The position numbers and the translations under genes were made by a program. The notes beneath the pieces were generated by a model, which saw only the letters and a list, made by a program, of their open reading frames with translations, ran no database searches and was not told where the DNA came from. From Candidatus Heimdallarchaeota archaeon (GTDB lineage: Archaea > Asgardarchaeota > Heimdallarchaeia > Hodarchaeales > Hodarchaeaceae), in contig RDOB01000005.1 of assembly GCA_011364965.1 (NCBI GenBank), forward strand, positions 96,001 through 160,000: a stretch of DNA of 64,000 nucleotides, given 5' to 3'. Each line of letters begins with the position of its first letter. Position 1 is the first letter of the stretch. Shown one piece after another: positions 1 to 64,000 of the stretch.

Positions 1-1
1 A

Positions 2-367
2 ATTAATCTTGTCCAGAAGGTTTTTGATAGTAAGAGTGTAGAGATTCCTCTGTGTATATCCATCGTATCGTCTGATGGATTAGAATTATTTTCAACAAAA
101 ACCTGCAATACAGAAGAGATGGAATCGATAAATATACTCGGGCTAATTGCATTTGAGGAGTTGAAATCCTCTTTCAATGCTCGTACGAATGAGGATATTA
201 ATATTTTGATATTTAGAACAAGTAATAAAGAGTGTTATGTCGCTCCTGTCTCAGAAAATATATTTATGGTAGCATCTGCCTCACCAGGTGCTGTAGGTGA
301 TGTTACACCGCTACTAGACGGACTGAGTGCTCAAGTGATGCACGAACTTACGAAATTGAATAAATGA
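2..367 (+). CDS. Roadblock/LC7-like protein, 5'-truncated by window edge
   Basis: Frame is open from position 2 (INLVQKVFDSKSVEIPLCISIVSSDGLELFS...) into the 119..367 ORF. The IVSSDGL motif and helix/strand pattern are typical of roadblock domains. Confidence 0.7.
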   Translation: MNLVQKVFDSKSVEIPLCISIVSSDGLELFSTKTCNTEEMESINILGLIAFEELKSSFNARTNEDINILIFRTSNKECYVAPVSENIFMVASASPGAVGDVTPLLDGLSAQVMHELTKLNK

Positions 368-377
368 GGTCAAAAAA

Positions 378-1196
378 ATGGAAGAACACTATAGAATTGT
401 AGCGGAACAAGCAGCTAAAATGGCTGGATCTTTTCTGAGACTAATGTCTTTTAAAGACCTTCAAGTTTTTCGAAAAGGTGACGATGATTTTGTAACTAAT
501 TTCGATATGGAATCTGAACGTTTAATTAAAAATCATATTCTCATGCATTTCCCAACGCATTTAATTCAATCCGAAGAGTCAGAAATAAAACTAGCGTCGA
601 TGCCTGAAGAAGTAATTTGGTATATAGATCCTTTAGATGGGACAAAAGCATTTTTAAGAGGAAATTTGGCTTTTGTTTCTATGTCTATTGCAGCTTGGGA
701 TAAGAATGGATTAGTCGCGGGTGTTGTTTACAATCCTTTTACTGATATGCTCTATTCTGCTGCAAGAAATGGTTCTGCTCGCTTGAATGGATCGAATCTA
801 TTCAAGCCTAAAACATACCCAATTCAGAAGGCTCGTCTTTTAATCGACTTTTCCGATAAAATCCCAAAGAAACTCCAATACAAATTAGCAACAGCTGATA
901 TTTCTGGTCGAATTGGACGATCCTACCGTTTAGGAGGAGGTATTTCTCAGCATTTGATGCTCATAGCCCAAGGAACACTTCATGGCGGGTTATTCTGGGG
1001 TGCAGGATATAAAGGGCAATTTTGGGATATTGCTGCAGCAAATTTAATCATTAAGCGATTGGGTTTGGAATTTACGAACCTTGATGGGGATAAGGTTCAT
1101 CCAAGTGACGAAATTTTTGATCAACTAGTTATTGCCTGCAATCCACTTCATAGTGAGATTCTAGAGTGGGTTAAAGATCTGAAAAGTGAAGATTAA
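378..1196 (+). CDS. Inositol monophosphatase family protein
   Basis: DFVTxxD, SEE, WYIDPLDGT and WDIAAA motifs. Confidence 0.92.
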   Translation: MEEHYRIVAEQAAKMAGSFLRLMSFKDLQVFRKGDDDFVTNFDMESERLIKNHILMHFPTHLIQSEESEIKLASMPEEVIWYIDPLDGTKAFLRGNLAFVSMSIAAWDKNGLVAGVVYNPFTDMLYSAARNGSARLNGSNLFKPKTYPIQKARLLIDFSDKIPKKLQYKLATADISGRIGRSYRLGGGISQHLMLIAQGTLHGGLFWGAGYKGQFWDIAAANLIIKRLGLEFTNLDGDKVHPSDEIFDQLVIACNPLHSEILEWVKDLKSED

Positions 1197-1210
1197 TGGA
1201 TAATAATAGA

Positions 1211-1963
1211 TTATTCTAAATCCCCCAGAAACCTTAACCTTTGTCTGTGTTGTCCATCTACAACATATTCATAAAGTACGAAGTCACCAGAGCGAACTAG
1301 TTTATCGAAAATCCTTTCACGAAGTTTTTCACCCAATTTAAAATACTCTCCAAATTCCCACCAGTCTAATTGTAAGGAGGTTCCAGTTATTGGATCTCTA
1401 GAATTCTTGAATTCGTTTCGGATCCATTCTTCTATATAAACAAGCAAATCTTTTTCTCTTTTCAGAGTATTTTGAATTACTTCAGCTTGTCTGAACGTAA
1501 TGTTTGGATAACGTTTATTTAACAGGTCTATTATTGTATCAGGGTCAATTTCTTCTCCAAAATTAGCATTTATCCTTTTATTTTGATTTTTAAGCTCTGG
1601 TTTATTGTACAGAGCCGAGATAGCGTTGAATAAGGTTAGAATATAATCTTCAGGAAGAAAACCGATCTCATTCATGTCGATTTTTACCAGTATCTTTTGA
1701 TGAGTTATATTCCAGTGCTTTACCTCTCTTCCTCCTGATTCCATTCGTTCCATGGTAAATTCTGCTAATCCTAATTCTTCGAGACTTTTTAGATGATGAA
1801 GAATCGTAGGTATCTTCTTCCGTAATTTGTCCGCTAATTGAGAGGCTGTTAATCCTTTTGGAGCATTCTGTTGGATGAGAAGAAGTATTTTTCTTCGAGT
1901 AGGATCTGCCAAAGCTTCTATAACTTGAATTCCATTGGCAGATTTATCAATATACTCTTCCAT
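1211..1963 (-). CDS. ArsR/SmtB-type winged-helix regulator with C-terminal extension
   Basis: ALADPTRRKILLLI...TASQLA...TILHHLKSLEELGL. ATG at 1963 preferred over TTG 1978. Confidence 0.8.
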   Translation of the reverse strand: MEEYIDKSANGIQVIEALADPTRRKILLLIQQNAPKGLTASQLADKLRKKIPTILHHLKSLEELGLAEFTMERMESGGREVKHWNITHQKILVKIDMNEIGFLPEDYILTLFNAISALYNKPELKNQNKRINANFGEEIDPDTIIDLLNKRYPNITFRQAEVIQNTLKREKDLLVYIEEWIRNEFKNSRDPITGTSLQLDWWEFGEYFKLGEKLRERIFDKLVRSGDFVLYEYVVDGQHRQRLRFLGDLE

Positions 1964-2175
1964 CACTTTTCGCTCCAATTACTCTGACGTCTCTCTCTTT
2001 TATATACTTCAAGTTCATGGCATCTAATAATGATTTAAATGCGAGTATATAAAGAATATAAGGTAATAATCCATTTATTACCATTCTTACCAACCTGGGT
2101 TCTTTATTCTTAAACTTTAAACTTTCAATACTGACAAAAAGACAGATCAAGTATATTTTTATTAATATGGAACAA

Positions 2176-2439
2176 TTACAGATTTTTAATATTTTTCCTT
2201 GCTCTTTCTACAATTATAATTCCAAAAAGCGACAGGGTTCCACTAAGAAGAAGTAAGAATCCCAAGATAAAACCCTTTCCAAAATAGAATATGGAGCTTC
2301 CCTTTGAGGCGGTAAAGATGCTAAATACTATTATAATTCCAATTAAAGATGCAGTAATTGAAATGAGGGTTAATATAAGAAGTATGGCTTTAGATGGTTC
2401 TACATGAAATTCATCTGGGAAGTCTTTTAAATCTGACAA
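2176..2439 (-). CDS. Small two-TM membrane protein
   Basis: Two hydrophobic helices; GAGGAG RBS upstream of the TTG start. Confidence 0.65.
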   Translation of the reverse strand: MSDLKDFPDEFHVEPSKAILLILTLISITASLIGIIIVFSIFTASKGSSIFYFGKGFILGFLLLLSGTLSLFGIIIVERARKNIKNL

Positions 2440-2961
2440 TAATATACTCCTCTAATTCTTGGAAATACGACATCCATATTATGAATAGTCTAAACTACAG
2501 AATTATCATAAGGATTTTGTGCCATAGAATTTGGATTATTATCGATTTATTAAGCTAGGAATCGAAAGGTGAAAGAAAATGAGAGACTATGTTCCTAAAG
2601 TGTAATTCTGGTCTTTTTGCTGAGATTGCATTGAAATATCCAAAATTTTCAAATAAAGAGGAATTTCTACAGTGTATTCATCTTAATGAGAGATTATGAA
2701 GGAATTAACTGCTTATTAGCTTTAATCAATGCACACTTTTGACCAGTAATTTTAATTATCGTTTGAATACAATTACACGTGATAATGTATGTTTAATCAT
2801 TGAGTATCCTGTAATACATGATTAGAGAGGGAATCTGATACAAAGATTCGAAATTAGGTCAACTTTTCATCAAATTCCCTAAAATCTGAACAAGAAAATT
2901 AATTCTATTTCTGATGTGAAACTTTAAGAAGAGAATGATCCATTTCATCTAAAAATGATGT

Positions 2962-3813
2962 ATGGTGAGACATTTGGTAGCTAATAAGGTGATTGTCGCT
3001 GCTTATGCTCATCCTGATGATGGTGAGTTTCTAGCTGCAGGAACACTTGCACGTTGTGTAGAAGAGGGAAATGAAGTATATGCAATTTGCGTAACGAATG
3101 GGGATCTGGGAGCAAAAACTTTGAGTAAATCGTCTAAAGAATTAGCTCAAGTTCGACAGAATGAGTTAATAGAGGCAATGAAAGTCATTGGGGGGCATCC
3201 TCCAATATTTCTAAATTGTCCTGATGGTTTTGTACGAGATCACTTAGAAGAACTTAAAGAGAGGCTTGTATATTGGTTTCGAAAATTAAAAGCAGAACTA
3301 GTTATAACATTTGATCCGTGGAAGATGTATGAAATTCATCCAGACCATATAGAAGTAGGTAGGATGGCATCAGAAGCTGCCTGTTTTGCTTGTTTTCCTT
3401 TGTTATACCCTAACCATATGAAAGAAGGTCTAGAGCCACATCAACCAGCGGAGGTTTGGTATATGTCTCCTTTTGAACATAAAGCTAACAGATTAGTTAA
3501 TATTTCCACAACCATGCGAAAAAAGATTGAAGCAGTTCTCTGTCATCAATCGCAAGTTGAGATGCTTGCAGATATGTTTATTCCAAGTGCAGATCCTCGA
3601 TCATTATCTTCTGAAGATAAAAGTCAACTTAAAGAGGCCACAGAAAATTTCTTATTAATGATTGCTCAAGGAATGGGATCTTTGTCAAATGGGAAGGTTG
3701 AACTTGCAGAAGCATTCTATGCAATTAAGGTAGGACCAGGTCATTTTGATAATTATCAAGAAATGCTTCAAGAGGCAATTGGAATACCAATAGACGAATT
3801 AGAAATAATTTAG
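2962..3813 (+). CDS. PIG-L/LmbE family deacetylase
   Basis: AHPDD, TNGD, HPDH and HQSQ motifs. Confidence 0.92.
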   Translation: MVRHLVANKVIVAAYAHPDDGEFLAAGTLARCVEEGNEVYAICVTNGDLGAKTLSKSSKELAQVRQNELIEAMKVIGGHPPIFLNCPDGFVRDHLEELKERLVYWFRKLKAELVITFDPWKMYEIHPDHIEVGRMASEAACFACFPLLYPNHMKEGLEPHQPAEVWYMSPFEHKANRLVNISTTMRKKIEAVLCHQSQVEMLADMFIPSADPRSLSSEDKSQLKEATENFLLMIAQGMGSLSNGKVELAEAFYAIKVGPGHFDNYQEMLQEAIGIPIDELEII

Positions 3814-4796
3814 ATCTGAAGTCTCTTAGTTGGAACTAATTTTATGATCTTATCAATTTGAGATTCAAGTTGGAAAAGTTCTTGTTTTCCTTTTAATTCG
3901 ATCTTAGGAGAGAAATCAAGAAGAAATTCAGGTTTTTCTTCACTTAGAATAACTAATGATCCGCTACTTCCTCCTAGTTTTACTCCAAGCACTCCATGTT
4001 GATCACAATAATTAAGCATTTCTTGGTCCATCTTTCTTTCCAATAAAACCTCAGGAGATGGATTTCCATAATAACCATATTGAGTTGTTAGTTTTTGGTT
4101 TTTATTGATCAATTCCGCCATCAAATTGATATCATTGTCAATTATTGCACGTTTACCTTGTATACCACAGTCAATTAATGATTTAATTATACTTTGGAGA
4201 GAAAAATCATTGGGATAAGCCACATATGGATATTTATGAACATCTCCACTCGAAATATTTTTACTCCTGATTCCAACCCAGAATGGAAAGTTATTCAGTG
4301 ACAATTCCTCCAAAACATAGCTATTATAATCTTTTGAGGTGAAATCCATATACATAACACCTCCTATTGTTATAATAAACCTATCTGAAGGGCCTGCTAT
4401 AATTCCAATGACATCTCGTTCAATTTTTGTGGAATAATGCGCAAGTTGTCTTTTTTCAAGTTTAAGATCAAATAATTCATCCAATCCAAGTAGTAAATTA
4501 ATTATAATAGCTGAAGATCCAGCTAATCCCCCTTGCTTGGGTATATTGGATTCGAAATTAATTTCAAATTCTTTAACATCATATCCTTGATTCTTTAGAA
4601 ACTTGAGTGAATTAAATATCAACGAATCTAATTTAATATCTTCAGAATTATTAATGGTAAATTTAAACTTATTTGTTTCTTTGATTTTTCCATCTACATA
4701 AAGATCTTTTAGGGTTGAAGATATAACAACTCCAAAATAAATATCAGAAGGATTTCCAAGAATTCCTACACGTCCATGAGTTCGATGTTTTATCAT
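3810..4796 (-). CDS. GHMP kinase, glucuronokinase-like
   Basis: GHMP motif II IPKQGGLAGSSA; N-terminal RVGILGNPSDIYFG; GIIAGPSDR, MDF and SSGDVH recall plant glucuronokinase. Confidence 0.8.
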   Translation of the reverse strand: MIKHRTHGRVGILGNPSDIYFGVVISSTLKDLYVDGKIKETNKFKFTINNSEDIKLDSLIFNSLKFLKNQGYDVKEFEINFESNIPKQGGLAGSSAIIINLLLGLDELFDLKLEKRQLAHYSTKIERDVIGIIAGPSDRFIITIGGVMYMDFTSKDYNSYVLEELSLNNFPFWVGIRSKNISSGDVHKYPYVAYPNDFSLQSIIKSLIDCGIQGKRAIIDNDINLMAELINKNQKLTTQYGYYGNPSPEVLLERKMDQEMLNYCDQHGVLGVKLGGSSGSLVILSEEKPEFLLDFSPKIELKGKQELFQLESQIDKIIKLVPTKRLQI

Positions 4797-7231
4797 TATG
4801 ACATCACATATGGAATTTTGAATGAAATTCTGAGTTTAGCTTTGTTTGAAGGCATAGTAAGATGAACATTTAGGGAATTCAGGGATTGAGAAAATATCCA
4901 CCCTTCTTGTTTAGTTTTCAACGATTCATCAACTTTAACAATATCTTTTTCTTCTAAAGTAACTTTGGTTGGCGCATTTTTAGCATAAAAAGTTAAAGTG
5001 ACTGTTTCTGTTGGAAGCGAATCGATTTCAATGACTAATTCTTCCCCAATCCAATTTACCTTTGGAAATTGTTTAGTGGAACACGTAATAAATTTCTCTG
5101 TATCTCCAATGAAAGCAACCTTTTCCCCATGAATCGGAGCTAGAATCCAGTAAGAAAAATCATTCTTACTTAATTGGGTTTTAATTGAAGTGTTGGATTC
5201 AAGAACATTTAATTTTCGGGTTTTGTAATCATAACCAACATAATTTTCATTAATACCGAGTTCTGATAATTTTATCGATTGATCCTTAATTTTACTCGGG
5301 TATAAGTTTATTGAACAGACATAATACCAGATTAAGTCCTTTTTCTGGGAAATAGTACTGATTATGTAATATTTTCTGTGAGGTTGGAACATCCTGTCAA
5401 TAGGAGTAGCAGGGCGGTCTGGTTTTAATAATAATCCATCTGAGCGACAAGTTTTCATTAATAACTCCCTATCTAAAAATTCAGCTTTGTCGGCTGGACC
5501 CACAATACCAGCACTGAGAATACTGATTAATGTAGATAATTCTGGATATTTTTCCTTATAAAAAAATCGTGTAGACTCTCTAGATGTGAGATAACAGTCA
5601 ATAAATGGCCATATTCCTAGTGCGTAAGATAGAATGCAAGTTTGGGTGAAATTAGGGATATAAAATGATTTCGGAAATCGCGCGTTGTAATCTTGAGAGC
5701 ATCGTATTTGCGTAACTGCTGGAAATTCCATTGCTTGAAGGAAGAAAGCTGGAGTGGGCATGCAATATTGAATGGTTACATCTTTCCTTGCTGCTGCAGT
5801 CGCCATATCTGAGAGCCACTTATATCCTGTGTCAGTGTTTTCTTGTAAGTATTTAAAATGTTCAAATTGATTTTTAAGCCAATCTTGTTCATAAGTAACA
5901 ATATTCCATTCCCTGCATTTTTTCATTATCATTTCCCAGAACTCTATGGAAGTTGGATGAGCCCAAAATTTCTCTATCCTATGTGGGAAATTTTCATGTC
6001 CAAAATGAAAATTTTTTTTAGCGAACCACCTGTTATGGGCGATTAAAGGTTTTTTTATCTCTTTTGAAAATTCTTCTAGACCCTGTGGAAAATTCTTTTC
6101 CAGAGGAGCCCATTCCATGTTCCCTCCAATGAATAATTTGATTATTCGGAACGGCATCCAACGATAAGCCTTTTTATACCACCAGCTATCGAGCTGGTAA
6201 TAACATATTGGTATCTTCTTCTTTTTCGCAATACTATCAATCATATTGAAAGTTTCATGGTAATTCAGATTTTTTTCTGTTCTATAGTAATAATAAGCTC
6301 CATTATCAGTCCAGAATCCTAAGTATGAGAGAATAGGATCAGTATAAGCAGATTTTCTTTCTGTTTTATAATATCTAAGTAAAATATCTCCCCATTGAAA
6401 AAAGGAGTTGTTAATTCCTTTTCCAAAAACTAAAATTGATTTATTGGAGAAAAATTTCGGAATAGTAGTAATTTTTCCCTCTATTCCAAATTCTATGAAC
6501 CCTTCTTTCTCTTTTATCACTCCAAGAAGAAAATTATTGAGGGAAGAGAGAATAATCGTATTCAAATCATTATCATAAAGCATAACAGGGCCAGTAGTAG
6601 GTTTTTCTAGTTTATCCGTTGGAGGAGCGAATAAATCATTTCTGAACGTAAATATTTTCCGATTAGGACTCCGATTTTCAAAACATGGGAATATACAACT
6701 AAGATCGTAAAAATTACCTGTTGAAACCTCATTGAATTCCTCTAGGAATTGCTGTTCGAAAAGAATGAATGAATTTTTTGTATATTCCTTAAATACAGTT
6801 TGTATTACTTTATTTTCGATCATCCAAGTTAATTTGGTAGCTTTATACTCACCTAAGATATCCTCTTGCATTGAATCCTCGATATTAGAAAGCTGAAGTG
6901 CTTTTTCACCTATTTTGGGATGAGACGAATATGTATTCCTTTTATATCTGATTTTTACAAGTCCTTCAGAAAGAGCTCTGTTCTCACCAAAATCAATGGA
7001 ATAAATCCCTGTGATCGGATTAATCGTTAACATGGGTTTTTCCTGAATAGAAATTACCTGATTTCCTTCCGCTTCGTCTTCAAGTAAGGAATTATATGTT
7101 GCATCATCTGCTTTAGCTCTCTGCTCTAAAAAAAAAGGAGCCAGAAAATATCCAATGATAGATATAATACCCAAAGTGATTATAGAGGTTAGAAGCACGA
7201 TTAGAATGAGGATTAATTCACTACCGATCAT
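4796..7231 (-). CDS. Membrane-anchored glycoside hydrolase, clan GH-D (GH36/Sip1-like)
   Basis: N-terminal TM helix; QLDSWW, YEQDW (candidate nucleophile), RCSQDY (candidate acid/base); LSAGIVGPAD...DGLLLKPDRPATP resembles the Sip1/raffinose synthase C-terminal motif. Confidence 0.65.
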   Translation of the reverse strand: MIGSELILILIVLLTSIITLGIISIIGYFLAPFFLEQRAKADDATYNSLLEDEAEGNQVISIQEKPMLTINPITGIYSIDFGENRALSEGLVKIRYKRNTYSSHPKIGEKALQLSNIEDSMQEDILGEYKATKLTWMIENKVIQTVFKEYTKNSFILFEQQFLEEFNEVSTGNFYDLSCIFPCFENRSPNRKIFTFRNDLFAPPTDKLEKPTTGPVMLYDNDLNTIILSSLNNFLLGVIKEKEGFIEFGIEGKITTIPKFFSNKSILVFGKGINNSFFQWGDILLRYYKTERKSAYTDPILSYLGFWTDNGAYYYYRTEKNLNYHETFNMIDSIAKKKKIPICYYQLDSWWYKKAYRWMPFRIIKLFIGGNMEWAPLEKNFPQGLEEFSKEIKKPLIAHNRWFAKKNFHFGHENFPHRIEKFWAHPTSIEFWEMIMKKCREWNIVTYEQDWLKNQFEHFKYLQENTDTGYKWLSDMATAAARKDVTIQYCMPTPAFFLQAMEFPAVTQIRCSQDYNARFPKSFYIPNFTQTCILSYALGIWPFIDCYLTSRESTRFFYKEKYPELSTLISILSAGIVGPADKAEFLDRELLMKTCRSDGLLLKPDRPATPIDRMFQPHRKYYIISTISQKKDLIWYYVCSINLYPSKIKDQSIKLSELGINENYVGYDYKTRKLNVLESNTSIKTQLSKNDFSYWILAPIHGEKVAFIGDTEKFITCSTKQFPKVNWIGEELVIEIDSLPTETVTLTFYAKNAPTKVTLEEKDIVKVDESLKTKQEGWIFSQSLNSLNVHLTMPSNKAKLRISFKIPYVMS

Positions 7232-7419
7232 TCACTCAACTCTTCTTTTCATTAAGGTTAATGCTTACATCAAATTGATTACTTTTTCTCACTTTTTTCA
7301 AAGGATAATTAAAGCCTTAATTTTCAATTTTCAATTCTATACTGATATTATCCTAATGATATACGGGTTTTAGTATAACGTGATGATGTGTAAAATATCA
7401 CAGATTTGAGGGATATATA

Positions 7420-7683
7420 GTGACTGTACGAATTCAAACAAACCCCATGTCAACTCAAATGGTAAATCAATTTCAAGTTAGAAATTTTACAGATGAAAGG
7501 ATCGATGAAGAAGAACTTGCATGCTTAGTGCAGTTTTTAGCTTCTCTAGATATATGCAAATCATGTATCTCACAGATCCCTAAAATACAATCGCAATTTG
7601 GATCCGACCTTAGTTTCTCAATTGACTTTGAGAATCGTATTTTGGATATCAAATACGGTACGGGTTCTGTATGCGGATGGTGA
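7420..7683 (+). CDS. Hypothetical small protein with CxxC
   Basis: Non-overlapping ORF containing CKSC; start uncertain. Confidence 0.5.
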   Translation: MTVRIQTNPMSTQMVNQFQVRNFTDERIDEEELACLVQFLASLDICKSCISQIPKIQSQFGSDLSFSIDFENRILDIKYGTGSVCGW

Positions 7684-7849
7684 AGTTTTTCTTAAATAAA
7701 TTAGGTATCTAAAGTTGCACTAGAGTTCTCTCTTAGAAAAAGATAACTTCCATATTTTTCTTTCCCATTATTGAGTAATCCACGAAGAATAATCATATGG
7801 TAAGATAAAATACTATATATTTAATTCTTTTTTTTTAGTATTCAAGACT

Positions 7850-8551
7850 ATGCCCAAGGAAAAAATCAAGCGGAGTATTGATAGAGAACACCATACATAC
7901 ACAGAGGGTGAAAGGAGAATATTTTTGCAATTAAGAGAGCGTTCAATGGAACTTTTGGAAACATTGCAAAAAATAGGATATAAAGCCTTTATTCATGGTT
8001 CCGTTGCTAGGGGAGATGTTACTGAAAGCTCCGATATTGATATTCATATACCCATTCAGATTCCGAGCTTTAAATTAGATATTTTGCATGAATTCAACAA
8101 TTCTAAAAGACGAATACTTGTCGGTACTCCAAATTCAGTAATAAAGGGGTGGATTGAACGCGATGACGGAGTTACTTTAACTTTTCCACTGAGTCGTCCC
8201 AAAGAACGTGAATTGGAGTTCTACATATTTTCTGGGCATCTTTATTTATCAGGATTACAGAAAAAAATCCGAATTGCAGGCGTTAATAAAAATTTATTAC
8301 TAATCGAACCTACGGAGAATGGTTTTTGGGCATCTTCCATAATAGAGAACCCTGAACGAGTGATACAAGTGTTAAAAATCTCTCAGAGAATTGTTGACGA
8401 GCGAATTCGTGTACTTACACGTCGTGATGCAATAGGTAGGACTGGAATAGTACTAGACTATACACTTAATCCTGAAGAAAATTTTGAGCAAGCATTAAGG
8501 TACATTGCAGATAGAAACCGGATTATAAGGAAAATCATTCAATCACAATAA
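7850..8551 (+). CDS. Archaeal-type predicted nucleotidyltransferase (Pol beta superfamily)
   Basis: HGSVARGDVTESSDIDI; C-terminal ERIRVLTRRDAIGRTG. Confidence 0.85.
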   Translation: MPKEKIKRSIDREHHTYTEGERRIFLQLRERSMELLETLQKIGYKAFIHGSVARGDVTESSDIDIHIPIQIPSFKLDILHEFNNSKRRILVGTPNSVIKGWIERDDGVTLTFPLSRPKERELEFYIFSGHLYLSGLQKKIRIAGVNKNLLLIEPTENGFWASSIIENPERVIQVLKISQRIVDERIRVLTRRDAIGRTGIVLDYTLNPEENFEQALRYIADRNRIIRKIIQSQ

Positions 8552-8665
8552 CTACCTTGAATCCCATTTTTGCCTAAACATAATCATACATATACTAGAC
8601 TGTAAATAATTTCCAGTACCATATTATAGCTCATAATTCTACCTGAAAAGGAGTTAAATCAAAAA

Positions 8666-10564
8666 ATGAGTAATATCGCTAGTTCAAAGTCAACAGATGA
8701 TCAATCAGTGTCCATATCAGTTGTGTTAATTGGAATAATATTAGGGTTAGTGATGAATTGGCTAGCACTTTACCTTAATATAGTACTTGGCCTATTATCA
8801 ATAGGAATTTCCAGCTTTGTAGTGTTATTATTTACAAGGATCGTATTGAGAGAAAGAGCAACTAAGAGAAATTTATCACTTGTCTCAATTGCATATGGCG
8901 CAACCTCCGCTGCTGAAGCTAGTGTTGGGCTCTTATTTTTGCTCTGGTTGTCAGAAAATGCCTCATCATTTAGTTTGGATTTCAATCCTCCAAGCTGGTT
9001 GCTACCAAGTTCTGAAATCATAGCTAATCGTCTTATATTTTCGGTGGAGTGGATAATACCCCTTCTCATTCATTATTTTTTGATGTTAATCCCTGGAATA
9101 TCTGGTTTAATTCTGGGGATTTATTTAGCACCCAAATTTCTCCATAATGATGAGGAATACCCTTTTCCTGGAACAATTCAGGCAGTTAAAACAGTAGAGG
9201 TTCTTGTAACGAATCAAAAATCCAAAGTACAATTATTTAAACGATTCCTATTTCTAGGTTTCATTATTGCTTTTGTTACATTATTAATTCCTGTAATTGA
9301 CTTTTCTCAAGTTAGTACAGGGATGATTTTTGGAATTATGCTTGGTACTATCGGGGTTACAATGTTTGCAGTTGGGATTGTTGTGAACAATCCAAAGATT
9401 ACCGTCCCCGCAGGAATAGCCTCAATTGCTTTTTATTCAATTTTAAGTCCAATGCTCATTGATATAGCTGATTTTCAAAGCAAAGTCGCGTTAGGGATTG
9501 TTTCCAACGATTTTTATGGTATTTATTCTTATCTACTTCAAAATACGTTTTTATCTTTCATAATTGGATTTCTACTATCAGCAGCATTACTAAATCCCAT
9601 TTTCTGGAGATTACTTAGGAATTTATATCATAAAATCAAACCAATCAAAAGCAAGAATTCAGATGCAGAGGCTTCTTTTAATCAGGTGGAATCAAAAGAG
9701 GTTGAAATAGATGTTTCACAGAATGAAAAAACTAACAGCCAACTCTCTCTTTTTCAAAAACTTATCTCAAAACTAAAAATAACTAAACGAGAATTAGTTC
9801 TCTCTGGTGTATATGTTGGAGTATTAGTAATTTCTACACTTTTCGTGGTCTTATTGGATATTCTACCTGGTGTTGAATTTGAAGTTGTTTTTCTGCTTTT
9901 AATTTGGATTTTATTACTTGCTTCAGTAATTCAGGGGTACATTACTGCCTCAACGATCGCAAAAAGCTCTACAGCTATTGGGCTCCCTTTTATTTTTGAT
10001 AATATACCAATTTTTCTGACTGGGGCTCGTGGATTACTTCCATATATAGCTACCCCAAAAGCGGAAATTGGGGAGACCATTCACATAATAACAACCTTAA
10101 AATTCGGACAACAAATGAGGATAAGACAGAAGCATACACTATCTGCGTTTCTCGCAGGTTATCTTGTTGCAGCACTTATTACACCGTTTTTTGCTCTTTT
10201 CTTATGGAATGCACTTGGAATTGGGACTGTAAATTTTCCAGCACCCGGATTTCCAATAACATTAGCAATGATCGGTCCTTTTGCCGCTGGAGCTATAGAA
10301 GTTTTCTTCAACATTGGGGAATTAATTTTAGGAGCTGGTGCAGCACTTTTCTTTCCTGGAATCGGTATTAGCATAGCTATTGGATTATTTCTTCCTCCTC
10401 ATATGGCTATCTGCCTTTCTTCGGGCGGAATTCTGGCCATATTTCTCCAGAAGCATTATGGTAAAGAATGGATGGATGATAAAGGGAAAATCATTGCTAC
10501 AGCCCTATCTGTTGGCGCAACTTTCACTGTGCCGCTTCTAATCCTAATTAACTTGATTTCATAA
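8666..10564 (+). CDS. OPT/YSL-like oligopeptide transporter
   Basis: Many TM helices; YPFPGT and FPAPG motifs. Confidence 0.65.
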   Translation: MSNIASSKSTDDQSVSISVVLIGIILGLVMNWLALYLNIVLGLLSIGISSFVVLLFTRIVLRERATKRNLSLVSIAYGATSAAEASVGLLFLLWLSENASSFSLDFNPPSWLLPSSEIIANRLIFSVEWIIPLLIHYFLMLIPGISGLILGIYLAPKFLHNDEEYPFPGTIQAVKTVEVLVTNQKSKVQLFKRFLFLGFIIAFVTLLIPVIDFSQVSTGMIFGIMLGTIGVTMFAVGIVVNNPKITVPAGIASIAFYSILSPMLIDIADFQSKVALGIVSNDFYGIYSYLLQNTFLSFIIGFLLSAALLNPIFWRLLRNLYHKIKPIKSKNSDAEASFNQVESKEVEIDVSQNEKTNSQLSLFQKLISKLKITKRELVLSGVYVGVLVISTLFVVLLDILPGVEFEVVFLLLIWILLLASVIQGYITASTIAKSSTAIGLPFIFDNIPIFLTGARGLLPYIATPKAEIGETIHIITTLKFGQQMRIRQKHTLSAFLAGYLVAALITPFFALFLWNALGIGTVNFPAPGFPITLAMIGPFAAGAIEVFFNIGELILGAGAALFFPGIGISIAIGLFLPPHMAICLSSGGILAIFLQKHYGKEWMDDKGKIIATALSVGATFTVPLLILINLIS

Positions 10565-10606
10565 CAAAATGTCAACCTTTAATAATCTTCTCACACCTAA
10601 TAGCGA

Positions 10607-11458
10607 TTGAAAATGGCATTGGATGATACTGTTGATAGACGATACCTTCTTAGGAAGTTTCACCAATCAAAAGTGATCTTGGTCGCAGATTTACATCTTG
10701 GATTTGAAGCTGAATGGTCTCATAGAGGAATTGATTCTAAAGATCCATCAATTTCATATACAATCATTGATCGATTAATGTCTGATATTAATCGTACCAA
10801 AGCGAATCATTTAATCATTTTGGGAGATATTTTCCATAGTGTGTTTGATTTCAGATCGGTGACGAAGGGAAAATCATGGAAAACTCCCGATTGGATTCTG
10901 GACAAAGTTGGATCCTATTTTAGATCAGAAATTATTTCTAGATCAGAAGTAAAACTTACAACAATTCAAGGAAATCAAGATGGTTTCCTTCGTTCTTATA
11001 TTAATAATAACTCAATAATCCCTCCCGAGGGAGAATTTCTTGAGAACTACAATCTTGGAGTTCTCCATGGCAATGTTCCACCAGCAATGGATGTTCTAAA
11101 TGCTTCTGAAATCATGCTGGGCCATATACACCCGATGATTGAATTAATTGATGAGATGGGGTTAAAGCATAAACTACCAGTTTTTGCAAGGCTTTCAATT
11201 TCTCGGGAGCAATTATTTAAAATATTTGGAATATATATTGATGAGGATGAATTATTTGACGTAGGGTTAATTGATTTGGTGAAGATCATTATTTTACCTA
11301 GTTATAATGTTCATATTCCTGGATTGGTTCTAAATAACAGGAAAGGAATCATGAAAAAAACACAAGATTTTCCTATATTGAGAAAAATTATATCTCACCC
11401 TGAATTAGAAATCCAAATGACAAATGGAGTAGTGTTAGGTAATTTAGAAGATATATAA
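10607..11458 (+). CDS. Metallophosphoesterase (Lhr-associated type)
   Basis: ADLHLG, LGD, GNQD, HG and GHIHP motifs. Confidence 0.85.
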   Translation: MKMALDDTVDRRYLLRKFHQSKVILVADLHLGFEAEWSHRGIDSKDPSISYTIIDRLMSDINRTKANHLIILGDIFHSVFDFRSVTKGKSWKTPDWILDKVGSYFRSEIISRSEVKLTTIQGNQDGFLRSYINNNSIIPPEGEFLENYNLGVLHGNVPPAMDVLNASEIMLGHIHPMIELIDEMGLKHKLPVFARLSISREQLFKIFGIYIDEDELFDVGLIDLVKIIILPSYNVHIPGLVLNNRKGIMKKTQDFPILRKIISHPELEIQMTNGVVLGNLEDI

Positions 11459-11482
11459 GGGGAAATTAGAAATCCGAAAAAT

Positions 11483-14350
11483 TTATCCCCAATACTCTCT
11501 GGTTCTCGAGAAATTAGCCTCATGTTCATATATTGAGGCTAGTAGATCCTCTGTATTCTTGTGAGGTTCTCTTAAGATTCTTACAGCAGTTTTTGGTCCA
11601 ATTCCCCGTCCTGCAAGAATGAAAGCAGCACTTTTTCCAAATGATAAAATTAAATCCGCTGATTTTTTAGCAGTATTCAATTCTCTTCTCTCATCTTTAG
11701 TTAATCTATCCTTAGGATTCTTTGAGACAGATCTATTAAGTAATTTTTTTATGGTTGTATTGGTAGGATGGACAACAGCCACATATCGTGACTGACATTG
11801 AGGGCAACGGATAATATCAGGTAAGCTTGCGATTCTTTGAGTTTTTTCAAATTTACATCCAATTCTCATACATACTAAACGGATCCATGTATTTTCCAAT
11901 CGTTTTTCAATTTTGTTAAGAATAACATGAGACGGTCGAATTTTCAAGACATTAAGTGAAATGGGTTGAGTAGCAGCCGCAGCAAGAGGAGAATCAAAAC
12001 TTTCAACCCGAACTACCTCTATTTGGAGTTTACCTGAAGAAATATCACTAAAAAAATCAATTACTGTTTCAATATCCATATTCTCTGAGAATATTTCATT
12101 GAGAGTTTCCTCCCCAATGATCGTATTTTTATATCTAGATAAAATAATTCTCGTCATCATGGGGGAATTCTCTACCGAATCTGTAATTGCTCCAAATCGC
12201 TGAGCTACTTGTCGAATCCTCCATGCAAAAAGGTCGCTATTCAATATTCTTTCCCTTAAAAGAGGGCCGATATGTTTAGGATTAATAGAGAAAATAATTT
12301 CATGGAAATCGATGGGCCGTGGAAGTGAGATAAAAACTGAATAAGGATCAGCTCGGTATTGGACAGATAAACCTTGTTTCGCTCCAATGATCGAAGTGAG
12401 TAATAAACCTAAAGTATCATTACCCTTGGAACCTAGAAATGTATGAAATACAGCGCTTAAACCAGTTGATTCTATTAAAACACAATTCTTTCTTGGTAAT
12501 TTCCCTAAAAGCTTCTGATTATAAATAAAATCGTGAATTTCTTTATTGATTGATGGAGACTCGTGAATTTCAGGATTTTCAGATTCAAAGAGGTCTAAAG
12601 CTGATTGAGTAACTAATTTTGAAACTGGGATTAGTTCTCCTTCCCAAGTAGGAATTGCAGCTTCCCCAACACTTTTCACTTGCCGTACTTCAATTCTATC
12701 GTCCTTTATTGATAAAAATTCCCAAGGTAAACCATTTAAAATAAAAATAGTCCCCTTCTCACCACGAGTTGCAACAAAAGATTCGTCTAATTGCCCCACA
12801 CGCTCCTTTCTTCCCACATCAAAGACATGATAACTTTTCTTTGTAGGAATACTGCTAAGATTTGAATAATAATATTTGTATGCCTTTCTTTTAGCCCTAA
12901 GGTAAACCTCGTTTGTCTCCTGATCTTTATCTATGAAGAAAAAGTAATTATCTCTTCCATATTCAAGGAGTGGCAATAAATCTTTAGCAGTATATTCAAG
13001 GAATGGTTGAGCATTCGTTATTATCATAAGAATCTTACGAACTGAAGTTTTTCCATGATCCAATAATATTCCTATAATTGCATGAAATAAAATGTCCAGG
13101 GCAGCGTTGTGTATATGAGATGATTCAATTTTTCCTCTGTTCACTAAAGTTTTAATGAGATATGATTCTAGTAATTCTCTTGGTGTCTCTGTAATAATGA
13201 TACCTTTACTTTCCAGATCTAGACCGTGACCAGATCTCCCTATTCGTTGGATAATCGTTTCAATCTGTCTTGGACTCATATACTGAATTACCAAGCTTAT
13301 TGCACCTATATCAATACCTAACTCTAAACTTGATGTGGCAATGATTAAATCAAGGTTTCCCGCTCTTACTTCGTGTTCTGCGATCATTCGTGATTGCGAA
13401 CTGAGGCTAGAATGATGTACTTCAAAATTTATTCTCTCCGACTCGTCTATAACTTCATTATATCGATTGAATCGATAACCCAGTATTTCAGCTTGCTGTC
13501 GAGTATTTGTAAATAAAAGAACAGTTCCTTTTTCCTTTTTAACAATCTCCACCACTCTTAAAAACCTTGAAGCTGCTTCATCAGTAGTATGTAAGGTTTT
13601 AGAGAATTCTTGGCTATTCACGGGAAGGAGAGTGGGAAATTCAATTTTAATTTGTAATTTTTTTAGCGGAGGAATTTCAACAATTCTCTTCCGATAACTT
13701 GTAGGAGCAAGAAAATTCATAACTTCTTCTGGATTACCCAATGTCGCTGAAAGGCCTATGCGTTGAACATGATCTGATGCACGATAACATAATCTTTCTA
13801 ATGCTAAGGAAAGTTGAATACCTCGTTTTGTACTAACCAATTCATGAATTTCATCAATAACGACCGTTTTTACATTTTTTAGATATTCACGACCCAGAAT
13901 TTTCGCTGGAAGAATAGCTTGGAATAATTCTGGGGTAGTAATTAGTATCTGCGGAGGTTTCTTTGTCTGTCTTGCTCGTTCTGATTTGGGAGTATCTCCA
14001 TGCCGTACAGCAATGGAAATCCCTAATTTCTCTGCCAATTGTGGTAGGACTCTTCGAAATATGTCACGATTTAATGCTTTTAGAGGAGTAATTATAATTG
14101 TAGAAATAGGTGTGTGTGAATTAGTTAGAATGTTGTGAATGCAAGCAATCGCAGTTCCAAATGTTTTACCTGACCCTGTGGAAGCTATTACTAAAACATC
14201 TTCATATGATATAATCGATTTAAGGTATTCCAGTTGTCCAGGGGTTGGTGTGATATTTAACTCTTCCAATACCTTTTGTATTCGCTTATCAAGCATTTGG
14301 AACGACAAAGAATGTTTTCTTCCTTTTTTATTATTTAGAATCCAAATCAT
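11483..14350 (-). CDS. lhr: Lhr-family SF2 helicase with C-terminal Cys-rich motif
   Basis: TGSGKT, DEIH, SAT, ATSSLELGIDIG, QRIGRSGH, IPTWEGE; C-terminal C..C/CPQC and RGIGPKTA. Confidence 0.92.
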   Translation of the reverse strand: MIWILNNKKGRKHSLSFQMLDKRIQKVLEELNITPTPGQLEYLKSIISYEDVLVIASTGSGKTFGTAIACIHNILTNSHTPISTIIITPLKALNRDIFRRVLPQLAEKLGISIAVRHGDTPKSERARQTKKPPQILITTPELFQAILPAKILGREYLKNVKTVVIDEIHELVSTKRGIQLSLALERLCYRASDHVQRIGLSATLGNPEEVMNFLAPTSYRKRIVEIPPLKKLQIKIEFPTLLPVNSQEFSKTLHTTDEAASRFLRVVEIVKKEKGTVLLFTNTRQQAEILGYRFNRYNEVIDESERINFEVHHSSLSSQSRMIAEHEVRAGNLDLIIATSSLELGIDIGAISLVIQYMSPRQIETIIQRIGRSGHGLDLESKGIIITETPRELLESYLIKTLVNRGKIESSHIHNAALDILFHAIIGILLDHGKTSVRKILMIITNAQPFLEYTAKDLLPLLEYGRDNYFFFIDKDQETNEVYLRAKRKAYKYYYSNLSSIPTKKSYHVFDVGRKERVGQLDESFVATRGEKGTIFILNGLPWEFLSIKDDRIEVRQVKSVGEAAIPTWEGELIPVSKLVTQSALDLFESENPEIHESPSINKEIHDFIYNQKLLGKLPRKNCVLIESTGLSAVFHTFLGSKGNDTLGLLLTSIIGAKQGLSVQYRADPYSVFISLPRPIDFHEIIFSINPKHIGPLLRERILNSDLFAWRIRQVAQRFGAITDSVENSPMMTRIILSRYKNTIIGEETLNEIFSENMDIETVIDFFSDISSGKLQIEVVRVESFDSPLAAAATQPISLNVLKIRPSHVILNKIEKRLENTWIRLVCMRIGCKFEKTQRIASLPDIIRCPQCQSRYVAVVHPTNTTIKKLLNRSVSKNPKDRLTKDERRELNTAKKSADLILSFGKSAAFILAGRGIGPKTAVRILREPHKNTEDLLASIYEHEANFSRTREYWG

Positions 14351-14653
14351 CTGATGTTTATGGAAATTAAATCACAATAAGGGAAATAATTTAGGTTTTT
14401 TTTCTTTCTTATTCATACAGGTTTCTATTTCAATTGATTTAAGCTAGATTTAAAATTTCAAGTATATTGACAACTTTATCTACATTCTTCCATCTACATT
14501 CTTCTTTATAGCATAGATACAATAAAATTACATTAATAAATTAATAATTTTTTAAACTGATATTGTAAAATCTAAGCATAGATGAATATTTTTTTTGATC
14601 AAAGCTCGCTAATTTAGCCATATAAATTTTTATATTGATATTGGTGAATTATT

Positions 14654-15583
14654 TTGGAAGATCTGGACATTAAAGTTCGAGTTCACAGCATTTATGAGAA
14701 TTTAAAGACATTTATTGAGACACAAGTTCGTGAACGCGAAGTTGAAGGAGCTCTTGTTTTATTCTCGGGTTATATGGATTCAACAGTTGTTTCAAAACTT
14801 GCTATTGATGCTCTTGGACAGGATGCGGTTCAAGTCATTCTCCGAACAGATAAGTATGTAGAGAATCAAGAGGAAGTATTTAAAGAATCTATTGCCTTTT
14901 TAGATATATCTGAAGAAAAAATTATTAGCTGTGATATAGAAAAATTAATGAGAAATTACGGAGCAGAAAATCTGTCCATTCCTGGATCTATAAGAGAAAT
15001 TCCTTCACTTTATCAACCCCTTAGTTATTCATTGTTAAAATTTGCTGCACGAAAAGAAATTGAAGGAAAAACATATGGAATGGTTGGAAAAGCAAGCTCC
15101 GATAGAGAGCGATTGATCCATAAAATCATTGCCTATTCTAAATTGCGTTCTCGTTTGCATATGTCAATTGCTTATTTGAATGCTGAGACAAAGAACTTAT
15201 TTTTGTTTGGAACAATAAATAAAACTGAATTATTAACAGGTCTTTTTACTAAATGGGGACATGGACATGCTGCGGATTTAATGCCATTAGGAAATCTGTA
15301 CCGTTCTCAGGTATTTCAACTCGCCGAATATTTAGAAATTCCTGAGACTATTAGGGGATTAGCAAAAGCAGATCTTCTACCAGGGATTGCAAATAAATAT
15401 CAATATTTCTTTAATATGGATGCAATTGATGTTGATCGAATATTGGTTCGTTTAGAAAATGGTTTGGATAGTAAGGATATTCAAAAAGAAACAGATTTTT
15501 CAGAGGAATCAATTGATAAAATCCTTTCTTATTTTAACTCATCGGCATACACTAGAGCTGCTCCATTAATACCTAAAATATAG
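14654..15583 (+). CDS. NadE-fold (NH3-dependent NAD synthetase-like) protein, diverged paralogue 1
   Basis: SGYMDS in the PP-loop position; GTINKTE..G.FTKWG; D.MPLGNLYRSQVFQLA. Confidence 0.8.
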   Translation: MEDLDIKVRVHSIYENLKTFIETQVREREVEGALVLFSGYMDSTVVSKLAIDALGQDAVQVILRTDKYVENQEEVFKESIAFLDISEEKIISCDIEKLMRNYGAENLSIPGSIREIPSLYQPLSYSLLKFAARKEIEGKTYGMVGKASSDRERLIHKIIAYSKLRSRLHMSIAYLNAETKNLFLFGTINKTELLTGLFTKWGHGHAADLMPLGNLYRSQVFQLAEYLEIPETIRGLAKADLLPGIANKYQYFFNMDAIDVDRILVRLENGLDSKDIQKETDFSEESIDKILSYFNSSAYTRAAPLIPKI

Positions 15584-15591
15584 TATCTTAG

Positions 15592-17127
15592 CTAAATTAT
15601 TTCTAAAATAAAGGCCAAGAAAGATAGATACACGCCACTGAAAACAAGTAATATTAGTGATATGGGTACCAATCTTATCATGAAATATTTAAAGTCTAAG
15701 GGTCGTCCTTCTTTAGTTAAAATAGAAATAGCTAATATTGATGCTGCTGAACCAAATGGAGTTAAACCACCACCAAAAGCTCCTGCAAAGAGCAATATAA
15801 ACCAAAGAAAATTGGGATTATTTAGAGCAGATGGTAGTTCATTGATATCTGCTACTATTGGTATCAAAGCTGCTGTAACAGGAATATTATCAAGAACTCC
15901 ACTTACAAATGAAGCAATGATTAAAACCAAAATACCTGCAGAAAACAAATCACCTCTACTAATCTCTTTAAGTAAAGCTGCTAAATCTTCTAGAACGTGT
16001 GTTGCTTCTAATGTGCCAACTAGAATAAATAATCCCGAAAAGAAAAGAAGAGTATCCCATGAAAGATTTTGGAGTAACCTATATTCATCTGATTTTGTGA
16101 GGACTATGGCTAATATCCCCCCTAGTATAGCTATCACTCCTATAGGCACATTCAGGGTATCACTGAAAATAAAACCTAAAATGGTGAGCATTAGAGAAAG
16201 TGCAGCAAGATAAAATCTATTTCGATCTTCTACAACTCCCCATTCATCAAGAGATAAAATCATATCAGTATCAATGCCAGAAGTTGTAATATTACTCAAG
16301 GGAATTCTTTCTGGAGGGAATACTTTCCGCATATAATATATCGAAAATGGTATTACGAACAAAAGAAATGGGAGGGATATAACCAGAAAATCTACGAAAC
16401 CAATTCCTCCTGCTTGGCCAACCATTATTGATGGAAGAGAACTTACAAGAGTTGCCATTCCTGCAAGACTTGTAGCAAGGACAGCGCCCAATAAAAAAGG
16501 TGTGGGATCATAATCTAAGCCATTGCAGACCGTTAAGATCATGGAGCTGATTAGGATCATTGCTGTGACATTTGCTAAAACAGTGGAAAGAGCAAAAGTT
16601 AGAAGAAAAGTTAGGACAAATAACGGAAAAACCCGTCCCTGAGATATTTTTAACATGCGGATGATGATCCAATCAAACAAACCAGTCTCTGAAGTGGCTT
16701 CAACTAATATTGACATACCAAAAACAACTGCTAAAACCCCCCATTCCATATATCCATGGAACGGATCACCTGTGGGTAATATCACTAAATGCCATGCAAA
16801 ATTATCTAATAATAACACGGCAGAGAGGAGGGTTATAGCACATGCAACAAAAATAATAGTTATTTGTTTATGATGATATTTAGCAACCAAAATAAATGTT
16901 GAAATGAAAATCAATCCAAAATACATCATTTTTCCATATCGAATCGGAATTAATAGAAAAGGTATTATTATTCCAAATATAAAAATTCCTAAAACAAGTA
17001 TAATTAGTCTTACAATTCTATGAGAAAGAACTTTCCTAAAAATTGAATCTTGAGTAAATATGAACGTCCAAATATCCTTCAATTCTTTGGTTAATGGCTT
17101 TTCTTCGATACTCATATTTGAACACAT
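15592..17127 (-). CDS. ArsB/NhaD/P-protein (IT superfamily) transporter
   Basis: About 13 TM helices; TGLFDW, DTLLFFSGLFILVG and SGVLDNIP motifs. Confidence 0.85.
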   Translation of the reverse strand: MCSNMSIEEKPLTKELKDIWTFIFTQDSIFRKVLSHRIVRLIILVLGIFIFGIIIPFLLIPIRYGKMMYFGLIFISTFILVAKYHHKQITIIFVACAITLLSAVLLLDNFAWHLVILPTGDPFHGYMEWGVLAVVFGMSILVEATSETGLFDWIIIRMLKISQGRVFPLFVLTFLLTFALSTVLANVTAMILISSMILTVCNGLDYDPTPFLLGAVLATSLAGMATLVSSLPSIMVGQAGGIGFVDFLVISLPFLLFVIPFSIYYMRKVFPPERIPLSNITTSGIDTDMILSLDEWGVVEDRNRFYLAALSLMLTILGFIFSDTLNVPIGVIAILGGILAIVLTKSDEYRLLQNLSWDTLLFFSGLFILVGTLEATHVLEDLAALLKEISRGDLFSAGILVLIIASFVSGVLDNIPVTAALIPIVADINELPSALNNPNFLWFILLFAGAFGGGLTPFGSAASILAISILTKEGRPLDFKYFMIRLVPISLILLVFSGVYLSFLAFILEII

Positions 17128-17354
17128 CGGTTCATGCTATGTTGCGAGCTTTGAACTATTCTAAAGTTATGATTTGCAAAGTGAGCGGCGTATGCGAAAA
17201 TACTCATACCTTAAATGCGATTTTTTTCTTGAATTAGTATAAAGTTTCCGTAGATTCAATTCTTCAATAATCTTTTGGCCTAGTAATGTAAATTTTGAAC
17301 AGCGAGTCAATTATAAAAACCAAGGTATTTCTATGTTATTTTGGAGAATCCTGT

Positions 17355-18302
17355 ATGAGTTTAAATGATCAATTAAAGATTGAGCCGACAAAAGTAATAT
17401 CTGCTATAACTAATTTTATCACTCCAATACTTGACAGACGGGGAATTGAGGGAGTTGTAATATTATACAAGAAAGACTTAGAATGCGCAGTTAATGTTGA
17501 AATTGCTAAAATGATTGTTGGAGAAAAAAATATTAGACTAGTTGTAACAAAAGGACGATTTACAGATAAGCAGCCCCGTGAAACAATGACTCTTGAAGAA
17601 GTCCGAAATTCAATAAATTTACCAAAAAGCAGTATTATTTTCATAAATAAAGAAAGAATATTAAATGAGATTCAGAGTAGCTATTCTGAGAAACCTAAAC
17701 TTTCAAGAGGTCTAATGGCCTCTGATTATTTACCTATTATTAATTATAATTTAAGCTATTATCTATTACGTAGTATGATTTCATCAGAAATTCGAGAGAA
17801 AACATTTAAAGCTCCAACAAAGAGACCTACTACCAATCGAGAGAAATTTTTCCAACGAAGTATCGCAAATTATAAAACACAAGTTCGGCTGCGCATGTTA
17901 CTTGCCTTTCTCGTTGCAGAGTCAGAGAATAAATCTTATTTTAGTAATATAAACAAATCAGAATGGTTGTTGGGATTATTTACAAAATTTGGGAGTTATC
18001 ATGCAGCAGATTTTTTACCTCTAGGAAATGTATACCGAACCCAAGTTTTTCAATTAGCAAAGCATTTGGGAGTAGAAAAAATTATTGAAAATGATCGACC
18101 GATTAAACCTTCGAGTTATGAATTCTTTTTTGGTCATTCTGCTGATGAAGTGGACAAAGTGCTTATCAGATTAGAGCAGGGATTAGCTATAGAGATTATT
18201 TCCAAAGAAACTGAGGTTCCAGTTGAGACAGTACAAAAAATTTTGACTCATTATGAAAGTTCTGATTATGCCCGTTATGTTCCTCAAATCCCACGAATTT
18301 AA
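17355..18302 (+). CDS. NadE-fold protein, diverged paralogue 2 (PP-loop absent)
   Basis: NINKSE..GLFTKFG..AADFLPLGNVYRTQVFQLA. ATG 17355 with an upstream GGAG preferred over TTG 17295. Confidence 0.75.
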   Translation: MSLNDQLKIEPTKVISAITNFITPILDRRGIEGVVILYKKDLECAVNVEIAKMIVGEKNIRLVVTKGRFTDKQPRETMTLEEVRNSINLPKSSIIFINKERILNEIQSSYSEKPKLSRGLMASDYLPIINYNLSYYLLRSMISSEIREKTFKAPTKRPTTNREKFFQRSIANYKTQVRLRMLLAFLVAESENKSYFSNINKSEWLLGLFTKFGSYHAADFLPLGNVYRTQVFQLAKHLGVEKIIENDRPIKPSSYEFFFGHSADEVDKVLIRLEQGLAIEIISKETEVPVETVQKILTHYESSDYARYVPQIPRI

Positions 18303-18307
18303 TGAAT

Positions 18308-19111
18308 TCACAAAGTTTTCATCTTTCTTTTGAGAAATAATACCCCAAAACCAAAGATAGCTGCCACTGCAATTGAGGCTACAAAAATTTCAGCGATAAT
18401 CCATCTTCTCGGGTCAGGATTGGGAGGATTTGCATTTAGACCCAATGGATAATAAATTGGCAAGCCAGAGACATCAACATATGGATGATCATCATAACCT
18501 AAATAGGGATAGGTTCCAATATAATCATATGTTGTAATATTAATATACGCAATCCATTTAATCCATTTATAGCCATAAAACCTTGGACAGACCAACCGGA
18601 GGGGGAACCCGTGTATTTTAGGTAAAGGTTCTTCATTCATTTCATATGCTAATATCACATCGTCCCAATACGCTTCTTCGATACTCAAACTGCTTGAATA
18701 AGCTCCAACTGTCAGATCTGGAGTATGAAATGAAATGTCAATAGCTTTATCCTCCTGAATTTCTGCTAGATCAAGGATGTAAGAAAGCTTCACACCAGTC
18801 CAATTTGCTACTCCAGTCATCTCTCTCGCTCCCACTGTAAAAGCAATGCAAGTAAGTCGTACGATCTCTGAAGTGACTGGCATTTGTTTGATATCTTCTA
18901 GACTCAAATTCAAATAATTTCTAACTGCACCTGAGACCATTAATCGATATGATGTGGGTTCTATATCAAAATAATCAATAGCTGCAGTAAAAAAATCATC
19001 ATTTGAAGTAATGGGGATTTCTTCTTCATAGGAGATTACATTTATAGCAGCTGTTTGAGTAATCAATAAAGTTGAAATTATTAATAGAGAGTAAAACCAT
19101 TTTAAACTCAT
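18308..19111 (-). CDS. Sulfite-oxidase-family molybdopterin oxidoreductase, exported and C-terminally anchored
   Basis: LTCI (Mo ligand Cys), WTGVKL, LAYEMN..PLP..HGFPLRL..P..YGYKW.KW; N-terminal signal and C-terminal TM. Confidence 0.88.
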   Translation of the reverse strand: MSLKWFYSLLIISTLLITQTAAINVISYEEEIPITSNDDFFTAAIDYFDIEPTSYRLMVSGAVRNYLNLSLEDIKQMPVTSEIVRLTCIAFTVGAREMTGVANWTGVKLSYILDLAEIQEDKAIDISFHTPDLTVGAYSSSLSIEEAYWDDVILAYEMNEEPLPKIHGFPLRLVCPRFYGYKWIKWIAYINITTYDYIGTYPYLGYDDHPYVDVSGLPIYYPLGLNANPPNPDPRRWIIAEIFVASIAVAAIFGFGVLFLKRKMKTL

Positions 19112-19129
19112 TTGTTTCCCTTTTTCTCT

Positions 19130-20191
19130 TTAATTAATCTCTGATAGACTTGTAACTAAATATTCTAGAATTGGATTTTTTCCATTAATTTCACTAAAGG
19201 TCTCATAAATTATAAATGAAATATCCTTATGTTGAGTCATACGACCTTTAGGTAATCGGGGAATTTTTGATACAATCATAATTATTTTACAATCTGAGGG
19301 CATTTCCAGATTGTGAAGTACTCGAAGATCCTTGGAAGAAACATTTTCCTCTACAACTAGGATATTATAAATATTTTTAGAATTCATTGAATTAATTGCC
19401 CTTACCAAAGATTCGAAATCCAAACTTCGCAACGGATGAATCTCCCGTCCAATAAACGCTGTTTCTAATACATCATATAAATCATCATTCTTGCATACAA
19501 TTATCAAATCTCTTGTGTCTTCTTTTGAAACATTTAGTTGTAAATTCCTGTACAATCTTCTTAAAGCATCCAATATCTGTGCAGCAAAAATTTTATCTGA
19601 AATTATAGTTGGTACAACATCTTCAAGACCAGAGATCATCTCGAGGGCTTGATTTATTACATTTGGTGCTGTGTCGGCAAATAGCTGGATTCCTCGCCAA
19701 TGGATGTATTCTATAGGTAATTTATCTGCAATTACTTCATTAAATAAGTTCTGAAATTGCTCCCTCTTAATGTCTTCAAGAAGATCGTTATCTTGAATGA
19801 AATTCTTGATTTCATTCGTAAAAGGATTGACATCAATATCCCAGTCATATAATAGATCTTCGGTTGCATCTACATACATATCTAAGAATTTTGTTCCTAT
19901 AAATTGTAAGAGAGTTTTTACCGTAAATGAGTGATATTTTTCATCTGTTGCACTTATGATTGCAGCTACAATTATGTTTCCTAATGTTTCAAAATGAAGT
20001 TCATCTTTTCCCATTTTAAGATATTCTATTGCTTTATGTTTTGTACTAAGGGAAATTGCAAAATTCGATAAGCCTGCAACTAATCCAGAAAAAAGATTTT
20101 CATCTATAATTTCATAATCTGAGACTGGAGCGTTATAATTATAATAACAAAGCCCCACGTTTGAAATTATCCATAAATTTTTAATAATCAT
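19130..20191 (-). CDS. Longin-like domain protein with C-terminal receiver-like domain
   Basis: LWII...GLCYY...DENLFSGLVAGLSNFA longin-type pattern; C-terminal alternating beta/alpha pattern. Confidence 0.6.
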   Translation of the reverse strand: MIIKNLWIISNVGLCYYNYNAPVSDYEIIDENLFSGLVAGLSNFAISLSTKHKAIEYLKMGKDELHFETLGNIIVAAIISATDEKYHSFTVKTLLQFIGTKFLDMYVDATEDLLYDWDIDVNPFTNEIKNFIQDNDLLEDIKREQFQNLFNEVIADKLPIEYIHWRGIQLFADTAPNVINQALEMISGLEDVVPTIISDKIFAAQILDALRRLYRNLQLNVSKEDTRDLIIVCKNDDLYDVLETAFIGREIHPLRSLDFESLVRAINSMNSKNIYNILVVEENVSSKDLRVLHNLEMPSDCKIIMIVSKIPRLPKGRMTQHKDISFIIYETFSEINGKNPILEYLVTSLSEIN

Positions 20192-20338
20192 CTTTTTTCA
20201 TACCAAAAAAAAGAGTTTCACTCTAATGCAGTTATTTAGTAAATTATCCGCATTCTTCCTATATTAAACTTGGGTTTTAAACTGAGTTAAATAGGTGATT
20301 TCTGAGTCACTTATAGGATGAAGAACACCCATACTAAA

Positions 20339-22231
20339 CTATATCACTTGATTTAACCATTCCAAAATCTCAGAATAAGTCTTGATTCGATTTCGTAATT
20401 TTGTGACCCCATGCCCTTCATCGCTAAATCTCAGTAGCTTTACATTAAGATTTTTCTCTCTAAGTTCGTTATACATCTGAATAGTTTCAGAGAGAGGCAC
20501 TCGCTCGTCATTATCCCCATGGACAATAAATAAAGGCGCATTAATTTCATTTACTTTATGAATAGGACTTATCCGAGTCAGTGTATCCATATTAGCTTTT
20601 AAACTACCATATTCAACTTCTCTTAATTTTCTACGCCATGATGCAGTGTTTTGCAGGAAAGTGATAAAATTCGCTATACCTACTATATCGATCCCCGCTT
20701 TCCATAGCTCTGGGTATTCTGTCATAGCTGAAAGAACTGCAAATCCTCCGTAACTTGCTCCCATTACTACTAATCGATCAGAATCAATCAGTAAATCGGT
20801 TTTCTTGAGGTGACTAACAAGCTCAGATATGTCTCTGATGGAATCTAGACGCTTTTCTATGTTATCCAAATCAAGATATTTCTTCCCATAACCTGTACTA
20901 CCTCGAATATTAGGAGTTATTATTGCATAACCTGCTGAAAGGAAAAATTGAATTATCGCTGAAAAACTGGGTCTAATCTGTGCCTCTGGCCCTCCATGAA
21001 TAATTAGTATTGCTGGCCATCCTTTCGAGGGAGGAGATCCTGTGGGTAAATACCTGAAATATGGGACTGAGAGATTATCAAAGGATGAAAATTGAACTAA
21101 TGTACAATCTACAAAGTTTTCTTTATTCAATCCTGCTGTATCAGTGTTTGTTGCCTTCCAGAAAGAATTACTCTGGACACTATATATCCAAATATTTGTT
21201 GGGGAATTAGGTGAAGTGATTGTAAGAGCTATCATAGTGCCATCAGGTGAAACGGTCATTCCTGAAGTGAACGTTCGGATATCTCCAGCAGTTATGACTC
21301 CTTTGAAAGGTAATTTAATTTCAGAATAATTTTCACATCTATTTGATATGAAAACTCCTTTGAACAGTTTACTGTATCCTTTTTGATTTGCTACAAAATA
21401 GGTAATATCGGAATTGGTACTCCAAGCTACTTTTTCAATATCATATGGTAATTCCTTGTCTAACGTTTCCAACTTAATAAAATTACCCTCTAAAGAAATA
21501 ATAGCCAATCGAAAATAATCAGATTCGTAATCGGTAATCACAAGTAGATGTTCATCATCTAACCATCTCACTGCATCCCATCGAATCTTCTCATCCCCCG
21601 AAACAACCTTGGAGATATCTACTATCTCTCGAGATTCAATATCAAAGAGGAGTAACTCTTGATGATTATTTCCTAGGTATTTTCTTAAAATTAATTTGTT
21701 TTCATCATTTGGGGAAACTAAAACTGTTAAAAAATAACCCTCGTCAGGTTGAAAGAGTAATTCTGGTTCATATTCTAAGAGAGGGATTTTGTGTCGATAG
21801 ATGGCAAAGATTGATTTATCAATTAAATTCGCTGAAAAATAGATATAATCATCTGTAGTAAGAGTAATTAAGTGTTTGGCATTCTTGTCATTAGTAATCC
21901 ACTCCAATTTTTTATCTTTGGTCGCAACTCCAATCTGAAAATTTTCCTTTCCTCCCTGATCTCCAAGAAAGACAATACTTTCATCTGATAAGTATCTTGC
22001 GTCCGTACACCGATCTATATCATGACTTATACGTTCGGGCCATAATTGGATTCCGTTCTGAATGGGAACGGTATATACCTGAAAATAACCTGGATTATCA
22101 TATTCAAAGGTGATTTTCTTTTCCTTTGGATGCCAATCTGCTCCGCCTGCGGTTTCTATGGCAAGATAAGCTTTGAATTTCTCTTTTTGAGTCATAATCA
22201 CTTTGGCGTCTCCTTGTTTCTCTGCATTCAA
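20339..22231 (-). CDS. S9 family (acylaminoacyl-type) peptidase
   Basis: HGGPE, NIRGSTGYG, GASYGG, HGDNDERVP, DEGHG. Confidence 0.93.
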   Translation of the reverse strand: MNAEKQGDAKVIMTQKEKFKAYLAIETAGGADWHPKEKKITFEYDNPGYFQVYTVPIQNGIQLWPERISHDIDRCTDARYLSDESIVFLGDQGGKENFQIGVATKDKKLEWITNDKNAKHLITLTTDDYIYFSANLIDKSIFAIYRHKIPLLEYEPELLFQPDEGYFLTVLVSPNDENKLILRKYLGNNHQELLLFDIESREIVDISKVVSGDEKIRWDAVRWLDDEHLLVITDYESDYFRLAIISLEGNFIKLETLDKELPYDIEKVAWSTNSDITYFVANQKGYSKLFKGVFISNRCENYSEIKLPFKGVITAGDIRTFTSGMTVSPDGTMIALTITSPNSPTNIWIYSVQSNSFWKATNTDTAGLNKENFVDCTLVQFSSFDNLSVPYFRYLPTGSPPSKGWPAILIIHGGPEAQIRPSFSAIIQFFLSAGYAIITPNIRGSTGYGKKYLDLDNIEKRLDSIRDISELVSHLKKTDLLIDSDRLVVMGASYGGFAVLSAMTEYPELWKAGIDIVGIANFITFLQNTASWRRKLREVEYGSLKANMDTLTRISPIHKVNEINAPLFIVHGDNDERVPLSETIQMYNELREKNLNVKLLRFSDEGHGVTKLRNRIKTYSEILEWLNQVI

Positions 22232-22266
22232 CTTATAAATCCACTAAAAAGTTAGTCTAATTGGTG

Positions 22267-23463
22267 CTAGTCTAATTTATCCACAATATCCACAAATTCT
22301 AAAGCAATTTCAGCCCCTCGTGCTATACTTGGGCCTGATAGTTTATCAGGAGTATCTTCTAAAGTATGCCAATAAGTAGGAACTCCAGTTTCTGCTAAAC
22401 CAAATAATGTGGTAGCATCAAGGCCTTTCCGAGAGAAATTCGCTGCATCTGAGCCTGCAAAATTCATCGCTTCAATTTTTACAGGGATTTTGAGGTTGTT
22501 TGCAGCTTTCTCTCCTAGCTGAATTACTTTTTTTGAGTGAGTAGCTAAAAACATGACTTCTTTCGTTGCGATTAAGAATGTTTCGGCACTTAAGCATTCC
22601 AAATTGAACAGCATTACATTCCTGTGTTTTAATTCTGGCCCAAATTTTTGTACAAATCTTTTCGAGCCTCTCATATGCTCTTCTCCTGCGAAACTTACAA
22701 GCCATACCTCAGTATTTTCAGGTTTATTTTTATAGAGATATTTACCACATTCTCGAATCGCAGCAACCGCTGTTAAATTGTCATTTGCTCCTAGAACCCC
22801 TTTATTTGATCTAAGAAAGATTGCCAAAACTAGAACTACTAATGTACCGATAGCAAAAAGAATTAATTGTAACGTGTCAATAAATTGAATCATTTCTACT
22901 GGTGCCAAGATTTTAATAATTCCCAATATGATGTTAAGAACTACGATCGATATGGCTATATAAATGACATAAGAAGATTTTTGGCCTAATTTACTTAGTA
23001 ATGGAAATTCATAAGCGGAATCATGATGACCTGATAATATTATTAGATGTTTGGGTTTATTCATTGGTTTTATTTTGCCAATAACATGGAATGAGGTTAT
23101 TTTAGGGAAAAAGAAATCAACTGCTTCAAAGAGAAAATTCTGTTGTAAACTATAAATTGCTAAGGCCCCAAAAACCAATATAATTGACACAAGGGAATGA
23201 ATAAAAAAAAAGGCCAAAAAACCAAGAATATAAAGACCAGCTGTGACCCAGATGAAATCTAAAAAGCCCCCTGGATGGCATGTGAATTCTTGCGTAAGAG
23301 TTTCATCAGTATATTGTTTAAAATCATTAAAAATAAGATTTCCTACTTTATCTTCTTCCTTGGTGCCTGCGATTCGCGGGCCAATCTCATTACAAATCTT
23401 CTCAATAAAGACTAACATATCCTTTCCAGATGGGTCTATTCTAGGTTTATATCCTTCTTTCAA
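22267..23463 (-). CDS. Membrane-embedded M28 peptidase
   Basis: GHHDS, GANDN, GEE, SDA, YWHTLED; four TM insertions. Confidence 0.85.
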   Translation of the reverse strand: MKEGYKPRIDPSGKDMLVFIEKICNEIGPRIAGTKEEDKVGNLIFNDFKQYTDETLTQEFTCHPGGFLDFIWVTAGLYILGFLAFFFIHSLVSIILVFGALAIYSLQQNFLFEAVDFFFPKITSFHVIGKIKPMNKPKHLIILSGHHDSAYEFPLLSKLGQKSSYVIYIAISIVVLNIILGIIKILAPVEMIQFIDTLQLILFAIGTLVVLVLAIFLRSNKGVLGANDNLTAVAAIRECGKYLYKNKPENTEVWLVSFAGEEHMRGSKRFVQKFGPELKHRNVMLFNLECLSAETFLIATKEVMFLATHSKKVIQLGEKAANNLKIPVKIEAMNFAGSDAANFSRKGLDATTLFGLAETGVPTYWHTLEDTPDKLSGPSIARGAEIALEFVDIVDKLD

Positions 23464-23497
23464 TTTGAATCACCAGTTAAATGTTGATATACTGTTC

Positions 23498-24334
23498 TTA
23501 TAAGAAATCATCTAAAGCCAGCTGTCCTCTGATATATATATTATGTTTTTCAAAACCTACTGTAGCAATATTAGATTTAGATAAAATTTCTCTTATTGAA
23601 ATCGCATCATTGATAGCATAACCTGAAAAACGGTTATTTATCACAATGAAAATGGATTCGAAGTTAGATTTAAGTCTAATGAATTTCTCAGACCAATATT
23701 TTAATTCTTTTGTTTTATTTAGGTGTAATTTCCCAAGTTTTGCATCTGGTATTAGCTCTCTGTCCCCTAAAAGTCGAACATAGTAGCAAGAGGGAGATAT
23801 GCTTTGAAATTCCGATGGTAGTTCAAGAAACGGAGTATCTATTATGGGAACTGAAAGCTCCTTGACTAGATCCAAGACCTCAAAAGTTATCCAAGATTGA
23901 TTTCTAAACTCAACTACCACATGTTTTGAGAACATAGATCTACATTGCTCAAGTAGACGATGTAAATAGTTGAAATTGTCTTTAGTTCGTTGAAAACGAG
24001 GAGGAAATTGAATAACAACTATCTGAAATTTGTCCTCTAACCCTTTCATGCGCAAAAAAAATTTACGTAAGATCTCTATGTTCAAGTTCCTATGAGAAGT
24101 GTGAGTGATATCTCGAATAAGTTTAGCAGCAAAAATGAAGTCATCAGGAGTATAATGATACCATTGTCGAACCATGAACTCCGAGGGGATACGATAGAAA
24201 GTTGTGTTTATTTCATTCAATCTTGAAAAATAAGAGTAATATTCTAATTCATTAAACGAGTCAGTTCTCACTCTAGGATAAAATTTTCCCCTCCAGTGAT
24301 TATAAGACCAACCTGTGGTTCCAATGTAAATCAT
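23498..24334 (-). CDS. DUF72 (YecE) family protein
   Basis: IGTTGWSY..W...FYP, EINTTFY, QFPP, VEFR. Confidence 0.92.
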   Translation of the reverse strand: MIYIGTTGWSYNHWRGKFYPRVRTDSFNELEYYSYFSRLNEINTTFYRIPSEFMVRQWYHYTPDDFIFAAKLIRDITHTSHRNLNIEILRKFFLRMKGLEDKFQIVVIQFPPRFQRTKDNFNYLHRLLEQCRSMFSKHVVVEFRNQSWITFEVLDLVKELSVPIIDTPFLELPSEFQSISPSCYYVRLLGDRELIPDAKLGKLHLNKTKELKYWSEKFIRLKSNFESIFIVINNRFSGYAINDAISIREILSKSNIATVGFEKHNIYIRGQLALDDFL

Positions 24335-24597
24335 TTTAATTCCATACTTCGGTTTGAATGACTCATATCAGAATGAATTAGAATTGTTTTTTACCTTAAT
24401 AATTTTGATTATCCTCAATGTAGTACCAAAAAAATAGAAATAATCGCTAAAATATTTAAATTATGAAATTACTTATTTAGAGACGTAATCCTTTTTAAAT
24501 TTGGAAGTTCTGTTATTTACAGATATAAGCGGGTTCCCAATGAAAGTAATTTACTTCAAAAATTTTTCGGAATTTAAACTGATAAGATGAAATAGAA

Positions 24598-24846
24598 TTG
24601 ACCAACAAAGATAATTTATTATTTATTTTTTCTCTTTTCCTTAGTCTAATCACTATAATTGCTTTTTTTGTGTTTCAGTTTCCATTTTTATTCTTTATTC
24701 TTCTATTTCCTCCATTTCTATTCAGAAAAACACAGAAAAAACAGCAATTACTTATATGTGAAGAATGTCAGTCTATTTTAAACCCAAACTGGAAATTATG
24801 TCCATATTGTGGTAGGAAGGTTGAAGGTTATATGAAAAGAGGCTAA
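24598..24846 (+). CDS. Small membrane protein with C-terminal zinc ribbon
   Basis: Hydrophobic N-terminus; CEEC...W..CPYCG. Confidence 0.75.
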   Translation: MTNKDNLLFIFSLFLSLITIIAFFVFQFPFLFFILLFPPFLFRKTQKKQQLLICEECQSILNPNWKLCPYCGRKVEGYMKRG

Positions 24847-24921
24847 AATTGATCATCTCCAAGGTTTTAGAAAATAAATAAGTTAAATTATCAATTATGA
24901 TTTCGCTTTATTTGATGTTTT

Positions 24922-25086
24922 ATGAAGAAGCTTGTGTGTCCTTGGTGTCATACACCTTCGATTACCCCAGTTCAGTTATCAGGAAAAATTCGATTGCAAT
25001 GTCCAGATTGTGGTATGGATGCGTATGTTATAAAGCCTCCAGAGACATTAAGTAACCCTGATGCTGACCAAGTTAAAGCTTATTAG
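24922..25086 (+). CDS. 54-aa zinc-ribbon microprotein (not in ORF track)
   Basis: Manual translation MKKLVCPWCHTPSITPVQLSGKIRLQCPDCGMDAYVIKPPETLSNPDADQVKAY. Confidence 0.75.
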   Translation: MKKLVCPWCHTPSITPVQLSGKIRLQCPDCGMDAYVIKPPETLSNPDADQVKAY

Positions 25087-25129
25087 TCAATTGACCTTTT
25101 AGATTATGGATAATTGATCTTAGGTTCAC

Positions 25130-25456
25130 CTAATCATTCTTTGATTTAAATTTTGGAAATTGACATGATTTGCATAAGGGATTATCCATTTCATATAATT
25201 CACAAAAGTACCTAATAGAATTTGTATTTTCTTCTTTGGATCTAGAAAAATAAAGGCAATTGTATAAGAAATTATTTGTGGAAACCTCTTCCATTGATCC
25301 ACTCGATCCGTGAAGAAAGAATAGACACTTATCTGGGCATTGGTTGATATATTCACGATATTTCAGGCAGTACGCAATTGTTTCCGCTTTTGTTGTTAGT
25401 AAGAATTGACAAAACTTATACATCATACAGTTTTTTACTCCAGCAATCTCTCTCAT
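25130..25456 (-). CDS. Cys-rich small protein with an internal two-fold repeat
   Basis: CxFL...YCxxY...CxxxC and CxYF...FCxxY...CxxC; ATG directly follows the upstream TGA. Confidence 0.6.
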   Translation of the reverse strand: MREIAGVKNCMMYKFCQFLLTTKAETIAYCLKYREYINQCPDKCLFFLHGSSGSMEEVSTNNFLYNCLYFSRSKEENTNSIRYFCELYEMDNPLCKSCQFPKFKSKND

Positions 25457-26794
25457 TCATTCCTCTACTTTTTGAGGGATATTGGCTACGATTTCTCCAT
25501 CTCGACCAATATCAATCAAGTCTCGTTGGTGAAGAGGATTTAATTGCTGCTTTAGCACAATAGGATCCATTCCTACACTTTTAGCCAACGCTTCCAAGCT
25601 CATACGACCGTTCATACGCAATAAAATGGTAATTGGTGCAAAGTTCGAAAGTGATAGAACTTGATCAATGTATTCATTCATATTTTCAATCTGAGTCATT
25701 TTTTTTGCTAATGAAATTTCTTCAACGTGTTTCTTTTCTTTTTCTAAATCAACTTTTAACTGCTCGTTTTCAGAACGAAATATAGCAATTTCCTTCTGCA
25801 AGTTATCATTCTTTTCAATAATATCCGCTAGTTGCTCTTCTAATTCATCGTTCTTTCCCAATAAAATTTCATTCGTAGTACGTTGTTCAGAGAATTTTGT
25901 ATTTACCACCTCTAACTTTTTCACCTCTCCAGCTAGTTTTTCAGCCAGTATTTTGACATCTTTTTGGTATTTTTCTGAGTTCTCTTTGATTCGTATTTGA
26001 ATTGAATTTTCATATTGCTCCTTTACCTGTGCAATAGTTTTTTGAAAGTGGGATTCTTGATCCTGATAACTTGCAGCCCATGTTTCCATTGCTTCAGCTG
26101 CTGCAGCATCCATTGCATTTGATAATCTTGAAATTTCTGCTCTTTTATCCACCAATTCCATCCCCAATTTGTTGTTTTGCTCTTCTAGAGTAAATATACG
26201 ATTTATTTTTTCCTTCAATTGAGTTTCAAGCTCTATTAATTGTTCCTCAACGTACTCTCTCTGAGATTCAAGATTATCAGCTTTAGCGCGTTCAGCTATA
26301 AGTTCCTTTTCGATATTAGCTAATTTTATTCTATGATTTGACTCCTGATCTTTAATCAACCTCTCTTTATTTGATAATTGCTCCTTAAAAGAATTGATAG
26401 ACTGGTTTAAATCTGAGATTTCTCTAGATTGTTGGTCAATAGTCAATTGTTGCTTTTCCAACTGTTTTTGATCTTTTTCCTCAATAATGATCCGTTCATC
26501 CTGTATCAATACTCTTTTTATCCAACCAAGCGATTTGATAGTGATTCTAGTTAATTGACTCTCAATAGTTCTGTTAACTTCTTGCTGAAGTTCTTTAAGT
26601 AGATCCTCAACATATTTACGATCCTGAACTCTAGATAAAAGGGAGGAATCACGCAATATTCCAGAACGAAATCCACTAAAGGATACACCCAGAGCTTGTA
26701 CGGCAAGATTTCGATCTTTGGCCAGATCGTTAATAAATTCTAAACCATACTCACGTAAGTCTAGATTTACGGAAGAAGTCATTAAATTCACCAA
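25457..26794 (-). CDS. Long coiled-coil protein with C-terminal winged helix
   Basis: About 300 aa of E/K/Q/L heptads; C-terminus MSLEALAKSVGMDPIVLKQQLNPLHQRDLIDI. Confidence 0.75.
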   Translation of the reverse strand: MVNLMTSSVNLDLREYGLEFINDLAKDRNLAVQALGVSFSGFRSGILRDSSLLSRVQDRKYVEDLLKELQQEVNRTIESQLTRITIKSLGWIKRVLIQDERIIIEEKDQKQLEKQQLTIDQQSREISDLNQSINSFKEQLSNKERLIKDQESNHRIKLANIEKELIAERAKADNLESQREYVEEQLIELETQLKEKINRIFTLEEQNNKLGMELVDKRAEISRLSNAMDAAAAEAMETWAASYQDQESHFQKTIAQVKEQYENSIQIRIKENSEKYQKDVKILAEKLAGEVKKLEVVNTKFSEQRTTNEILLGKNDELEEQLADIIEKNDNLQKEIAIFRSENEQLKVDLEKEKKHVEEISLAKKMTQIENMNEYIDQVLSLSNFAPITILLRMNGRMSLEALAKSVGMDPIVLKQQLNPLHQRDLIDIGRDGEIVANIPQKVEE

Positions 26795-26885
26795 AATAAT
26801 AATTATTATCTTGTCTGTAGGTTTTTTAAATAGCTTGTTTTTAAGAAATTATGAGGAATAGATTATCTTTCTGGAGATAGAATCT

Positions 26886-28559
26886 ATGCTGTTGAAATTT
26901 AGACGGAATTTCGTATTTTTCAGATATAATTCAATCTATATAATAATAATCATTAGTATTTCATTCTTTTTTTCGGATTCTTCTAAAATCTTTGGGACTT
27001 CTGTTACAATCATTGAAGGAAATACCTTGGTTAATCCTTTACATCCTTTAAACTCCGACAATTTAATTAATTTAACCATTTTGCATATTAATGATCTTCA
27101 TGGATGGTTAAATCCCCATGAAGGATATGGTGGAGTTGCAACTTACATGACGTATTTTAAAAATGAAGGATTCAATCCTAATGATAGAGATTCATCCTTT
27201 TTATTACTTTCAGGAGGAGATCAAAATACTGGACCTGCGGTTGCAACATTAAGTAAAGGAGAAGCCGTAGTTGATGTTATGAACTCCATGGGTTTCTCAG
27301 CTGCAGCAATAGGAAATCATGAATTCGATTTCGGGATTAACTGGATGGAAAAGCGACAAATTCAAGCGAATTATCCAATTCTTTCATCTAATATCTACGA
27401 AACCGGTACCACAAAGTTAGCAAATTTTTCAATACCATGGGTCATACAAAATCATTCAGGAGTAAATATTGGAATAATTGGATTGACAACGATAACTACT
27501 TATTCATCTGCTCATCCTAAAATAACACAATATTTCGATTTTGGTGATTATGAAACTGCACTTCGTTCCTACATTCCCGCAATGCGCGATGAAGGTGCAG
27601 AAATCATTATTTGCTTAGCACATGTTCCTCCAATAGAACTACAATATTTAGCAGAAGATGTGGCTGATTTAAATATCGATTTATACTTGGGCGGTCATAG
27701 CGGAGGGGGCCTGATTTCACAGGTTTCATCTTCACTAATAGCAGGAGCTGAACATTATGGTCATCAATATGTAAAAGTTATTCTCAGTTATAGTAAAGAA
27801 CAGTCTGAAGTAATTGTACGATCTGGAACCCTAATCGATAATCTAGAAGCTGAAGTTGAACCTGATCAAGCAATTCAATCGCTTGTTGACGAATGGATTA
27901 ACCAAGTAGATGCTGATCGAATAATAACATATAGTAGTACAGATGTAAGAGATGATGGCGGAGACTCAGGAATCAGTGCATTAGTAACAGATAGCTTCTT
28001 GTACTACTTCAATTATACATACAATTTTGGGATTGCTAATGCTGGTGGGGGATTCCGCGATTATTTTCGAGCAGGAAATATCACTCTAGCTGATATAGTG
28101 TCTGTATTTCCTTTCGAGAATAATCTTCTTGCATTTTCAATAACAGGAGAAGAGTTAAAATCCCAATTCGCGTCCCAATTTCTGGATGACGCACATTCTG
28201 GATTAAAATTAAAAAATGAAAAATTATTTGTATTCGAGAACGGTCATTTTACCGAAGTGATTACCTCTAAGACTTATAACGGACTTATTCTTGATTATAT
28301 TTGGTATGTATCCTATAAGGATTCATTCAATGCAATTGATACAGCTGTTCATTATCGTGATGCAGTTGTATATTATTTTGAGCATTTAGAAGATTTATCT
28401 AACCATGTAAGTGCTGAAAGATCAATGATTACTTTGCCATTTCCAATAGAGAAAAGCTCAACCCAACCAACTTCTGTAACTGGAATAGAACCACTATTAG
28501 CATTATTTTTCTTAACATTTATTCTGCAAAGATACAAAAAGAAATGCAGATTTTATTAA
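26886..28559 (+). CDS. 5'-nucleotidase/UshA-like metallophosphatase, surface anchored
   Basis: ILHINDLHG, GGD, GNHEFD, NAGGGFR, FPFEN; C-terminal TM followed by basic tail. Confidence 0.9.
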   Translation: MLLKFRRNFVFFRYNSIYIIIIISISFFFSDSSKIFGTSVTIIEGNTLVNPLHPLNSDNLINLTILHINDLHGWLNPHEGYGGVATYMTYFKNEGFNPNDRDSSFLLLSGGDQNTGPAVATLSKGEAVVDVMNSMGFSAAAIGNHEFDFGINWMEKRQIQANYPILSSNIYETGTTKLANFSIPWVIQNHSGVNIGIIGLTTITTYSSAHPKITQYFDFGDYETALRSYIPAMRDEGAEIIICLAHVPPIELQYLAEDVADLNIDLYLGGHSGGGLISQVSSSLIAGAEHYGHQYVKVILSYSKEQSEVIVRSGTLIDNLEAEVEPDQAIQSLVDEWINQVDADRIITYSSTDVRDDGGDSGISALVTDSFLYYFNYTYNFGIANAGGGFRDYFRAGNITLADIVSVFPFENNLLAFSITGEELKSQFASQFLDDAHSGLKLKNEKLFVFENGHFTEVITSKTYNGLILDYIWYVSYKDSFNAIDTAVHYRDAVVYYFEHLEDLSNHVSAERSMITLPFPIEKSSTQPTSVTGIEPLLALFFLTFILQRYKKKCRFY

Positions 28560-28567
28560 AAGAAAAA

Positions 28568-28858
28568 TTAAGCAGCTAGGGGGATAATTGGAGGATTCAA
28601 ATTATAAGTATTATTAATTACCTCTTTAAAGGTTTTAAGGTTAAATTTTTTCCCATTTTCATCCCGAATTATAAATTGGCTTTCATTGACTAATATTTGA
28701 AAAACCTCGAATGCCATTGAGGGGAAGAACGAGTTTCCACTGAAAACACCCAGTGATATTGTCTCAAATTTATTATCATGTGTCTTACGTTCCAAAAAAT
28801 ACTGTACTCGCATCTTGGAATTCGCTCGTTCTGTTTTTTTAATCTTAAAGGGCATCAA
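28568..28858 (-). CDS. Hypothetical protein
   Basis: Non-overlapping 96-aa ORF. Confidence 0.5.
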   Translation of the reverse strand: MMPFKIKKTERANSKMRVQYFLERKTHDNKFETISLGVFSGNSFFPSMAFEVFQILVNESQFIIRDENGKKFNLKTFKEVINNTYNLNPPIIPLAA

Positions 28859-28981
28859 TGCTAGTTTCTATTAGGAAATTTGTGATTGATATTCCAACAT
28901 AATATCTGGAGAGTATTAGGCTATTGAACCAATTTCCTCCCCAATCCGGTTTGAGAAAATTAGAAGTGTCTTAAAAATATA

Positions 28982-29665
28982 GTGAGGAAAATGTGTTTCA
29001 TGCAAGCTGAATCACTAACAGTGCTATTATTTACGCTTTGGGGAACACAACACTCTATACTTGCATCAAACAGGGTAAAAAAACGAGCAGGATTTGATCC
29101 TCTAGATCAAAAATATAGAATCGGTTTCATTGTGATCTCTCTCCTTTCTTTTGCGTTTCTTGAGTCAATCATAAATATATATCTTATTCCTGAGGGAAAA
29201 TTCGTCTCCTCAATAATAGATATGTCTATCCTATCCGATCTAATTCTTTATTATATCCTAACTATTACAGGATGGATTATGGCAATTGGCGCATTTATTC
29301 AAGCAGGCCCATTGACTTTCAGTGGCTTAAAAGGCGAAAAAAGAGCTCCTATTAAATTTAATGGATTCTATCGGTTTTCTCGCCATCCTATTTATTTTGG
29401 AGTGATGTTAGCTACTCTTGCATTAATGTTGACAGTATCTAATAGTGTTTTACTAGTAAAGTATTTAAGTTTTCTAATTTATTTTGTAATTGGGGCAAAA
29501 TTAGAGGAGCGAAGGCTTACTAATGTATTAGAAGGATATGAAGAAATGCTAAGTCGACCATTCTTATTTCCGTATCGAAAAGAGCACATTAGGATTCTCT
29601 TTGGTAGAGAAAGGAAGGAGAAGGTGGAAAAAAACCATAAAAAAATGGATTATTCAATCCAGTAG
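28982..29665 (+). CDS. ICMT/nurim/MddA-like membrane methyltransferase family
   Basis: QHSILAS, GFYRFSRHPIYFG, EERRL. Confidence 0.8.
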   Translation: MRKMCFMQAESLTVLLFTLWGTQHSILASNRVKKRAGFDPLDQKYRIGFIVISLLSFAFLESIINIYLIPEGKFVSSIIDMSILSDLILYYILTITGWIMAIGAFIQAGPLTFSGLKGEKRAPIKFNGFYRFSRHPIYFGVMLATLALMLTVSNSVLLVKYLSFLIYFVIGAKLEERRLTNVLEGYEEMLSRPFLFPYRKEHIRILFGRERKEKVEKNHKKMDYSIQ

Positions 29666-29865
29666 TATTCAATTTTGTCTCCTTTAACTTCTTCCTCAGG
29701 GATTATAGCGATGAGATCATGGTGTAATTGGTGATGGATTAAATAACATGTTTCGTGAATATATTGCGTACACTGGTCACATTGAATAATAAGGACAAAT
29801 CCTGTCGTATCCTGTTTCAATAATAACCTGTTACAGACAGAACAGTATCGGATATCTCTACTCAT
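29650..29865 (-). CDS. Cys/His-rich zinc finger microprotein (PHD-like)
   Basis: C-x2-C-x17-C-x2-C-x4-H-x2-C-x3-HH-x2-HH; GGTGA RBS. Confidence 0.75.
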   Translation of the reverse strand: MSRDIRYCSVCNRLLLKQDTTGFVLIIQCDQCTQYIHETCYLIHHQLHHDLIAIIPEEEVKGDKIEYYWIE

Positions 29866-29874
29866 CGCATCACC

Positions 29875-30003
29875 CTAACTTACTGTTTGAGAATTCACAG
29901 GAATCTGACTATTACTTCTTATTTGCAACTCTTCTTCTTTTCTTTTACAATTTACGCATTCCTTATTGGGATTAAGGACAGTTCCACAGACATCACAAAA
30001 CAC
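29875..30003 (-). CDS. 42-aa zinc-ribbon microprotein (not in ORF track)
   Basis: AGGAGG RBS, GTG start, MFCDVCGTVLNPNKECVNCKRKEEELQIRSNSQIPVNSQTVS. Confidence 0.7.
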   Translation of the reverse strand: MFCDVCGTVLNPNKECVNCKRKEEELQIRSNSQIPVNSQTVS

Positions 30004-30318
30004 TGAAATCTAAACCTCCTTTCAGAATCTCAAACTCCCAGGAAAAGTTGAGAAAAAGTTTCTTAGACAAAAATATATTGTGTAACAATGATGATGACAC
30101 CCATAAGCCAATGGGCATTGGGATTTATAGATTGCATATTGTTACACCATTTTCAGAACAGGAGTTTCCTGGCCTCCTGTATAATAGAATAATAACTGGA
30201 GTTTTTATAAGGTTTTTTCTGCATGCAGACGAATTATCTATTTAGCTTGCTGACAAGAACAGCTCCTAATATTATTGTTTGTTTGACTTCTTAAGGCAAT
30301 CCTAGTATAATGACTTAC

Positions 30319-31389
30319 TTAAATTATTGTTTCAATCCATCCATATGGATCTTCTTTTCGGCCATACTGGATATCAATTAGATTTGTGTATAAGAGCTTA
30401 GAAATTGGGCCCACAGTCGATTTGTTGATCATATAAGACTTATCTTGATAATAAAGACTACCTATTGGAGCCACAGAGGCTGCAGTTCCTGCAGCAAAGC
30501 ATTCAGTTAGAGAACCATTGCCAATGGATTCTATCACAAAATCGATGCTTAAAGCTTTCTCGCGAACATAATATCCAGAATCATTAGCTAGAGTAAGAAT
30601 ACTCTCACGAGTAATCCCTGGTAAAATAGTTCCAGACAATGGGGGAGTGAAAATTTCATCATCTATTATGAAGAAGATATTCATTGCCCCTACTTCTTCT
30701 ATATAACGTTTATGGATGGCATCCAGCCATAAAACTTGGTTGAATCCTTTTCTTGTTGCTTCAGCAGTTACAAGCAAGCTCGCAGCATAATTACCTCCAG
30801 TTTTTACATTTCCCATCCCTCCTGGAGCTGCTCGAATATAATTTTCACTAACATAAATATTGACACATTGAAATCCTTCAGGGAAATAAGGTCCTGATGG
30901 TGACAAAATGATGTAAAAAATGAAATCTTGTGCAGTTCTAAGTCCAAGCATGGGAGTAGTGGCAATCATAGTTGGTCTTATATAGAGTGACGATCCTAAT
31001 TTCTTAGGGGCCCAATCTTTTTCCAGTTTAAGTAAAGTTATCAATCCTGTTCGATACAGCTCTTCATCAATTTCAGGCATCACTAAACGTCGTGCTGAAG
31101 AGTTGAAACGTTCGATATTTTTATCTAGACGGAAAAGGTTCAGGTTTCCTTCAGGTGTTCGATATGCTTTTTGACCTTCAAAAATAGTCTGACCGTAATG
31201 TAAGCAAACTGCAGAGGGATTTAACTCAATATTATCATATTTCACTATTCTAGGAATCTTCCATTGATCTTCTTCATAGTTCACAATAAACATTCTATCA
31301 GTAAAAACTTGGCCAAATCCTAACTCTTCATCCGATGAATATTTTACCTTTAAATCCTCAAGCGATAATGATTCAATTGTAATTTCCAA
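30319..31389 (-). CDS. ilvE: Branched-chain amino acid aminotransferase
   Basis: LHYGQTIFEGQKAY, LYIRP, KTGGNYA, EEVGAMN, ILPGITR, GTAA. Confidence 0.95.
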   Translation of the reverse strand: MEITIESLSLEDLKVKYSSDEELGFGQVFTDRMFIVNYEEDQWKIPRIVKYDNIELNPSAVCLHYGQTIFEGQKAYRTPEGNLNLFRLDKNIERFNSSARRLVMPEIDEELYRTGLITLLKLEKDWAPKKLGSSLYIRPTMIATTPMLGLRTAQDFIFYIILSPSGPYFPEGFQCVNIYVSENYIRAAPGGMGNVKTGGNYAASLLVTAEATRKGFNQVLWLDAIHKRYIEEVGAMNIFFIIDDEIFTPPLSGTILPGITRESILTLANDSGYYVREKALSIDFVIESIGNGSLTECFAAGTAASVAPIGSLYYQDKSYMINKSTVGPISKLLYTNLIDIQYGRKEDPYGWIETII

Positions 31390-31587
31390 TTTGACTTACT
31401 CCATGATAATAATTACACTTCAATAGGTAAAAATGAAAAAACTGATGTATCTACCATCTACTGATGAGAAAAAGGATTATTACGAAGATGTTAAATATAT
31501 ATCAGGTGTTATCATTTGTAGGTTCGGTATCAGGAAAAAGCTTAAACATAGAAGTCATTCTTTTATTTGAGATCCGTGTGTGTTAAC

Positions 31588-32334
31588 ATGATTGGGATTG
31601 AATTTACGAGTAAAATCAGTGGAATGCCTCTATTCAGTCATGAATTCCGTCCCCACACGCTTTTTAATAGTGATATCCGAGGTGGACTGATTACTGCTAT
31701 AATGCAAGTAATGGGAGAGACTTTTGGGCAACAAGAAACGAAGATTGTTAGTTATGGACATTATTCTGCTATCCTTGCTGAAGGAGAATATGTATATGGT
31801 ATTCTCTTTACCTTTCAAGTCTCAAGTCAATATGAGAAATTTATTGCCAAGATGGTAGCAGATTTCGAGGAAAAATATAAGGAAATGCTCTCGGTTATTA
31901 ACGAACCTGATACAATAATTCTAACTGAGGATTATGATTTCTCCCAAGAATGTGTTGATGCTTATAATTCTTTATTACATATTGATGCAACTCGATTAAG
32001 TAAATTATTAGATATAATCCAAGGATATGATGATAGGCTCTTTGAAAATATGTTAATCTTTTCTCGACCTGAAATGAGTCAACTTTATACTCATTTGACA
32101 TCCGAAAAATTTAGTGTGTTCAGCACAGAGGTCTCTGGTGCTATTAAAACGCTTCTTGATTTATCCAATCGTACCTCCTTCCCGATAGAGGCGTTTGAAA
32201 TTGCTTTATCACATAATTTTTATTGTTTGATGTTCAATATTTTTCCATATACAGTAGTGATCTTCATTGACGAAGCTGATTTAGATTTGGTTCGCTGGCG
32301 GATCCAGGAAATAAAACGTGCCCTTTCAGATTAG
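31588..32334 (+). CDS. Tandem longin/roadblock-like domain protein
   Basis: SGMPLFS...DIRGGLITAI..V..ETFG pattern plus a second similar module; ATG 31588 preferred. Confidence 0.55.
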   Translation: MIGIEFTSKISGMPLFSHEFRPHTLFNSDIRGGLITAIMQVMGETFGQQETKIVSYGHYSAILAEGEYVYGILFTFQVSSQYEKFIAKMVADFEEKYKEMLSVINEPDTIILTEDYDFSQECVDAYNSLLHIDATRLSKLLDIIQGYDDRLFENMLIFSRPEMSQLYTHLTSEKFSVFSTEVSGAIKTLLDLSNRTSFPIEAFEIALSHNFYCLMFNIFPYTVVIFIDEADLDLVRWRIQEIKRALSD

Positions 32335-32372
32335 GATGCTTGGTTAAGTAAAGGATTTCTTGAAGATTCCAT

Positions 32373-33101
32373 TTGGTGATTTATATTTTTAAAACGAGAA
32401 CTCTTTATCTTGAGGATGCATATAATAAGGAAGAAAAAACTCAGATTTTATCTATAAATGAAGAACTTTCAGGAATTGAATTGAATGAATCTATAATTCA
32501 TCCAGGTGGAGGTGGACAGCCAATGGATATTGCTTACATTAATAAGACGCCAATTTTATCCACTATTGAAAGTGGGTCTCATTTATATTATCAAATTCCT
32601 CCTGATGAGTTGGAAAGTTTTTCTATCAATCAAAATGTGAAAATAAAATTGGATTGGGAATTTCGATATGCTGTAATGAAATTACACAGCGTACAACACA
32701 TCTTAGCTGCTGTTATTTTAAAGAAATACGGATTTAAAATTGCTGGTAATAGTATTCATCCGCAAAAAAGTCATTTGGACTTTGAAACTGAAAAAAATTT
32801 TAATCAAGAAGAAATATTGGAAATTGAGAGGGAAGTTAATCGAATTATTATGGATGATATTAAAATTACTTCCGAAAATCTCCCATTAATCAAAATTAAG
32901 AAAATTATTGCTGTAAATCGTGTTCGATTGGATTTCTTACCTGATTTGAATTCTTATAGAGTAATCAAGATTGGTTCATTTGATATGGTTCCATGTGGAG
33001 GAACACATATAAAATCAACGGGTGAAATTAAAGCATTTTTTATAATAAAATATAAATCAAGAGGAAGAAGACGAAAACGATTCTATTATAATATTGAGTA
33101 G
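32373..33101 (+). CDS. alaX: AlaX trans-editing (Ser/Gly-tRNA-Ala deacylase) protein
   Basis: PGGGGQP, HSVQH, PCGGTH. Confidence 0.9.
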   Translation: MVIYIFKTRTLYLEDAYNKEEKTQILSINEELSGIELNESIIHPGGGGQPMDIAYINKTPILSTIESGSHLYYQIPPDELESFSINQNVKIKLDWEFRYAVMKLHSVQHILAAVILKKYGFKIAGNSIHPQKSHLDFETEKNFNQEEILEIEREVNRIIMDDIKITSENLPLIKIKKIIAVNRVRLDFLPDLNSYRVIKIGSFDMVPCGGTHIKSTGEIKAFFIIKYKSRGRRRKRFYYNIE

Positions 33102-33213
33102 TTATAAAACTCCTACTTGCTAAGCTAGAGAACAAGGATTACAGATATCACAACATTAATAGGATTAATTATAGCTAGATAATGGCATCAATTATGAAGG
33201 ATATCAAAATCCC

Positions 33214-33909
33214 TTGGTGTTCTCAAAAAGAAAATTATTTGGAATAATTGCCCTAATCCTCATCATGAAACTCGAGTTTATTGATCTTACAGTCATAAAT
33301 GCTGAAAGTGAAGACTGGGGTGTAAATCTTTTTGATTCCGAATCTTTCATAATAACTAAGGCTTATGATGCTCAACGTTTTGATAATAGCCATGTGAATA
33401 TTCGATTTCAAATGATAAATGGATTATTTATCGATATTCTTGTATCTGAAGATTCAACTTTCACTCTTATGATTGCAGATTTTATTGATAATCAAATTCA
33501 TTCTCTACTTGAATTTGAAAATCTAAAAATTATGGTGGTGAATGGATTTGTACATCAAACAATTCAGAATCAAACGTACTGGAAAACGTTCTATGAAGAG
33601 GATGACCATGTACTTGTGACTAGGGATCTAATTCTTATTAAAATTGAACAGGAATACGGCTTTTACACCCATTTGTATATAGAAGAATGGAACTGGAAAA
33701 CTGGGTGGTTAGAGCGATACTATACAAAATCTATGTACAATCAGACTTTGATGTATGAATTGGAAATAAATAAAATCAATGAAGAACCATTGATTTCGAC
33801 AAATATGATTTATGGGTGGTTAATTCTCATTGTAATTATGTTACCTTTATTCTTTTCTCATCGAAATACTATTAAAAGAAAAATAAAACCTAAAAGAATT
33901 AGTACATAA
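33214..33909 (+). CDS. Hypothetical exported protein with C-terminal TM anchor
   Basis: N-terminal signal; C-terminal hydrophobic helix followed by basic tail. Confidence 0.65.
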   Translation: MVFSKRKLFGIIALILIMKLEFIDLTVINAESEDWGVNLFDSESFIITKAYDAQRFDNSHVNIRFQMINGLFIDILVSEDSTFTLMIADFIDNQIHSLLEFENLKIMVVNGFVHQTIQNQTYWKTFYEEDDHVLVTRDLILIKIEQEYGFYTHLYIEEWNWKTGWLERYYTKSMYNQTLMYELEINKINEEPLISTNMIYGWLILIVIMLPLFFSHRNTIKRKIKPKRIST

Positions 33910-34392
33910 ATTTAAACTATCTTAAAAAGAGGGAAATTCCTTTATTTTGATATTAAAGCTATCATTCTATGTAAGTTTTCTTTTGTTTTTCTTGTGTCAT
34001 TTCTTTTTCTATAGAAAATAATTCTACAGAAATTAATGCAGAAAAATCTCCCATAGTCAATTTTCTACGGTTTGGTTTGGACGCTTCGTTTGTCATTGCA
34101 CCACAACACCGCTTTTGGATTATTATTTGTCTTTTAAATACCTGATTAATACGCAAGTAACATCTAATTCTCAATTTATATAGAACCCTGCATATACAGA
34201 AATGAGTCGGGTTAATTGTCTTCCCCCTATTTGCATAAAGCCTACTAATCTGAGGTAATTATTATCTCAGAATGCAAAAACAAGCTCCTCCGTGAATAGT
34301 TAGAATCCATTCTCTTTTTTCCTAAGATCTTTGTAATGAAAGACTTAGAAATCAATTAGTTTAAGAAGTCATATTAATAAGGACGCACTATT

Positions 34393-35205
34393 ATGGCCCC
34401 CCCTTCTTGGATAATTCTCTACTTATTTACTCTAACTTTAACTAAGTTAACAGGCTTTATACTTTTTTTCAATTACTTTCTTCGCTTAAATCAGTCCCGT
34501 TTTCTTTTAGTTTCATTGGGATGGTTAATAAGTATACTGGGAGCAGGTTTATTTCTGATTTCAATGTATAGTACGATTCCTGAAATTATTTCATTAACGT
34601 ACGTTATTTCTTCAATTTCTATGTCCTGGGGCATACTAGCCATCGGTGTTGGAATTATGAGTTACTTCCAACCTGTAAAAAAGGAGATCTTCGCCATTGG
34701 AACCGCAGTTTTCATTTTATTGCCTATAATTGTCTTTTTCACCTCAGAGAAAGGATTTGCTGGTATGCTTACAACAATAGAACAGCTTATTGTCTATCTG
34801 TTTATGATATTTGAGGGAATTAAACATCGAAATAGAGTTTTAGAATTTTCTCGTGGGAGTTACGCTCTTTATATGACTGGTGTGACTTTATCGTTTCTTT
34901 CAACTATTTCAATAATGATCGCAGGGTCATCGTTTTCTGAATTGATTGTCATTATCTATTTTGGACTTGATATTTGGCTTTCTGTGGTATTAATCCTCTT
35001 TTTGATTCATCTGGAACATAATATCTCTTTGAGAGAAAAATTCCTCTTGAAAGATGCATTTAGTCATGAAATGGCCCAGCTTCTGCAACTTGCAGTTGCT
35101 CATCTCGACCTGGGACTACTTTCTAATGAAAAAACTGAATATGAGCAAGTAAATACTACACTTCAAAAAGCTAGTGACTTGTTAATTCGCATCCGTAAGC
35201 TCTGA
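34393..35205 (+). CDS. 7-TM membrane protein ending in a HisKA-like helical hairpin
   Basis: Seven hydrophobic segments, then DAFSHEMAQLLQ; no HATPase domain. Confidence 0.6.
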   Translation: MAPPSWIILYLFTLTLTKLTGFILFFNYFLRLNQSRFLLVSLGWLISILGAGLFLISMYSTIPEIISLTYVISSISMSWGILAIGVGIMSYFQPVKKEIFAIGTAVFILLPIIVFFTSEKGFAGMLTTIEQLIVYLFMIFEGIKHRNRVLEFSRGSYALYMTGVTLSFLSTISIMIAGSSFSELIVIIYFGLDIWLSVVLILFLIHLEHNISLREKFLLKDAFSHEMAQLLQLAVAHLDLGLLSNEKTEYEQVNTTLQKASDLLIRIRKL

Positions 35206-35368
35206 TAGGCTATCAAGCTGTTTTTAAAATCAATAATCCAATTATATACAAATCATTTACTTGAACTTTATTTTAGAACGGTGAATTCTCCACATAAACT
35301 AATTGATGAGTACTTGTACAGCTAATTAAAAATAATTATCAACCAGATAGGAATATGAGGGAACTTCT

Positions 35369-36862
35369 CTGAACAAAAGAATTATAATAATTGGAGCAGG
35401 GTTGGGTGGACTCAGTACAGGTTGCTATGCTCAGTTAAATGGATATCATACAGAAATTTTTGAAAAACATACACATTCTGGAGGCCTTGCTGCAACCTGG
35501 AAGCGAAAAGATTATAGAATAGATGGCGGAATTCATTTTCTCACTGGACACAAACCTGGAATTGCCTTTTATAAAATTTTGAGGGAAATAGGAATTAATC
35601 CAGAAACCTTAGTAGATTCTTCCACCTATGGACGTTTCCTTGATGAAAATAGTGGAGTAATAATTGATATCACAAATAATGCTAATAAGTTATACCAAAC
35701 TTTGTTGAATTATTTTCCTGACGATTCGCTTTTTATTGAGGATTTAATAAAGAACGCAAAGAAACTTTCCAAATATGACTTGAGTGTATTTGGCTTAGAA
35801 AAACCAGTAGAGCTAAAATCCAAAATTGACGATCTTAAAGAATTTTGGGCTCTTAAAGGAATTTTAAAATACTTTACAGGGAAATATAATCGATCAGTGG
35901 ATTCTATTGCAAAACAATTGAATCATGAAATTTTTGGAGAGTTTCTGAAAAAGATATTCTTACCCCAAGTTCCTTATTGGTTTGTACTAATGATTCTTTC
36001 ATTAGTTTTCAGTAATCAGTTATGTTTACTGCGTGATGGTTCCAATGAGTTTGCAAAGTCAATTGAAAGAAGATATCTTGCGTTGGGGGGAAAAATCCAT
36101 TTTTCATCAGGTGTTAAGAAAATTATTGTTGAAAAAGGAAGCGCGATTGGGGTTCAGTTAGAAAATGGAATTATAGAATACGCTGATTATATTATATCAA
36201 GCACAGATGGATTTCATACCTTATTTCACCTATTAGGGAAAGAATTTGTTGATGAGGCAACTCTTGATCGATACAACCAAGCTGATATATTAAATCCTTG
36301 CTTAATTATTAGCTTTGGTGTTGATCAAGCGTTCCCAGAAGAACCATGGTTAACAGTTGTCGTTCTTAATGAGCCAATAACTGTAGGAAATCAAGAAATA
36401 CACGAAATCGTTATCCGAATATTCAACTATAGTTCATACTTCGCTCCTCCTGAAAAAACTGTAGTTCAGGTATTAATCGAAACGGAGTGGGATTTTTGGA
36501 ATGAATTATCCAAAGATCAGTCCCTGTATACCTCATATAAACAGGAAATCGCGAAATTAATTCTGATAAAATTGGAAGTATATTTCCCTGGTTTGTCACG
36601 GAATGTTCAAGTGACTGATGTAGCTACTCCATATACTTTCTGGCATTTTACACAATCAACAAAGGGTTCAATAATGGGATGGGCGCCTAATGTTAAAAAT
36701 ATGTTAACACAACCGAAGAAATCATTGCCTACACTGACTAATTTTTACTTAGCAGGACAATGGTCTATGTCTGTAGGAGGGGTTTCTCCCTCTATTCTTT
36801 CTGGTAGACACGTTGTTCAGCTATTATGCACAAACGATTCACGGAAATTTAGAACTAGATAG
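35369..36862 (+). CDS. Phytoene dehydrogenase-like FAD oxidoreductase
   Basis: Extending the ORF upstream gives NKRIIIIGAGLGGL (Rossmann motif); also DVATP and LAGQW. Start inferred at CTG 35369. Confidence 0.88.
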   Translation: MNKRIIIIGAGLGGLSTGCYAQLNGYHTEIFEKHTHSGGLAATWKRKDYRIDGGIHFLTGHKPGIAFYKILREIGINPETLVDSSTYGRFLDENSGVIIDITNNANKLYQTLLNYFPDDSLFIEDLIKNAKKLSKYDLSVFGLEKPVELKSKIDDLKEFWALKGILKYFTGKYNRSVDSIAKQLNHEIFGEFLKKIFLPQVPYWFVLMILSLVFSNQLCLLRDGSNEFAKSIERRYLALGGKIHFSSGVKKIIVEKGSAIGVQLENGIIEYADYIISSTDGFHTLFHLLGKEFVDEATLDRYNQADILNPCLIISFGVDQAFPEEPWLTVVVLNEPITVGNQEIHEIVIRIFNYSSYFAPPEKTVVQVLIETEWDFWNELSKDQSLYTSYKQEIAKLILIKLEVYFPGLSRNVQVTDVATPYTFWHFTQSTKGSIMGWAPNVKNMLTQPKKSLPTLTNFYLAGQWSMSVGGVSPSILSGRHVVQLLCTNDSRKFRTR

Positions 36863-37038
36863 AAGCCCAAATTCAATTACAATGGCTTTCAACATTAAAT
36901 ATTGTATTCTCTGTGAAACTTTGGTTTATTTTATCCATTTTCATTAGTCCAAATAATACCTCATTCAACCTAGGTACATCACTTAGGAATTAGGCTCCAG
37001 ATTTACTGAAACAGGAAAAAAGAATATAAATTAGCCCG

Positions 37039-37455
37039 TTAGGAGCTAACTTTCAAATTAATTAATTTCTCTTCTAAAATTCCATCAAACCATACATTTA
37101 ATGTTTTATCAAACCCTCTACAGACACTTGGGTCGATTATTCCCTCTTTTAAGTGTTTGCTATATTGCTTGAGGAAGGATACTCTGATTCTTTGCATCAA
37201 ATGTGTAAATTTTCTTTTACTTACCCTTAAATCCGAAATAACCAACGCAATCATTATAGAATCTTTCATATCATAAATAATCTTAACGTTCTCCATTTTA
37301 ATTTCTTGAACCTCTTGTAAGAGCATACTTCGAGCAAAATCTGATATTGCTACGAGAAATCCACTTAGCAAGTCTACATCTTCCTTTTTTTGTTGACAAG
37401 ATTTCGCAACCAAACATATTCCAGATTCGTGGATAATGTAGATTTCTCGAATCAA
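37039..37455 (-). CDS. Stand-alone longin-like domain protein
   Basis: IREIYIIHESGICL...DVDLLSGFLVAISDFA; GGAGG RBS. Confidence 0.7.
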   Translation of the reverse strand: MIREIYIIHESGICLVAKSCQQKKEDVDLLSGFLVAISDFARSMLLQEVQEIKMENVKIIYDMKDSIMIALVISDLRVSKRKFTHLMQRIRVSFLKQYSKHLKEGIIDPSVCRGFDKTLNVWFDGILEEKLINLKVSS

Positions 37456-37927
37456 CGTATTATACCTCCATTTGTTTTGCTAACTCTTTTCTTTCTAAGA
37501 GATTGGGAACTCTAGTTATTTAATCTTTGATTATGAACTTTTAACTTACCTCATCAGTATTTGAACTAAAATCCAATTCAAGCTATATACTTTATGGAAA
37601 TATTCCTGAATTTATAAAGTAATATCAAATTAAAATTCTCAATTCCAAGTATTTTTTTTGATTAGATAAATCATTAGTATATTAGTAGTGGATTCATCAA
37701 ATATTAAGAACCAAAAAAGTCTTCTTTTCTGAGAATTTCTTGTTGCTTCTTTTCAATACTTGGATTGCTATATATCATTTGAAGGATCAAGAATGACGAA
37801 AATTAGATTAGATGTAAATTCACTGAAGTTTAAAATCAAAGAATAGATCGTTTATATAAAGGAAATAATTACGAGACATCTCCATCTATTAGTAAAAATA
37901 ATCAAAAATCACGCATAAATTCTCGTA

Positions 37928-38731
37928 ATGGGGTCGATAAAGAAAATGGACGATACGATCGAGCTTTATAACATCTTGGGTAAATTGGATTCCCCAATTC
38001 AACATATTGGGGGGATTTCCGCGACAGCTGAACTTTTAGAGATGCTCTCTCTGAAAAAAAATGAATATATTTTGGATGTTGGTTGTGGGGGAGGATATAC
38101 AGCTTGTTTAATCGCTGAAAAGTATGAATGCCGTGTCGAAGGTATTGATGCATCCCCAGTTATGATTGAAAATGCAAGGAGACGAGCAGAAAAACGAAAG
38201 CTTGAAGATTTAGTCACATTTCAACTAGCTGATGTTTATCAACTCCCATTTAAAGATAATAAATTTGATTGTGCTTTTTTTGAGTCCTTTCTTAATGTTT
38301 TACCAGGAGATAGAGAGGCAGCTTTAGCGGAAATTGCACGAGTTGTTCAATTTGGTGGAAGGATAGGGGGAAATGAGCTAGTAACAACACCCGACATCCC
38401 AGAAGAGATACAAGAAGAAGTTAATCATCTAACTCCTTATCTTGGGAATTTTATGAATCCCGAAGAGCTAAAAGCGCTTTTTCAAAGAGCGGGATTGAGT
38501 TCCATTATCTTTCATCAGTACCCAGCCTCAAAGATTTCATCGAATATGCTAATGGGTGACTCTCGAAAGCTTATGGGAATCTCTGGGTTGGCTTCCTATC
38601 TCGTTAGAATGGTAGTTGCTTATTTTAGACATATTAAACTACGCTCATATTCTAAGTACTCAAGAATTGTCTTAAAAGATAAGAAAACTCGTAAATACTT
38701 TGGTTATGCATTCATTGTTGGACAAAAATAA
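37928..38731 (+). CDS. Class I SAM-dependent methyltransferase
   Basis: HIGG...T, ILDVGCGGG, LPF....FD. Confidence 0.9.
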   Translation: MGSIKKMDDTIELYNILGKLDSPIQHIGGISATAELLEMLSLKKNEYILDVGCGGGYTACLIAEKYECRVEGIDASPVMIENARRRAEKRKLEDLVTFQLADVYQLPFKDNKFDCAFFESFLNVLPGDREAALAEIARVVQFGGRIGGNELVTTPDIPEEIQEEVNHLTPYLGNFMNPEELKALFQRAGLSSIIFHQYPASKISSNMLMGDSRKLMGISGLASYLVRMVVAYFRHIKLRSYSKYSRIVLKDKKTRKYFGYAFIVGQK

Positions 38732-38777
38732 CCACTTATCTAATATTTGACCGCTTAAAACTATTTTATGAAGTAGA

Positions 38778-39050
38778 ATGCTTGGTAATAAACTAAATAT
38801 ACTTTTTATTATAACTCATGATACAGGGGATTTTCTTGGATGCTATGAACTTGATGAGGTCAATTCACCGAACTTTGATGAACTATCGCATCAAGGAATT
38901 CAATTTATGAATTATTTTGCTGTAGCACCCTAGTACTCCCCATTAAGAGTTAGTATATTAGCTGGAAAAATGCCTCATTCTCACGGATTGATGGGTTTGG
39001 TTAATAGAGGTTGGAATTTACCAAAAAAAAATGTAACTTTACCCTCCTAA
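38778..39050 (+). pseudogene. Sulfatase N-terminal remnant
   Basis: Manual translation MLGNKLNILFIITHDTGDFLGCY...SPNFD...AP*YSPLRVSILAGKMPHSHGLMGL; in-frame TAG at 38931; truncated. Confidence 0.85.
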
Positions 39051-39134
39051 TAGTATAGATTTACCGTAAGATATCTATTTTTCTATTTACCTCCTCTCTG
39101 TTCGAAGGATTCCTGATAAAAATAAAAAAGGGGG

Positions 39135-40931
39135 TTAAAGAAGACTATACGCCCCAGAGATTGCAAGGATCCAGGTTATGATAAGAGAAATAACAATTGA
39201 TCCTAAATATATCTTCCCGGTTTTTTGGTAGAAATAGGTCAATAAAAAGAACATAAACGTGAACTGGGGAATAGCTTGCATCAAAAATATCTGAAACAGA
39301 GCTGCGAGAGGTATGAAATGAAAAGTTGGAGCAGTACCCAGGAAGAATAGTGGAAGATAATGAAGAGCGAAGAACAAGATTAATCCGCACATCATGGCGT
39401 ACACTGATTTTACAAACCATACTAAATGTGTTCTAGTGAATGTAGAATGCTCTTTAGATCGAATTTGTCCAAATAGAAAAACTCCACCGTTAAATAAGAA
39501 GAATATTAGAGTTGGTACTAAATAAATAAAGAATTGTGTCAATCGATATCCTTGAATTTGTCGCAATACAGGCCACATGAATCGGAATTCTACTAGGGTT
39601 AGTTTCTCAAATACTGCTACAAATCCATACAAATACACAACTATGATAATTGCAAGTACAATAGTCTTTTTCAAAATCTCTCTGTTGAATGTTTTTTTGT
39701 TTTCATCAAAAGATACTCCCATATCATACCAGGTTACTCCTTTAGTCTTTGCCCCTCTGAACCAGAAGTAAAACGCTACTGCTGCAATTAGGAAGTTAAC
39801 CAAGAACCACCAGAAAAATGCACTTGCTGTAATTAAATTCGTGATAGGGGTATCAATTAATAATCCAATTGTAGGTATAATCAGGAACGTTACACCTCCA
39901 ATCAATCCATTAATTGTTGCATAAATCCACCATGTTCGCTCCTCAATTGTATAACGAGTAGGAAGTGGTTGAATAATATCTTTAAAGGTTTCTGTCTCTA
40001 AAAGAATACTAGTTAGTGGAATAATGGATAATAGAACTGTTATTGTGGCAATGAGTGTTGCAGCTTCTTTAAATTGAGAGATTTGATTATAGGGGTCTAT
40101 CCAGTGACTATCAGTCACCCCTCCTTTCAGCGATTTTCTCATCCAATCAATGGTTTCTGCAATTCCTATCATGTTCCAAGTTCCTCCAGGGTGTGTAGAA
40201 GGAATATATGCGTATCTTTGAGCTGATCCGTCGTTAAAGTTCCCATAATCATGATTTATTTGAGCAGTTTCATTTGTATTGTATGTTATCATTTCCATGC
40301 CCATTTCATACCAATCTGGTCTGGTATAACTATTTAGATCCTCAAATTGACACCATAATTGAAGATAATTATTTATACCTGAATCAGTTATGTTTGCAGG
40401 ACCACCACTCTGAATTACTACTGCATCATGATCTGGATTAATAGCAGCAATCTTTCGAGCATTACTTCCCCCCATACTATGTCCCACAATACCTAGTTTA
40501 TCACCATTAACAAATGCTAGATTTTTGAGGAAATGATAAGATGCATTCGCTCCCATATTCGTATCAGTATAGATATCCAACGCTAGCCATGGACTAGAGT
40601 CACCTTGTCCAATTTCAGAAATAGCTAGTGCTACAAATCCTCTTCGGGCCAATTCAATTGCAGTTGGAGCCTCTGTATCTTTATCATTATTGAACCCATG
40701 CATTAGCAGAATACCTGGTAAGGGGTTGGCTGCTGTGGCATAAGTAGGCCTATAGAGTTTACCTTCAACAATATCACCTGTCTCATCTGCAAATCGGACA
40801 AGCTCGATGTCAATTTCACCGAAGTTGGATTGTAGAAGGGATCCAACTGTTATTGTGCTGATAGAAATACAAATTAGTGTTATAAACCATATTCTATTGT
40901 TCCAAATATTTCGTGAAGCCAATTGAGTCAC
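39135..40931 (-). CDS. Alpha/beta hydrolase with C-terminal multi-TM domain
   Basis: HGF, GHSMGG; about 8 C-terminal TM helices. Confidence 0.85.
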   Translation of the reverse strand: MTQLASRNIWNNRIWFITLICISISTITVGSLLQSNFGEIDIELVRFADETGDIVEGKLYRPTYATAANPLPGILLMHGFNNDKDTEAPTAIELARRGFVALAISEIGQGDSSPWLALDIYTDTNMGANASYHFLKNLAFVNGDKLGIVGHSMGGSNARKIAAINPDHDAVVIQSGGPANITDSGINNYLQLWCQFEDLNSYTRPDWYEMGMEMITYNTNETAQINHDYGNFNDGSAQRYAYIPSTHPGGTWNMIGIAETIDWMRKSLKGGVTDSHWIDPYNQISQFKEAATLIATITVLLSIIPLTSILLETETFKDIIQPLPTRYTIEERTWWIYATINGLIGGVTFLIIPTIGLLIDTPITNLITASAFFWWFLVNFLIAAVAFYFWFRGAKTKGVTWYDMGVSFDENKKTFNREILKKTIVLAIIIVVYLYGFVAVFEKLTLVEFRFMWPVLRQIQGYRLTQFFIYLVPTLIFFLFNGGVFLFGQIRSKEHSTFTRTHLVWFVKSVYAMMCGLILFFALHYLPLFFLGTAPTFHFIPLAALFQIFLMQAIPQFTFMFFLLTYFYQKTGKIYLGSIVISLIITWILAISGAYSLL

Positions 40932-41094
40932 CTCGAACGTTTAAATTAAAAGAAAAAGCAAAATTATTAGTGAATTATAACTATAAAAAGATATTGAGGT
41001 TTTTAAATAACTCAATACCGAAATATGTGTCTTTTTCATTTTTACAGGAAAAAAAGAAAATCTCCTTTTTTTATAGCATAACTGAAATTTTACA

Positions 41095-43164
41095 TCACTT
41101 AAATCCCATTTCTTCAAGTGGTATATTTAATTCTTCAGTTCCAGGTAAACTAAATCTCCCGTCTCTGATGATATCCACAGTCTTTCCATTAGATAAAACA
41201 GCAGCTATAAAGTCAATAGCAGAGAAATCCATCACAATATCCTCATGTTTGTTACTATATGCCTCTGTAGGAGTTTTGTGCCGCAACCGCGACTTTTCAT
41301 TATCCATAGCACAAATGAGTTTCTTGGTGAACTGATTATACATTTTCTGGTCCTCGCTGCGGGAGAAACAGGTGTCTCCAAGAGCAAAATGAGGGCCAGT
41401 TTTCTCTGAAATTAGAATGGGAAGTAAATTGACAATGTCATACTCTCTTGAAACCTTATAGGCAAGAGTATTTGTACCAATGGCAAATTCCCCAATAGGA
41501 AGGGTTTTATGGGGAAATAGGAGGTTTTCCTCAATATATTTCTGATTCTCTTCTTCGGTTTTAAAATTTGTACATGAATAAGCAGAAATATAGCCATCAG
41601 AGAACTCTAGCTGTAAGTTATCGTATCTTAAAGAGTTTTGATAGGTCTCTTCAACATGTAATAATCCTGTGGTTCCATTTAACTGTGGAGCAGTGAATAT
41701 CTCTCCTCCAGGAATATTTACACTCGAACCAGAATTCACAAAGTTCGTGCTCTTGGAAGGATCCTTGAGTTGTTGAAGTTGAATCTTTAGATTAGTTTTG
41801 TTCATTCCTCGGCCTTTGATATGTACATAATCTGCTTGATCAAGGGTATCAATCATGATTTGTTGAATCTTTTCATATTTTTCCGAGTCAAACATGTTGA
41901 TTTTAATTGTTTCTTCAAAGATCTCTTCAAATTGCTCTCCAATTTTAGGAGTCGGAAATGCAACCATGCAGAAAGATGTTTTAGCCTGAGGTATATACTG
42001 ATTTATTAGCTGATGTACTCGCATTTGAAAAGTTTGTTGAAGTTTTTGTTGTTCTGGGGACAATTTCAAGACATCTTTCTTACTTTCAGGACTGAATAAT
42101 GGATCACCGAATTTCTCAATATACATAATCCCGCTATACTTGTCTAATAAATCCTTATTCTCTTCTAAACCATATTGAATTTCTTCAATGCGTTTTTCAA
42201 TATATTCCTCGGAAATATAAAGTGCATTATCGAATTTATGATCGAAATCATATTGTTCATTAATTCGAGTAGAATAAGCGTTGATAATACAAGTTTCTAG
42301 AGGGTGAGGTTGAGATTTGAATTCCTTAATCATCTCACGATAAAGCCTCTCTAAACCAATTTTATAATAAAAGCCAACAGTTTCCTTAATTGTTACATCT
42401 TTGTTATCTCTAACAAATCCCTTGTAATAAGCTCTGATTATTTCTTTTGCAAGGATTTTAAGCTTTTCAACTGGGTAATTCTGCATGAATTTCGCAATCT
42501 TAATTTCATTCTCTGATATATACGTTCCTGATTTGAATAAATATCTTAAATCGTTTAAATCATCTTCTGTAAGAATGTTTGTTAGATACCTAAAATCTGG
42601 ATCATGTTGCTCTTTATAGTTATAATATTCGTCTTCTGGACGTTTTTTTAACATATATCGTGTCATAAGCTCTTTAAGGTGGATAAAATCAACAGGATTA
42701 TTTTTGATATAATCATATACTTCAATATAGAGTGTATTCAAATCCGCCATTTTGTAGATTTTATGAAACGCGGCGTAAGTAATATATTGGCGATAGGATA
42801 GATAAAACCAGGAAAATAACTGCCCTTCCTTTTCTCCGAATATTTTAACGCAATAACTAGGATTAGCATAACTCGAGCTATAATTTTCTGGAAGCAATTC
42901 ACAATAAAAAGCATTATTTAAAGCAAGCAATTCTTCAAAGGACTTTTCCTTGTAATAATTTGGATTCCGAGAATTGTTTTCAAAATCGCATAATTTAATT
43001 ATTAACTGTCTCACACTAATAAGAAATTTCAGATATTCTTTCTTCTCTGAATCATGGGACTCTTCCAGCTGATTTAAAATCTCTTTAATTTTAATAACAG
43101 ACTGTGTATAGGATTCTTCAGCTTCTTTATTGTAAGTACTGTAAAATGAATAGAGATCAAACAA
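41095..43164 (-). CDS. M29-like aminopeptidase (long form)
   Basis: VNIPGGEIFTAP, IGEFAIGTN, EKTGPHFALGD, HED. Confidence 0.85.
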   Translation of the reverse strand: MFDLYSFYSTYNKEAEESYTQSVIKIKEILNQLEESHDSEKKEYLKFLISVRQLIIKLCDFENNSRNPNYYKEKSFEELLALNNAFYCELLPENYSSSYANPSYCVKIFGEKEGQLFSWFYLSYRQYITYAAFHKIYKMADLNTLYIEVYDYIKNNPVDFIHLKELMTRYMLKKRPEDEYYNYKEQHDPDFRYLTNILTEDDLNDLRYLFKSGTYISENEIKIAKFMQNYPVEKLKILAKEIIRAYYKGFVRDNKDVTIKETVGFYYKIGLERLYREMIKEFKSQPHPLETCIINAYSTRINEQYDFDHKFDNALYISEEYIEKRIEEIQYGLEENKDLLDKYSGIMYIEKFGDPLFSPESKKDVLKLSPEQQKLQQTFQMRVHQLINQYIPQAKTSFCMVAFPTPKIGEQFEEIFEETIKINMFDSEKYEKIQQIMIDTLDQADYVHIKGRGMNKTNLKIQLQQLKDPSKSTNFVNSGSSVNIPGGEIFTAPQLNGTTGLLHVEETYQNSLRYDNLQLEFSDGYISAYSCTNFKTEEENQKYIEENLLFPHKTLPIGEFAIGTNTLAYKVSREYDIVNLLPILISEKTGPHFALGDTCFSRSEDQKMYNQFTKKLICAMDNEKSRLRHKTPTEAYSNKHEDIVMDFSAIDFIAAVLSNGKTVDIIRDGRFSLPGTEELNIPLEEMGFK

Positions 43165-43283
43165 AATACACTCACCAATATTGTACTATGGAAAAAATTG
43201 CCGTTTACGGGACGGGAATTGACGAACCTTTTTCATCTATTATAAACTCATTTAATGTGGCAATCAACCAACATGAAAAAAGG

Positions 43284-44081
43284 TTAGTAAAATTCATCCA
43301 ATAATTGATAAAATTTAATTTTTTGTTGATCAACTATATCTAATCCAAGTTCTTTGAGAAATATCAGCCCCCAGTCTTCACCAAAGTTATAGATAACACT
43401 CCGCAAACATAAAGCAATGTCCTGATGACGATCGCTAACCCCTCCTTTTTCCCAATCAATAAATCCACTAAGCTCACCCTTATCTATTAAAATATTGGGT
43501 AAGCAATAATCTCCATGAGTAAAAACAAGATCCTCTGTTCTAGGTTTTGTACGTAAAAGCTCTTCATAAAGCGACTCAGCCGTACGGCCACGTCGCTGTG
43601 CGTCAAAATTATTTTCATTGACTAATCCTAAATTCATTCTACGTTTTGCATTCTCCATTTCAAAATTTAAGGTTCGATCAAATGGACAGTCAGTTATATC
43701 GACAGAATGAATTAAGTTTAGACCCTTGACCAATATCCTGATAGATTCCTGACGCTCCTCATCATTGGAGCAGATAAATGAGGCTTTTCCTTTAATTCCA
43801 GTAACTAATAGATATTCCTGACTTTGATAGCACTCATATGAAATTACTTGCGGACAAGGTAATTTTCCTTCCAACCACGAAAGAACTTCACTTTCTAATT
43901 TAAGATTAGAACCAATATCACCCAAATTTATCTTCAAATATAAGGAAGTTCTATCTTGGGCTTTAAAATGATATACAACAGTTCTGGTGCCTCCAATGGT
44001 ATCTTTTTCAACAGAATATCCCTTAATATTCTCTTCTAATACACTTCGTACATTAGATGGTAATTCTTGAAAATTAAACAT
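43284..44081 (-). CDS. Aminoglycoside 3'-phosphotransferase family protein
   Basis: LYLK, CPFD, HGDYCLPNIL, GFIDW, DRHQDIAL, FYQLLDEFY. Confidence 0.88.
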   Translation of the reverse strand: MFNFQELPSNVRSVLEENIKGYSVEKDTIGGTRTVVYHFKAQDRTSLYLKINLGDIGSNLKLESEVLSWLEGKLPCPQVISYECYQSQEYLLVTGIKGKASFICSNDEERQESIRILVKGLNLIHSVDITDCPFDRTLNFEMENAKRRMNLGLVNENNFDAQRRGRTAESLYEELLRTKPRTEDLVFTHGDYCLPNILIDKGELSGFIDWEKGGVSDRHQDIALCLRSVIYNFGEDWGLIFLKELGLDIVDQQKIKFYQLLDEFY

Positions 44082-44192
44082 AATGCGTCCTCTTACCTAA
44101 GTAATAATCCTTATTGGATGATTAACTTTTATTTTCCGTGAAACAGGCATATTTAAACATTATATAGATGGAGGGTTTAGAGGTGTATAAAA

Positions 44193-44453
44193 TTGACCTT
44201 TGGAGCATCTGCAGCAACAAGCTCTTCGCATTCCAACATTGGTAGTTCATATAGAGTGAAATTTCGGAGAAGTGAATTTTTAGAATTGATAGAAATAGTA
44301 CGACCTTCGATAATCTATCACGTAAAAAGAATGCATTTCTTTGCTCATGATGGGTTCGTAATGTATACTTTTCAGTGTGATGATGAAGATTTCTTCAATT
44401 TTAAGTTGATTCATGCAATAGAATTTACAAATTATCTATGGAAAGAAGAGTAA
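44193..44453 (+). CDS. Hypothetical protein
   Basis: GAGGTG RBS upstream of TTG; non-overlapping. Confidence 0.6.
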   Translation: MTFGASAATSSSHSNIGSSYRVKFRRSEFLELIEIVRPSIIYHVKRMHFFAHDGFVMYTFQCDDEDFFNFKLIHAIEFTNYLWKEE

Positions 44454-44672
44454 AGGGTTTGGAATCCGTGAATTTGTCAATGGTTCTAAAACAATCCTCA
44501 ATATCTTCTTTTTGTTGTTTAAATAAAATAATCAGCATTATATTTGACCTCATCCATTTGGCTCAATAGCTGAAAGAATAAACTTACTAAACAATTTTTT
44601 TTCCATTTATAATAAGATTAGGAAATATAATTAGAGTAGATAGTCATATTATTTCGCATTAGAGGCTCTAAA

Positions 44673-45944
44673 ATGAATCAAGTGTCTCCACTTTCCTCAA
44701 CGAACACTGAACCCTTCACTCAAGACTTCTTTAGCATGGTTAGTAGTATCATGTACAATAGTTTTGGATTTTTCTTTTTAGACTTCTTAATTCCGTTTGT
44801 AGCAATGATTCTAGATGCATCAGGGGCAGTTATGGGGGTATTATTTGCATTGAGGACTGTGGGGTACTTATTATCCTCTTCATTTGTAGGGATATTAACT
44901 GATCGATATCAAAAAAAGGTGTTAGTGGCTTTTGGCTCAGTAGGGAGAGGTCTATCATATTTTCTGATGTATATTGCTATCATTTTTAGCTCTTTAGACG
45001 GACTAGCTATCGGAACTACTTTCCTTGGGTTTTGCGCAGGATTCTACTGGATACCATTAAATACATTAGTTGCAGAGAAAAGCCATAAAAACAATCGTTC
45101 TCAAGCTTATGGCTATCGAACTTCTGCGCAGGCACGTGGTGAATTATTTGGAGGAATAATAGGATTCAGCTTATTATCAACTGCCTCATCCATGGGATTA
45201 AGTGATGTTATCGCATATGCAGCTTTGCCAATCTTTGGTTTAGCAAATTTCTATGCAGGATATCTCTTTATAGCACGCGTGAACGAATATGATAAGATTA
45301 ACAGTTTAGCTGCTATTGATATTAACATAAAATCTAATAACACAACAAAAATTGGTGAATTGTCGCGATTTTATGTCATTGGATTAATAACGATATTATT
45401 GGTTATGTTTTTAGCCTCTGTTAACGGATCAATTGCTCGTCCCTTTCTCATACCTTATTTTATTGGGCAAATATCAAACGATGCGACAATTGCAACCTTG
45501 GTATATGTTCCCTCGGGGATTGTATCACTATTTCTAGCCACTCGACTAGGACAACTTGCAGACAAGATGAATCCATATCTGGGGATTACTATCGGAAGTT
45601 TTTCTGGCGCTCTAATGACATATTTGTTGATAAATACAAATGATATTATTGTATTCGCTCTATTACTGACTTTTGATGTCACTATTGCCTTAACGACAGG
45701 CTTAGTTCTCATGAATATGATAAGTAGAATCACAGTGGCCCATAGAGGGAAAATATTGGGTTTTCAACAAGCGAGTTCAAATATTGGGAATATAGTCGGA
45801 CCAATATTAGGTGGTATTCTTTGGGATGCGTATTCAGTTTTCACTCCCTTTCTAATTTCAATTGTCGTAGAAATTCTACTCATACCCCTTTATATTATTG
45901 CAGTTCGAGCCTTGACTCCATATTTAGAAGAAACTTATGATTAA
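44673..45944 (+). CDS. MFS transporter
   Basis: 12 TM helices; GILTDRYQKK motif A. Confidence 0.9.
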   Translation: MNQVSPLSSTNTEPFTQDFFSMVSSIMYNSFGFFFLDFLIPFVAMILDASGAVMGVLFALRTVGYLLSSSFVGILTDRYQKKVLVAFGSVGRGLSYFLMYIAIIFSSLDGLAIGTTFLGFCAGFYWIPLNTLVAEKSHKNNRSQAYGYRTSAQARGELFGGIIGFSLLSTASSMGLSDVIAYAALPIFGLANFYAGYLFIARVNEYDKINSLAAIDINIKSNNTTKIGELSRFYVIGLITILLVMFLASVNGSIARPFLIPYFIGQISNDATIATLVYVPSGIVSLFLATRLGQLADKMNPYLGITIGSFSGALMTYLLINTNDIIVFALLLTFDVTIALTTGLVLMNMISRITVAHRGKILGFQQASSNIGNIVGPILGGILWDAYSVFTPFLISIVVEILLIPLYIIAVRALTPYLEETYD

Positions 45945-46024
45945 GAAAACTGCAAGATAAATCTTTTTTAGTCCAAGCATATTCAAGTTAAATCCCCTTT
46001 ATACATGTTGTTCTACTCTCTCAA

Positions 46025-46426
46025 TTGGAGATTACTCATATGAATAGATTAAAAGTTACAGCAATTTATTCCATAATTGTAGGTACCGCAATGATTCTTA
46101 TGTGGGCTTTTTTCCTAGGAAGTGAAAGTGTTCCTGAATTGAGTATTACACCTTTTGAAATTACTTTTCATATTCTAGCGGAAACTATTACAGCTCTAAC
46201 GTTAATTGTAGGAGGAATTGGATTAATCCGTAAGGCTAGCTGGAGTCGAAGGATCTATTATTTAAGTACTGGTATGCTTTTATATTCAATCATTAGCGAG
46301 GGGTTAGGATATTACATAGAACGCGGAGAACTAGTTATGATTTGTATGTTTTTGATTCTATTAATTTTAACGCTTAGTTTGTTCGGAATGGATGTTTATA
46401 AAGAGAATCAAGTCAAAAACATCTAA
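46025..46426 (+). CDS. Four-TM membrane protein
   Basis: Hydrophobic helices; FHILAE. Confidence 0.7.
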   Translation: MEITHMNRLKVTAIYSIIVGTAMILMWAFFLGSESVPELSITPFEITFHILAETITALTLIVGGIGLIRKASWSRRIYYLSTGMLLYSIISEGLGYYIERGELVMICMFLILLILTLSLFGMDVYKENQVKNI

Positions 46427-47551
46427 TTATTCTTTATCTACCTCATAGGATCTCAGAAGTGAGATTCGAAATCGGAGAAAATCTGATTGTATTGGTGAAA
46501 TCGGTACAGGAAGAATAGAGGGAAGCTTCTGCAAAGTAATCGCTAAAGGTTTAAAACCAAAAGCTGCTCCACTATATAAATCCGCTCTTATCTCTTGTAA
46601 GTATATTCTATATTGAGTGGCAATTGAAAGAAAACCTGAGGCTGAGTAGATTAAAATAACACAAATCCAGAATAGAAATTGTTCTGGGAATCTAAGTGTA
46701 ATATAAAATTTAAAATATACTAGGATTGTGAAATAGCGTAAACTCCTTAATAATCCCTCAAAACCGATAATTATATATTGCTTTTTGATATGATTCCGTT
46801 TTATATGCCCCTTCTCATGACCAAGAACTGCTGCTAGCTCATTTTCAGATAATTTCCAGTTGAAAAATCTTGAGATCAGACAAATATATTTTGTACCTAG
46901 GCTCATTACACCCGCAGAAAGAAATAAAGACGGTATTTGAACATCAGCAAAACGAAATTCATGAATCAATCCCTTATCTGAGAATTTTACCTTTAGCTTA
47001 TCTAAAATATCTGAATTGACTGGTTCTTGAGCTGTAGCTAAAAGCTTCCTCTTAGAATTTAAGGAAAGAATAATCATCACTCCTTGAAAGAATAATGATA
47101 AAGCTACTGCTATCACTAAATAAATCCATAAATCATATTCTCTTTCTAAAATCCTTGAAAGAATGAAAACAAGAAATAATCCAAGGAAAACAAATGAATA
47201 GACTTGACGGATAAGAAAAAGAATTAAATCCCTAATTGATGGAGTAAAATGAAAATAATTAACCTTTAAAGCATAAAACCGAAGTTCACGGTAAGACGTA
47301 AAAAAGAAATATCCTGTAATTATTATTAAAATCAAAGCAAAAATTAATGTAAACAAAAGAACTGAAACTATATCCAAAAGCAAGGAAAATATCGAAATTA
47401 AAAATAATCCCGCAGTCATTGGTAGAAAAACTGTATAACTAAGAGTTATAAAATAATCGCTAAACGGTAAGGGAACTCCTTTTCTATCTTGATTTTTGGA
47501 CGTTTCCATTAAGTGATCAATTCTCCTAGTGCTTAAAAATCTGTGACACAT
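46427..47551 (-). CDS. M48 (HtpX/Ste24-like) membrane metallopeptidase
   Basis: ELAAVLGHEKGH, EIRAD. Confidence 0.85.
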   Translation of the reverse strand: MCHRFLSTRRIDHLMETSKNQDRKGVPLPFSDYFITLSYTVFLPMTAGLFLISIFSLLLDIVSVLLFTLIFALILIIITGYFFFTSYRELRFYALKVNYFHFTPSIRDLILFLIRQVYSFVFLGLFLVFILSRILEREYDLWIYLVIAVALSLFFQGVMIILSLNSKRKLLATAQEPVNSDILDKLKVKFSDKGLIHEFRFADVQIPSLFLSAGVMSLGTKYICLISRFFNWKLSENELAAVLGHEKGHIKRNHIKKQYIIIGFEGLLRSLRYFTILVYFKFYITLRFPEQFLFWICVILIYSASGFLSIATQYRIYLQEIRADLYSGAAFGFKPLAITLQKLPSILPVPISPIQSDFLRFRISLLRSYEVDKE

Positions 47552-47660
47552 TGATATCGAATTTCAGAGATAAAAATCTCCAAAAACAAATACTTATATC
47601 TTAGAATTGTTACTTTCTGTTTGAATATAATTCTTTTTGTAATAATCCCATAAGGAAGTA

Positions 47661-48713
47661 TTGAAAGTCATGGAAGATCCAATAGAGTCTCTTTCTGAAG
47701 AAACAGGCCCTTCAAAAATGCAAATAAAACTTCTTATTGAACGAATTCGGGTTATTGAAAATCAACAAGCAACTCTTGGTAGCGAATTTCAAGATTTAGA
47801 AAAAAAACAACTCGAAAGCGCAAAACTCCAAGAATTGAAAGTATCGAATTTTTTAACGGAGTTAGAAGGAATAAGAGCTATTCAACCTGAGCTTATGGAT
47901 CTTACAGAGAAAACAAAGAGCATTCCATCGCTTAAAGCTGACCTAGAAGCCATTAATGATCAAATAAATGTTATCAAAACCCATTGCTCGGTTATAGAAG
48001 CTTCAACAAAGGAGTTTGTCCAAAATCAAAATATAGAGATATTGAATAACAGTAAAATGTTCCAAGAAAAAATTGAAGAGTTAAAACAGGTACAAAACGA
48101 ATTGAAATCTAATTTATTGGAAATTCAAGATAATATAAACGAATTAAAATTATTCCAAGAAAATCCCAATCCAATCTTTGAAGTTTTCGAACGTAGAGTA
48201 GCAAATCTTGAAAAACATGTAGGAGTAACCACTGGTGATTTAATTGGTGATACTTATGATAGTGGAGGTGTTTTCAAACAATTAGTCACTGAATTAGTAG
48301 ATAAAGAATACGCTTCTTCTCTTTTAACCGATGAAACCATAACAAATCAAGTACTCACAGTTCGAGCAATAAAACAGATTATTATGAAAATAGCAGGTAT
48401 GGATGCAGCACGGATTCCAGATATTACAGAAATTTTGTTACGGCATGCTTCATCCTCTGGGGATCAATTACAGGCTTCCGATCGTAAAGGCCTTCTTTTA
48501 GCATTCAATACAGATGTTCGGCGGATATGTGAAATAGGACAAGCTGTATTAATGGATATTGGAGTAAAGAGGAATTTCACTAGACGTATCTGCCAAGAAG
48601 CTCATACAGTTGCCGGAAAATGGGATTCGGAAGAGATTATAAAGGGAGATGCGGGTGTAGGAGCTGTACTCGATCTCTTTGATACATTGGAACAGGAATA
48701 TTTGAGTGAGTAG
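47661..48713 (+). CDS. Coiled-coil protein with C-terminal helical domain
   Basis: Heptad-rich N-terminal ~185 aa. Confidence 0.7.
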   Translation: MKVMEDPIESLSEETGPSKMQIKLLIERIRVIENQQATLGSEFQDLEKKQLESAKLQELKVSNFLTELEGIRAIQPELMDLTEKTKSIPSLKADLEAINDQINVIKTHCSVIEASTKEFVQNQNIEILNNSKMFQEKIEELKQVQNELKSNLLEIQDNINELKLFQENPNPIFEVFERRVANLEKHVGVTTGDLIGDTYDSGGVFKQLVTELVDKEYASSLLTDETITNQVLTVRAIKQIIMKIAGMDAARIPDITEILLRHASSSGDQLQASDRKGLLLAFNTDVRRICEIGQAVLMDIGVKRNFTRRICQEAHTVAGKWDSEEIIKGDAGVGAVLDLFDTLEQEYLSE

Positions 48714-48783
48714 ACCTTTAGGATTATTAAAAACCTGAGGAAATAAAAAAAGGGGTTTTTCTATCCTAGTCTCTGGATAGATC

Positions 48784-50562
48784 CTAAAGTTTTTCGAGTT
48801 GGTCAATCATTTCAGAGATGACATCAAAACCTCCTTGCCAAAATTCAGGAGTTCGAATATTAATCCCAGCTTTATCCAAGATTTTCATTGGTGGAGCAGA
48901 TCCTCCAGCAGATAGGATTTCCAAGTATCTGGGAATAAATTGTTTTCCTTCCTTTTTATATTGTTTATACAAAGATAGAACCAGTAATTGACCGAATGAA
49001 TAAGCATATACATAGAAAGGAGTATCAAAAATGTGAGGAATGGAGACCCATTCCCATTTAAATTCATCGCTAACTTCAATAGAATCCCCAAATTGGGTTT
49101 CAAGATTTTTAACGTAAGCTTCATTAAGATTGTCAATAGAAGCATCCTTCATAATCATAACATGAGCTTCCCTTTCGAACAAAGCAAAGTAGATTTGCCT
49201 CATAATCGTTGCGTAAGCTTCAGCTACCTGATGGAATAGAATATCTCGCCTTACTTCAGCATTTTCTTCTTCTACCAATAATTCATCAACTAACAACATT
49301 TCCGAAAAAGTGCTTGCAGTTTCTGCTAAGGGAAGAGTGGAATGAAAATCGAAAACATTATGTTTTTCTGCTAGCATGGCGTGGATAGCATGTCCTAGTT
49401 CATGTGCTAAGGTTTCGATGTCAGATGCTTTTCCATTATAATTGGTTAACACATAAGGAGTCAATACAGGATCTGATGAAGAGCAGAAGGCTCCAGTAAC
49501 TTTCGTAGGTCGAATTTGACTGTCTATATGATTATCAGCGAACACACGTTTTGCTAAGGTTGCTAATTTTGGATTAAATTTGTTAAATGTATTTAACACA
49601 AGATTAACTGCGTAATCATAATCATATTCTTTTGTTGATTCTGTTACAGGAGCATAAATATCATATCGTCTTAACTTGCTTAAATTCAATGATTTCGCTT
49701 TAAGCTTGAAATAGCGTTGGAATACCGAAACATTCTGTTGAGCAACGTTTAATAAAGTATCTACAACCTCATCAGGGATATCATTATGTAAATTTCTCCA
49801 TGAGATTGGAGCTGGATAACCTCGCATCTCTAGATTTTCATTAGCAAAATCTCGAACAAGTATTTGGTATATTTGCCCTAAGATGGGGCCATCCTCCCCA
49901 TACACACGGTATAATTCTTGATAAGCTCGTGATCGAAGATCAGGATCAGCACTTTGAACTAGGGACATTAATTGGCCTCGATTAAGCTTCTTCTTCTCGT
50001 TATCAACTTCCACCTCAAAAGCATACCGATTTGTGATTGTGTTATAGAGTCTCCTGAATGCACTAACTCCAGTAACGTTTTTAACATTAATAATTTTCTC
50101 TTCTGCTTCTTCAAGAGTGAAAGGTTTAAATTTACGAATCTGACGAAGGAAATTGTCATAATTATAGGCTTTAGAGGCGTTAAGGAAAGGAGTAGCTTCT
50201 TCTTCTGATAGGCTTTTCCACCAGAGACTGAAAAATAGCAGCTTATTTTGGATTCCAGCCATAAATTGTTGGGTTTTTGCTTGAAAAGCTTGAGCTGCTT
50301 GGTTTTGAGTATCTTCATAAAACCACAATCCTGCAAATTGGCTCATACGATAAGCTAACCTGCTGAACTTCTCCTGTTTAGTAACAATGTTTAGAAATTC
50401 TTTTATATCCATATCAGGACTGAGCTTCTCCCGATAAGATTCAATTTGTGTCACTTCCTTTTGAAGAATTTCAAAAGCATTCTTCATCTGTTGGCTTTCA
50501 TGACTAGGGAAGAGATCATCCAAGTTCCACCGTGAAGGTAAATATTGGGTCATTTTAATCAC
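48784..50562 (-). CDS. pepF: Oligoendopeptidase F (M3B)
   Basis: WNLDDLF, TLAHELGHAIH, LAETAS, PFYVYAY. Confidence 0.93.
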   Translation of the reverse strand: MIKMTQYLPSRWNLDDLFPSHESQQMKNAFEILQKEVTQIESYREKLSPDMDIKEFLNIVTKQEKFSRLAYRMSQFAGLWFYEDTQNQAAQAFQAKTQQFMAGIQNKLLFFSLWWKSLSEEEATPFLNASKAYNYDNFLRQIRKFKPFTLEEAEEKIINVKNVTGVSAFRRLYNTITNRYAFEVEVDNEKKKLNRGQLMSLVQSADPDLRSRAYQELYRVYGEDGPILGQIYQILVRDFANENLEMRGYPAPISWRNLHNDIPDEVVDTLLNVAQQNVSVFQRYFKLKAKSLNLSKLRRYDIYAPVTESTKEYDYDYAVNLVLNTFNKFNPKLATLAKRVFADNHIDSQIRPTKVTGAFCSSSDPVLTPYVLTNYNGKASDIETLAHELGHAIHAMLAEKHNVFDFHSTLPLAETASTFSEMLLVDELLVEEENAEVRRDILFHQVAEAYATIMRQIYFALFEREAHVMIMKDASIDNLNEAYVKNLETQFGDSIEVSDEFKWEWVSIPHIFDTPFYVYAYSFGQLLVLSLYKQYKKEGKQFIPRYLEILSAGGSAPPMKILDKAGINIRTPEFWQGGFDVISEMIDQLEKL

Positions 50563-50734
50563 TAAATTCCAAGAGTTAATAGGAAATATTTCTAAATTGC
50601 TCCTCTTTTGAATCCCTAATGACTTTTATGTAGATTTTAAGAAAAAGGAATTTTCTCATTAAAAAGGAGAGTCTATCAAAATTAGATTTGTTAAACTTCT
50701 TATTTTTTCATAATCTTGGATCTTTTTTCCCAGT

Positions 50735-52306
50735 TTATTTTTTTTTCTTCCGAATTTGCATTTCTAGTAATTTAAGAATACCAGGTTGTTTTCCTTGGAC
50801 AATTGGTCGATAATTCCACAAAGCATAGAAAGCTCCCGCAAAAGTAGAAGCTGTAAGAAATTCCAGTTTTAAATTTAAAAGATAATCAGGTATATGAAGT
50901 AATACAGCAATACTGTACGATTCGAGTGATAAGTAAAAAGAAATAGATGATACATAAAGAAGAAATAAAACTCTAGAGTATGTTGGAATCATTATTCTCC
51001 GTTCTTTGGGATTAGATTTTTCTGTTGAATTCATAGATCTTGAATCTGGTATACTTATTACTCGAAAAATGCTTATACTAATAATGATAAACATTCCAAA
51101 TAAATCAAGAATGCTCCTAAGCGTTTTTAGACGAGGGGAGTAGAGGATTAATGCGGAAGGTATAGTTTTCAAGAAAATGAATAGTAAACCAAAAAATAAC
51201 AACCAAGGCAGTAAGCCTTTTCGAGAATCAAGATAATCCAATGAAATTTTATTCTGGAGAATTCCAATTACAAGAAAAATATAAAAAACCAGAAATCCAA
51301 AAATAATAATATCGATGGAAATCACAACTCTCGAAAACACGATGTTTGCTGGTAGAGAGAAAATTGTGACAGTAATGGGCATGATTAACACGAAAATTAT
51401 GAACCCAAGCAATGCACGCAATTTTAGTTTCTTTATCATTGTTATTTGAGAAAAATCAATGGAAATGAACATGAAATAAAGAACCACAATTACAATTAAG
51501 AGTAAATTGATATTTACTAGCATCCAATAAAAATTGATTCGAAAAAAGCCAACTTTTTCTAATATGATATCAAAAGGTTGAGTATCAAGAGGATTCGGAC
51601 GATGTTCAGTTGTAATTCCAAAAAGAAAGAATGTCACTCCAATTATTGTAATCGTAAATACTAATTCACATAGCAAAAACGCTATATCTCTTCTTTTGAA
51701 TCCTTTGAATGAATTAGGGTAGTCGTAAGCAATTATATTTAAAATTAAAAACGAACCACTGATGGTTAAAGCAGGTTGAATTAAAAGCCAAAGATATAGA
51801 ATTACAATACCCATGCGATAAGATAATTCATCTAATATTCGGATATCATGAAGTACAATATCAAATGGTGTTACACGACCAATAAAGGACAAAAGGTCTA
51901 AAATAAAGATTATGAAAAATAAACTGGCTCCGATAATGATGTAAACTTTTCTAGTCCCACGAATTGCCTTCAAATTTATTATTTGTTCCCTAAATGGTTT
52001 ATCTTCTCCAATTGTATAAATGAATATACCTAATAATAAAGTAAAATTAAGCAAACGCGATAATTGACCCCAAATATTAGGTTGAATCATATAATGTTCA
52101 ACCTCCAACTCCGTTAAGGGATTTAAAATTATAATATCCGAAATTTCAACAAGAGTGAACTGAATAAATCCAAAAAAAATACTCAAAACGAAACAAATCA
52201 AAAGGAATATCTTGAATGGAGATAAATTCAACTCATTTTGCGAATTCTTAACATAAAGTAGCCTTTGTACTCCTAAGCTCAATGGTTTGAAGAATTCGCG
52301 AAACAT
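50735..52306 (-). CDS. Polytopic membrane protein of unknown function
   Basis: About 12-13 hydrophobic segments. Confidence 0.7.
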   Translation of the reverse strand: MFREFFKPLSLGVQRLLYVKNSQNELNLSPFKIFLLICFVLSIFFGFIQFTLVEISDIIILNPLTELEVEHYMIQPNIWGQLSRLLNFTLLLGIFIYTIGEDKPFREQIINLKAIRGTRKVYIIIGASLFFIIFILDLLSFIGRVTPFDIVLHDIRILDELSYRMGIVILYLWLLIQPALTISGSFLILNIIAYDYPNSFKGFKRRDIAFLLCELVFTITIIGVTFFLFGITTEHRPNPLDTQPFDIILEKVGFFRINFYWMLVNINLLLIVIVVLYFMFISIDFSQITMIKKLKLRALLGFIIFVLIMPITVTIFSLPANIVFSRVVISIDIIIFGFLVFYIFLVIGILQNKISLDYLDSRKGLLPWLLFFGLLFIFLKTIPSALILYSPRLKTLRSILDLFGMFIIISISIFRVISIPDSRSMNSTEKSNPKERRIMIPTYSRVLFLLYVSSISFYLSLESYSIAVLLHIPDYLLNLKLEFLTASTFAGAFYALWNYRPIVQGKQPGILKLLEMQIRKKKK

Positions 52307-52365
52307 ACCCGTTCCTCTATAAAGCTAAATAAGTTCCTTAAAAATCATATTTTACGTGGATTATA

Positions 52366-53040
52366 TTGCCTAGTCCTCCAGTATTTAAACCTCAAGAAGA
52401 GGAACTCCGATCTAACTTTCTTAAATACACTCGTATAGCCTTTCAAGCCTTTTCTTTAAAGTCTACTCCCCGAATTTTAGACATTGGTTGTGGAACAGGA
52501 GTTCCAACACTAGAACTTGCGAAATTGACAAAAGGGGAAATTATTGCTCTAGATATTGATGAGTCAGCTCTTAAAGAATTAAATAGGAAGATTGAAATTG
52601 CAGGGTTATCATATCGTATTAAAACACAACTAGGTTCGCTTTATGAATTGGAATTTCCGCCTAATTCTTTTGATATTATTTGGGCTGAGGGTGTAACTAG
52701 CATCATCAGTGTAGAAACAGCCTTGAAAACCTGGTATGCTGTATTGAAACCTCAAGCATATCTGGTTATGCATGTAGATGCTCAGAATCTGGCTTTTGAT
52801 TTTGAAATGATTTCAAATCAATTAGGTTATGAGGTGGTTGAAACTTTTTTACTACCTGAAGATGCATGGTGGAAAGGATATTACTCTCCTTTGGAAAAAC
52901 AAATTCAAAGCTATCTTGAATTACATTCAAATAACAAACTTGCATTAGAGAGTGTAAAAACTTATTTAAAAACTATAAAACAAGTGAAAAAAAATCCATC
53001 ACGTTATAGATCGGGTTTTATTATATTTAAGCGGATTTAG
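52366..53040 (+). CDS. Class I SAM-dependent methyltransferase
   Basis: ILDIGCGTG, FDIIWAEG. Confidence 0.9.
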   Translation: MPSPPVFKPQEEELRSNFLKYTRIAFQAFSLKSTPRILDIGCGTGVPTLELAKLTKGEIIALDIDESALKELNRKIEIAGLSYRIKTQLGSLYELEFPPNSFDIIWAEGVTSIISVETALKTWYAVLKPQAYLVMHVDAQNLAFDFEMISNQLGYEVVETFLLPEDAWWKGYYSPLEKQIQSYLELHSNNKLALESVKTYLKTIKQVKKNPSRYRSGFIIFKRI

Positions 53041-53127
53041 AAATTGTTTGAAAACATCCGATTATTCCTATTGTTTATAGGTATTTACATAACAAACCTT
53101 ATTTGCTCCTTAATGGAAAGATGACCT

Positions 53128-53586
53128 ATGAATGTCGAGCAACTGCTGAAACAAGCCATAATACGTCATTTAGATGAAACACACATCCTATTAGCTCAAT
53201 TATCAGGTTTGGACGTTAAACAAACCCCAATAGAGACTGGCAGGCCACTTGGCGAGATTATTTTGCATATGATACGTTCCCTTGAGTTTTATGCTCATGG
53301 ATTATTTGAAGATCACTGGGAAGCTTTGAAATACGATTTAGAGGTTTATTCTACAGGAGAGAGTATTTTTCAGCTTTATATTACAGTTAGTGAAACGGTT
53401 AAAGGTCTAGTAAACCATTTAACTCCTTCTATTTTAACACGAGAGTATTTAGAGTGGAATCGTCCAGCAACTGGAGCTGAGATACTTCTAGAAATGCTTG
53501 AACATAGTATTCAGCATCGTGGACAAATAATTGTTTATTATCGATTACTTGGGCTTGATCCAGTCAAAATTCCCTATATTCTCTAA
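53128..53586 (+). CDS. DinB family protein
   Basis: GEIILHM, EHSIQHRGQ..VY.RLLG. Confidence 0.88.
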   Translation: MNVEQLLKQAIIRHLDETHILLAQLSGLDVKQTPIETGRPLGEIILHMIRSLEFYAHGLFEDHWEALKYDLEVYSTGESIFQLYITVSETVKGLVNHLTPSILTREYLEWNRPATGAEILLEMLEHSIQHRGQIIVYYRLLGLDPVKIPYIL

Positions 53587-53886
53587 TTGAACTTCTTATC
53601 AGAGGTAAAATTGAACGATATTCCAGAGGAGAGTATAATACCTTCAAGTGTCCTCAAGATGGATTTGAGATAGGAAAATAAGTAAAGCTAGGTTAAAAAC
53701 AATTATCCAGCTAATGAATGTGATAATCTCTTTCAGCACATGGGTGCACCTGATTGCTCAAACTGGTATAAAAGTTAGTTTTAAATTATTCTTGACTTGA
53801 GGATCGAAATGTACAAAGATTAAAAATAATTTGATCAAACATTGTTTTTCTAAACTCTCACTCACGGTTTATTTTCTTCCGTAATC

Positions 53887-53900
53887 AAGAATTTATATAG
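53887..53900 (+). promoter_or_regulatory. Candidate archaeal BRE/TATA element
   Basis: AAGAATTTATATAG about 70 nt upstream of the ABC permease start. Confidence 0.35.
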
Positions 53901-53968
53901 CTTAAAGCTCTCTCATATAGATAACTTTGAAGGACGAATTACTTAAATAAGGATAGGATCCTGAAGTT

Positions 53969-56626
53969 TTGCTCTTCCTCAAATTAGCGTTTGCAAATGT
54001 CATTCGCAATCGTCGAAGTGGTTTATCTATTGCTATAGGTATATTTTTATCCTTGATTCTATTCAATGCCTTAAATTTTAATTTAGTGCTGGTGCAGGAC
54101 GAGATAATTTCAAGTATGGTTTTTTCTCCATATGAGATATTGGGATATTCTTATTATTATGAAGGAGATTCTTCTAAACTCTTAAATGATACCGCAACCT
54201 GGGATGAAATTTCAGCTGAAGCTGAAATTCAATCAGTTAACCCTATAGCTTCATCCTATGCATACGGATCGGATTCAAACCTCGACTATTCTTTCTACGG
54301 AGTGAGAGAGGATGATTGGGAAAAAATATTAACAACGGTAAATCCCGATGTTATTGAGGGAAGCTTAAACTTTACTATATATGATGGCTCAAACATTCCT
54401 GTTATAGGTTTTGCTACAACACCCAAGATTGAAAACGAGACCCTTGCGATTGTAAGCTATGACAGATTTAATATTACTCTAGATATACTCGGATGGACAT
54501 ATTTCGATACTACAGAGACATTTTTCTCCACTAAATTTGATTTAGAGCTTATTCAAAGACCAAATAGCTTCGTTTTTATCACTTTATTTCCTTATATGAT
54601 TAAATTCAATTTTTTTGACTTAGAATTGCTAATTAAATTGGAATCCAATGTTATAGATTATCAGGATGTCGTGGGGACAGTAAGTCGCATCGATAAACTT
54701 GTTACTCGACTTAACCTAAAATATGGAACCGACTATTGGTTTTACTCCCCAGTATCGGGACAACTAGCAGGAGCTCAATTCGCTATCTATGTCTTTTTGG
54801 TTGTTTCATTAATATTCTTATTACCATTCTTTTTTCTTTCTTTTTATCTCTCCAAATTATCCTCTGATTTGAATTTAGAATCTCGTCGAATTCAATATAG
54901 TATATTTCTTACCCGAGGAGTACACCCTAAAACTATTCAACGATCCTATCTTGCTGAGGGAGTAATTCTAGGTTTAATAAATGGAATAATAACATTTCTG
55001 CTTACTCCTGGAGTGGGATTATTCTTTGGCGGTTTTCTACCAGTGAATATTCCTTCCTTACCAGTTTTAGATTTATGGATTAACTACTACGTCCAAAATT
55101 CTGCTCAATTATTTTGGAGTATTGGCATTGGGATGGCTTTAGGATTTATGATTATGCGTATACCTCGTTATTATCTATTCCTTTCTCCTCATGAACTTAT
55201 GCATAAGTATCGTATAGAGGAAGGAGAGACTGTTAAAGTCCGAGGACGAAAAGATTTAGCAATTCTTATGATAGGCCTCTATCCCGTTGGGATGGGGATT
55301 CTCTTAGTGCTTTCTATAATTCTTCAAGCTCCAACTATTTTTTATTTTGTTCTTGTACTCTTAGGGTCTTATTCCTTGTATGTTATTCCGTTTAGCCCCT
55401 TTTTAATATCCTATGGATTATCATCGATTTTAGCTCGACAACGATGGTTACTTTTAGCGATTTCTCGTATCTTTACAAAACCCTTTCCAGCTTTACGACC
55501 TTTGGTCGAACGATTGGTTTTTTCGAAATTATACCGGATTTCACGAATCGCGTTTGTTATGGCTTTAGCTTTAACATTTATCATTTTTCCATTAATACTT
55601 GCTGCTTCTTTTGAAGCTTATAATGAGAACTTAGCAAATTTCACACTAGGAGGGGATATCCGGATTGATGTAACTATGAATTCAAGTATTAGCTTGGAAA
55701 TTCTGAAACAGAGAACTGAAGTAAAAGAGGTGGCTTTAATACAACGATCTTATGAAAAAAGTTTTACAAAGGTTCATTTAAATCCCTCTGAATATTTGAA
55801 ATCGGTTGAAGTACGTCCTTTCTGGCGACTAGACCAAGAAAAGCTAGCTAATCTTTCAGCAACGTCTGTTTTTGTATCCAATATGGTATTGAAGGATTTT
55901 AGCGTAAAGATCGGAGATTGCTTAACATTCAATGATACTGAATACACCATAGTGGGGAGTTTTATAGCTTTGGGAGGAACAGATATAATTACAGGAAGTA
56001 CCTATGTAGCAGTGTTTAATAATCAACTAAATCCTCAGTTTAATTCAGGGAGTTTTGTTCTGAAAATGGATAAACTTTCAGTAACCTCGGTTAGGACTCT
56101 TTATGATTTCATTACAGAGTTAGATTCCAGCGCTAATTTTAAATCGAAAATTGACTTTAAAGACCCTTCTGATCAACCAGAATCCTTTGATATCTTTCTA
56201 TTTTTAATCCGAATATTAGAAACTCAGGCTTTACTTCTCTCATTTATTAGTATCTTTACACTTGCTTTTCTAATGGTTATAAGGGTGCGGGAACGAACTC
56301 AAGAATTGGGTATATGGCGCAGTAAAGGAATGAGTGATAGGCAGCTAATAGAAGGAATGGTCATAGAAACAGCGAGCATAGGAACACTCGGGATTTTGGT
56401 GGGTTTATTGACAGGAACACTCCTAATAGTCGGGTTTCAGGGATTCATTTTGAATACAATTGTGGAAGGTGTGTCTCTAATTCCTCTCGAATTGGTCATT
56501 CCCATTGAAATGTGGATTTTATTCTTCTTAATGACCCTGGGAGTAATAATAATTGCGTTGATTATTGGTTTGTGGGTTACATTAACCCCCATATCTGAGC
56601 AAATTCGTTATGAAGATTATACATGA
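53969..56626 (+). CDS. FtsX/MacB-type ABC permease (duplicated)
   Basis: Two FtsX-like halves; RERTQELGIWRSKG. Confidence 0.88.
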   Translation: MLFLKLAFANVIRNRRSGLSIAIGIFLSLILFNALNFNLVLVQDEIISSMVFSPYEILGYSYYYEGDSSKLLNDTATWDEISAEAEIQSVNPIASSYAYGSDSNLDYSFYGVREDDWEKILTTVNPDVIEGSLNFTIYDGSNIPVIGFATTPKIENETLAIVSYDRFNITLDILGWTYFDTTETFFSTKFDLELIQRPNSFVFITLFPYMIKFNFFDLELLIKLESNVIDYQDVVGTVSRIDKLVTRLNLKYGTDYWFYSPVSGQLAGAQFAIYVFLVVSLIFLLPFFFLSFYLSKLSSDLNLESRRIQYSIFLTRGVHPKTIQRSYLAEGVILGLINGIITFLLTPGVGLFFGGFLPVNIPSLPVLDLWINYYVQNSAQLFWSIGIGMALGFMIMRIPRYYLFLSPHELMHKYRIEEGETVKVRGRKDLAILMIGLYPVGMGILLVLSIILQAPTIFYFVLVLLGSYSLYVIPFSPFLISYGLSSILARQRWLLLAISRIFTKPFPALRPLVERLVFSKLYRISRIAFVMALALTFIIFPLILAASFEAYNENLANFTLGGDIRIDVTMNSSISLEILKQRTEVKEVALIQRSYEKSFTKVHLNPSEYLKSVEVRPFWRLDQEKLANLSATSVFVSNMVLKDFSVKIGDCLTFNDTEYTIVGSFIALGGTDIITGSTYVAVFNNQLNPQFNSGSFVLKMDKLSVTSVRTLYDFITELDSSANFKSKIDFKDPSDQPESFDIFLFLIRILETQALLLSFISIFTLAFLMVIRVRERTQELGIWRSKGMSDRQLIEGMVIETASIGTLGILVGLLTGTLLIVGFQGFILNTIVEGVSLIPLELVIPIEMWILFFLMTLGVIIIALIIGLWVTLTPISEQIRYEDYT

Positions 56627-57594
56627 ATGGTAGGATAAAATTGAGTAGCTTTATTGAAATTAAGGACTTGAATAAACAGTACATGTCTGCAGCTGAAGTA
56701 CCTATCCTTGCATTACGAAATCTAAATCTAGAAGTAGCTGAAAATGAAATCGTTACAATTATGGGTCCATCAGGATGTGGGAAAACGACACTTTTAACTA
56801 TGTTAGGAGGGATTGCTTCTCCTACTTCTGGATTCATTCGTGTAGGTAATTATTATTTGACCTCGCCAGAAATGATGTCTCGCATTTTTAGTTCCGCTAC
56901 TCATACCGAGTACCGACAGAAGTCCGTAGGATTTATTTTTCAATTGCATAATCTCTCTCCTATTCATACTGCGCTTGAAAACGTCGAATTGCCATTAATA
57001 TTTGCCAGTGTTCCTCGAGAAGTTAGAAAAAAGCGTGCTAAAGAATTATTGGAACAGGTAGGTTTAGCTAATAGGATTACTCATAGGCCAGATGCACTCT
57101 CTGGAGGAGAGCGTCAACGAGTAGCTGTTGCTACCGCATTTGCTAACAATCCATCCCTTATCCTAGCAGATGAACCCACTGGAGAATTAGATTCTGAAAA
57201 TTCTCGTATGATATGTGAGTTATTTTTAGAACTAAAGAAGAGAAACAATTTTACAATGATTCTTGTCACTCATGATCCAAAAGTTGCAGCAATTGGAGAC
57301 CGTGTTCTCGAAATGCGTGATGGAGCTATACGAGGAGAAATTCCAAAAGAGACGGTTAGAACCCTCACTCCTAGCAGTCAAGAATCAAAAGAATCCTCAA
57401 GGCAATTCCCCTTTCCTCCAAAATTCTGTGGAGCTTGTGGTTCAAATTCTATAATTTTACCAAAAACAGAAACAAGGTCGGGATTTTGGACTGAAGCAAG
57501 CGGAAAAAGGATCTATTATGAGCTAAGATTCGCGCAATGCGTCCAATGTGGTCAAGTGTTCTGGCAACCGACTAATATAGACATTGAATCCTAG
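56623..57594 (+). CDS. LolD/MacB-type ABC ATPase with C-terminal zinc ribbon
   Basis: GPSGCGKT, LSGGERQR, LADEPTGELD, VTHD; CGAC...CVQC. Confidence 0.93.
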   Translation: MNGRIKLSSFIEIKDLNKQYMSAAEVPILALRNLNLEVAENEIVTIMGPSGCGKTTLLTMLGGIASPTSGFIRVGNYYLTSPEMMSRIFSSATHTEYRQKSVGFIFQLHNLSPIHTALENVELPLIFASVPREVRKKRAKELLEQVGLANRITHRPDALSGGERQRVAVATAFANNPSLILADEPTGELDSENSRMICELFLELKKRNNFTMILVTHDPKVAAIGDRVLEMRDGAIRGEIPKETVRTLTPSSQESKESSRQFPFPPKFCGACGSNSIILPKTETRSGFWTEASGKRIYYELRFAQCVQCGQVFWQPTNIDIES

Positions 57595-57850
57595 TCAAAA
57601 AAGATTTTGCGAAAAGATTTTTCTTCTTGATTGGATTTTTAAAATTCGCATAGATTTCCATTTGCTGGTTGATAGAATAGATATCTTGTTCTTTTGACTT
57701 AAAAGTCGGTTTTTTTCTTTCTCTCGATTTGACCTTTTTCTTCTTCATATATAAGCATGCCTTTAAATAATTCTTCTATTATATATATTAATTGTATGAT
57801 ATTACACATTAAAAACACATTATTTATTTAAGTAAAGAAGGAAAAGATAG

Positions 57851-59740
57851 ATGAATCTACCAACTCCAAATTTCAAAAAAATATCTCACCGAATAGTGAT
57901 ATTGAGTTTACTAGTAGCTTTAGTACCTTTGACCATTCAAGCATTACTAGATGCGAATGCTCTGGAAAGTCAGCTGTATCAATCCAAAGAAAAAGAATTA
58001 GAAAACAGATCAGTTGATTTATCTCATATCACTGACAAATACTTTTCAGAAGCTGCAGATTTAATACACTCACTGGCGGACTCCCCCCTTCTACAAGATT
58101 CAGCATTAAATGCTTCAAATCAAGATTTGAACATACTGTGGGATGCATACGAAGGCTCGAATTACGATAATGAAGCTAATCAAAAGGCAAACAAAACAGC
58201 TATTCCCTGGGATCCCACTAATGACCTATTCCCAAACATTTCGGTCTATATAAATGAATTTGCGATTAAAAATAATTTTACCGAAATTTTTGTGGCTGAT
58301 GCACAGGGACGAGTATATGCTACAACCGAGTCAGTACCTGGTGATTTCCTACAGATAGATGAAGACTGGTGGACAGCTACTGAGAACTCAGAAACATGTG
58401 AGTTCACTGAATTCGAGTATGATGACAGCTCTGCAGCTTATGTATTGACAATAGTCCATGAAATTGAATTAGATAATACAACAACTGTTGGTATGATTAA
58501 AACCGCTTTTAACGTTAATGCTGTTACTAATGCAATTAGAGAGGTTATAGAACATTCACTACACGATACAGAGGAGCATGATCATGAACATGAAGGTACC
58601 ATTGAAGGCGTAACTACCTTTACTATCGGATTGGATGGATCGATAATCATTCACATGGAAGAGAACCTGATTGGTAAAAATATAACAAATTTCATGCCTG
58701 AAAGAAGTGTGCTAAATAAACAGATTTACACTGAGCTTAAAGAAGGGCTCATTCCCGTTGGTTACGGAAAAATAGCTTATATGAACACATCTTATTATGC
58801 AAGCTATCAGAAACTCCATAATTGGGAATTCTGCATTTTTGTTATCGAAGATAGTAAAGTGATTTCTGATGCCATAGCAGGCCAGTGGATTAGAAATCTT
58901 TTGTTACAGTTGTTTTTAATAGTTATTGCTGTAGTATTTGCGGTTTTCGCTGCTAGAACCCTAGCTAATCCAATTAAGAACATTGCATTGATAACCCAAA
59001 AAGTAGCAGACGGAGATCTCAATACTAAACTTGGTGAATCCGAATTGAAAAGAGCTGATGAGATCGGACAGCTAAGTAATTCATTTGAAAAAATGATTGA
59101 CAATCTGAATGATTTCATATATAGTTCGCAAGCAGCTGCGGAAGAAGTCTCAGCATCTGCGGAAGAATTAGCTTCTACCAGCGAAGAAGTTAATGCACTC
59201 TCTGAAGAAATCGCTGCAACCGTACAACAAGTCACCCGAGGTGCTACAACTCAATCTGAATTGGCTATCAAAGCAATAGAAAGTTTAAACTCAATGTCTA
59301 CCGTAGTGGATACAGCTCTCAATGATATAAGTGCTACCATACAAATTATTGAAGATATTGCTACTCAGACAAATATCTTAGCACTAAACGCTGCAATAGA
59401 AGCTGCACGTGCTGGTGAATCAGGTCGGGGATTTGCAGTAGTTGCGGATAATGTTCGTCGCTTAGCGGAAGAAACAAAAAATAATTCTGCAGAAATTACT
59501 ACTTTTAGTGATAGAATTATCCAAAATATCCAATCAAGTGTAAAAGGACTTGCTGACACTCTTCAGAGTTTCGCTGCTCAATCCGAAGAATTTAGCGCGT
59601 CAAGTGAGGAAGTAGCGGCATCAACTGAAGAACAAAGTTCCGCAATGCATCAATTAACAGTTGCAGCTCAATCTTTGACAAAATTAGGGGAAGATCTCTC
59701 TCTACGAGTTATGAGTTATAAAACGAAGGAAGAAAAGTAA
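57851..59740 (+). CDS. Methyl-accepting chemotaxis protein (Cache-HAMP-MA)
   Basis: Two TM helices, HAMP (DEIGQL), [27 protein letters not shown]. Confidence 0.95.
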
Positions 59741-59763
59741 CACGATCTGTTTTTGGAATGTTA

Positions 59764-59793
59764 ATCTTTTCTTTTTCCTTTTCTTTTTCTCTT
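59764..59793 (+). terminator. Candidate oligo-T archaeal terminator
   Basis: Run of T-tracts just after the MCP stop codon. Confidence 0.45.
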
Positions 59794-59962
59794 ACTAAAA
59801 AATTTATGAGCTATACATATTGTTTTGGATTTAATCTAAAGAAGTAATACCTAAAAACTTAACTACGATATAAACAAAGGGAAGCATAAGAATCCTACTT
59901 TATCTAAGCTTAATGACAAGTGTCCTTATTCTAGTAGACCGCTTTTCGGAGGAACGTCAGTT

Positions 59963-60367
59963 ATGGTAACATTTCAAGAACTAGATAAGCAATCGAAATA
60001 TATTAGTTTAACAACGTATTATAAAAATGGAAAAGGCGTAGCTACTCCAGTAGAATTTGCTGAACAGGACGGATTGATTTATGTTAATACTCGGAAAAAA
60101 TCCTGGAAAGTGAAACGAATCAAAGGAAATCCTAAAGGATCAATTGCTCTCTGTACTATGAGAGGTAAACTTCTAGGAGAGAAGCTAAATGTTAACATAC
60201 GAATCTTGCCAAAAGAGAAAGAAGCTTATGCACAAGAAGTTCTCAATCAAAAACTTACAAAGGGATTTAACAAATTTTTCATTTATTTATTTAAATTCAT
60301 GGCAAAGCTAACTTTCTGGAAAACACCTGATGTTCGGGTTTTCCTCGAGATTTCCCCAACCTCTTGA
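59963..60367 (+). CDS. PPOX-class (pyridoxamine 5'-phosphate oxidase-like, possibly F420-dependent) protein
   Basis: ISLTTY.KNG..VATPV, KVKRIK.NP. Confidence 0.82.
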   Translation: MVTFQELDKQSKYISLTTYYKNGKGVATPVEFAEQDGLIYVNTRKKSWKVKRIKGNPKGSIALCTMRGKLLGEKLNVNIRILPKEKEAYAQEVLNQKLTKGFNKFFIYLFKFMAKLTFWKTPDVRVFLEISPTS

Positions 60368-60538
60368 TAGGAAAAAGGGAAGATTTGGGGGTCTCAAACT
60401 CTGAGCTATTGCTCGGTGTTTGTGTTACTCACACGCAAACCGCGATCCGCTCAACTGCTGTTGGTTTAGAAATAAGTTTTATAATATTTATACCTAACCT
60501 GATCTATATTTATAGTCGGAAGAAACAGAAGATATGAA

Positions 60539-61018
60539 TCAAGGGAATTTATCTTTTAATCCGTATTTATCTTCTACTTTTTCCAATTCTAATAAAAAAT
60601 TAAGGTCTTTAGCATAAGTAAACATACCTGGAGCATCAGTAGCGCGATTTTTAAACCCATATGGTTCATAGAAAGGTCCAAATCCCTTAGCTGCCATCAA
60701 TCCAACAAAAGCTGTCGGATCTGCATGTATTTTCAAATAATTCATGATTTTTTGCATAATTTGTCTACCGATCCCTTGACGCTGCCAAAGTGGATGAACA
60801 ATCACGTCTTGAATGTAAAAATATATGCCATTATCCCCGATTACCCGTCCATAACCAATTAATTGAGTTTCATGATAAACGCAAATAGAATAAAGAGAAT
60901 TAGCTAAACTTTTTTCCACTGCTTTACCAGAAACAGTAGACCAACCAACTAACGCTCGTAAAGTTAGATAATCTCTCACAGAGGGAATAGCTTCTTCAAA
61001 GATGAAATTTTTCGTCAT
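60539..61018 (-). CDS. GNAT acetyltransferase
   Basis: GYGRVIGD, DVIVHP.WQRQGIG, FY..YGF. Confidence 0.92.
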   Translation of the reverse strand: MTKNFIFEEAIPSVRDYLTLRALVGWSTVSGKAVEKSLANSLYSICVYHETQLIGYGRVIGDNGIYFYIQDVIVHPLWQRQGIGRQIMQKIMNYLKIHADPTAFVGLMAAKGFGPFYEPYGFKNRATDAPGMFTYAKDLNFLLELEKVEDKYGLKDKFP

Positions 61019-61344
61019 CTTTCATCAATTCCTTTTCCTTCAAACTTATAGTTATAGTTTTTCATCTTAGAGTATAATACCTCCAATATTGTTTTTCCTT
61101 ACCTATGCAAATTCTCAATATAAGAGGAACATATACATGTGAAATAATAAAACCAAAGAACGAAAGGACATGAATTCACATAAAATTATAGAAATTGGCT
61201 ATATCTTAAAAACCTACTACTTTAATATGCTATTATCCTCCACAGTATTAATCGTACTCATCCTTTTTACATTCCTATAATAATATTAGGTTGGTTAGTT
61301 TGACATAATCAGTTTTATTATGGTAATAAAAAACCCATCTAGAG

Positions 61345-61825
61345 ATGAAATTACAATACTATCTAATTACAATACTATCCTTCATTATAATCCTACTTGT
61401 GGGGATTTCAAGGATCTATTTAGGAGTACATTGGTTATATAATGTTTTAACTGGTTGGATGTTTGGATTAGCGTTATTAATAATAGTAGTTTTCATCACG
61501 GAACCCCTTAAAAGATTTATAACCACTCAAAATCTCACTCAGAACCAACTCTTCATTGGATTGGCTTTTTTTGGATTTATATTCATGATTCTTACAGCAA
61601 TCCTAGATTGGTCTAGGTTTGGGATTTTATCTAGAGAACATGTATGTAAATTTTCAAAATAAACAGAGAAACAATAATCGATGGTTCATCATTGTGCGAG
61701 TGATTGTCAGTTTAGTAATAGTTTTGGGGATTTATTTAATTTCTGATATCTTTTTATCCTCGAGTATCTTCTGGCAACAAGCATTATTCTATATAATTAT
61801 TTTACTCTCAGGAATCCTTGGTTAA
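61345..61825 (+). pseudogene. Fragmented PAP2-family phosphatase
   Basis: SRIYLGVHWLYNV (domain 3 with the Asp replaced by Asn); earlier PAP2 motifs absent; split across two overlapping frames. Confidence 0.65.
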
Positions 61826-61857
61826 TCCTATTTTTTTAATCAATTAGGTTTTTGAAG

Positions 61858-62685
61858 TTATGCTCGTTGCAGATGATCTTGTACAAGTTGAAAAAATTCT
61901 TCTGGTTTTACAAGGAGAGGCATATGTTCTCCCTCTTGAAAATAATAAAAGTTCGCTCTGGGATATAGTTCCTCAAGTGAAGCAGCAGCATTTGAGGACA
62001 CTCCTGGATCATTTGCTGAAATAATGATTAACATTCGATGTTGAAAGGGAAGGGTGGATTCTACAGTAAGTTTAATACTCTTTTGAAAATCTAATAAACT
62101 CTCAAAATGACAGATAATATCTGGCTTATCTAATAGACGAGAATTAATGATTAACCGGAGTAGCTTAATAATCTGATCACGGTTGTCAACATTGAGAGGA
62201 ATTAAATTACTAAAAGATCTAAACATGACTTTACGAACGATGAAAGCTGGTACCAGTTTAATTAAAGTAAGACTCCTATTTATTTGTTTTGGAAATGATG
62301 AGTCACTACTAAGTGTGCCAGTGTTTGAAATTACAATTCTATTTATCAAATTCGGGGCATAATACATGAAAGCTTGAACCATAAGCCCTCCAAAGGAACT
62401 TCCATATACATGAGTTTTCTTAATCCCCTCTATAGCTAAAATTTCTCTAATTCCGTCTGTCAAGTCTTTTAATCGACTTATTCGGGGATAAATGGGAATA
62501 ATAATGCGAAAATAAGTTGCTAAATTACGAACAAAGTCTCCCCCATAAACTGGACGGCGCATTCCTCCAGGAAATAGAATTAAAGCTTGATTTCCGTTAC
62601 CTAATACAGCATATTCCCATTTGATATCCTTATATTTGATGGATTTCCAAATAGTATCAGGAGTAGGGTGATAATCATATTCCAT
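61858..62685 (-). CDS. Alpha/beta hydrolase
   Basis: GSSFGG, ND, GEH. ATG 62685 avoids overlap with the divergent 62770 gene. Confidence 0.85.
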   Translation of the reverse strand: MEYDYHPTPDTIWKSIKYKDIKWEYAVLGNGNQALILFPGGMRRPVYGGDFVRNLATYFRIIIPIYPRISRLKDLTDGIREILAIEGIKKTHVYGSSFGGLMVQAFMYYAPNLINRIVISNTGTLSSDSSFPKQINRSLTLIKLVPAFIVRKVMFRSFSNLIPLNVDNRDQIIKLLRLIINSRLLDKPDIICHFESLLDFQKSIKLTVESTLPFQHRMLIIISANDPGVSSNAAASLEELYPRANFYYFQEGEHMPLLVKPEEFFQLVQDHLQRA

Positions 62686-62769
62686 TTTAATCACTTGACC
62701 AATAATCAATGATTTTTCAATGTTAAACCTATTAAGGTATAGAATCCTATTGTTGGGAAGGGATGTTAA

Positions 62770-63045
62770 TTGGATCAAATAGAAGAAGCTGCTGTAAAAA
62801 TCTTTAACGCGATCTTCAATAACCAAAAAACAATCGATTTGAATGGGGAATGCTATAGAATACAAAAAACGCGTACTGGGTTACGCAATGTGACCTTTAA
62901 AGGTATTTGGTTCATAGAACAAAATCCTAATAAAGATTCTTCAACAGCGAAACTTGCAAGGGAAGGGCATAAGCTTTTATGGGGCATTAAGGGGCGTACA
63001 TATATCATCAAGGTTCTTGATGGAAAATATGAACGCCTTCACTAA
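62770..63045 (+). CDS. Hypothetical protein
   Basis: Protein-like composition (FIEQNPNKDS..AKLAREGH); plausible RBS. Confidence 0.65.
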   Translation: MDQIEEAAVKIFNAIFNNQKTIDLNGECYRIQKTRTGLRNVTFKGIWFIEQNPNKDSSTAKLAREGHKLLWGIKGRTYIIKVLDGKYERLH

Positions 63046-63063
63046 TTTGTTCCTCATTTCTAC

Positions 63064-63843
63064 CTATTTGCTCTCTGAAATTAGGCAAGATGGCAAAATA
63101 ATGCAATAACTATTGCCTTTCTCTTTTGAGGGGTATATTCCTAATTTTCCTCCATAGTATTCAGCAATCATATTAGCAAGAGTAATTTCAATATTTTGAC
63201 CAAGATAATCCCACTCTTCATCAGCTAAATTTGACATTAGTTTATCACAAATTTTCTTAGAAAATGGTTCATTTTGAGATTCTGAAATAGTTATAATAAA
63301 ATAATTAAGATTAGAGTCGCAAGGTCTAGCTGAAATGCGAATGAAATTACCTCCTGCATTTTCTATAAAAATAAGAATTTCGGATATTAAAATACAAAAC
63401 AAATTATCTACAGAAATTTCATGATTAAGAGAATCTGTGTCTAGAGTGATATATAACTCAAATTTTGGAACCAAGTCTTCAAATAATCCTAAGAGAGAGA
63501 ATTTTTCATTTTGTTTCTCAAATGTAGAGTGTTGAACATTATGAATCAAAGATAAAGTATTAATTTTTTTTGAAGCTCTTAAACAAAGCTTGATCGCTTT
63601 AGCAACAGTTTCATCTAGTATTGAATGATTCTCAGATTTTATTACTTCTAGAATGAGCATTAATTTTTGTAGGTCGTTACGTATGAAATGGGACTGAATT
63701 GTATAGTAGAACTCTGGTTCATCTCGAATTCTAGGAGATTTTCCTCCATTTTGTTTTTCAATTGTCTTAATTTTACCAGTTTGGTCTATCATACCCTCGA
63801 GATCCTCCAGTATACCAGTTGAGGCATTTAGGGTTTGATTCAA
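63064..63843 (-). CDS. Degenerate histidine-kinase-like protein
   Basis: SHFIRNDLQ H-box-like segment; C-terminal AEYYGGKL...GNSY.I.LP; N, G1 and G2 boxes eroded. Confidence 0.6.
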   Translation of the reverse strand: MNQTLNASTGILEDLEGMIDQTGKIKTIEKQNGGKSPRIRDEPEFYYTIQSHFIRNDLQKLMLILEVIKSENHSILDETVAKAIKLCLRASKKINTLSLIHNVQHSTFEKQNEKFSLLGLFEDLVPKFELYITLDTDSLNHEISVDNLFCILISEILIFIENAGGNFIRISARPCDSNLNYFIITISESQNEPFSKKICDKLMSNLADEEWDYLGQNIEITLANMIAEYYGGKLGIYPSKEKGNSYCIILPSCLISESK

Positions 63844-64000
63844 GTGGATAGATTGAAAAGCTATGATTATTTTAGAAAACCTTATAAAGCCTGTTCGATC
63901 TATTCTCTATTCGATCGAATGGATCCTTTTTAGAATAGATTTAAAATCGTTTGGAATCTGGCCGTTCGGTTTCCTGTGGTATGAGACGGAATGTACTATG

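Follow-up and report, generated by a model that had tools for sequence, protein, structure and literature searches.

The question raised by this locus is what an adjacent glycosidase and GHMP kinase do in an Asgard archaeon and, in particular, whether they form a module for the release and salvage of uronic acids built around a plant-type glucuronokinase (GlcAK), as the first-pass annotation had proposed. The window referred to here is the whole stretch of DNA that was analysed, 64,000 nucleotides in length. Both genes are intact open reading frames on the minus strand, the glycosidase gene P0002 at 4796..7231 (811 aa) and the kinase gene P0001 at 3810..4796 (328 aa). At 4794-4798 the plus strand has CATTA, hence TAATG in the coding direction, and therefore one base is common to the TAA stop codon of the glycosidase and the ATG of the kinase, as had been annotated. 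Overlaps of this kind are often seen in operons and are nothing remarkable by themselves; a putative partial Shine-Dalgarno-like element, GTGAT, can be read 6 nt 5' of the kinase ATG. Convergent with the kinase gene is a plus-strand gene for a 283 aa de-N-acetylase of the PIG-L family (2962..3813; Pfam PIG-L, 1.2e-28), and the 3' ends of the two genes overlap by 4 nt. An ArsR-type HTH protein encoded on the minus strand (1211..1978) is a possible local regulator. A gene of the IMPase family occupies 378-1196, and the locus contains neither a nucleotidyltransferase nor a sugar transporter gene. The nearest homologues of both P0001 and P0002 are proteins from metagenome-assembled genomes (MAGs) named Hodarchaeota or Promethearchaeota, and this supports the Asgard origin of the window.

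P0001 matches the Pfam family GHMP_kinases_N (PF00288) at 2.6e-15 and 56.8 bits, with a cut-off of 22.3, and all of the kinase segments quoted in the first-pass annotation are present in its translation (residues 2-22, 84-98, 131-139, 150-152 and 182-187). The first motif, R9 followed by G14-N15-P16-S17-D18 (4743..4772, minus strand), is the putative sugar-binding loop and the equivalent of the R..GEHxD of galactokinase (GalK); D18, G14 and P16 are invariant across the glucuronokinase-like superfamily and R9 is almost so, and the motif aligns to R11 and D20 of the Pyrococcus horikoshii GalK. The second motif, P86-x3-G-L-x-G-S-S (4515..4541, minus strand), is the phosphate-binding loop, in which the conserved P86, G90-L-A-G93 and S94-S correspond to the GHMP pattern PxxxGLxSSA. 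The third, G135-P-S-D138 (4383..4394, minus strand), is superfamily-invariant, aligns with the catalytic Asp in the GILDQ of GalK and contains the putative catalytic base Asp138. A structure prediction (pLDDT 95.1) gives the two-domain GHMP fold, and its best match by VIA-align is the P. horikoshii galactokinase (Z 33.7, rmsd 2.3 A, 299 residues), followed by WcbL at Z 31.9 and mevalonate kinase (MVK) at Z 30.6, with many other GHMP kinases at Z 24-32. The closest folds to the predicted model are thus anomeric sugar kinases, with MVK not far behind.

Three other GHMP families were considered and rejected. P0001 scores 45 bits on the mevalonate kinase model TIGR00549 (cut-off 163) and 52.7 on NF003036 (403), and the genome's bona fide mevalonate kinase, which reaches 231.9 bits on TIGR00549, is encoded elsewhere; P0001 scores 55.3 bits on the galactokinase model NF003006 (443), the galactose-binding GEHxDY signature reads GNPSDIY, and a separate GalK-like gene is present in the genome (L001); and it scores 47.8 bits on NF049969 (600), the model for the heptose-7-phosphate kinase HddA. 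The NCBIfam scores of 48-55 against cut-offs of 403-600 can be compared with those from an HMM that we built from plant, fungal and bacterial GlcAKs only (core-GlcAK HMM), on which P0001 reached 158 bits, the genome's own MVK 51 and its GalK-like protein 42. The kinase was therefore rightly annotated as closer to glucuronokinase than to MVK or galactokinase, and it is closer to glucuronokinase than to HddA as well. An exhaustive search with P0001 has plant GlcAK among its matches (E 1.2e-16, 30% identity), it aligns with a plant protein named glucuronokinase 1 [Ziziphus jujuba] (P0184), and its best ESM Atlas cluster is named putative Glucuronokinase. Segments of P0001 can also be aligned to a GlcAK peptide published from Lilium, VGFLGNPSDVYFGR (PMC2823444). 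With the known glucuronokinases (EC 2.7.1.43; Arabidopsis GlcAK, zebrafish GKUP; KEGG K16190-type) it shares the GHMP fold and the motifs R..GxLGNPSD, NIPxQxGLxGSSAI, GIxAGxxDR, YMDF, SSGxVH and K(F/L)xGSxG. P0001 is a member of the glucuronokinase-like branch of the GHMP kinases.

Membership in this branch does not, however, make P0001 a plant-type glucuronokinase. True members of the core group reach 465-515 bits on the core-GlcAK HMM, and identity to plant and animal glucuronokinases is only 24-30%. In our trees, which contained no HddA sequence, the core GlcAK clade (plant, animal/fungal and bacterial) has a support of 99/95, and P0001 groups only with Asgard sequences, in a small clade on a long stem that branches at the base of the superfamily, outside the core and beyond a branch supported at 100/99. 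An AU test against uniting the Asgard clade with the core GlcAKs gave p = 0.041 for a group that was named after the tree had been seen, and a FastTree tree of 182 rows agrees on the placement. The phylogeny thus upheld the glucuronokinase-like assignment but not the orthology that had been read from it. In the alignment, P0001 lacks the core insert of about 25 residues (G..GYxGGxRL..F) and four positions conserved as Arg, Lys or Gln in the core clade, namely the invariant Arg of NFxLRR, the Arg of VRxR (94%), the Gln of DRVxQ and the Lys/Arg after GNPSDxxxG (89%); it carries instead an insert of its own, PSPEVLLERKMD. Judged on these comparisons, P0001 is not an orthologue of plant glucuronokinase and is only distantly related to it. 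The bearing on the origin of the eukaryotic pathway that had been suggested is not supported either: eukaryotic GlcAKs nest within bacterial GlcAKs, a search of 201 Asgard genomes turned up no close GlcAK orthologue (best match 58.8 bits), and the P0001 clade occurs in 4 of these 201 genomes but was seen in none of the 9 congeners.

P0002 was described in the first-pass annotation as a novel glycosidase, and this description agrees with what we found. No Pfam (E <= 0.1), NCBIfam or PDB sequence match was obtained, including no significant match to the Pfam families Melibiase or Raffinose_syn, so that P0002 does not fall within GH36 as defined by sequence; the profile of its family, which has > 800 homologues, reaches the alkaline alpha-galactosidase/raffinose synthase structure 7exf in the PDB at E 0.14 only. 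The AlphaFold2 model (pLDDT 93.3, pTM 0.94) has the architecture of clan GH-D, an N-terminal beta-sandwich, a (beta/alpha)8 barrel and a C-terminal beta-sandwich. Its top Foldseek match is 7exf (E 2.9e-27), and VIA-align superposes 612 residues on 7exj across model residues 64-804 (Z 26.1, rmsd 3.5 A); the next matches are GH36 and GH27 alpha-galactosidases at Z 18-20, with GH36, GH27 and GH31 enzymes overall at Z 17-20. The nearest named ESM Atlas clusters are Raffinose_syn and Melibiase. From the predicted structure, P0002 is a confidently folded, GH36/raffinose-synthase-like enzyme of clan GH-D (GH27/GH31/GH36) belonging to an unnamed family. The release of uronic acids finds no counterpart here, since the close fold relatives are all of alpha-galactosidase, alpha-galactosaminidase or alpha-glucosidase type and there is no uronidase among the solved clan GH-D matches listed for the model.

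Candidate catalytic residues can be placed by conservation and alignment. E448-Q449-D450 (5882..5890, minus strand; codons checked) corresponds to the KxD motif of the clan with Glu in place of Lys; the model has a strand at 444-449, and Asp450, the putative nucleophile, sits where barrel strand 4 ends. E448, Q449, D450 and W451 are invariant among 56 homologues. R510-C-S-Q-D514 (5690..5704, minus strand) is an RxxxD motif, which in clan GH-D carries the acid/base Asp after strand 6, with Asp514 as the putative acid/base, and R510 and D514 are invariant among the homologues. HMMER pairs them with R443 and D447 of 7exf, at an E value of 0.14 that alone is not significant. In AtAkaGal3 (PDB 7exf-7exj), D383 is the nucleophile and D447 the acid/base (PMC9912918). 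All three domains of this enzyme are collinear with P0002, and the two share the RxxxD motif, an Asp where strand 4 ends that in P0002 is the candidate nucleophile, and an identical spacing of 64 residues between the two Asp (D450/D514 and D383/D447). They differ in an identity of 12-14%, in KxD reading EQD and DDGW reading DSWW, and in the N-terminal membrane anchor of P0002. Because the Lys of KxD is replaced by Glu and DD by DS, the -1 site would be unlike that of known enzymes. The predicted anchor covers residues about 6-35 (7127..7216, minus strand; model helix 2-41), with no K/R before it and R38 and K40 after it, and among the homologues bearing a transmembrane segment 35 of 42 carry more K/R C-terminal to it than N-terminal to it (mean 2.45 vs 0.57). 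By the positive-inside rule, on which the topology rests solely, the catalytic domain therefore probably faces the cytoplasm.

The reading that we favor, by a modest degree over even chances, is that of an accessory two-gene operon which frees a sugar and then re-uses it by phosphorylation, in the manner of an alpha-galactosidase and galactokinase pair. P0002 would act as a retaining alpha-glycosidase or transglycosidase, tethered to the membrane by its single N-terminal helix, with Asp450 as the proposed nucleophile and Asp514 as the acid/base. P0001, a soluble GHMP kinase translated from the overlapping start, would, if it works as galactokinase and glucuronokinase do, use Asp138 as the base together with Arg9 to transfer the gamma-phosphate of ATP to the anomeric hydroxyl of the sugar so released. 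The sugar-1-phosphate could then pass to one of the nine PF00483 sugar-1-phosphate nucleotidyltransferases encoded in the genome. This is the logic of the alpha-galactosidase and galK operons, in which an anomeric kinase comes after an enzyme of GH36 type, and the likeness extends to GalK being the best structural match of P0001 and to the conservation of the catalytic Arg and Asp. Some members of the glucuronokinase-like superfamily are fused to sugar-1-phosphate nucleotidyltransferases (P0019; fungal proteins of 560-660 aa), and in the neighboring basal clade the kinase gene lies directly 3' of a GalU-like uridylyltransferase gene. A bacterial homologue of P0002 is encoded within a cluster for glycan breakdown, beside GH2, a GH84-like NAGidase and two GH92 genes, which also speaks for this reading. 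What the analysis shows is the folds, the order of the genes, their family placement and the conservation of catalytic residues, whereas hydrolysis, phosphorylation at C1, the topology and a functional tie between the genes are inferred.

The genomic context bears on the identity of the sugar. It is possible, although we consider it unlikely, that the PIG-L protein deacetylates a terminal alpha-N-acetylhexosamine, perhaps one carried on inositol like that of GlcNAc-inositol head groups, that the glycosidase cleaves the resulting alpha-hexosaminide and that the kinase phosphorylates the hexosamine or inositol. Among solved structures the PIG-L protein comes closest to two diacetylchitobiose deacetylases of Thermococcales, 3wl4 and 8bgn (E 4e-26 to 4e-24), and its score on the BshB1 model, 88.8 bits, is under the cut-off of that model; the gene keeps its place in a related MAG (L007) and recurs near a bacterial glycosidase homologue (L080), although in the window it is on the strand opposite to the pair. 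The Flavonifractor GH36 galactosaminidase cleaves after the action of a deacetylase, and P0002 has FpGalNase as one of its best matches by fold (E 6e-21). The F. plautii pair of GalNAc deacetylase and GH36 galactosaminidase (PDB 8x1b, 9awt) and our locus both place a GH36-fold enzyme near a de-N-acetylase gene, but the F. plautii deacetylase is of another family and the fold match, at Z 17.3, is weaker. The Glu found instead of Lys in the -1 site also counts for this reading, as does the presence of acetyltransferases and of a GlmS-isomerase/NagB-II-like SIS protein near other orthologues of the kinase. For inositol, the top fold match of P0002 binds galactinol (galactosyl-inositol), the IMPase-family gene is close by, and the glycosidase is found within an inositol-phosphate synthase/kinase cluster in 18 other Asgard species; that cluster and a GHMP kinase never occur together, however, in the 82 glycosidase loci. 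The argument is context-based throughout, GNATs and IMPase-family genes are common, and in the c15 clade the LbH protein that adjoins the kinase resembles a gamma-carbonic anhydrase and is not a sugar acetyltransferase. We know of no GHMP kinase specific for hexosamine or inositol.

Slightly less probable still is that the genes came together recently and that their adjacency has no functional meaning, the two merely sharing a transcript in one lineage and the kinase having a role apart from the glycosidase, perhaps tied to deacylase-like or acetyltransferase genes. The distribution does not support a conserved two-gene module: the pair occurs in 2 of the 82 glycosidase loci, the other 80 having no GHMP kinase nearby, and in only 2 of the approximately 15 kinase contexts examined, that is, here and in L007, and neither gene was detected among 9 congeneric genomes. 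The three kinase subclades have three different contexts, with other P0001 orthologues adjoining a GNAT acetyltransferase gene or sitting directly behind a D-aminoacyl-tRNA-deacylase-like gene. Against chance stand the glycosidase-kinase-PIG-L-ArsR order retained in L007 at 55-58% protein identity, where glycosidase and kinase genes are 39 nt apart, and the Shine-Dalgarno-like element preceding the stop/start overlap. The biochemical logic, in which a glycosidase frees a sugar for a kinase encoded behind it, also has many precedents, such as the aga-galK operons.

The release of glucuronate or galacturonate by P0002, with P0001 as a true glucuronokinase making GlcA-1-phosphate for UDP-GlcA in a module ancestral to eukaryotic salvage, is highly improbable on the placement and residues given above, although the motifs shared with plant GlcAK, the search results and a UDP-glucose dehydrogenase family gene in the genome speak for it. 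No pyrophosphorylase partner lies near P0001, and searches of the genome for MIOX and a eukaryote-type UDP-sugar pyrophosphorylase gave no match, nor did their search controls. The chitobiose-deacetylase-like PIG-L neighbor and the homologues in inositol clusters point away from uronic acids as the substrate. Returning to the operon that would free a sugar and phosphorylate it, the pair is not orthologous to the plant or animal glucuronokinase pathway; it is a rare gene pair, and would represent a sugar-salvage module of otherwise known logic.

The glycosidase candidate P0002 (4796-7231, minus strand, 811 aa) and the GHMP kinase P0001 (3810-4796, minus strand, 328 aa) are both intact open reading frames in the translated window, as expected from the two coupled genes proposed in the first-pass annotation. 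Their overlap is also as described: the plus strand reads CATTA at 4794-4798, where the TAA stop of P0002 and the ATG of P0001 share one base, and a partial Shine-Dalgarno-like GTGAT can be read 6 nt ahead of the P0001 ATG. Such a one-base stop/start overlap is an ordinary operon feature. Promoter and terminator scans returned nothing exceeding the shuffled expectation. The nearest homologues of both proteins bear Hodarchaeota or Promethearchaeota MAG names, which supports an Asgard origin of the window. Further along, at 10607-14350, an SbcD-related or PdeM-like phosphoesterase gene (10607-11458, plus strand) has an Lhr-type large helicase gene (11483-14350, minus strand) as its neighbour; these are probably a DNA-repair pair without relation to the glycosidase-kinase unit.

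The likeness of P0001 to plant glucuronokinase, proposed in the first-pass annotation, proved correct. All the kinase segments quoted in support of it are found in the P0001 translation, the motifs are shared with a real plant glucuronokinase sequence in an alignment, and the Lilium glucuronokinase peptide VGFLGNPSDVYFGR (PMC2823444) agrees with motif I. An HMM built only from 64 sequences of the core glucuronokinase clade (plant, fungal and other eukaryotic, and bacterial proteins named glucuronokinase by JGI) scored P0001 at 158 bits, the mevalonate kinase of the source genome at 51 and its galactokinase-like protein at 42; in the reverse test, an Asgard-only HMM gave plant glucuronokinase 112 bits vs. 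45 and 28. Pfam recognizes only the generic GHMP N-terminal domain in P0001, and the NCBIfam galactokinase, mevalonate kinase, HddA, IspE and ThrB models score it at 20-55 bits vs. cut-offs of 140-600. Several relatives carry a mevalonate kinase label in GenBank. P0001 is ruled out as the mevalonate kinase of this organism because a bona fide one (TIGR00549, 232 bits vs. a cut-off of 163) is encoded elsewhere in the genome, as one of three further GHMP kinases; the other two are galactokinase-like and pantoate-kinase-like, the latter adjoining a ketopantoate reductase. When 1.84 billion representatives were searched exhaustively with HMMER, just two relatives of P0001 came out at E < 1e-30, followed by a gradual tail that includes 'glucuronokinase 1 [Ziziphus jujuba]' (30% identity, E 1.2e-16) and fungal proteins of 560-660 aa in which an N-terminal extension precedes the kinase, an architecture described for zebrafish GKUP and fungi (PMC3938481). 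A second Asgard GHMP group of ~424 aa adjoins a class I lysyl-tRNA synthetase gene in loci L026-L031 (for example L027:1330-2604, minus strand); it scores 135-155 bits on a glucuronokinase-like seed HMM, and its match to plant glucuronokinase is as weak as that of the P0001 clade.

Likeness is not orthology, and the phylogeny separated the two. Trees were computed with FastTree (182 rows) and with IQ-TREE under LG+C20 (57 rows). P0001 did not group with the source genome's own mevalonate kinase and galactokinase-like protein, the only outgroups of the tree, from which named sequences of HddA, fucokinase, arabinokinase and galacturonokinase were absent; HddA is set aside by the low NCBIfam score. 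P0001 also falls outside the clade of plant, animal, fungal and bacterial glucuronokinases. Both trees unite the Asgard sequences in a single basal clade of the superfamily (100/100), on a long stem of 1.1-1.55 substitutions per site; the core glucuronokinase clade (99/95) lies several nodes deeper, past a 100/99 branch. Constraining the Asgard and core sequences to group together was 37.5 log-likelihood units worse (AU p = 0.041), a marginal value for a grouping that was named after seeing the tree. The core insert (G..GYxGGxRL..F) is also missing from the Asgard kinases, which have an insert of their own, and so are four core positions: the NFxLRR Arg (invariant in the core), the VRxR Arg (near-invariant, 94%), the DRVxQ Gln and the Lys/Arg that follows GNPSDxxxG (89%). 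Orthology with plant glucuronokinase is not upheld by these results. Several of the lost core residues are basic, which would argue against a simple transfer of acidic-sugar specificity from glucuronokinase to the Asgard kinases. No solved glucuronokinase structure was present in the PDB copy searched.

The proposed bearing on the origin of the eukaryotic pathway found no support. The eukaryotic sequences group with bacterial ones inside the core clade, a plant glucuronokinase query against 201 Asgard genomes found no match better than 58.8 bits, and the P0001 clade occurs in only 4 of the 201, and in 0/9 congeneric genomes. These results lend no support to the idea that the eukaryotic enzyme came from Asgard archaea.

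The AlphaFold2 model of P0001 is confident (pLDDT 95.1). Galactokinases rank first among its structural matches (Z 33.7, rmsd 2.3 A over 299 residues), ahead of the heptokinase WcbL (Z 31.9) and mevalonate kinases (Z 30.6). In Pyrococcus galactokinase the residues aligned with Arg9, Asp18 and Asp138 are, respectively, the catalytic Arg, the Asp that binds the sugar and the catalytic base; all three positions are invariant or nearly so throughout the superfamily. P0001 would be expected to phosphorylate the anomeric hydroxyl of a sugar. This is further supported because some superfamily members (the protein P0019 and fungal proteins) are fused to nucleotidyltransferases, and because a GalU-like uridylyltransferase gene directly precedes the kinase in the neighbouring basal clade c15. 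The c15 loci, on marine bacterial contigs (L118, L119, L122 and L126), read GalU-like UTP-sugar-1-phosphate uridylyltransferase, kinase and a gamma-carbonic-anhydrase-like hexapeptide-repeat protein. We considered these three genes as a split GlmU and rejected it, the hexapeptide (LbH) protein being gamma-carbonic-anhydrase or PaaY-like (170 bits); the GalU-like transferase stands.

Sequence searches of Pfam, NCBIfam and the PDB with P0002 gave no match, and it has more than 800 homologues, with at least 568 loci of the family in species-representative genomes. In the model (pLDDT 93.3, pTM 0.94), an N-terminal helix leads into a beta-sandwich, followed by a (beta/alpha)8 barrel and, at the C-terminus, further beta-sandwiches. 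Its top match is Arabidopsis AtAkaGal3, an alkaline alpha-galactosidase of the GH36 raffinose-synthase group, in both Foldseek (E 2.9e-27) and VIA-align (Z 26.1, rmsd 3.5 A over 612 residues, model 64-804). Further fold matches are GH36 and GH27 alpha-galactosidases, the GH36 galactosaminidase FpGalNase, and GH31 and GH97 enzymes, and the nearest named ESM Atlas clusters are Raffinose_syn and Melibiase. The nucleophile of AtAkaGal3 is Asp383 (KVD) and its acid/base is Asp447 (RASDD) (PMC9912918). P0002 has E448-Q449-D450 after strand 4 and R510-C-S-Q-D514 after strand 6, both invariant in 56 homologues; HMMER aligns R510 and D514 with R443 and D447 of AtAkaGal3, and the 64-residue spacing of the Asp pair is identical in the two proteins. 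From the fold and this putative catalytic pair, the label of a novel glycosidase appears reasonable, P0002 representing a new sequence family of clan GH-D. The clan Lys is replaced by Glu in P0002 and DDGW by DSWW, and its sugar-binding site would therefore be unlike that of the known galactosidases. By analogy with raffinose synthase, P0002 may have transglycosidase activity.

The N-terminal helix of P0002 (7127-7216, minus strand) is followed but not preceded by Lys/Arg, which predicts an N-out/C-in orientation, and the same is seen in the Asgard members of the family alignment. Among the 42 homologues with a clear N-terminal transmembrane segment, 35 have their Lys/Arg mainly after the helix instead of before it (mean 2.45 vs. 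0.57). By the positive-inside rule, the catalytic domain of the Asgard proteins would be cytoplasmic, which would let the kinase take the glycosidase product directly. The shorter bacterial homologues have classic positively charged, signal-peptide-like N-termini, and Asgard and bacterial members may differ in the side of the membrane on which they act.

Besides the window, one Hodarchaeota MAG (locus L007) has the P0002-P0001 pair, with proteins 55-58% identical. L007 retains the order glycosidase, kinase, PIG-L, ArsR, with a gap of 39 nt between the first two. Its PIG-L homologue (L007:5760-6599) is split into two ORFs of 143 and 108 aa, which an assembly error, a frameshift or decay of the gene could explain. 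These two are the only ones of 82 glycosidase loci with a GHMP kinase. Both genes occur together only in the source genome among 201 sampled genomes, and neither gene turned up in 9 congeners. This makes the unit an accessory pair restricted to its lineage and not a conserved Asgard pathway. Kinase orthologues elsewhere have other neighbours. In L005, L012 and L013 these are a 374-378-aa GNAT protein and a small GTPase. In L009-L011, L112 and L114-L117 the kinase (6001-6990 or 8001-8999) starts 1 nt after a PF04414 D-aminoacyl-tRNA-deacylase-like gene, itself preceded by a 313-aa acetyltransferase gene, with genes for an ArgD-like aminotransferase, a NUDIX protein and a GlmS-isomerase or NagB-II-like SIS protein in the vicinity; how a tRNA deacylase would relate to a sugar kinase is not obvious. 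In L009, L010 and L005, genes of ~290 aa converge on the kinase; tested as PIG-L homologues, they proved not to be.

Nothing favours the release of uronic acids that was first proposed, and no uronidase is among the solved structures listed as matches of the P0002 model. MIOX (PF05153) and eukaryote-type UDP-sugar pyrophosphorylase (PF01704) were not found in the source genome, which is 87% complete, with models that were silent in every control genome, so that these negatives weigh little; nine bacterial-type sugar-1-phosphate nucleotidyltransferases are encoded elsewhere in it. Two other contexts were found. The PIG-L protein (2962-3813, plus strand) convergent with the kinase has Thermococcales diacetylchitobiose deacetylases as its nearest solved relatives, and a glycan-degradation cluster (L080:53-16280) combines a bacterial, signal-peptide-type P0002 homologue with GH2, a GH84-like beta-N-acetylglucosaminidase, TetR, a PKD protein, a PIG-L deacetylase and two GH92 genes. 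In 18 archaeal species-level loci (L037, L038, L040, L045, L046, L048, L050, L053, L055-L058, L061, L063, L065, L066, L070 and L073; also L015 and L017-L022), the P0002-family gene lies between a divergent myo-inositol-1-phosphate synthase gene and a same-strand ITPK1-like (PF05770) ATP-grasp kinase gene, with a second ITPK-like paralogue, another ATP-grasp protein, a HAD hydrolase, BacA and a low-molecular-weight phosphatase nearby. Desfougeres et al. (PMC6900528) drew attention to this arrangement as the Asgard ITPK/IPS cluster; as far as we could find, no glycosidase-fold gene has been linked to it in print. The best fold match of P0002, AtAkaGal3, binds galactinol, a galactosyl-inositol (PMC9912918). 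ITPK (PF05770) was not found in the source genome, a weak negative at 87% completeness and with a model silent in every control genome. The same genome has two myo-inositol-1-phosphate synthase genes (C9:29026-29343 and C11:388835-389155).

The de-N-acetylation and inositol contexts are leads, not tests, and they motivate an amino-sugar or glycosyl-inositol rival as well as a further glycosyl-inositol reading that we regard as a long shot. According to it, the GH-D family would act on alpha-glycosyl-inositols at the cytoplasmic membrane face as an unrecognised component of Asgard inositol metabolism, embedded in 18 species between genes linked to the origin of eukaryotic inositol-phosphate signalling; here the glucuronokinase-like kinase and PIG-L would replace the ITPK-like partner in head-group recycling. 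Candidate substrates would be galactinol-like solutes or the GlcN-alpha-inositol head groups of GPI-like archaeal lipids. For the pair itself, the most likely function is to free an alpha-linked sugar and then phosphorylate it at the anomeric position. Mechanistically the unit would resemble an alpha-galactosidase with a galactokinase, but with its first enzyme drawn from a new clan GH-D family and its kinase from a basal, Asgard-only glucuronokinase-like branch.

That UDP-glucuronate salvage in eukaryotes had an archaeal ancestor would have been a major claim; it is not supported, nor is a link to eukaryote origins. What is gained is a testable function for two sizeable protein families: the Asgard-only basal kinase branch and the clan GH-D family, which counts over 800 proteins from Asgard archaea and from bacteria, Myxococcota-type and others, and lacks a Pfam or NCBIfam model. 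Work on the kinase would reveal the evolution of substrate choice among those anomeric sugar kinases that supply nucleotide-sugar salvage, and work on the glycosidase could explain the place of the P0002 family in the Asgard inositol-phosphate gene cluster.

Follow-up and report, generated by a model that had tools for sequence, protein, structure and literature searches.

Why should an archaeal genome carry two genes of the NAD synthetase (NadE) fold on either side of a gene for an ion-transporter-like permease? The case comes from a member of the Hodarchaeales, the archaea placed closest to eukaryotes, and lies in a stretch of 64,000 nucleotides, hereafter the window, from contig RDOB01000005.1. 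The original prediction, made from the DNA letters of the window, held that the two proteins, here called P1 and P2, have abandoned NAD synthesis and form a repurposed pair that may act together with the permease. Here we explore which residues and which gene arrangements bear on that proposal.

Locus organization and protein fold

All three ORFs are intact and lie where they had been placed, with P1 and P2 flanking a CitMHS/ArsB-type permease (Table 1). The permease gene is convergent with P1, at a gap of 8 nt, and divergent from P2. P2 most likely starts at ATG 17355 rather than at TTG 17295; GGAG is found 8 nt upstream of this ATG and orthologues begin there too. Rfam returned no RNA element or riboswitch around the genes, its sole match being a chance snoRNA (E 0.2), and no family in the intergenic region. 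Other neighbours are Lhr and a Mo-oxidoreductase, and the locus lacks an AsnB-ACP-ligase cassette.

Table 1. Features of the locus, in coordinates of the window
Feature	Position	Strand	Evidence
P1, clade A NadE-like protein, 309 aa	14654..15583	+	ORF; PF02540 match
IT-superfamily permease, clade TR-I, 511 aa	15592..17127	-	PF03600 CitMHS and PF02040 ArsB matches
Intergenic region between permease and P2; presumed bidirectional promoter region	17128..17354	.	sequence read
P2, clade B NadE-like protein, 315 aa from ATG	17355..18302	+	ORF; PF02540 match

P1 and P2 align from end to end with 31% identity (E 1e-51). PF02540 was the only Pfam family found in either protein at E <= 0.01 (113 bits for P1 and 71 for P2, with a cut-off of 21), and a Usp (PF00582) match was absent. 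The best Foldseek matches of the AF2 monomer models were all NadE, headed by 2e18_A, with a TMt of 0.86 for P1 (pLDDT 80) and 0.76 for P2 (pLDDT 79.7); the NadE-fold core is modelled with confidence and the insertion described below without it.

The motifs quoted in the original prediction are all found, namely SGYMDS, TKWGHGHAAD, LYRSQV and the tail YTRAAPLIPKI in P1, and YKKDLEC, TKFGSYHAAD, VYRTQV and the tail YARYVPQIPRI in P2. The acidic QxDExE loop is indeed missing in P2, which has an additional 6-residue deletion at this site, but its absence had been ascribed to P2 alone and P1 lacks the loop as well. P1 carries an insertion of about 45 aa between strand 3 and the N..R.R helix, and P2 has the insertion too. 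This insertion and the Lys-to-Arg replacement in LYK are present as described, but are not derived features exclusive to the pair, since both recur in a wider family of long-form NadE-like proteins.

NAD synthesis and conserved residues

A separate canonical nadE was sought in the genome and found, so P1 is not the sole nadE. Together with an adjacent CN-hydrolase glutaminase gene it lies on the same contig, about 22 kb upstream (G000:C14:86694-88378), the same arrangement as in the known clustered two-subunit type of NadE (PMC3376133). Its product scores 273 bits on PF02540 and shows SGGIDS, TKYGDG, IYK, QTDETE and EHKRR plus the C-terminal loop. In nearly all related genomes there is also a third and weaker NadE match, limited to the C-terminal part, which scores as the own canonical copy does. 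On the NadE equivalog model NF010587 (cut-off 255 bits) P1 and P2 both remain below, with 132.8 and 104.8 bits, and the canonical short-form NadE P0075 reaches 300.7 bits.

The NadE-like proteins of this kind fall into three sister clades, and P1 and P2 belong to two of them, A and B; the third, C, occurs in relatives. Residues were compared over the approximately 50 columns whose conservation among 38 canonical NadE sequences is 85% or higher. Clades A and B retain about 15 of these, including E145, T152, K153, D160, R120 and R252, and all but K153 of the retained columns are also kept in clade C. Both A and B are without G39, D156 (Gly in clade A, Tyr in clade B), K169 (replaced by Arg), R122, E201/E203, Y208 and H250/K251. 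The latter pair reads Tyr-Thr in clade A and Tyr-Ala in clade B, such that of the C-terminal His-Lys-Arg the Arg alone is retained. Clade B further loses S37 and G38 and has Glu for D41. In P2 itself, E43, E203, K211, H216, D219 and R228 are nearly invariant positions.

The PP-loop is where the clades diverge most visibly from the canonical enzymes, all 38 of which have Gly-Gly, as opposed to SGYMDS in P1 and KKDLEC in P2. By clade the loop reads SG[Y/F/H]xDS in A, [RK]xCxES in B and SGQxDS in C. Its Ser, Gly, Asp and Ser are invariant in clade A, where 61 of 63 database orthologues show SG[YFH]xDST, and none of the 73 full-length clade B orthologues has SGGxDS. A LarE-like chemistry that requires the Cys of HGHCAD was ruled out, given that P1 has Ala and several orthologues have Ser at this position.

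With a canonical nadE present and residues invariant in canonical NadE lost, P1 and P2 are almost certainly not NAD synthetases, as had been proposed. We considered that they could be NAD (or NMN) synthetase isozymes all the same, for instance for imported deamido precursors. P1 does exceed the cut-offs of the Pfam and TIGR00552 domains, NCBI labels clade A 'NAD(+) synthase', and the Francisella NMN synthetase 3fiu is an example of a NadE relative whose specificity has shifted (PMC3376133). However, G39, D156, H250/K251 and the acidic lid are lost, P2 is without PP-loop, the scores amount to about half of the equivalog cut-off, and a complete canonical NadE with its glutaminase is encoded in the genome, which makes isozymes barely credible.

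Clades, selection and the long-form family

Among the 70 Asgard genera sampled, clades A, B and C were found in a single GTDB genus. All are under purifying selection, with dN/dS values of about 0.05-0.26 overall, 0.05-0.12 for clade A and 0.05-0.26 for clade B. These values, together with intact and conserved orthologues, rule out simple decay of P1 and P2, in agreement with the original prediction. Clade B proteins are named 'hypothetical protein' in the databases.

The wider long-form family is bacterial and archaeal and carries the insertion at the same site; about one quarter of its members also show the Lys-to-Arg replacement in LYK. P1 and P2 match model NF002048 / PRK00876 in a single stretch (9-295 versus model positions 15-307) that spans the insertion, at 114.8 bits for P1 and 76.3 bits for P2, below the cut-off of 313 bits. 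A search of the ESM Atlas with the clade B orthologue P0085 returned long-form NadE clusters only. Two out of three trees nest A, B and C within the long-form family, and the 135-row tree places them beside the short archaeal NadE P0254.

Long-form NadE was found beside a canonical NadE in all five bacterial genomes tested and thus represents an extra paralogue, which retains SGGxDS, the Asp and the His. Long-form loci made up 13 of the 80 loci retrieved, the search pattern being the PP-loop, so that mostly ordinary NadE was returned. In at least 7 of these 13 an asparagine-synthase, carrier-protein or AMP-ligase cassette gene stands next to the long-form gene, and in none of them a permease. 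By gene content, the carrier-protein and ligase genes of these cassettes recall smb20651/smb20650 of S. meliloti, a characterised co-transcribed pair (PMC7232532). Since the long-form proteins are extra paralogues in AsnB-carrier protein-ligase cassettes, NAD synthesis is probably not the task of this entire branch. P1 and P2 resemble the long-form paralogues in the insertion site, in the Arg for Lys that some of these have, and in being extra copies; they differ in their altered or lost PP-loop, the permease context and the lack of a cassette.

Linkage with the permease

The permease scores 160.5 bits on PF03600 CitMHS (cut-off 31.9) and 48.9 bits on PF02040 ArsB (cut-off 22.2). It falls far below all NCBIfam equivalog or subfamily cut-offs compared, with 120 against 500 for MamN, 79 against 457 for ArsB, 47 against 577 for NhaD and 72 against 199 for DASS. 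Sequence matches in the PDB were ArsB (E 1e-14), the nearest solved relative, and VcINDY (E 5e-8). By these profile matches it is a putative transporter of the CitMHS/ArsB-NhaD branch of the IT superfamily.

Synteny in related archaea was among the checks suggested with the original prediction, and the permease association proved conserved and recurrent. A NadE-like gene adjoins 13 of 14 sampled TR-I permeases, and linkage occurs in 17 of the 21 genomes of the genus. Clade B genes and permeases are arranged head-to-head in 16-17 of 27 cases, comprising 16 divergent pairs with gaps of 15-427 nt and one more with a MarR gene in between; adjacencies of clade A with a permease number 11. Three separate permease paralogue clades are linked, four B subclades match four permease subclades, and permease and B are duplicated, and decay, together. 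Beside clade A of G013, G002 and G009, B is absent and the permease has decayed or is truncated. The link of the NadE-like genes with the permease is real, and the conserved unit is the permease with P2, in divergent orientation, P1 being attached more loosely. Neither of the outcomes that had been named as contrary to the original prediction was found: the genome has a canonical nadE in addition to P1, and P2 is neither absent from relatives nor evolving neutrally there, with the synteny to the permease conserved.

Clade A, that of P1, occurs in convergent, tandem and divergent layouts with respect to the permease, and in G019 the two clades lie in tandem as an operon, 31 nt apart. In just 10 of 21 related genomes do A and B stand next to each other or have a permease in common, and their copy numbers are not 1:1 (for example one A and three B in G018, two A and one B in G001). 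Clade A adjoins an Lhr helicase block in 11 of 24 cases, more constantly than it adjoins B, and the neighbouring genes vary between loci. P1 and P2 could therefore be thought to work separately, each as a homodimeric enzyme or binding protein with a task of its own, their proximity to each other and to the permease being synteny that was inherited and reflects no common function. In favour of this, about half of the genomes show no linkage of A with B, the two differ in copy number, and A keeps closer company with the helicase block than with B. We regard such independence as distinctly unlikely, since the permease has become a neighbour anew in three permease clades that are not sisters, the adjacency persists through rearrangements that alter the orientation of A, and it is not credible that two small gene families should be neighbours by chance in 17 of 21 genomes.

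A different explanation starts from P2. Here P2, and possibly P1, would be a non-catalytic regulator of the permease that senses a nucleotide or metabolite in the manner of TeaD and performs no adenylation chemistry. P2 has no PP-loop, yet keeps the nearly invariant clade B residues listed above; its tight and always divergent layout with the permease survives duplication and exchange of permease paralogues; both are lost together next to clade A; and the glycine-loop variants of clades A and C may have lost ATP binding already. The invariant Ser, Gly, Asp and Ser of the clade A PP-loop, on the other hand, suggest that a phosphate-binding role was retained, Pfam gives no Usp match, and the TR-III permeases linked to NadE-like genes are similar in length to the free ones, with no obvious docking extension. 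We consider a purely sensory function rather unlikely.

Proposed function

The reading that we tentatively favour, at a little less than an even chance, is that P1 and P2 belong to a NadE-derived family that arose in one Hodarchaeales genus, has departed from NAD synthesis and forms a module with the IT-superfamily permease. It draws on the separate canonical NadE, the losses at conserved NadE columns, the conservation of the altered loops, purifying selection, the predicted fold, and the recurring linkage to permeases, including their joint loss beside clade A and the A-B operon of G019. Judged by its residues, P1 would keep the ATP/Mg site, with Ser-Gly-x-x-Asp-Ser, the Mg-binding Glu, Thr-Lys and an Arg where NadE has the second Lys. 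The substrate pocket of P1 appears rebuilt: it lacks Arg122, the C-terminal His-Lys, the Asp of TKxGD and the acidic lid, and has acquired the insertion and an aromatic KYxYFF lid. P1 might thereby adenylate a carboxylate other than NaAD. P2 is probably unable to hold pyrophosphate because the PP-loop glycines are gone, its other pocket residues being conserved, and may be a non-catalytic ligand-binding partner, either of P1 in a NadE-like dimer or of the permease. The permease and P2 would be co-regulated from their common divergent promoter region, and the permease may supply or remove a small anionic substrate. Putative elements of this module are the use of ATP by P1, the pairing of A with B, the type of substrate and any direct contact of the proteins with the permease.

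Several observations weigh against the module. Linkage of A and B is missing from about half of the genomes, copy numbers differ and neighbours vary, and no A-B fusion was found among the longer proteins searched, which is weak evidence. We know of no enzyme in which a bulky residue takes the position of the second glycine of the PP-loop, for which reason P1 may not bind ATP at all. Finally, the pocket of P2 is too well conserved for a merely 'dead' half-site, and an independent ligand-binding role fits equally well.

NadE is a homodimer with sites built from both chains, and an asymmetric A:B dimer is therefore conceivable. In a more elaborate form of the module such a dimer would be a cytoplasmic accessory docked on the permease. 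It would either gate transport when a nucleotide or metabolite is sensed, or trap the transported carboxylate at the membrane by adenylation or amidation (vectorial 'transport-and-modify'). We think this highly unlikely; if true, the docked dimer would be a type of transporter partner not described for PP-loop proteins.

The family has consequences beyond this locus. Metabolic reconstructions of Hodarchaeales would count these proteins as NAD synthetases, which they almost certainly are not. It represents a core metabolic enzyme that was duplicated and lost its ATP loop stepwise (SGG to SGY/SGQ to none) while still being selected, a clean natural series for the emergence of pseudoenzymes. Permeases were coupled repeatedly, and the bacterial long-form NadE proteins too are second copies, placed in carrier-protein cassettes; taken together, this suggests that functions other than NAD synthesis extend over a whole branch of PF02540.

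Comparison with known systems

With NadE of P. horikoshii (PH0182, 2e18) and B. subtilis (1nsy/1ee1), P1 and P2 share the fold, the Mg-binding Glu, Thr-Lys, R120, D160 and R252. They differ from it by the replaced second PP-loop glycine in P1 and the lost loop in P2, by the loss of the TKxGD Asp, the acidic lid and the C-terminal His-Lys, and by the Arg for Lys in LYK, an insertion of 40-45 aa and a truncated archaeal C-terminal extension, and they are extra copies alongside canonical nadE.

Pairs of paralogues of the adenine-nucleotide alpha-hydrolase fold in which one partner is without PP-loop are known from Ctu1-Ctu2 (Ncs6/Ncs2) and ETF alpha/beta, for which complexes have been shown. P1 and P2 may be analogous in combining a partner that has a PP-loop with a paralogue that lacks it, both conserved; Ctu1-Ctu2 and ETF belong to another branch of the superfamily (TtcA/TilS-like or ETF, not NadE). 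Soluble nucleotide-binding proteins that modulate or energise a transporter encoded next to them are exemplified by TeaD, of the USP fold, with TeaABC, and by ArsA with ArsB. We know of no PP-loop enzyme that energises transport. The likeness of P1 and P2 to these systems, a gene for a soluble protein next to that of a secondary transporter, would be one of function only, since Pfam detects no relationship of P1 or P2 to USP or ArsA.

Dataset and sequence comparison

Besides the genome of the window, 21 genomes of its GTDB genus were sampled for all NadE-like genes and their surroundings; most are incomplete MAGs, absence being read as 'not found'. Trees were built from quick searches. The resulting clades were compared with 38 canonical NadE sequences at about 50 columns showing at least 85% conservation in the canonical set. 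Linkage was counted over 48 fetched loci and the window.

The three genes and the NAD synthetase of the genome

The window, G000:C14:96001-160000, belongs to an Asgard MAG of 2.97 Mb (87% complete). The three open reading frames of the original prediction, NadE-like genes P1 and P2 on either side of a CitMHS/ArsB-type permease gene, are all present and intact in the sequence (see table). P1 and P2 align end to end with 31% identity (E 1e-51), and their database orthologues carry the names Hodarchaeales, Heimdallarchaeota or Promethearchaeota. P2 most likely starts at 17355, since nearly all its orthologues measure 311-320 aa and a GGAG lies 8 nt 5' of that ATG. P1 and the permease gene are convergent with 8 nt between their ends; permease and P2 genes stand head to head across 227 nt.

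Both paralogues had been predicted to have ceased making NAD, which made a separate nadE worth searching for. A whole-genome PF02540 search indeed recovered one, the third copy of this family, about 22 kb upstream of P1. Its 279 aa product shows SGGIDS, TKYGDG, IYK, QTDETE and EHKRR plus a long C-terminal loop. Against the NCBIfam archaeal NadE equivalog cut-off of 255 bits P1 scores 133 and P2 105; P1 and P2 are not the NAD synthetase of this genome. Residual NAD or NMN synthetase activity in these proteins, which do keep the Pfam NAD_synthase match, seems to us very improbable. A CN_hydrolase gene (276 aa) precedes the canonical nadE by 14 nt, and the pair corresponds to the clustered two-subunit glutamine-using NAD synthetase of De Ingeniis et al., a type that is rare in archaea (PMC3376133). 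Just upstream of the pair lies an ORF fragment corresponding to the C-terminal part of a glutamine synthetase.

Coordinates of the genes and loci discussed (window positions unless a contig or fetched locus, L, is named; G, genome, G000 being the MAG of the window)
Feature	Location	Strand	Description
P1	14654-15583	+	309 aa; Pfam NAD_synthase (PF02540) 113 bits
Permease	15592-17127	-	511 aa; Pfam CitMHS 160 bits, ArsB 49 bits
P2	17355-18302 (most likely)	+	Pfam NAD_synthase 71 bits
Molybdopterin oxidoreductase-domain gene	18308-19111	-	PF00174 134 bits
Metallophosphoesterase-like gene	10607-11458	+	283 aa; no Pfam match
Lhr-type helicase	11483-14350	-	955 aa
Two-gene NAD synthetase (CN_hydrolase + NadE)	G000:C14:86694-88378 (L001 614-2298)		about 7.6 kb before window start
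Canonical nadE, PF02540 match	C14:87581-88303		273 bits
Decayed permeases	G013:C106:62525-63876, G002:C63:43369-43641, G009:C113:2758-3456		stop-broken, 94-aa remnant, or truncated
MarR/PadR regulator loci	L052 4226-4822, L045, L057 (G012, G018); L023 11562-12188 (G008)		
Clade C + transglutaminase-core loci	L041 6596-8189, L043 7089-8036 + neighbours, L042, L040, L044		
Bacterial cassette loci	L070, L075, L080, L085, L088, L101, L117		conserved cassette: asparagine synthase (GATase + Asn_synthase), small carrier protein, AMP-binding ligase

Clades and functional residues

The NadE-like genes of the genus form three well-supported clades (99-100 SH-aLRT). Clade A (24 rows, including P1) reads SG[Y/F/H][I/M]DS at the PP-loop and TKWGHGHCAD at the TKxGD position; clade B (27 rows, including P2) reads [R/K/S][D/Y][C]xE[S] and TKFGTYHA[A/C]D; clade C (7 rows, not found in the genome of the window) has SGQxDS. 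Among metagenomic orthologues, SG[YFH]xDST occurs in 61 of 63 clade A proteins and SGG in none of 73 clade B proteins. Clades A and B retain about 15 canonical positions, including the Mg-binding E145, Thr-Lys (152-153), R120, D160 and R252, and these are also kept in clade C except for K153, the Lys of Thr-Lys. All three clades lack the second PP-loop Gly, the TKxGD Asp, R122, the acidic lid (E201, E203), Y208 and the C-terminal His-Lys, carry Arg for Lys169, and share an insertion of 40-45 residues with an invariant LSYxLL. Clade B has further lost the first Ser and Gly of the PP-loop, its loop Asp being replaced by Glu.

Nei-Gojobori dN/dS between close genome pairs was 0.05-0.12 for clade A, 0.05-0.26 for clade B and 0.07 for clade C; one near-identical clade A pair gave 0.51 at a dS of 0.03. 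Searched with P2, 301 Asgard genomes (70 genera) had family members at E <= 1e-20 in no genus but its own (19 of 20 genomes, plus that of the window), and P1 searches outside the genus returned only scores typical of canonical NadE. AlphaFold2 models made with family alignments have a pLDDT of 80 for both proteins, with a confident core; Foldseek places them among NadE structures, Pyrococcus horikoshii 2e18 being the best match (TMt 0.86 for P1, 0.76 for P2). The insertion falls below pLDDT 50 (P1 residues 104-143, P2 residues 112-139), as might be expected of a segment that becomes ordered only in a complex.

Linkage with the permease

Conservation of the link to the permease, which bears on the original prediction, is seen as at least one NadE-like/permease adjacency in 17 of the 21 genomes. 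A permease gene of this family lies directly upstream of clade B and divergent from it in 16 cases (gaps 15-427 nt), a MarR gene intervening in one further case. A permease gene adjoins clade A 11 times; the layout may be convergent, tandem or divergent. The A-permease-B order of the window recurs in six genomes (G003, G004, G006, G008, G018, G020), permease-A-B is found in G001 and G016, and G019 has A and B in tandem, 31 nt apart.

Genomes hold 3-7 permease paralogues, and in a tree with both linked and unlinked copies the linkage is carried by three non-sister clades. In TR-I 13 of 14 members are linked; TR-II has 4 copies beside one B subclade; TR-III members accompany one A subclade in four genomes and stand free in another five. 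Four supported B subclades match four permease subclades, from which it follows that permease and B duplicate together; G003 and G011 have two such pairs each, and one B subclade has switched to another permease paralogue. At three loci (G013, G002, G009) the permease gene next to clade A is decayed and B is missing, so permease and B appear to have been lost together.

Clade A follows an Lhr-helicase block in 11 of 24 cases, more constantly than it stays next to B, an association that we read as inherited synteny. That P1 and P2 have independent functions we consider improbable. In the window the Lhr-type gene is convergent to a gene whose product has metallophosphoesterase-like motifs (DLHLG, GDIFH, GNQD, GHIH); at least eight genomes of the genus keep this pair (clusters 4 and 2), which may be akin to the bacterial Lhr-MPE pairing.

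Other neighbours

Some modules include MarR-family (cluster 30) and PadR-family (cluster 78) genes, placed beside the permease and NadE-like genes or between them. They may act as local regulators, and their ligand might give a hint at the substrate. Near some copies there are also genes related to amide or peptide chemistry: a transglutaminase-like gene immediately behind clade C, genes for M20 and M1 peptidases, an amidohydrolase and a BtrH_N/C39-like protein, and one for formiminotransferase-cyclodeaminase behind one permease. Both sets of neighbours are weak substrate leads; they vary by locus and may be background.

In five genomes (G015, G003, G017, G012, G005) the gene after clade C, on the same strand, encodes a transglutaminase-core protein of 202 aa, with genes for an M20 peptidase, an amidohydrolase and an AMP-ligase nearby; in G003, G012 and G017 the contig also has, at a distance of 10-14 kb, a permease paralogue of 565 aa (TR3 group). 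The molybdopterin oxidoreductase-domain protein encoded directly after P2 has a signal-like N-terminal segment and a hydrophobic C-terminal anchor, and such a neighbour also follows clade B in G006.

Proposed function

In NadE both chains of the dimer contribute to each site. Clade A would retain what a PP-loop enzyme requires for holding ATP-Mg, bar one loop glycine, and the side of its pocket that recognises NaAD seems rebuilt, which together mark it out as a putative enzyme acting on a different carboxylate. Clade B, with a conserved pocket and presumably no means of holding pyrophosphate, could bind a ligand without catalysis, as the partner of either A or the permease, and the permease would transport the substrate or the product. 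This model as a whole is put forward tentatively, at slightly under even chances. A purely regulatory role, similar to USP or TeaD, would also accommodate proteins that stay beside a permease; with the ATP-Mg features apparently kept in clade A, we hold it to be rather unlikely.

Relation to long-form NadE proteins

A profile search of 1.84 billion representatives revealed roughly 100 clusters of NadE-like proteins of a long form (295-330 aa) that have an insertion at the same site, come from many bacterial phyla and carry the name NAD(+) synthase in databases. They retain SGGxDS, the Asp and the His, in which clades A, B and C differ. The origin of these clades varies with the tree: two place them in the long form and another beside archaeal short NadE; their PLIPK tail is like that of archaeal NadE, whereas the insertion is like that of the long form. 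One group of representatives (P0177, P0198, P0232, P0233, P0235) has long-form NadE fused to a streptomycin-adenylyltransferase-type domain (PF04439) or an alpha/beta hydrolase, and also includes proteins of 557-602 aa with four NadE stretches, apparently NadE-NadE tandems.

The long form co-occurs with a full-scoring canonical NadE in all five bacterial genomes tested, and in at least 7 of 13 loci it adjoins a cassette gene for an AsnB-type asparagine synthase, a carrier protein or an AMP-ligase, six of these seven having the AMP-ligase and at least one other cassette gene. Being second copies beside canonical NadE and within cassettes, the long-form proteins probably do not serve as housekeeping NAD synthetases anywhere in their branch. 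The paper characterising the co-transcribed smb20651/smb20650 pair of Sinorhizobium meliloti does not mention a nadE-like gene (PMC7232532); by description, the carrier-protein and ligase genes of the cassettes recall that pair.
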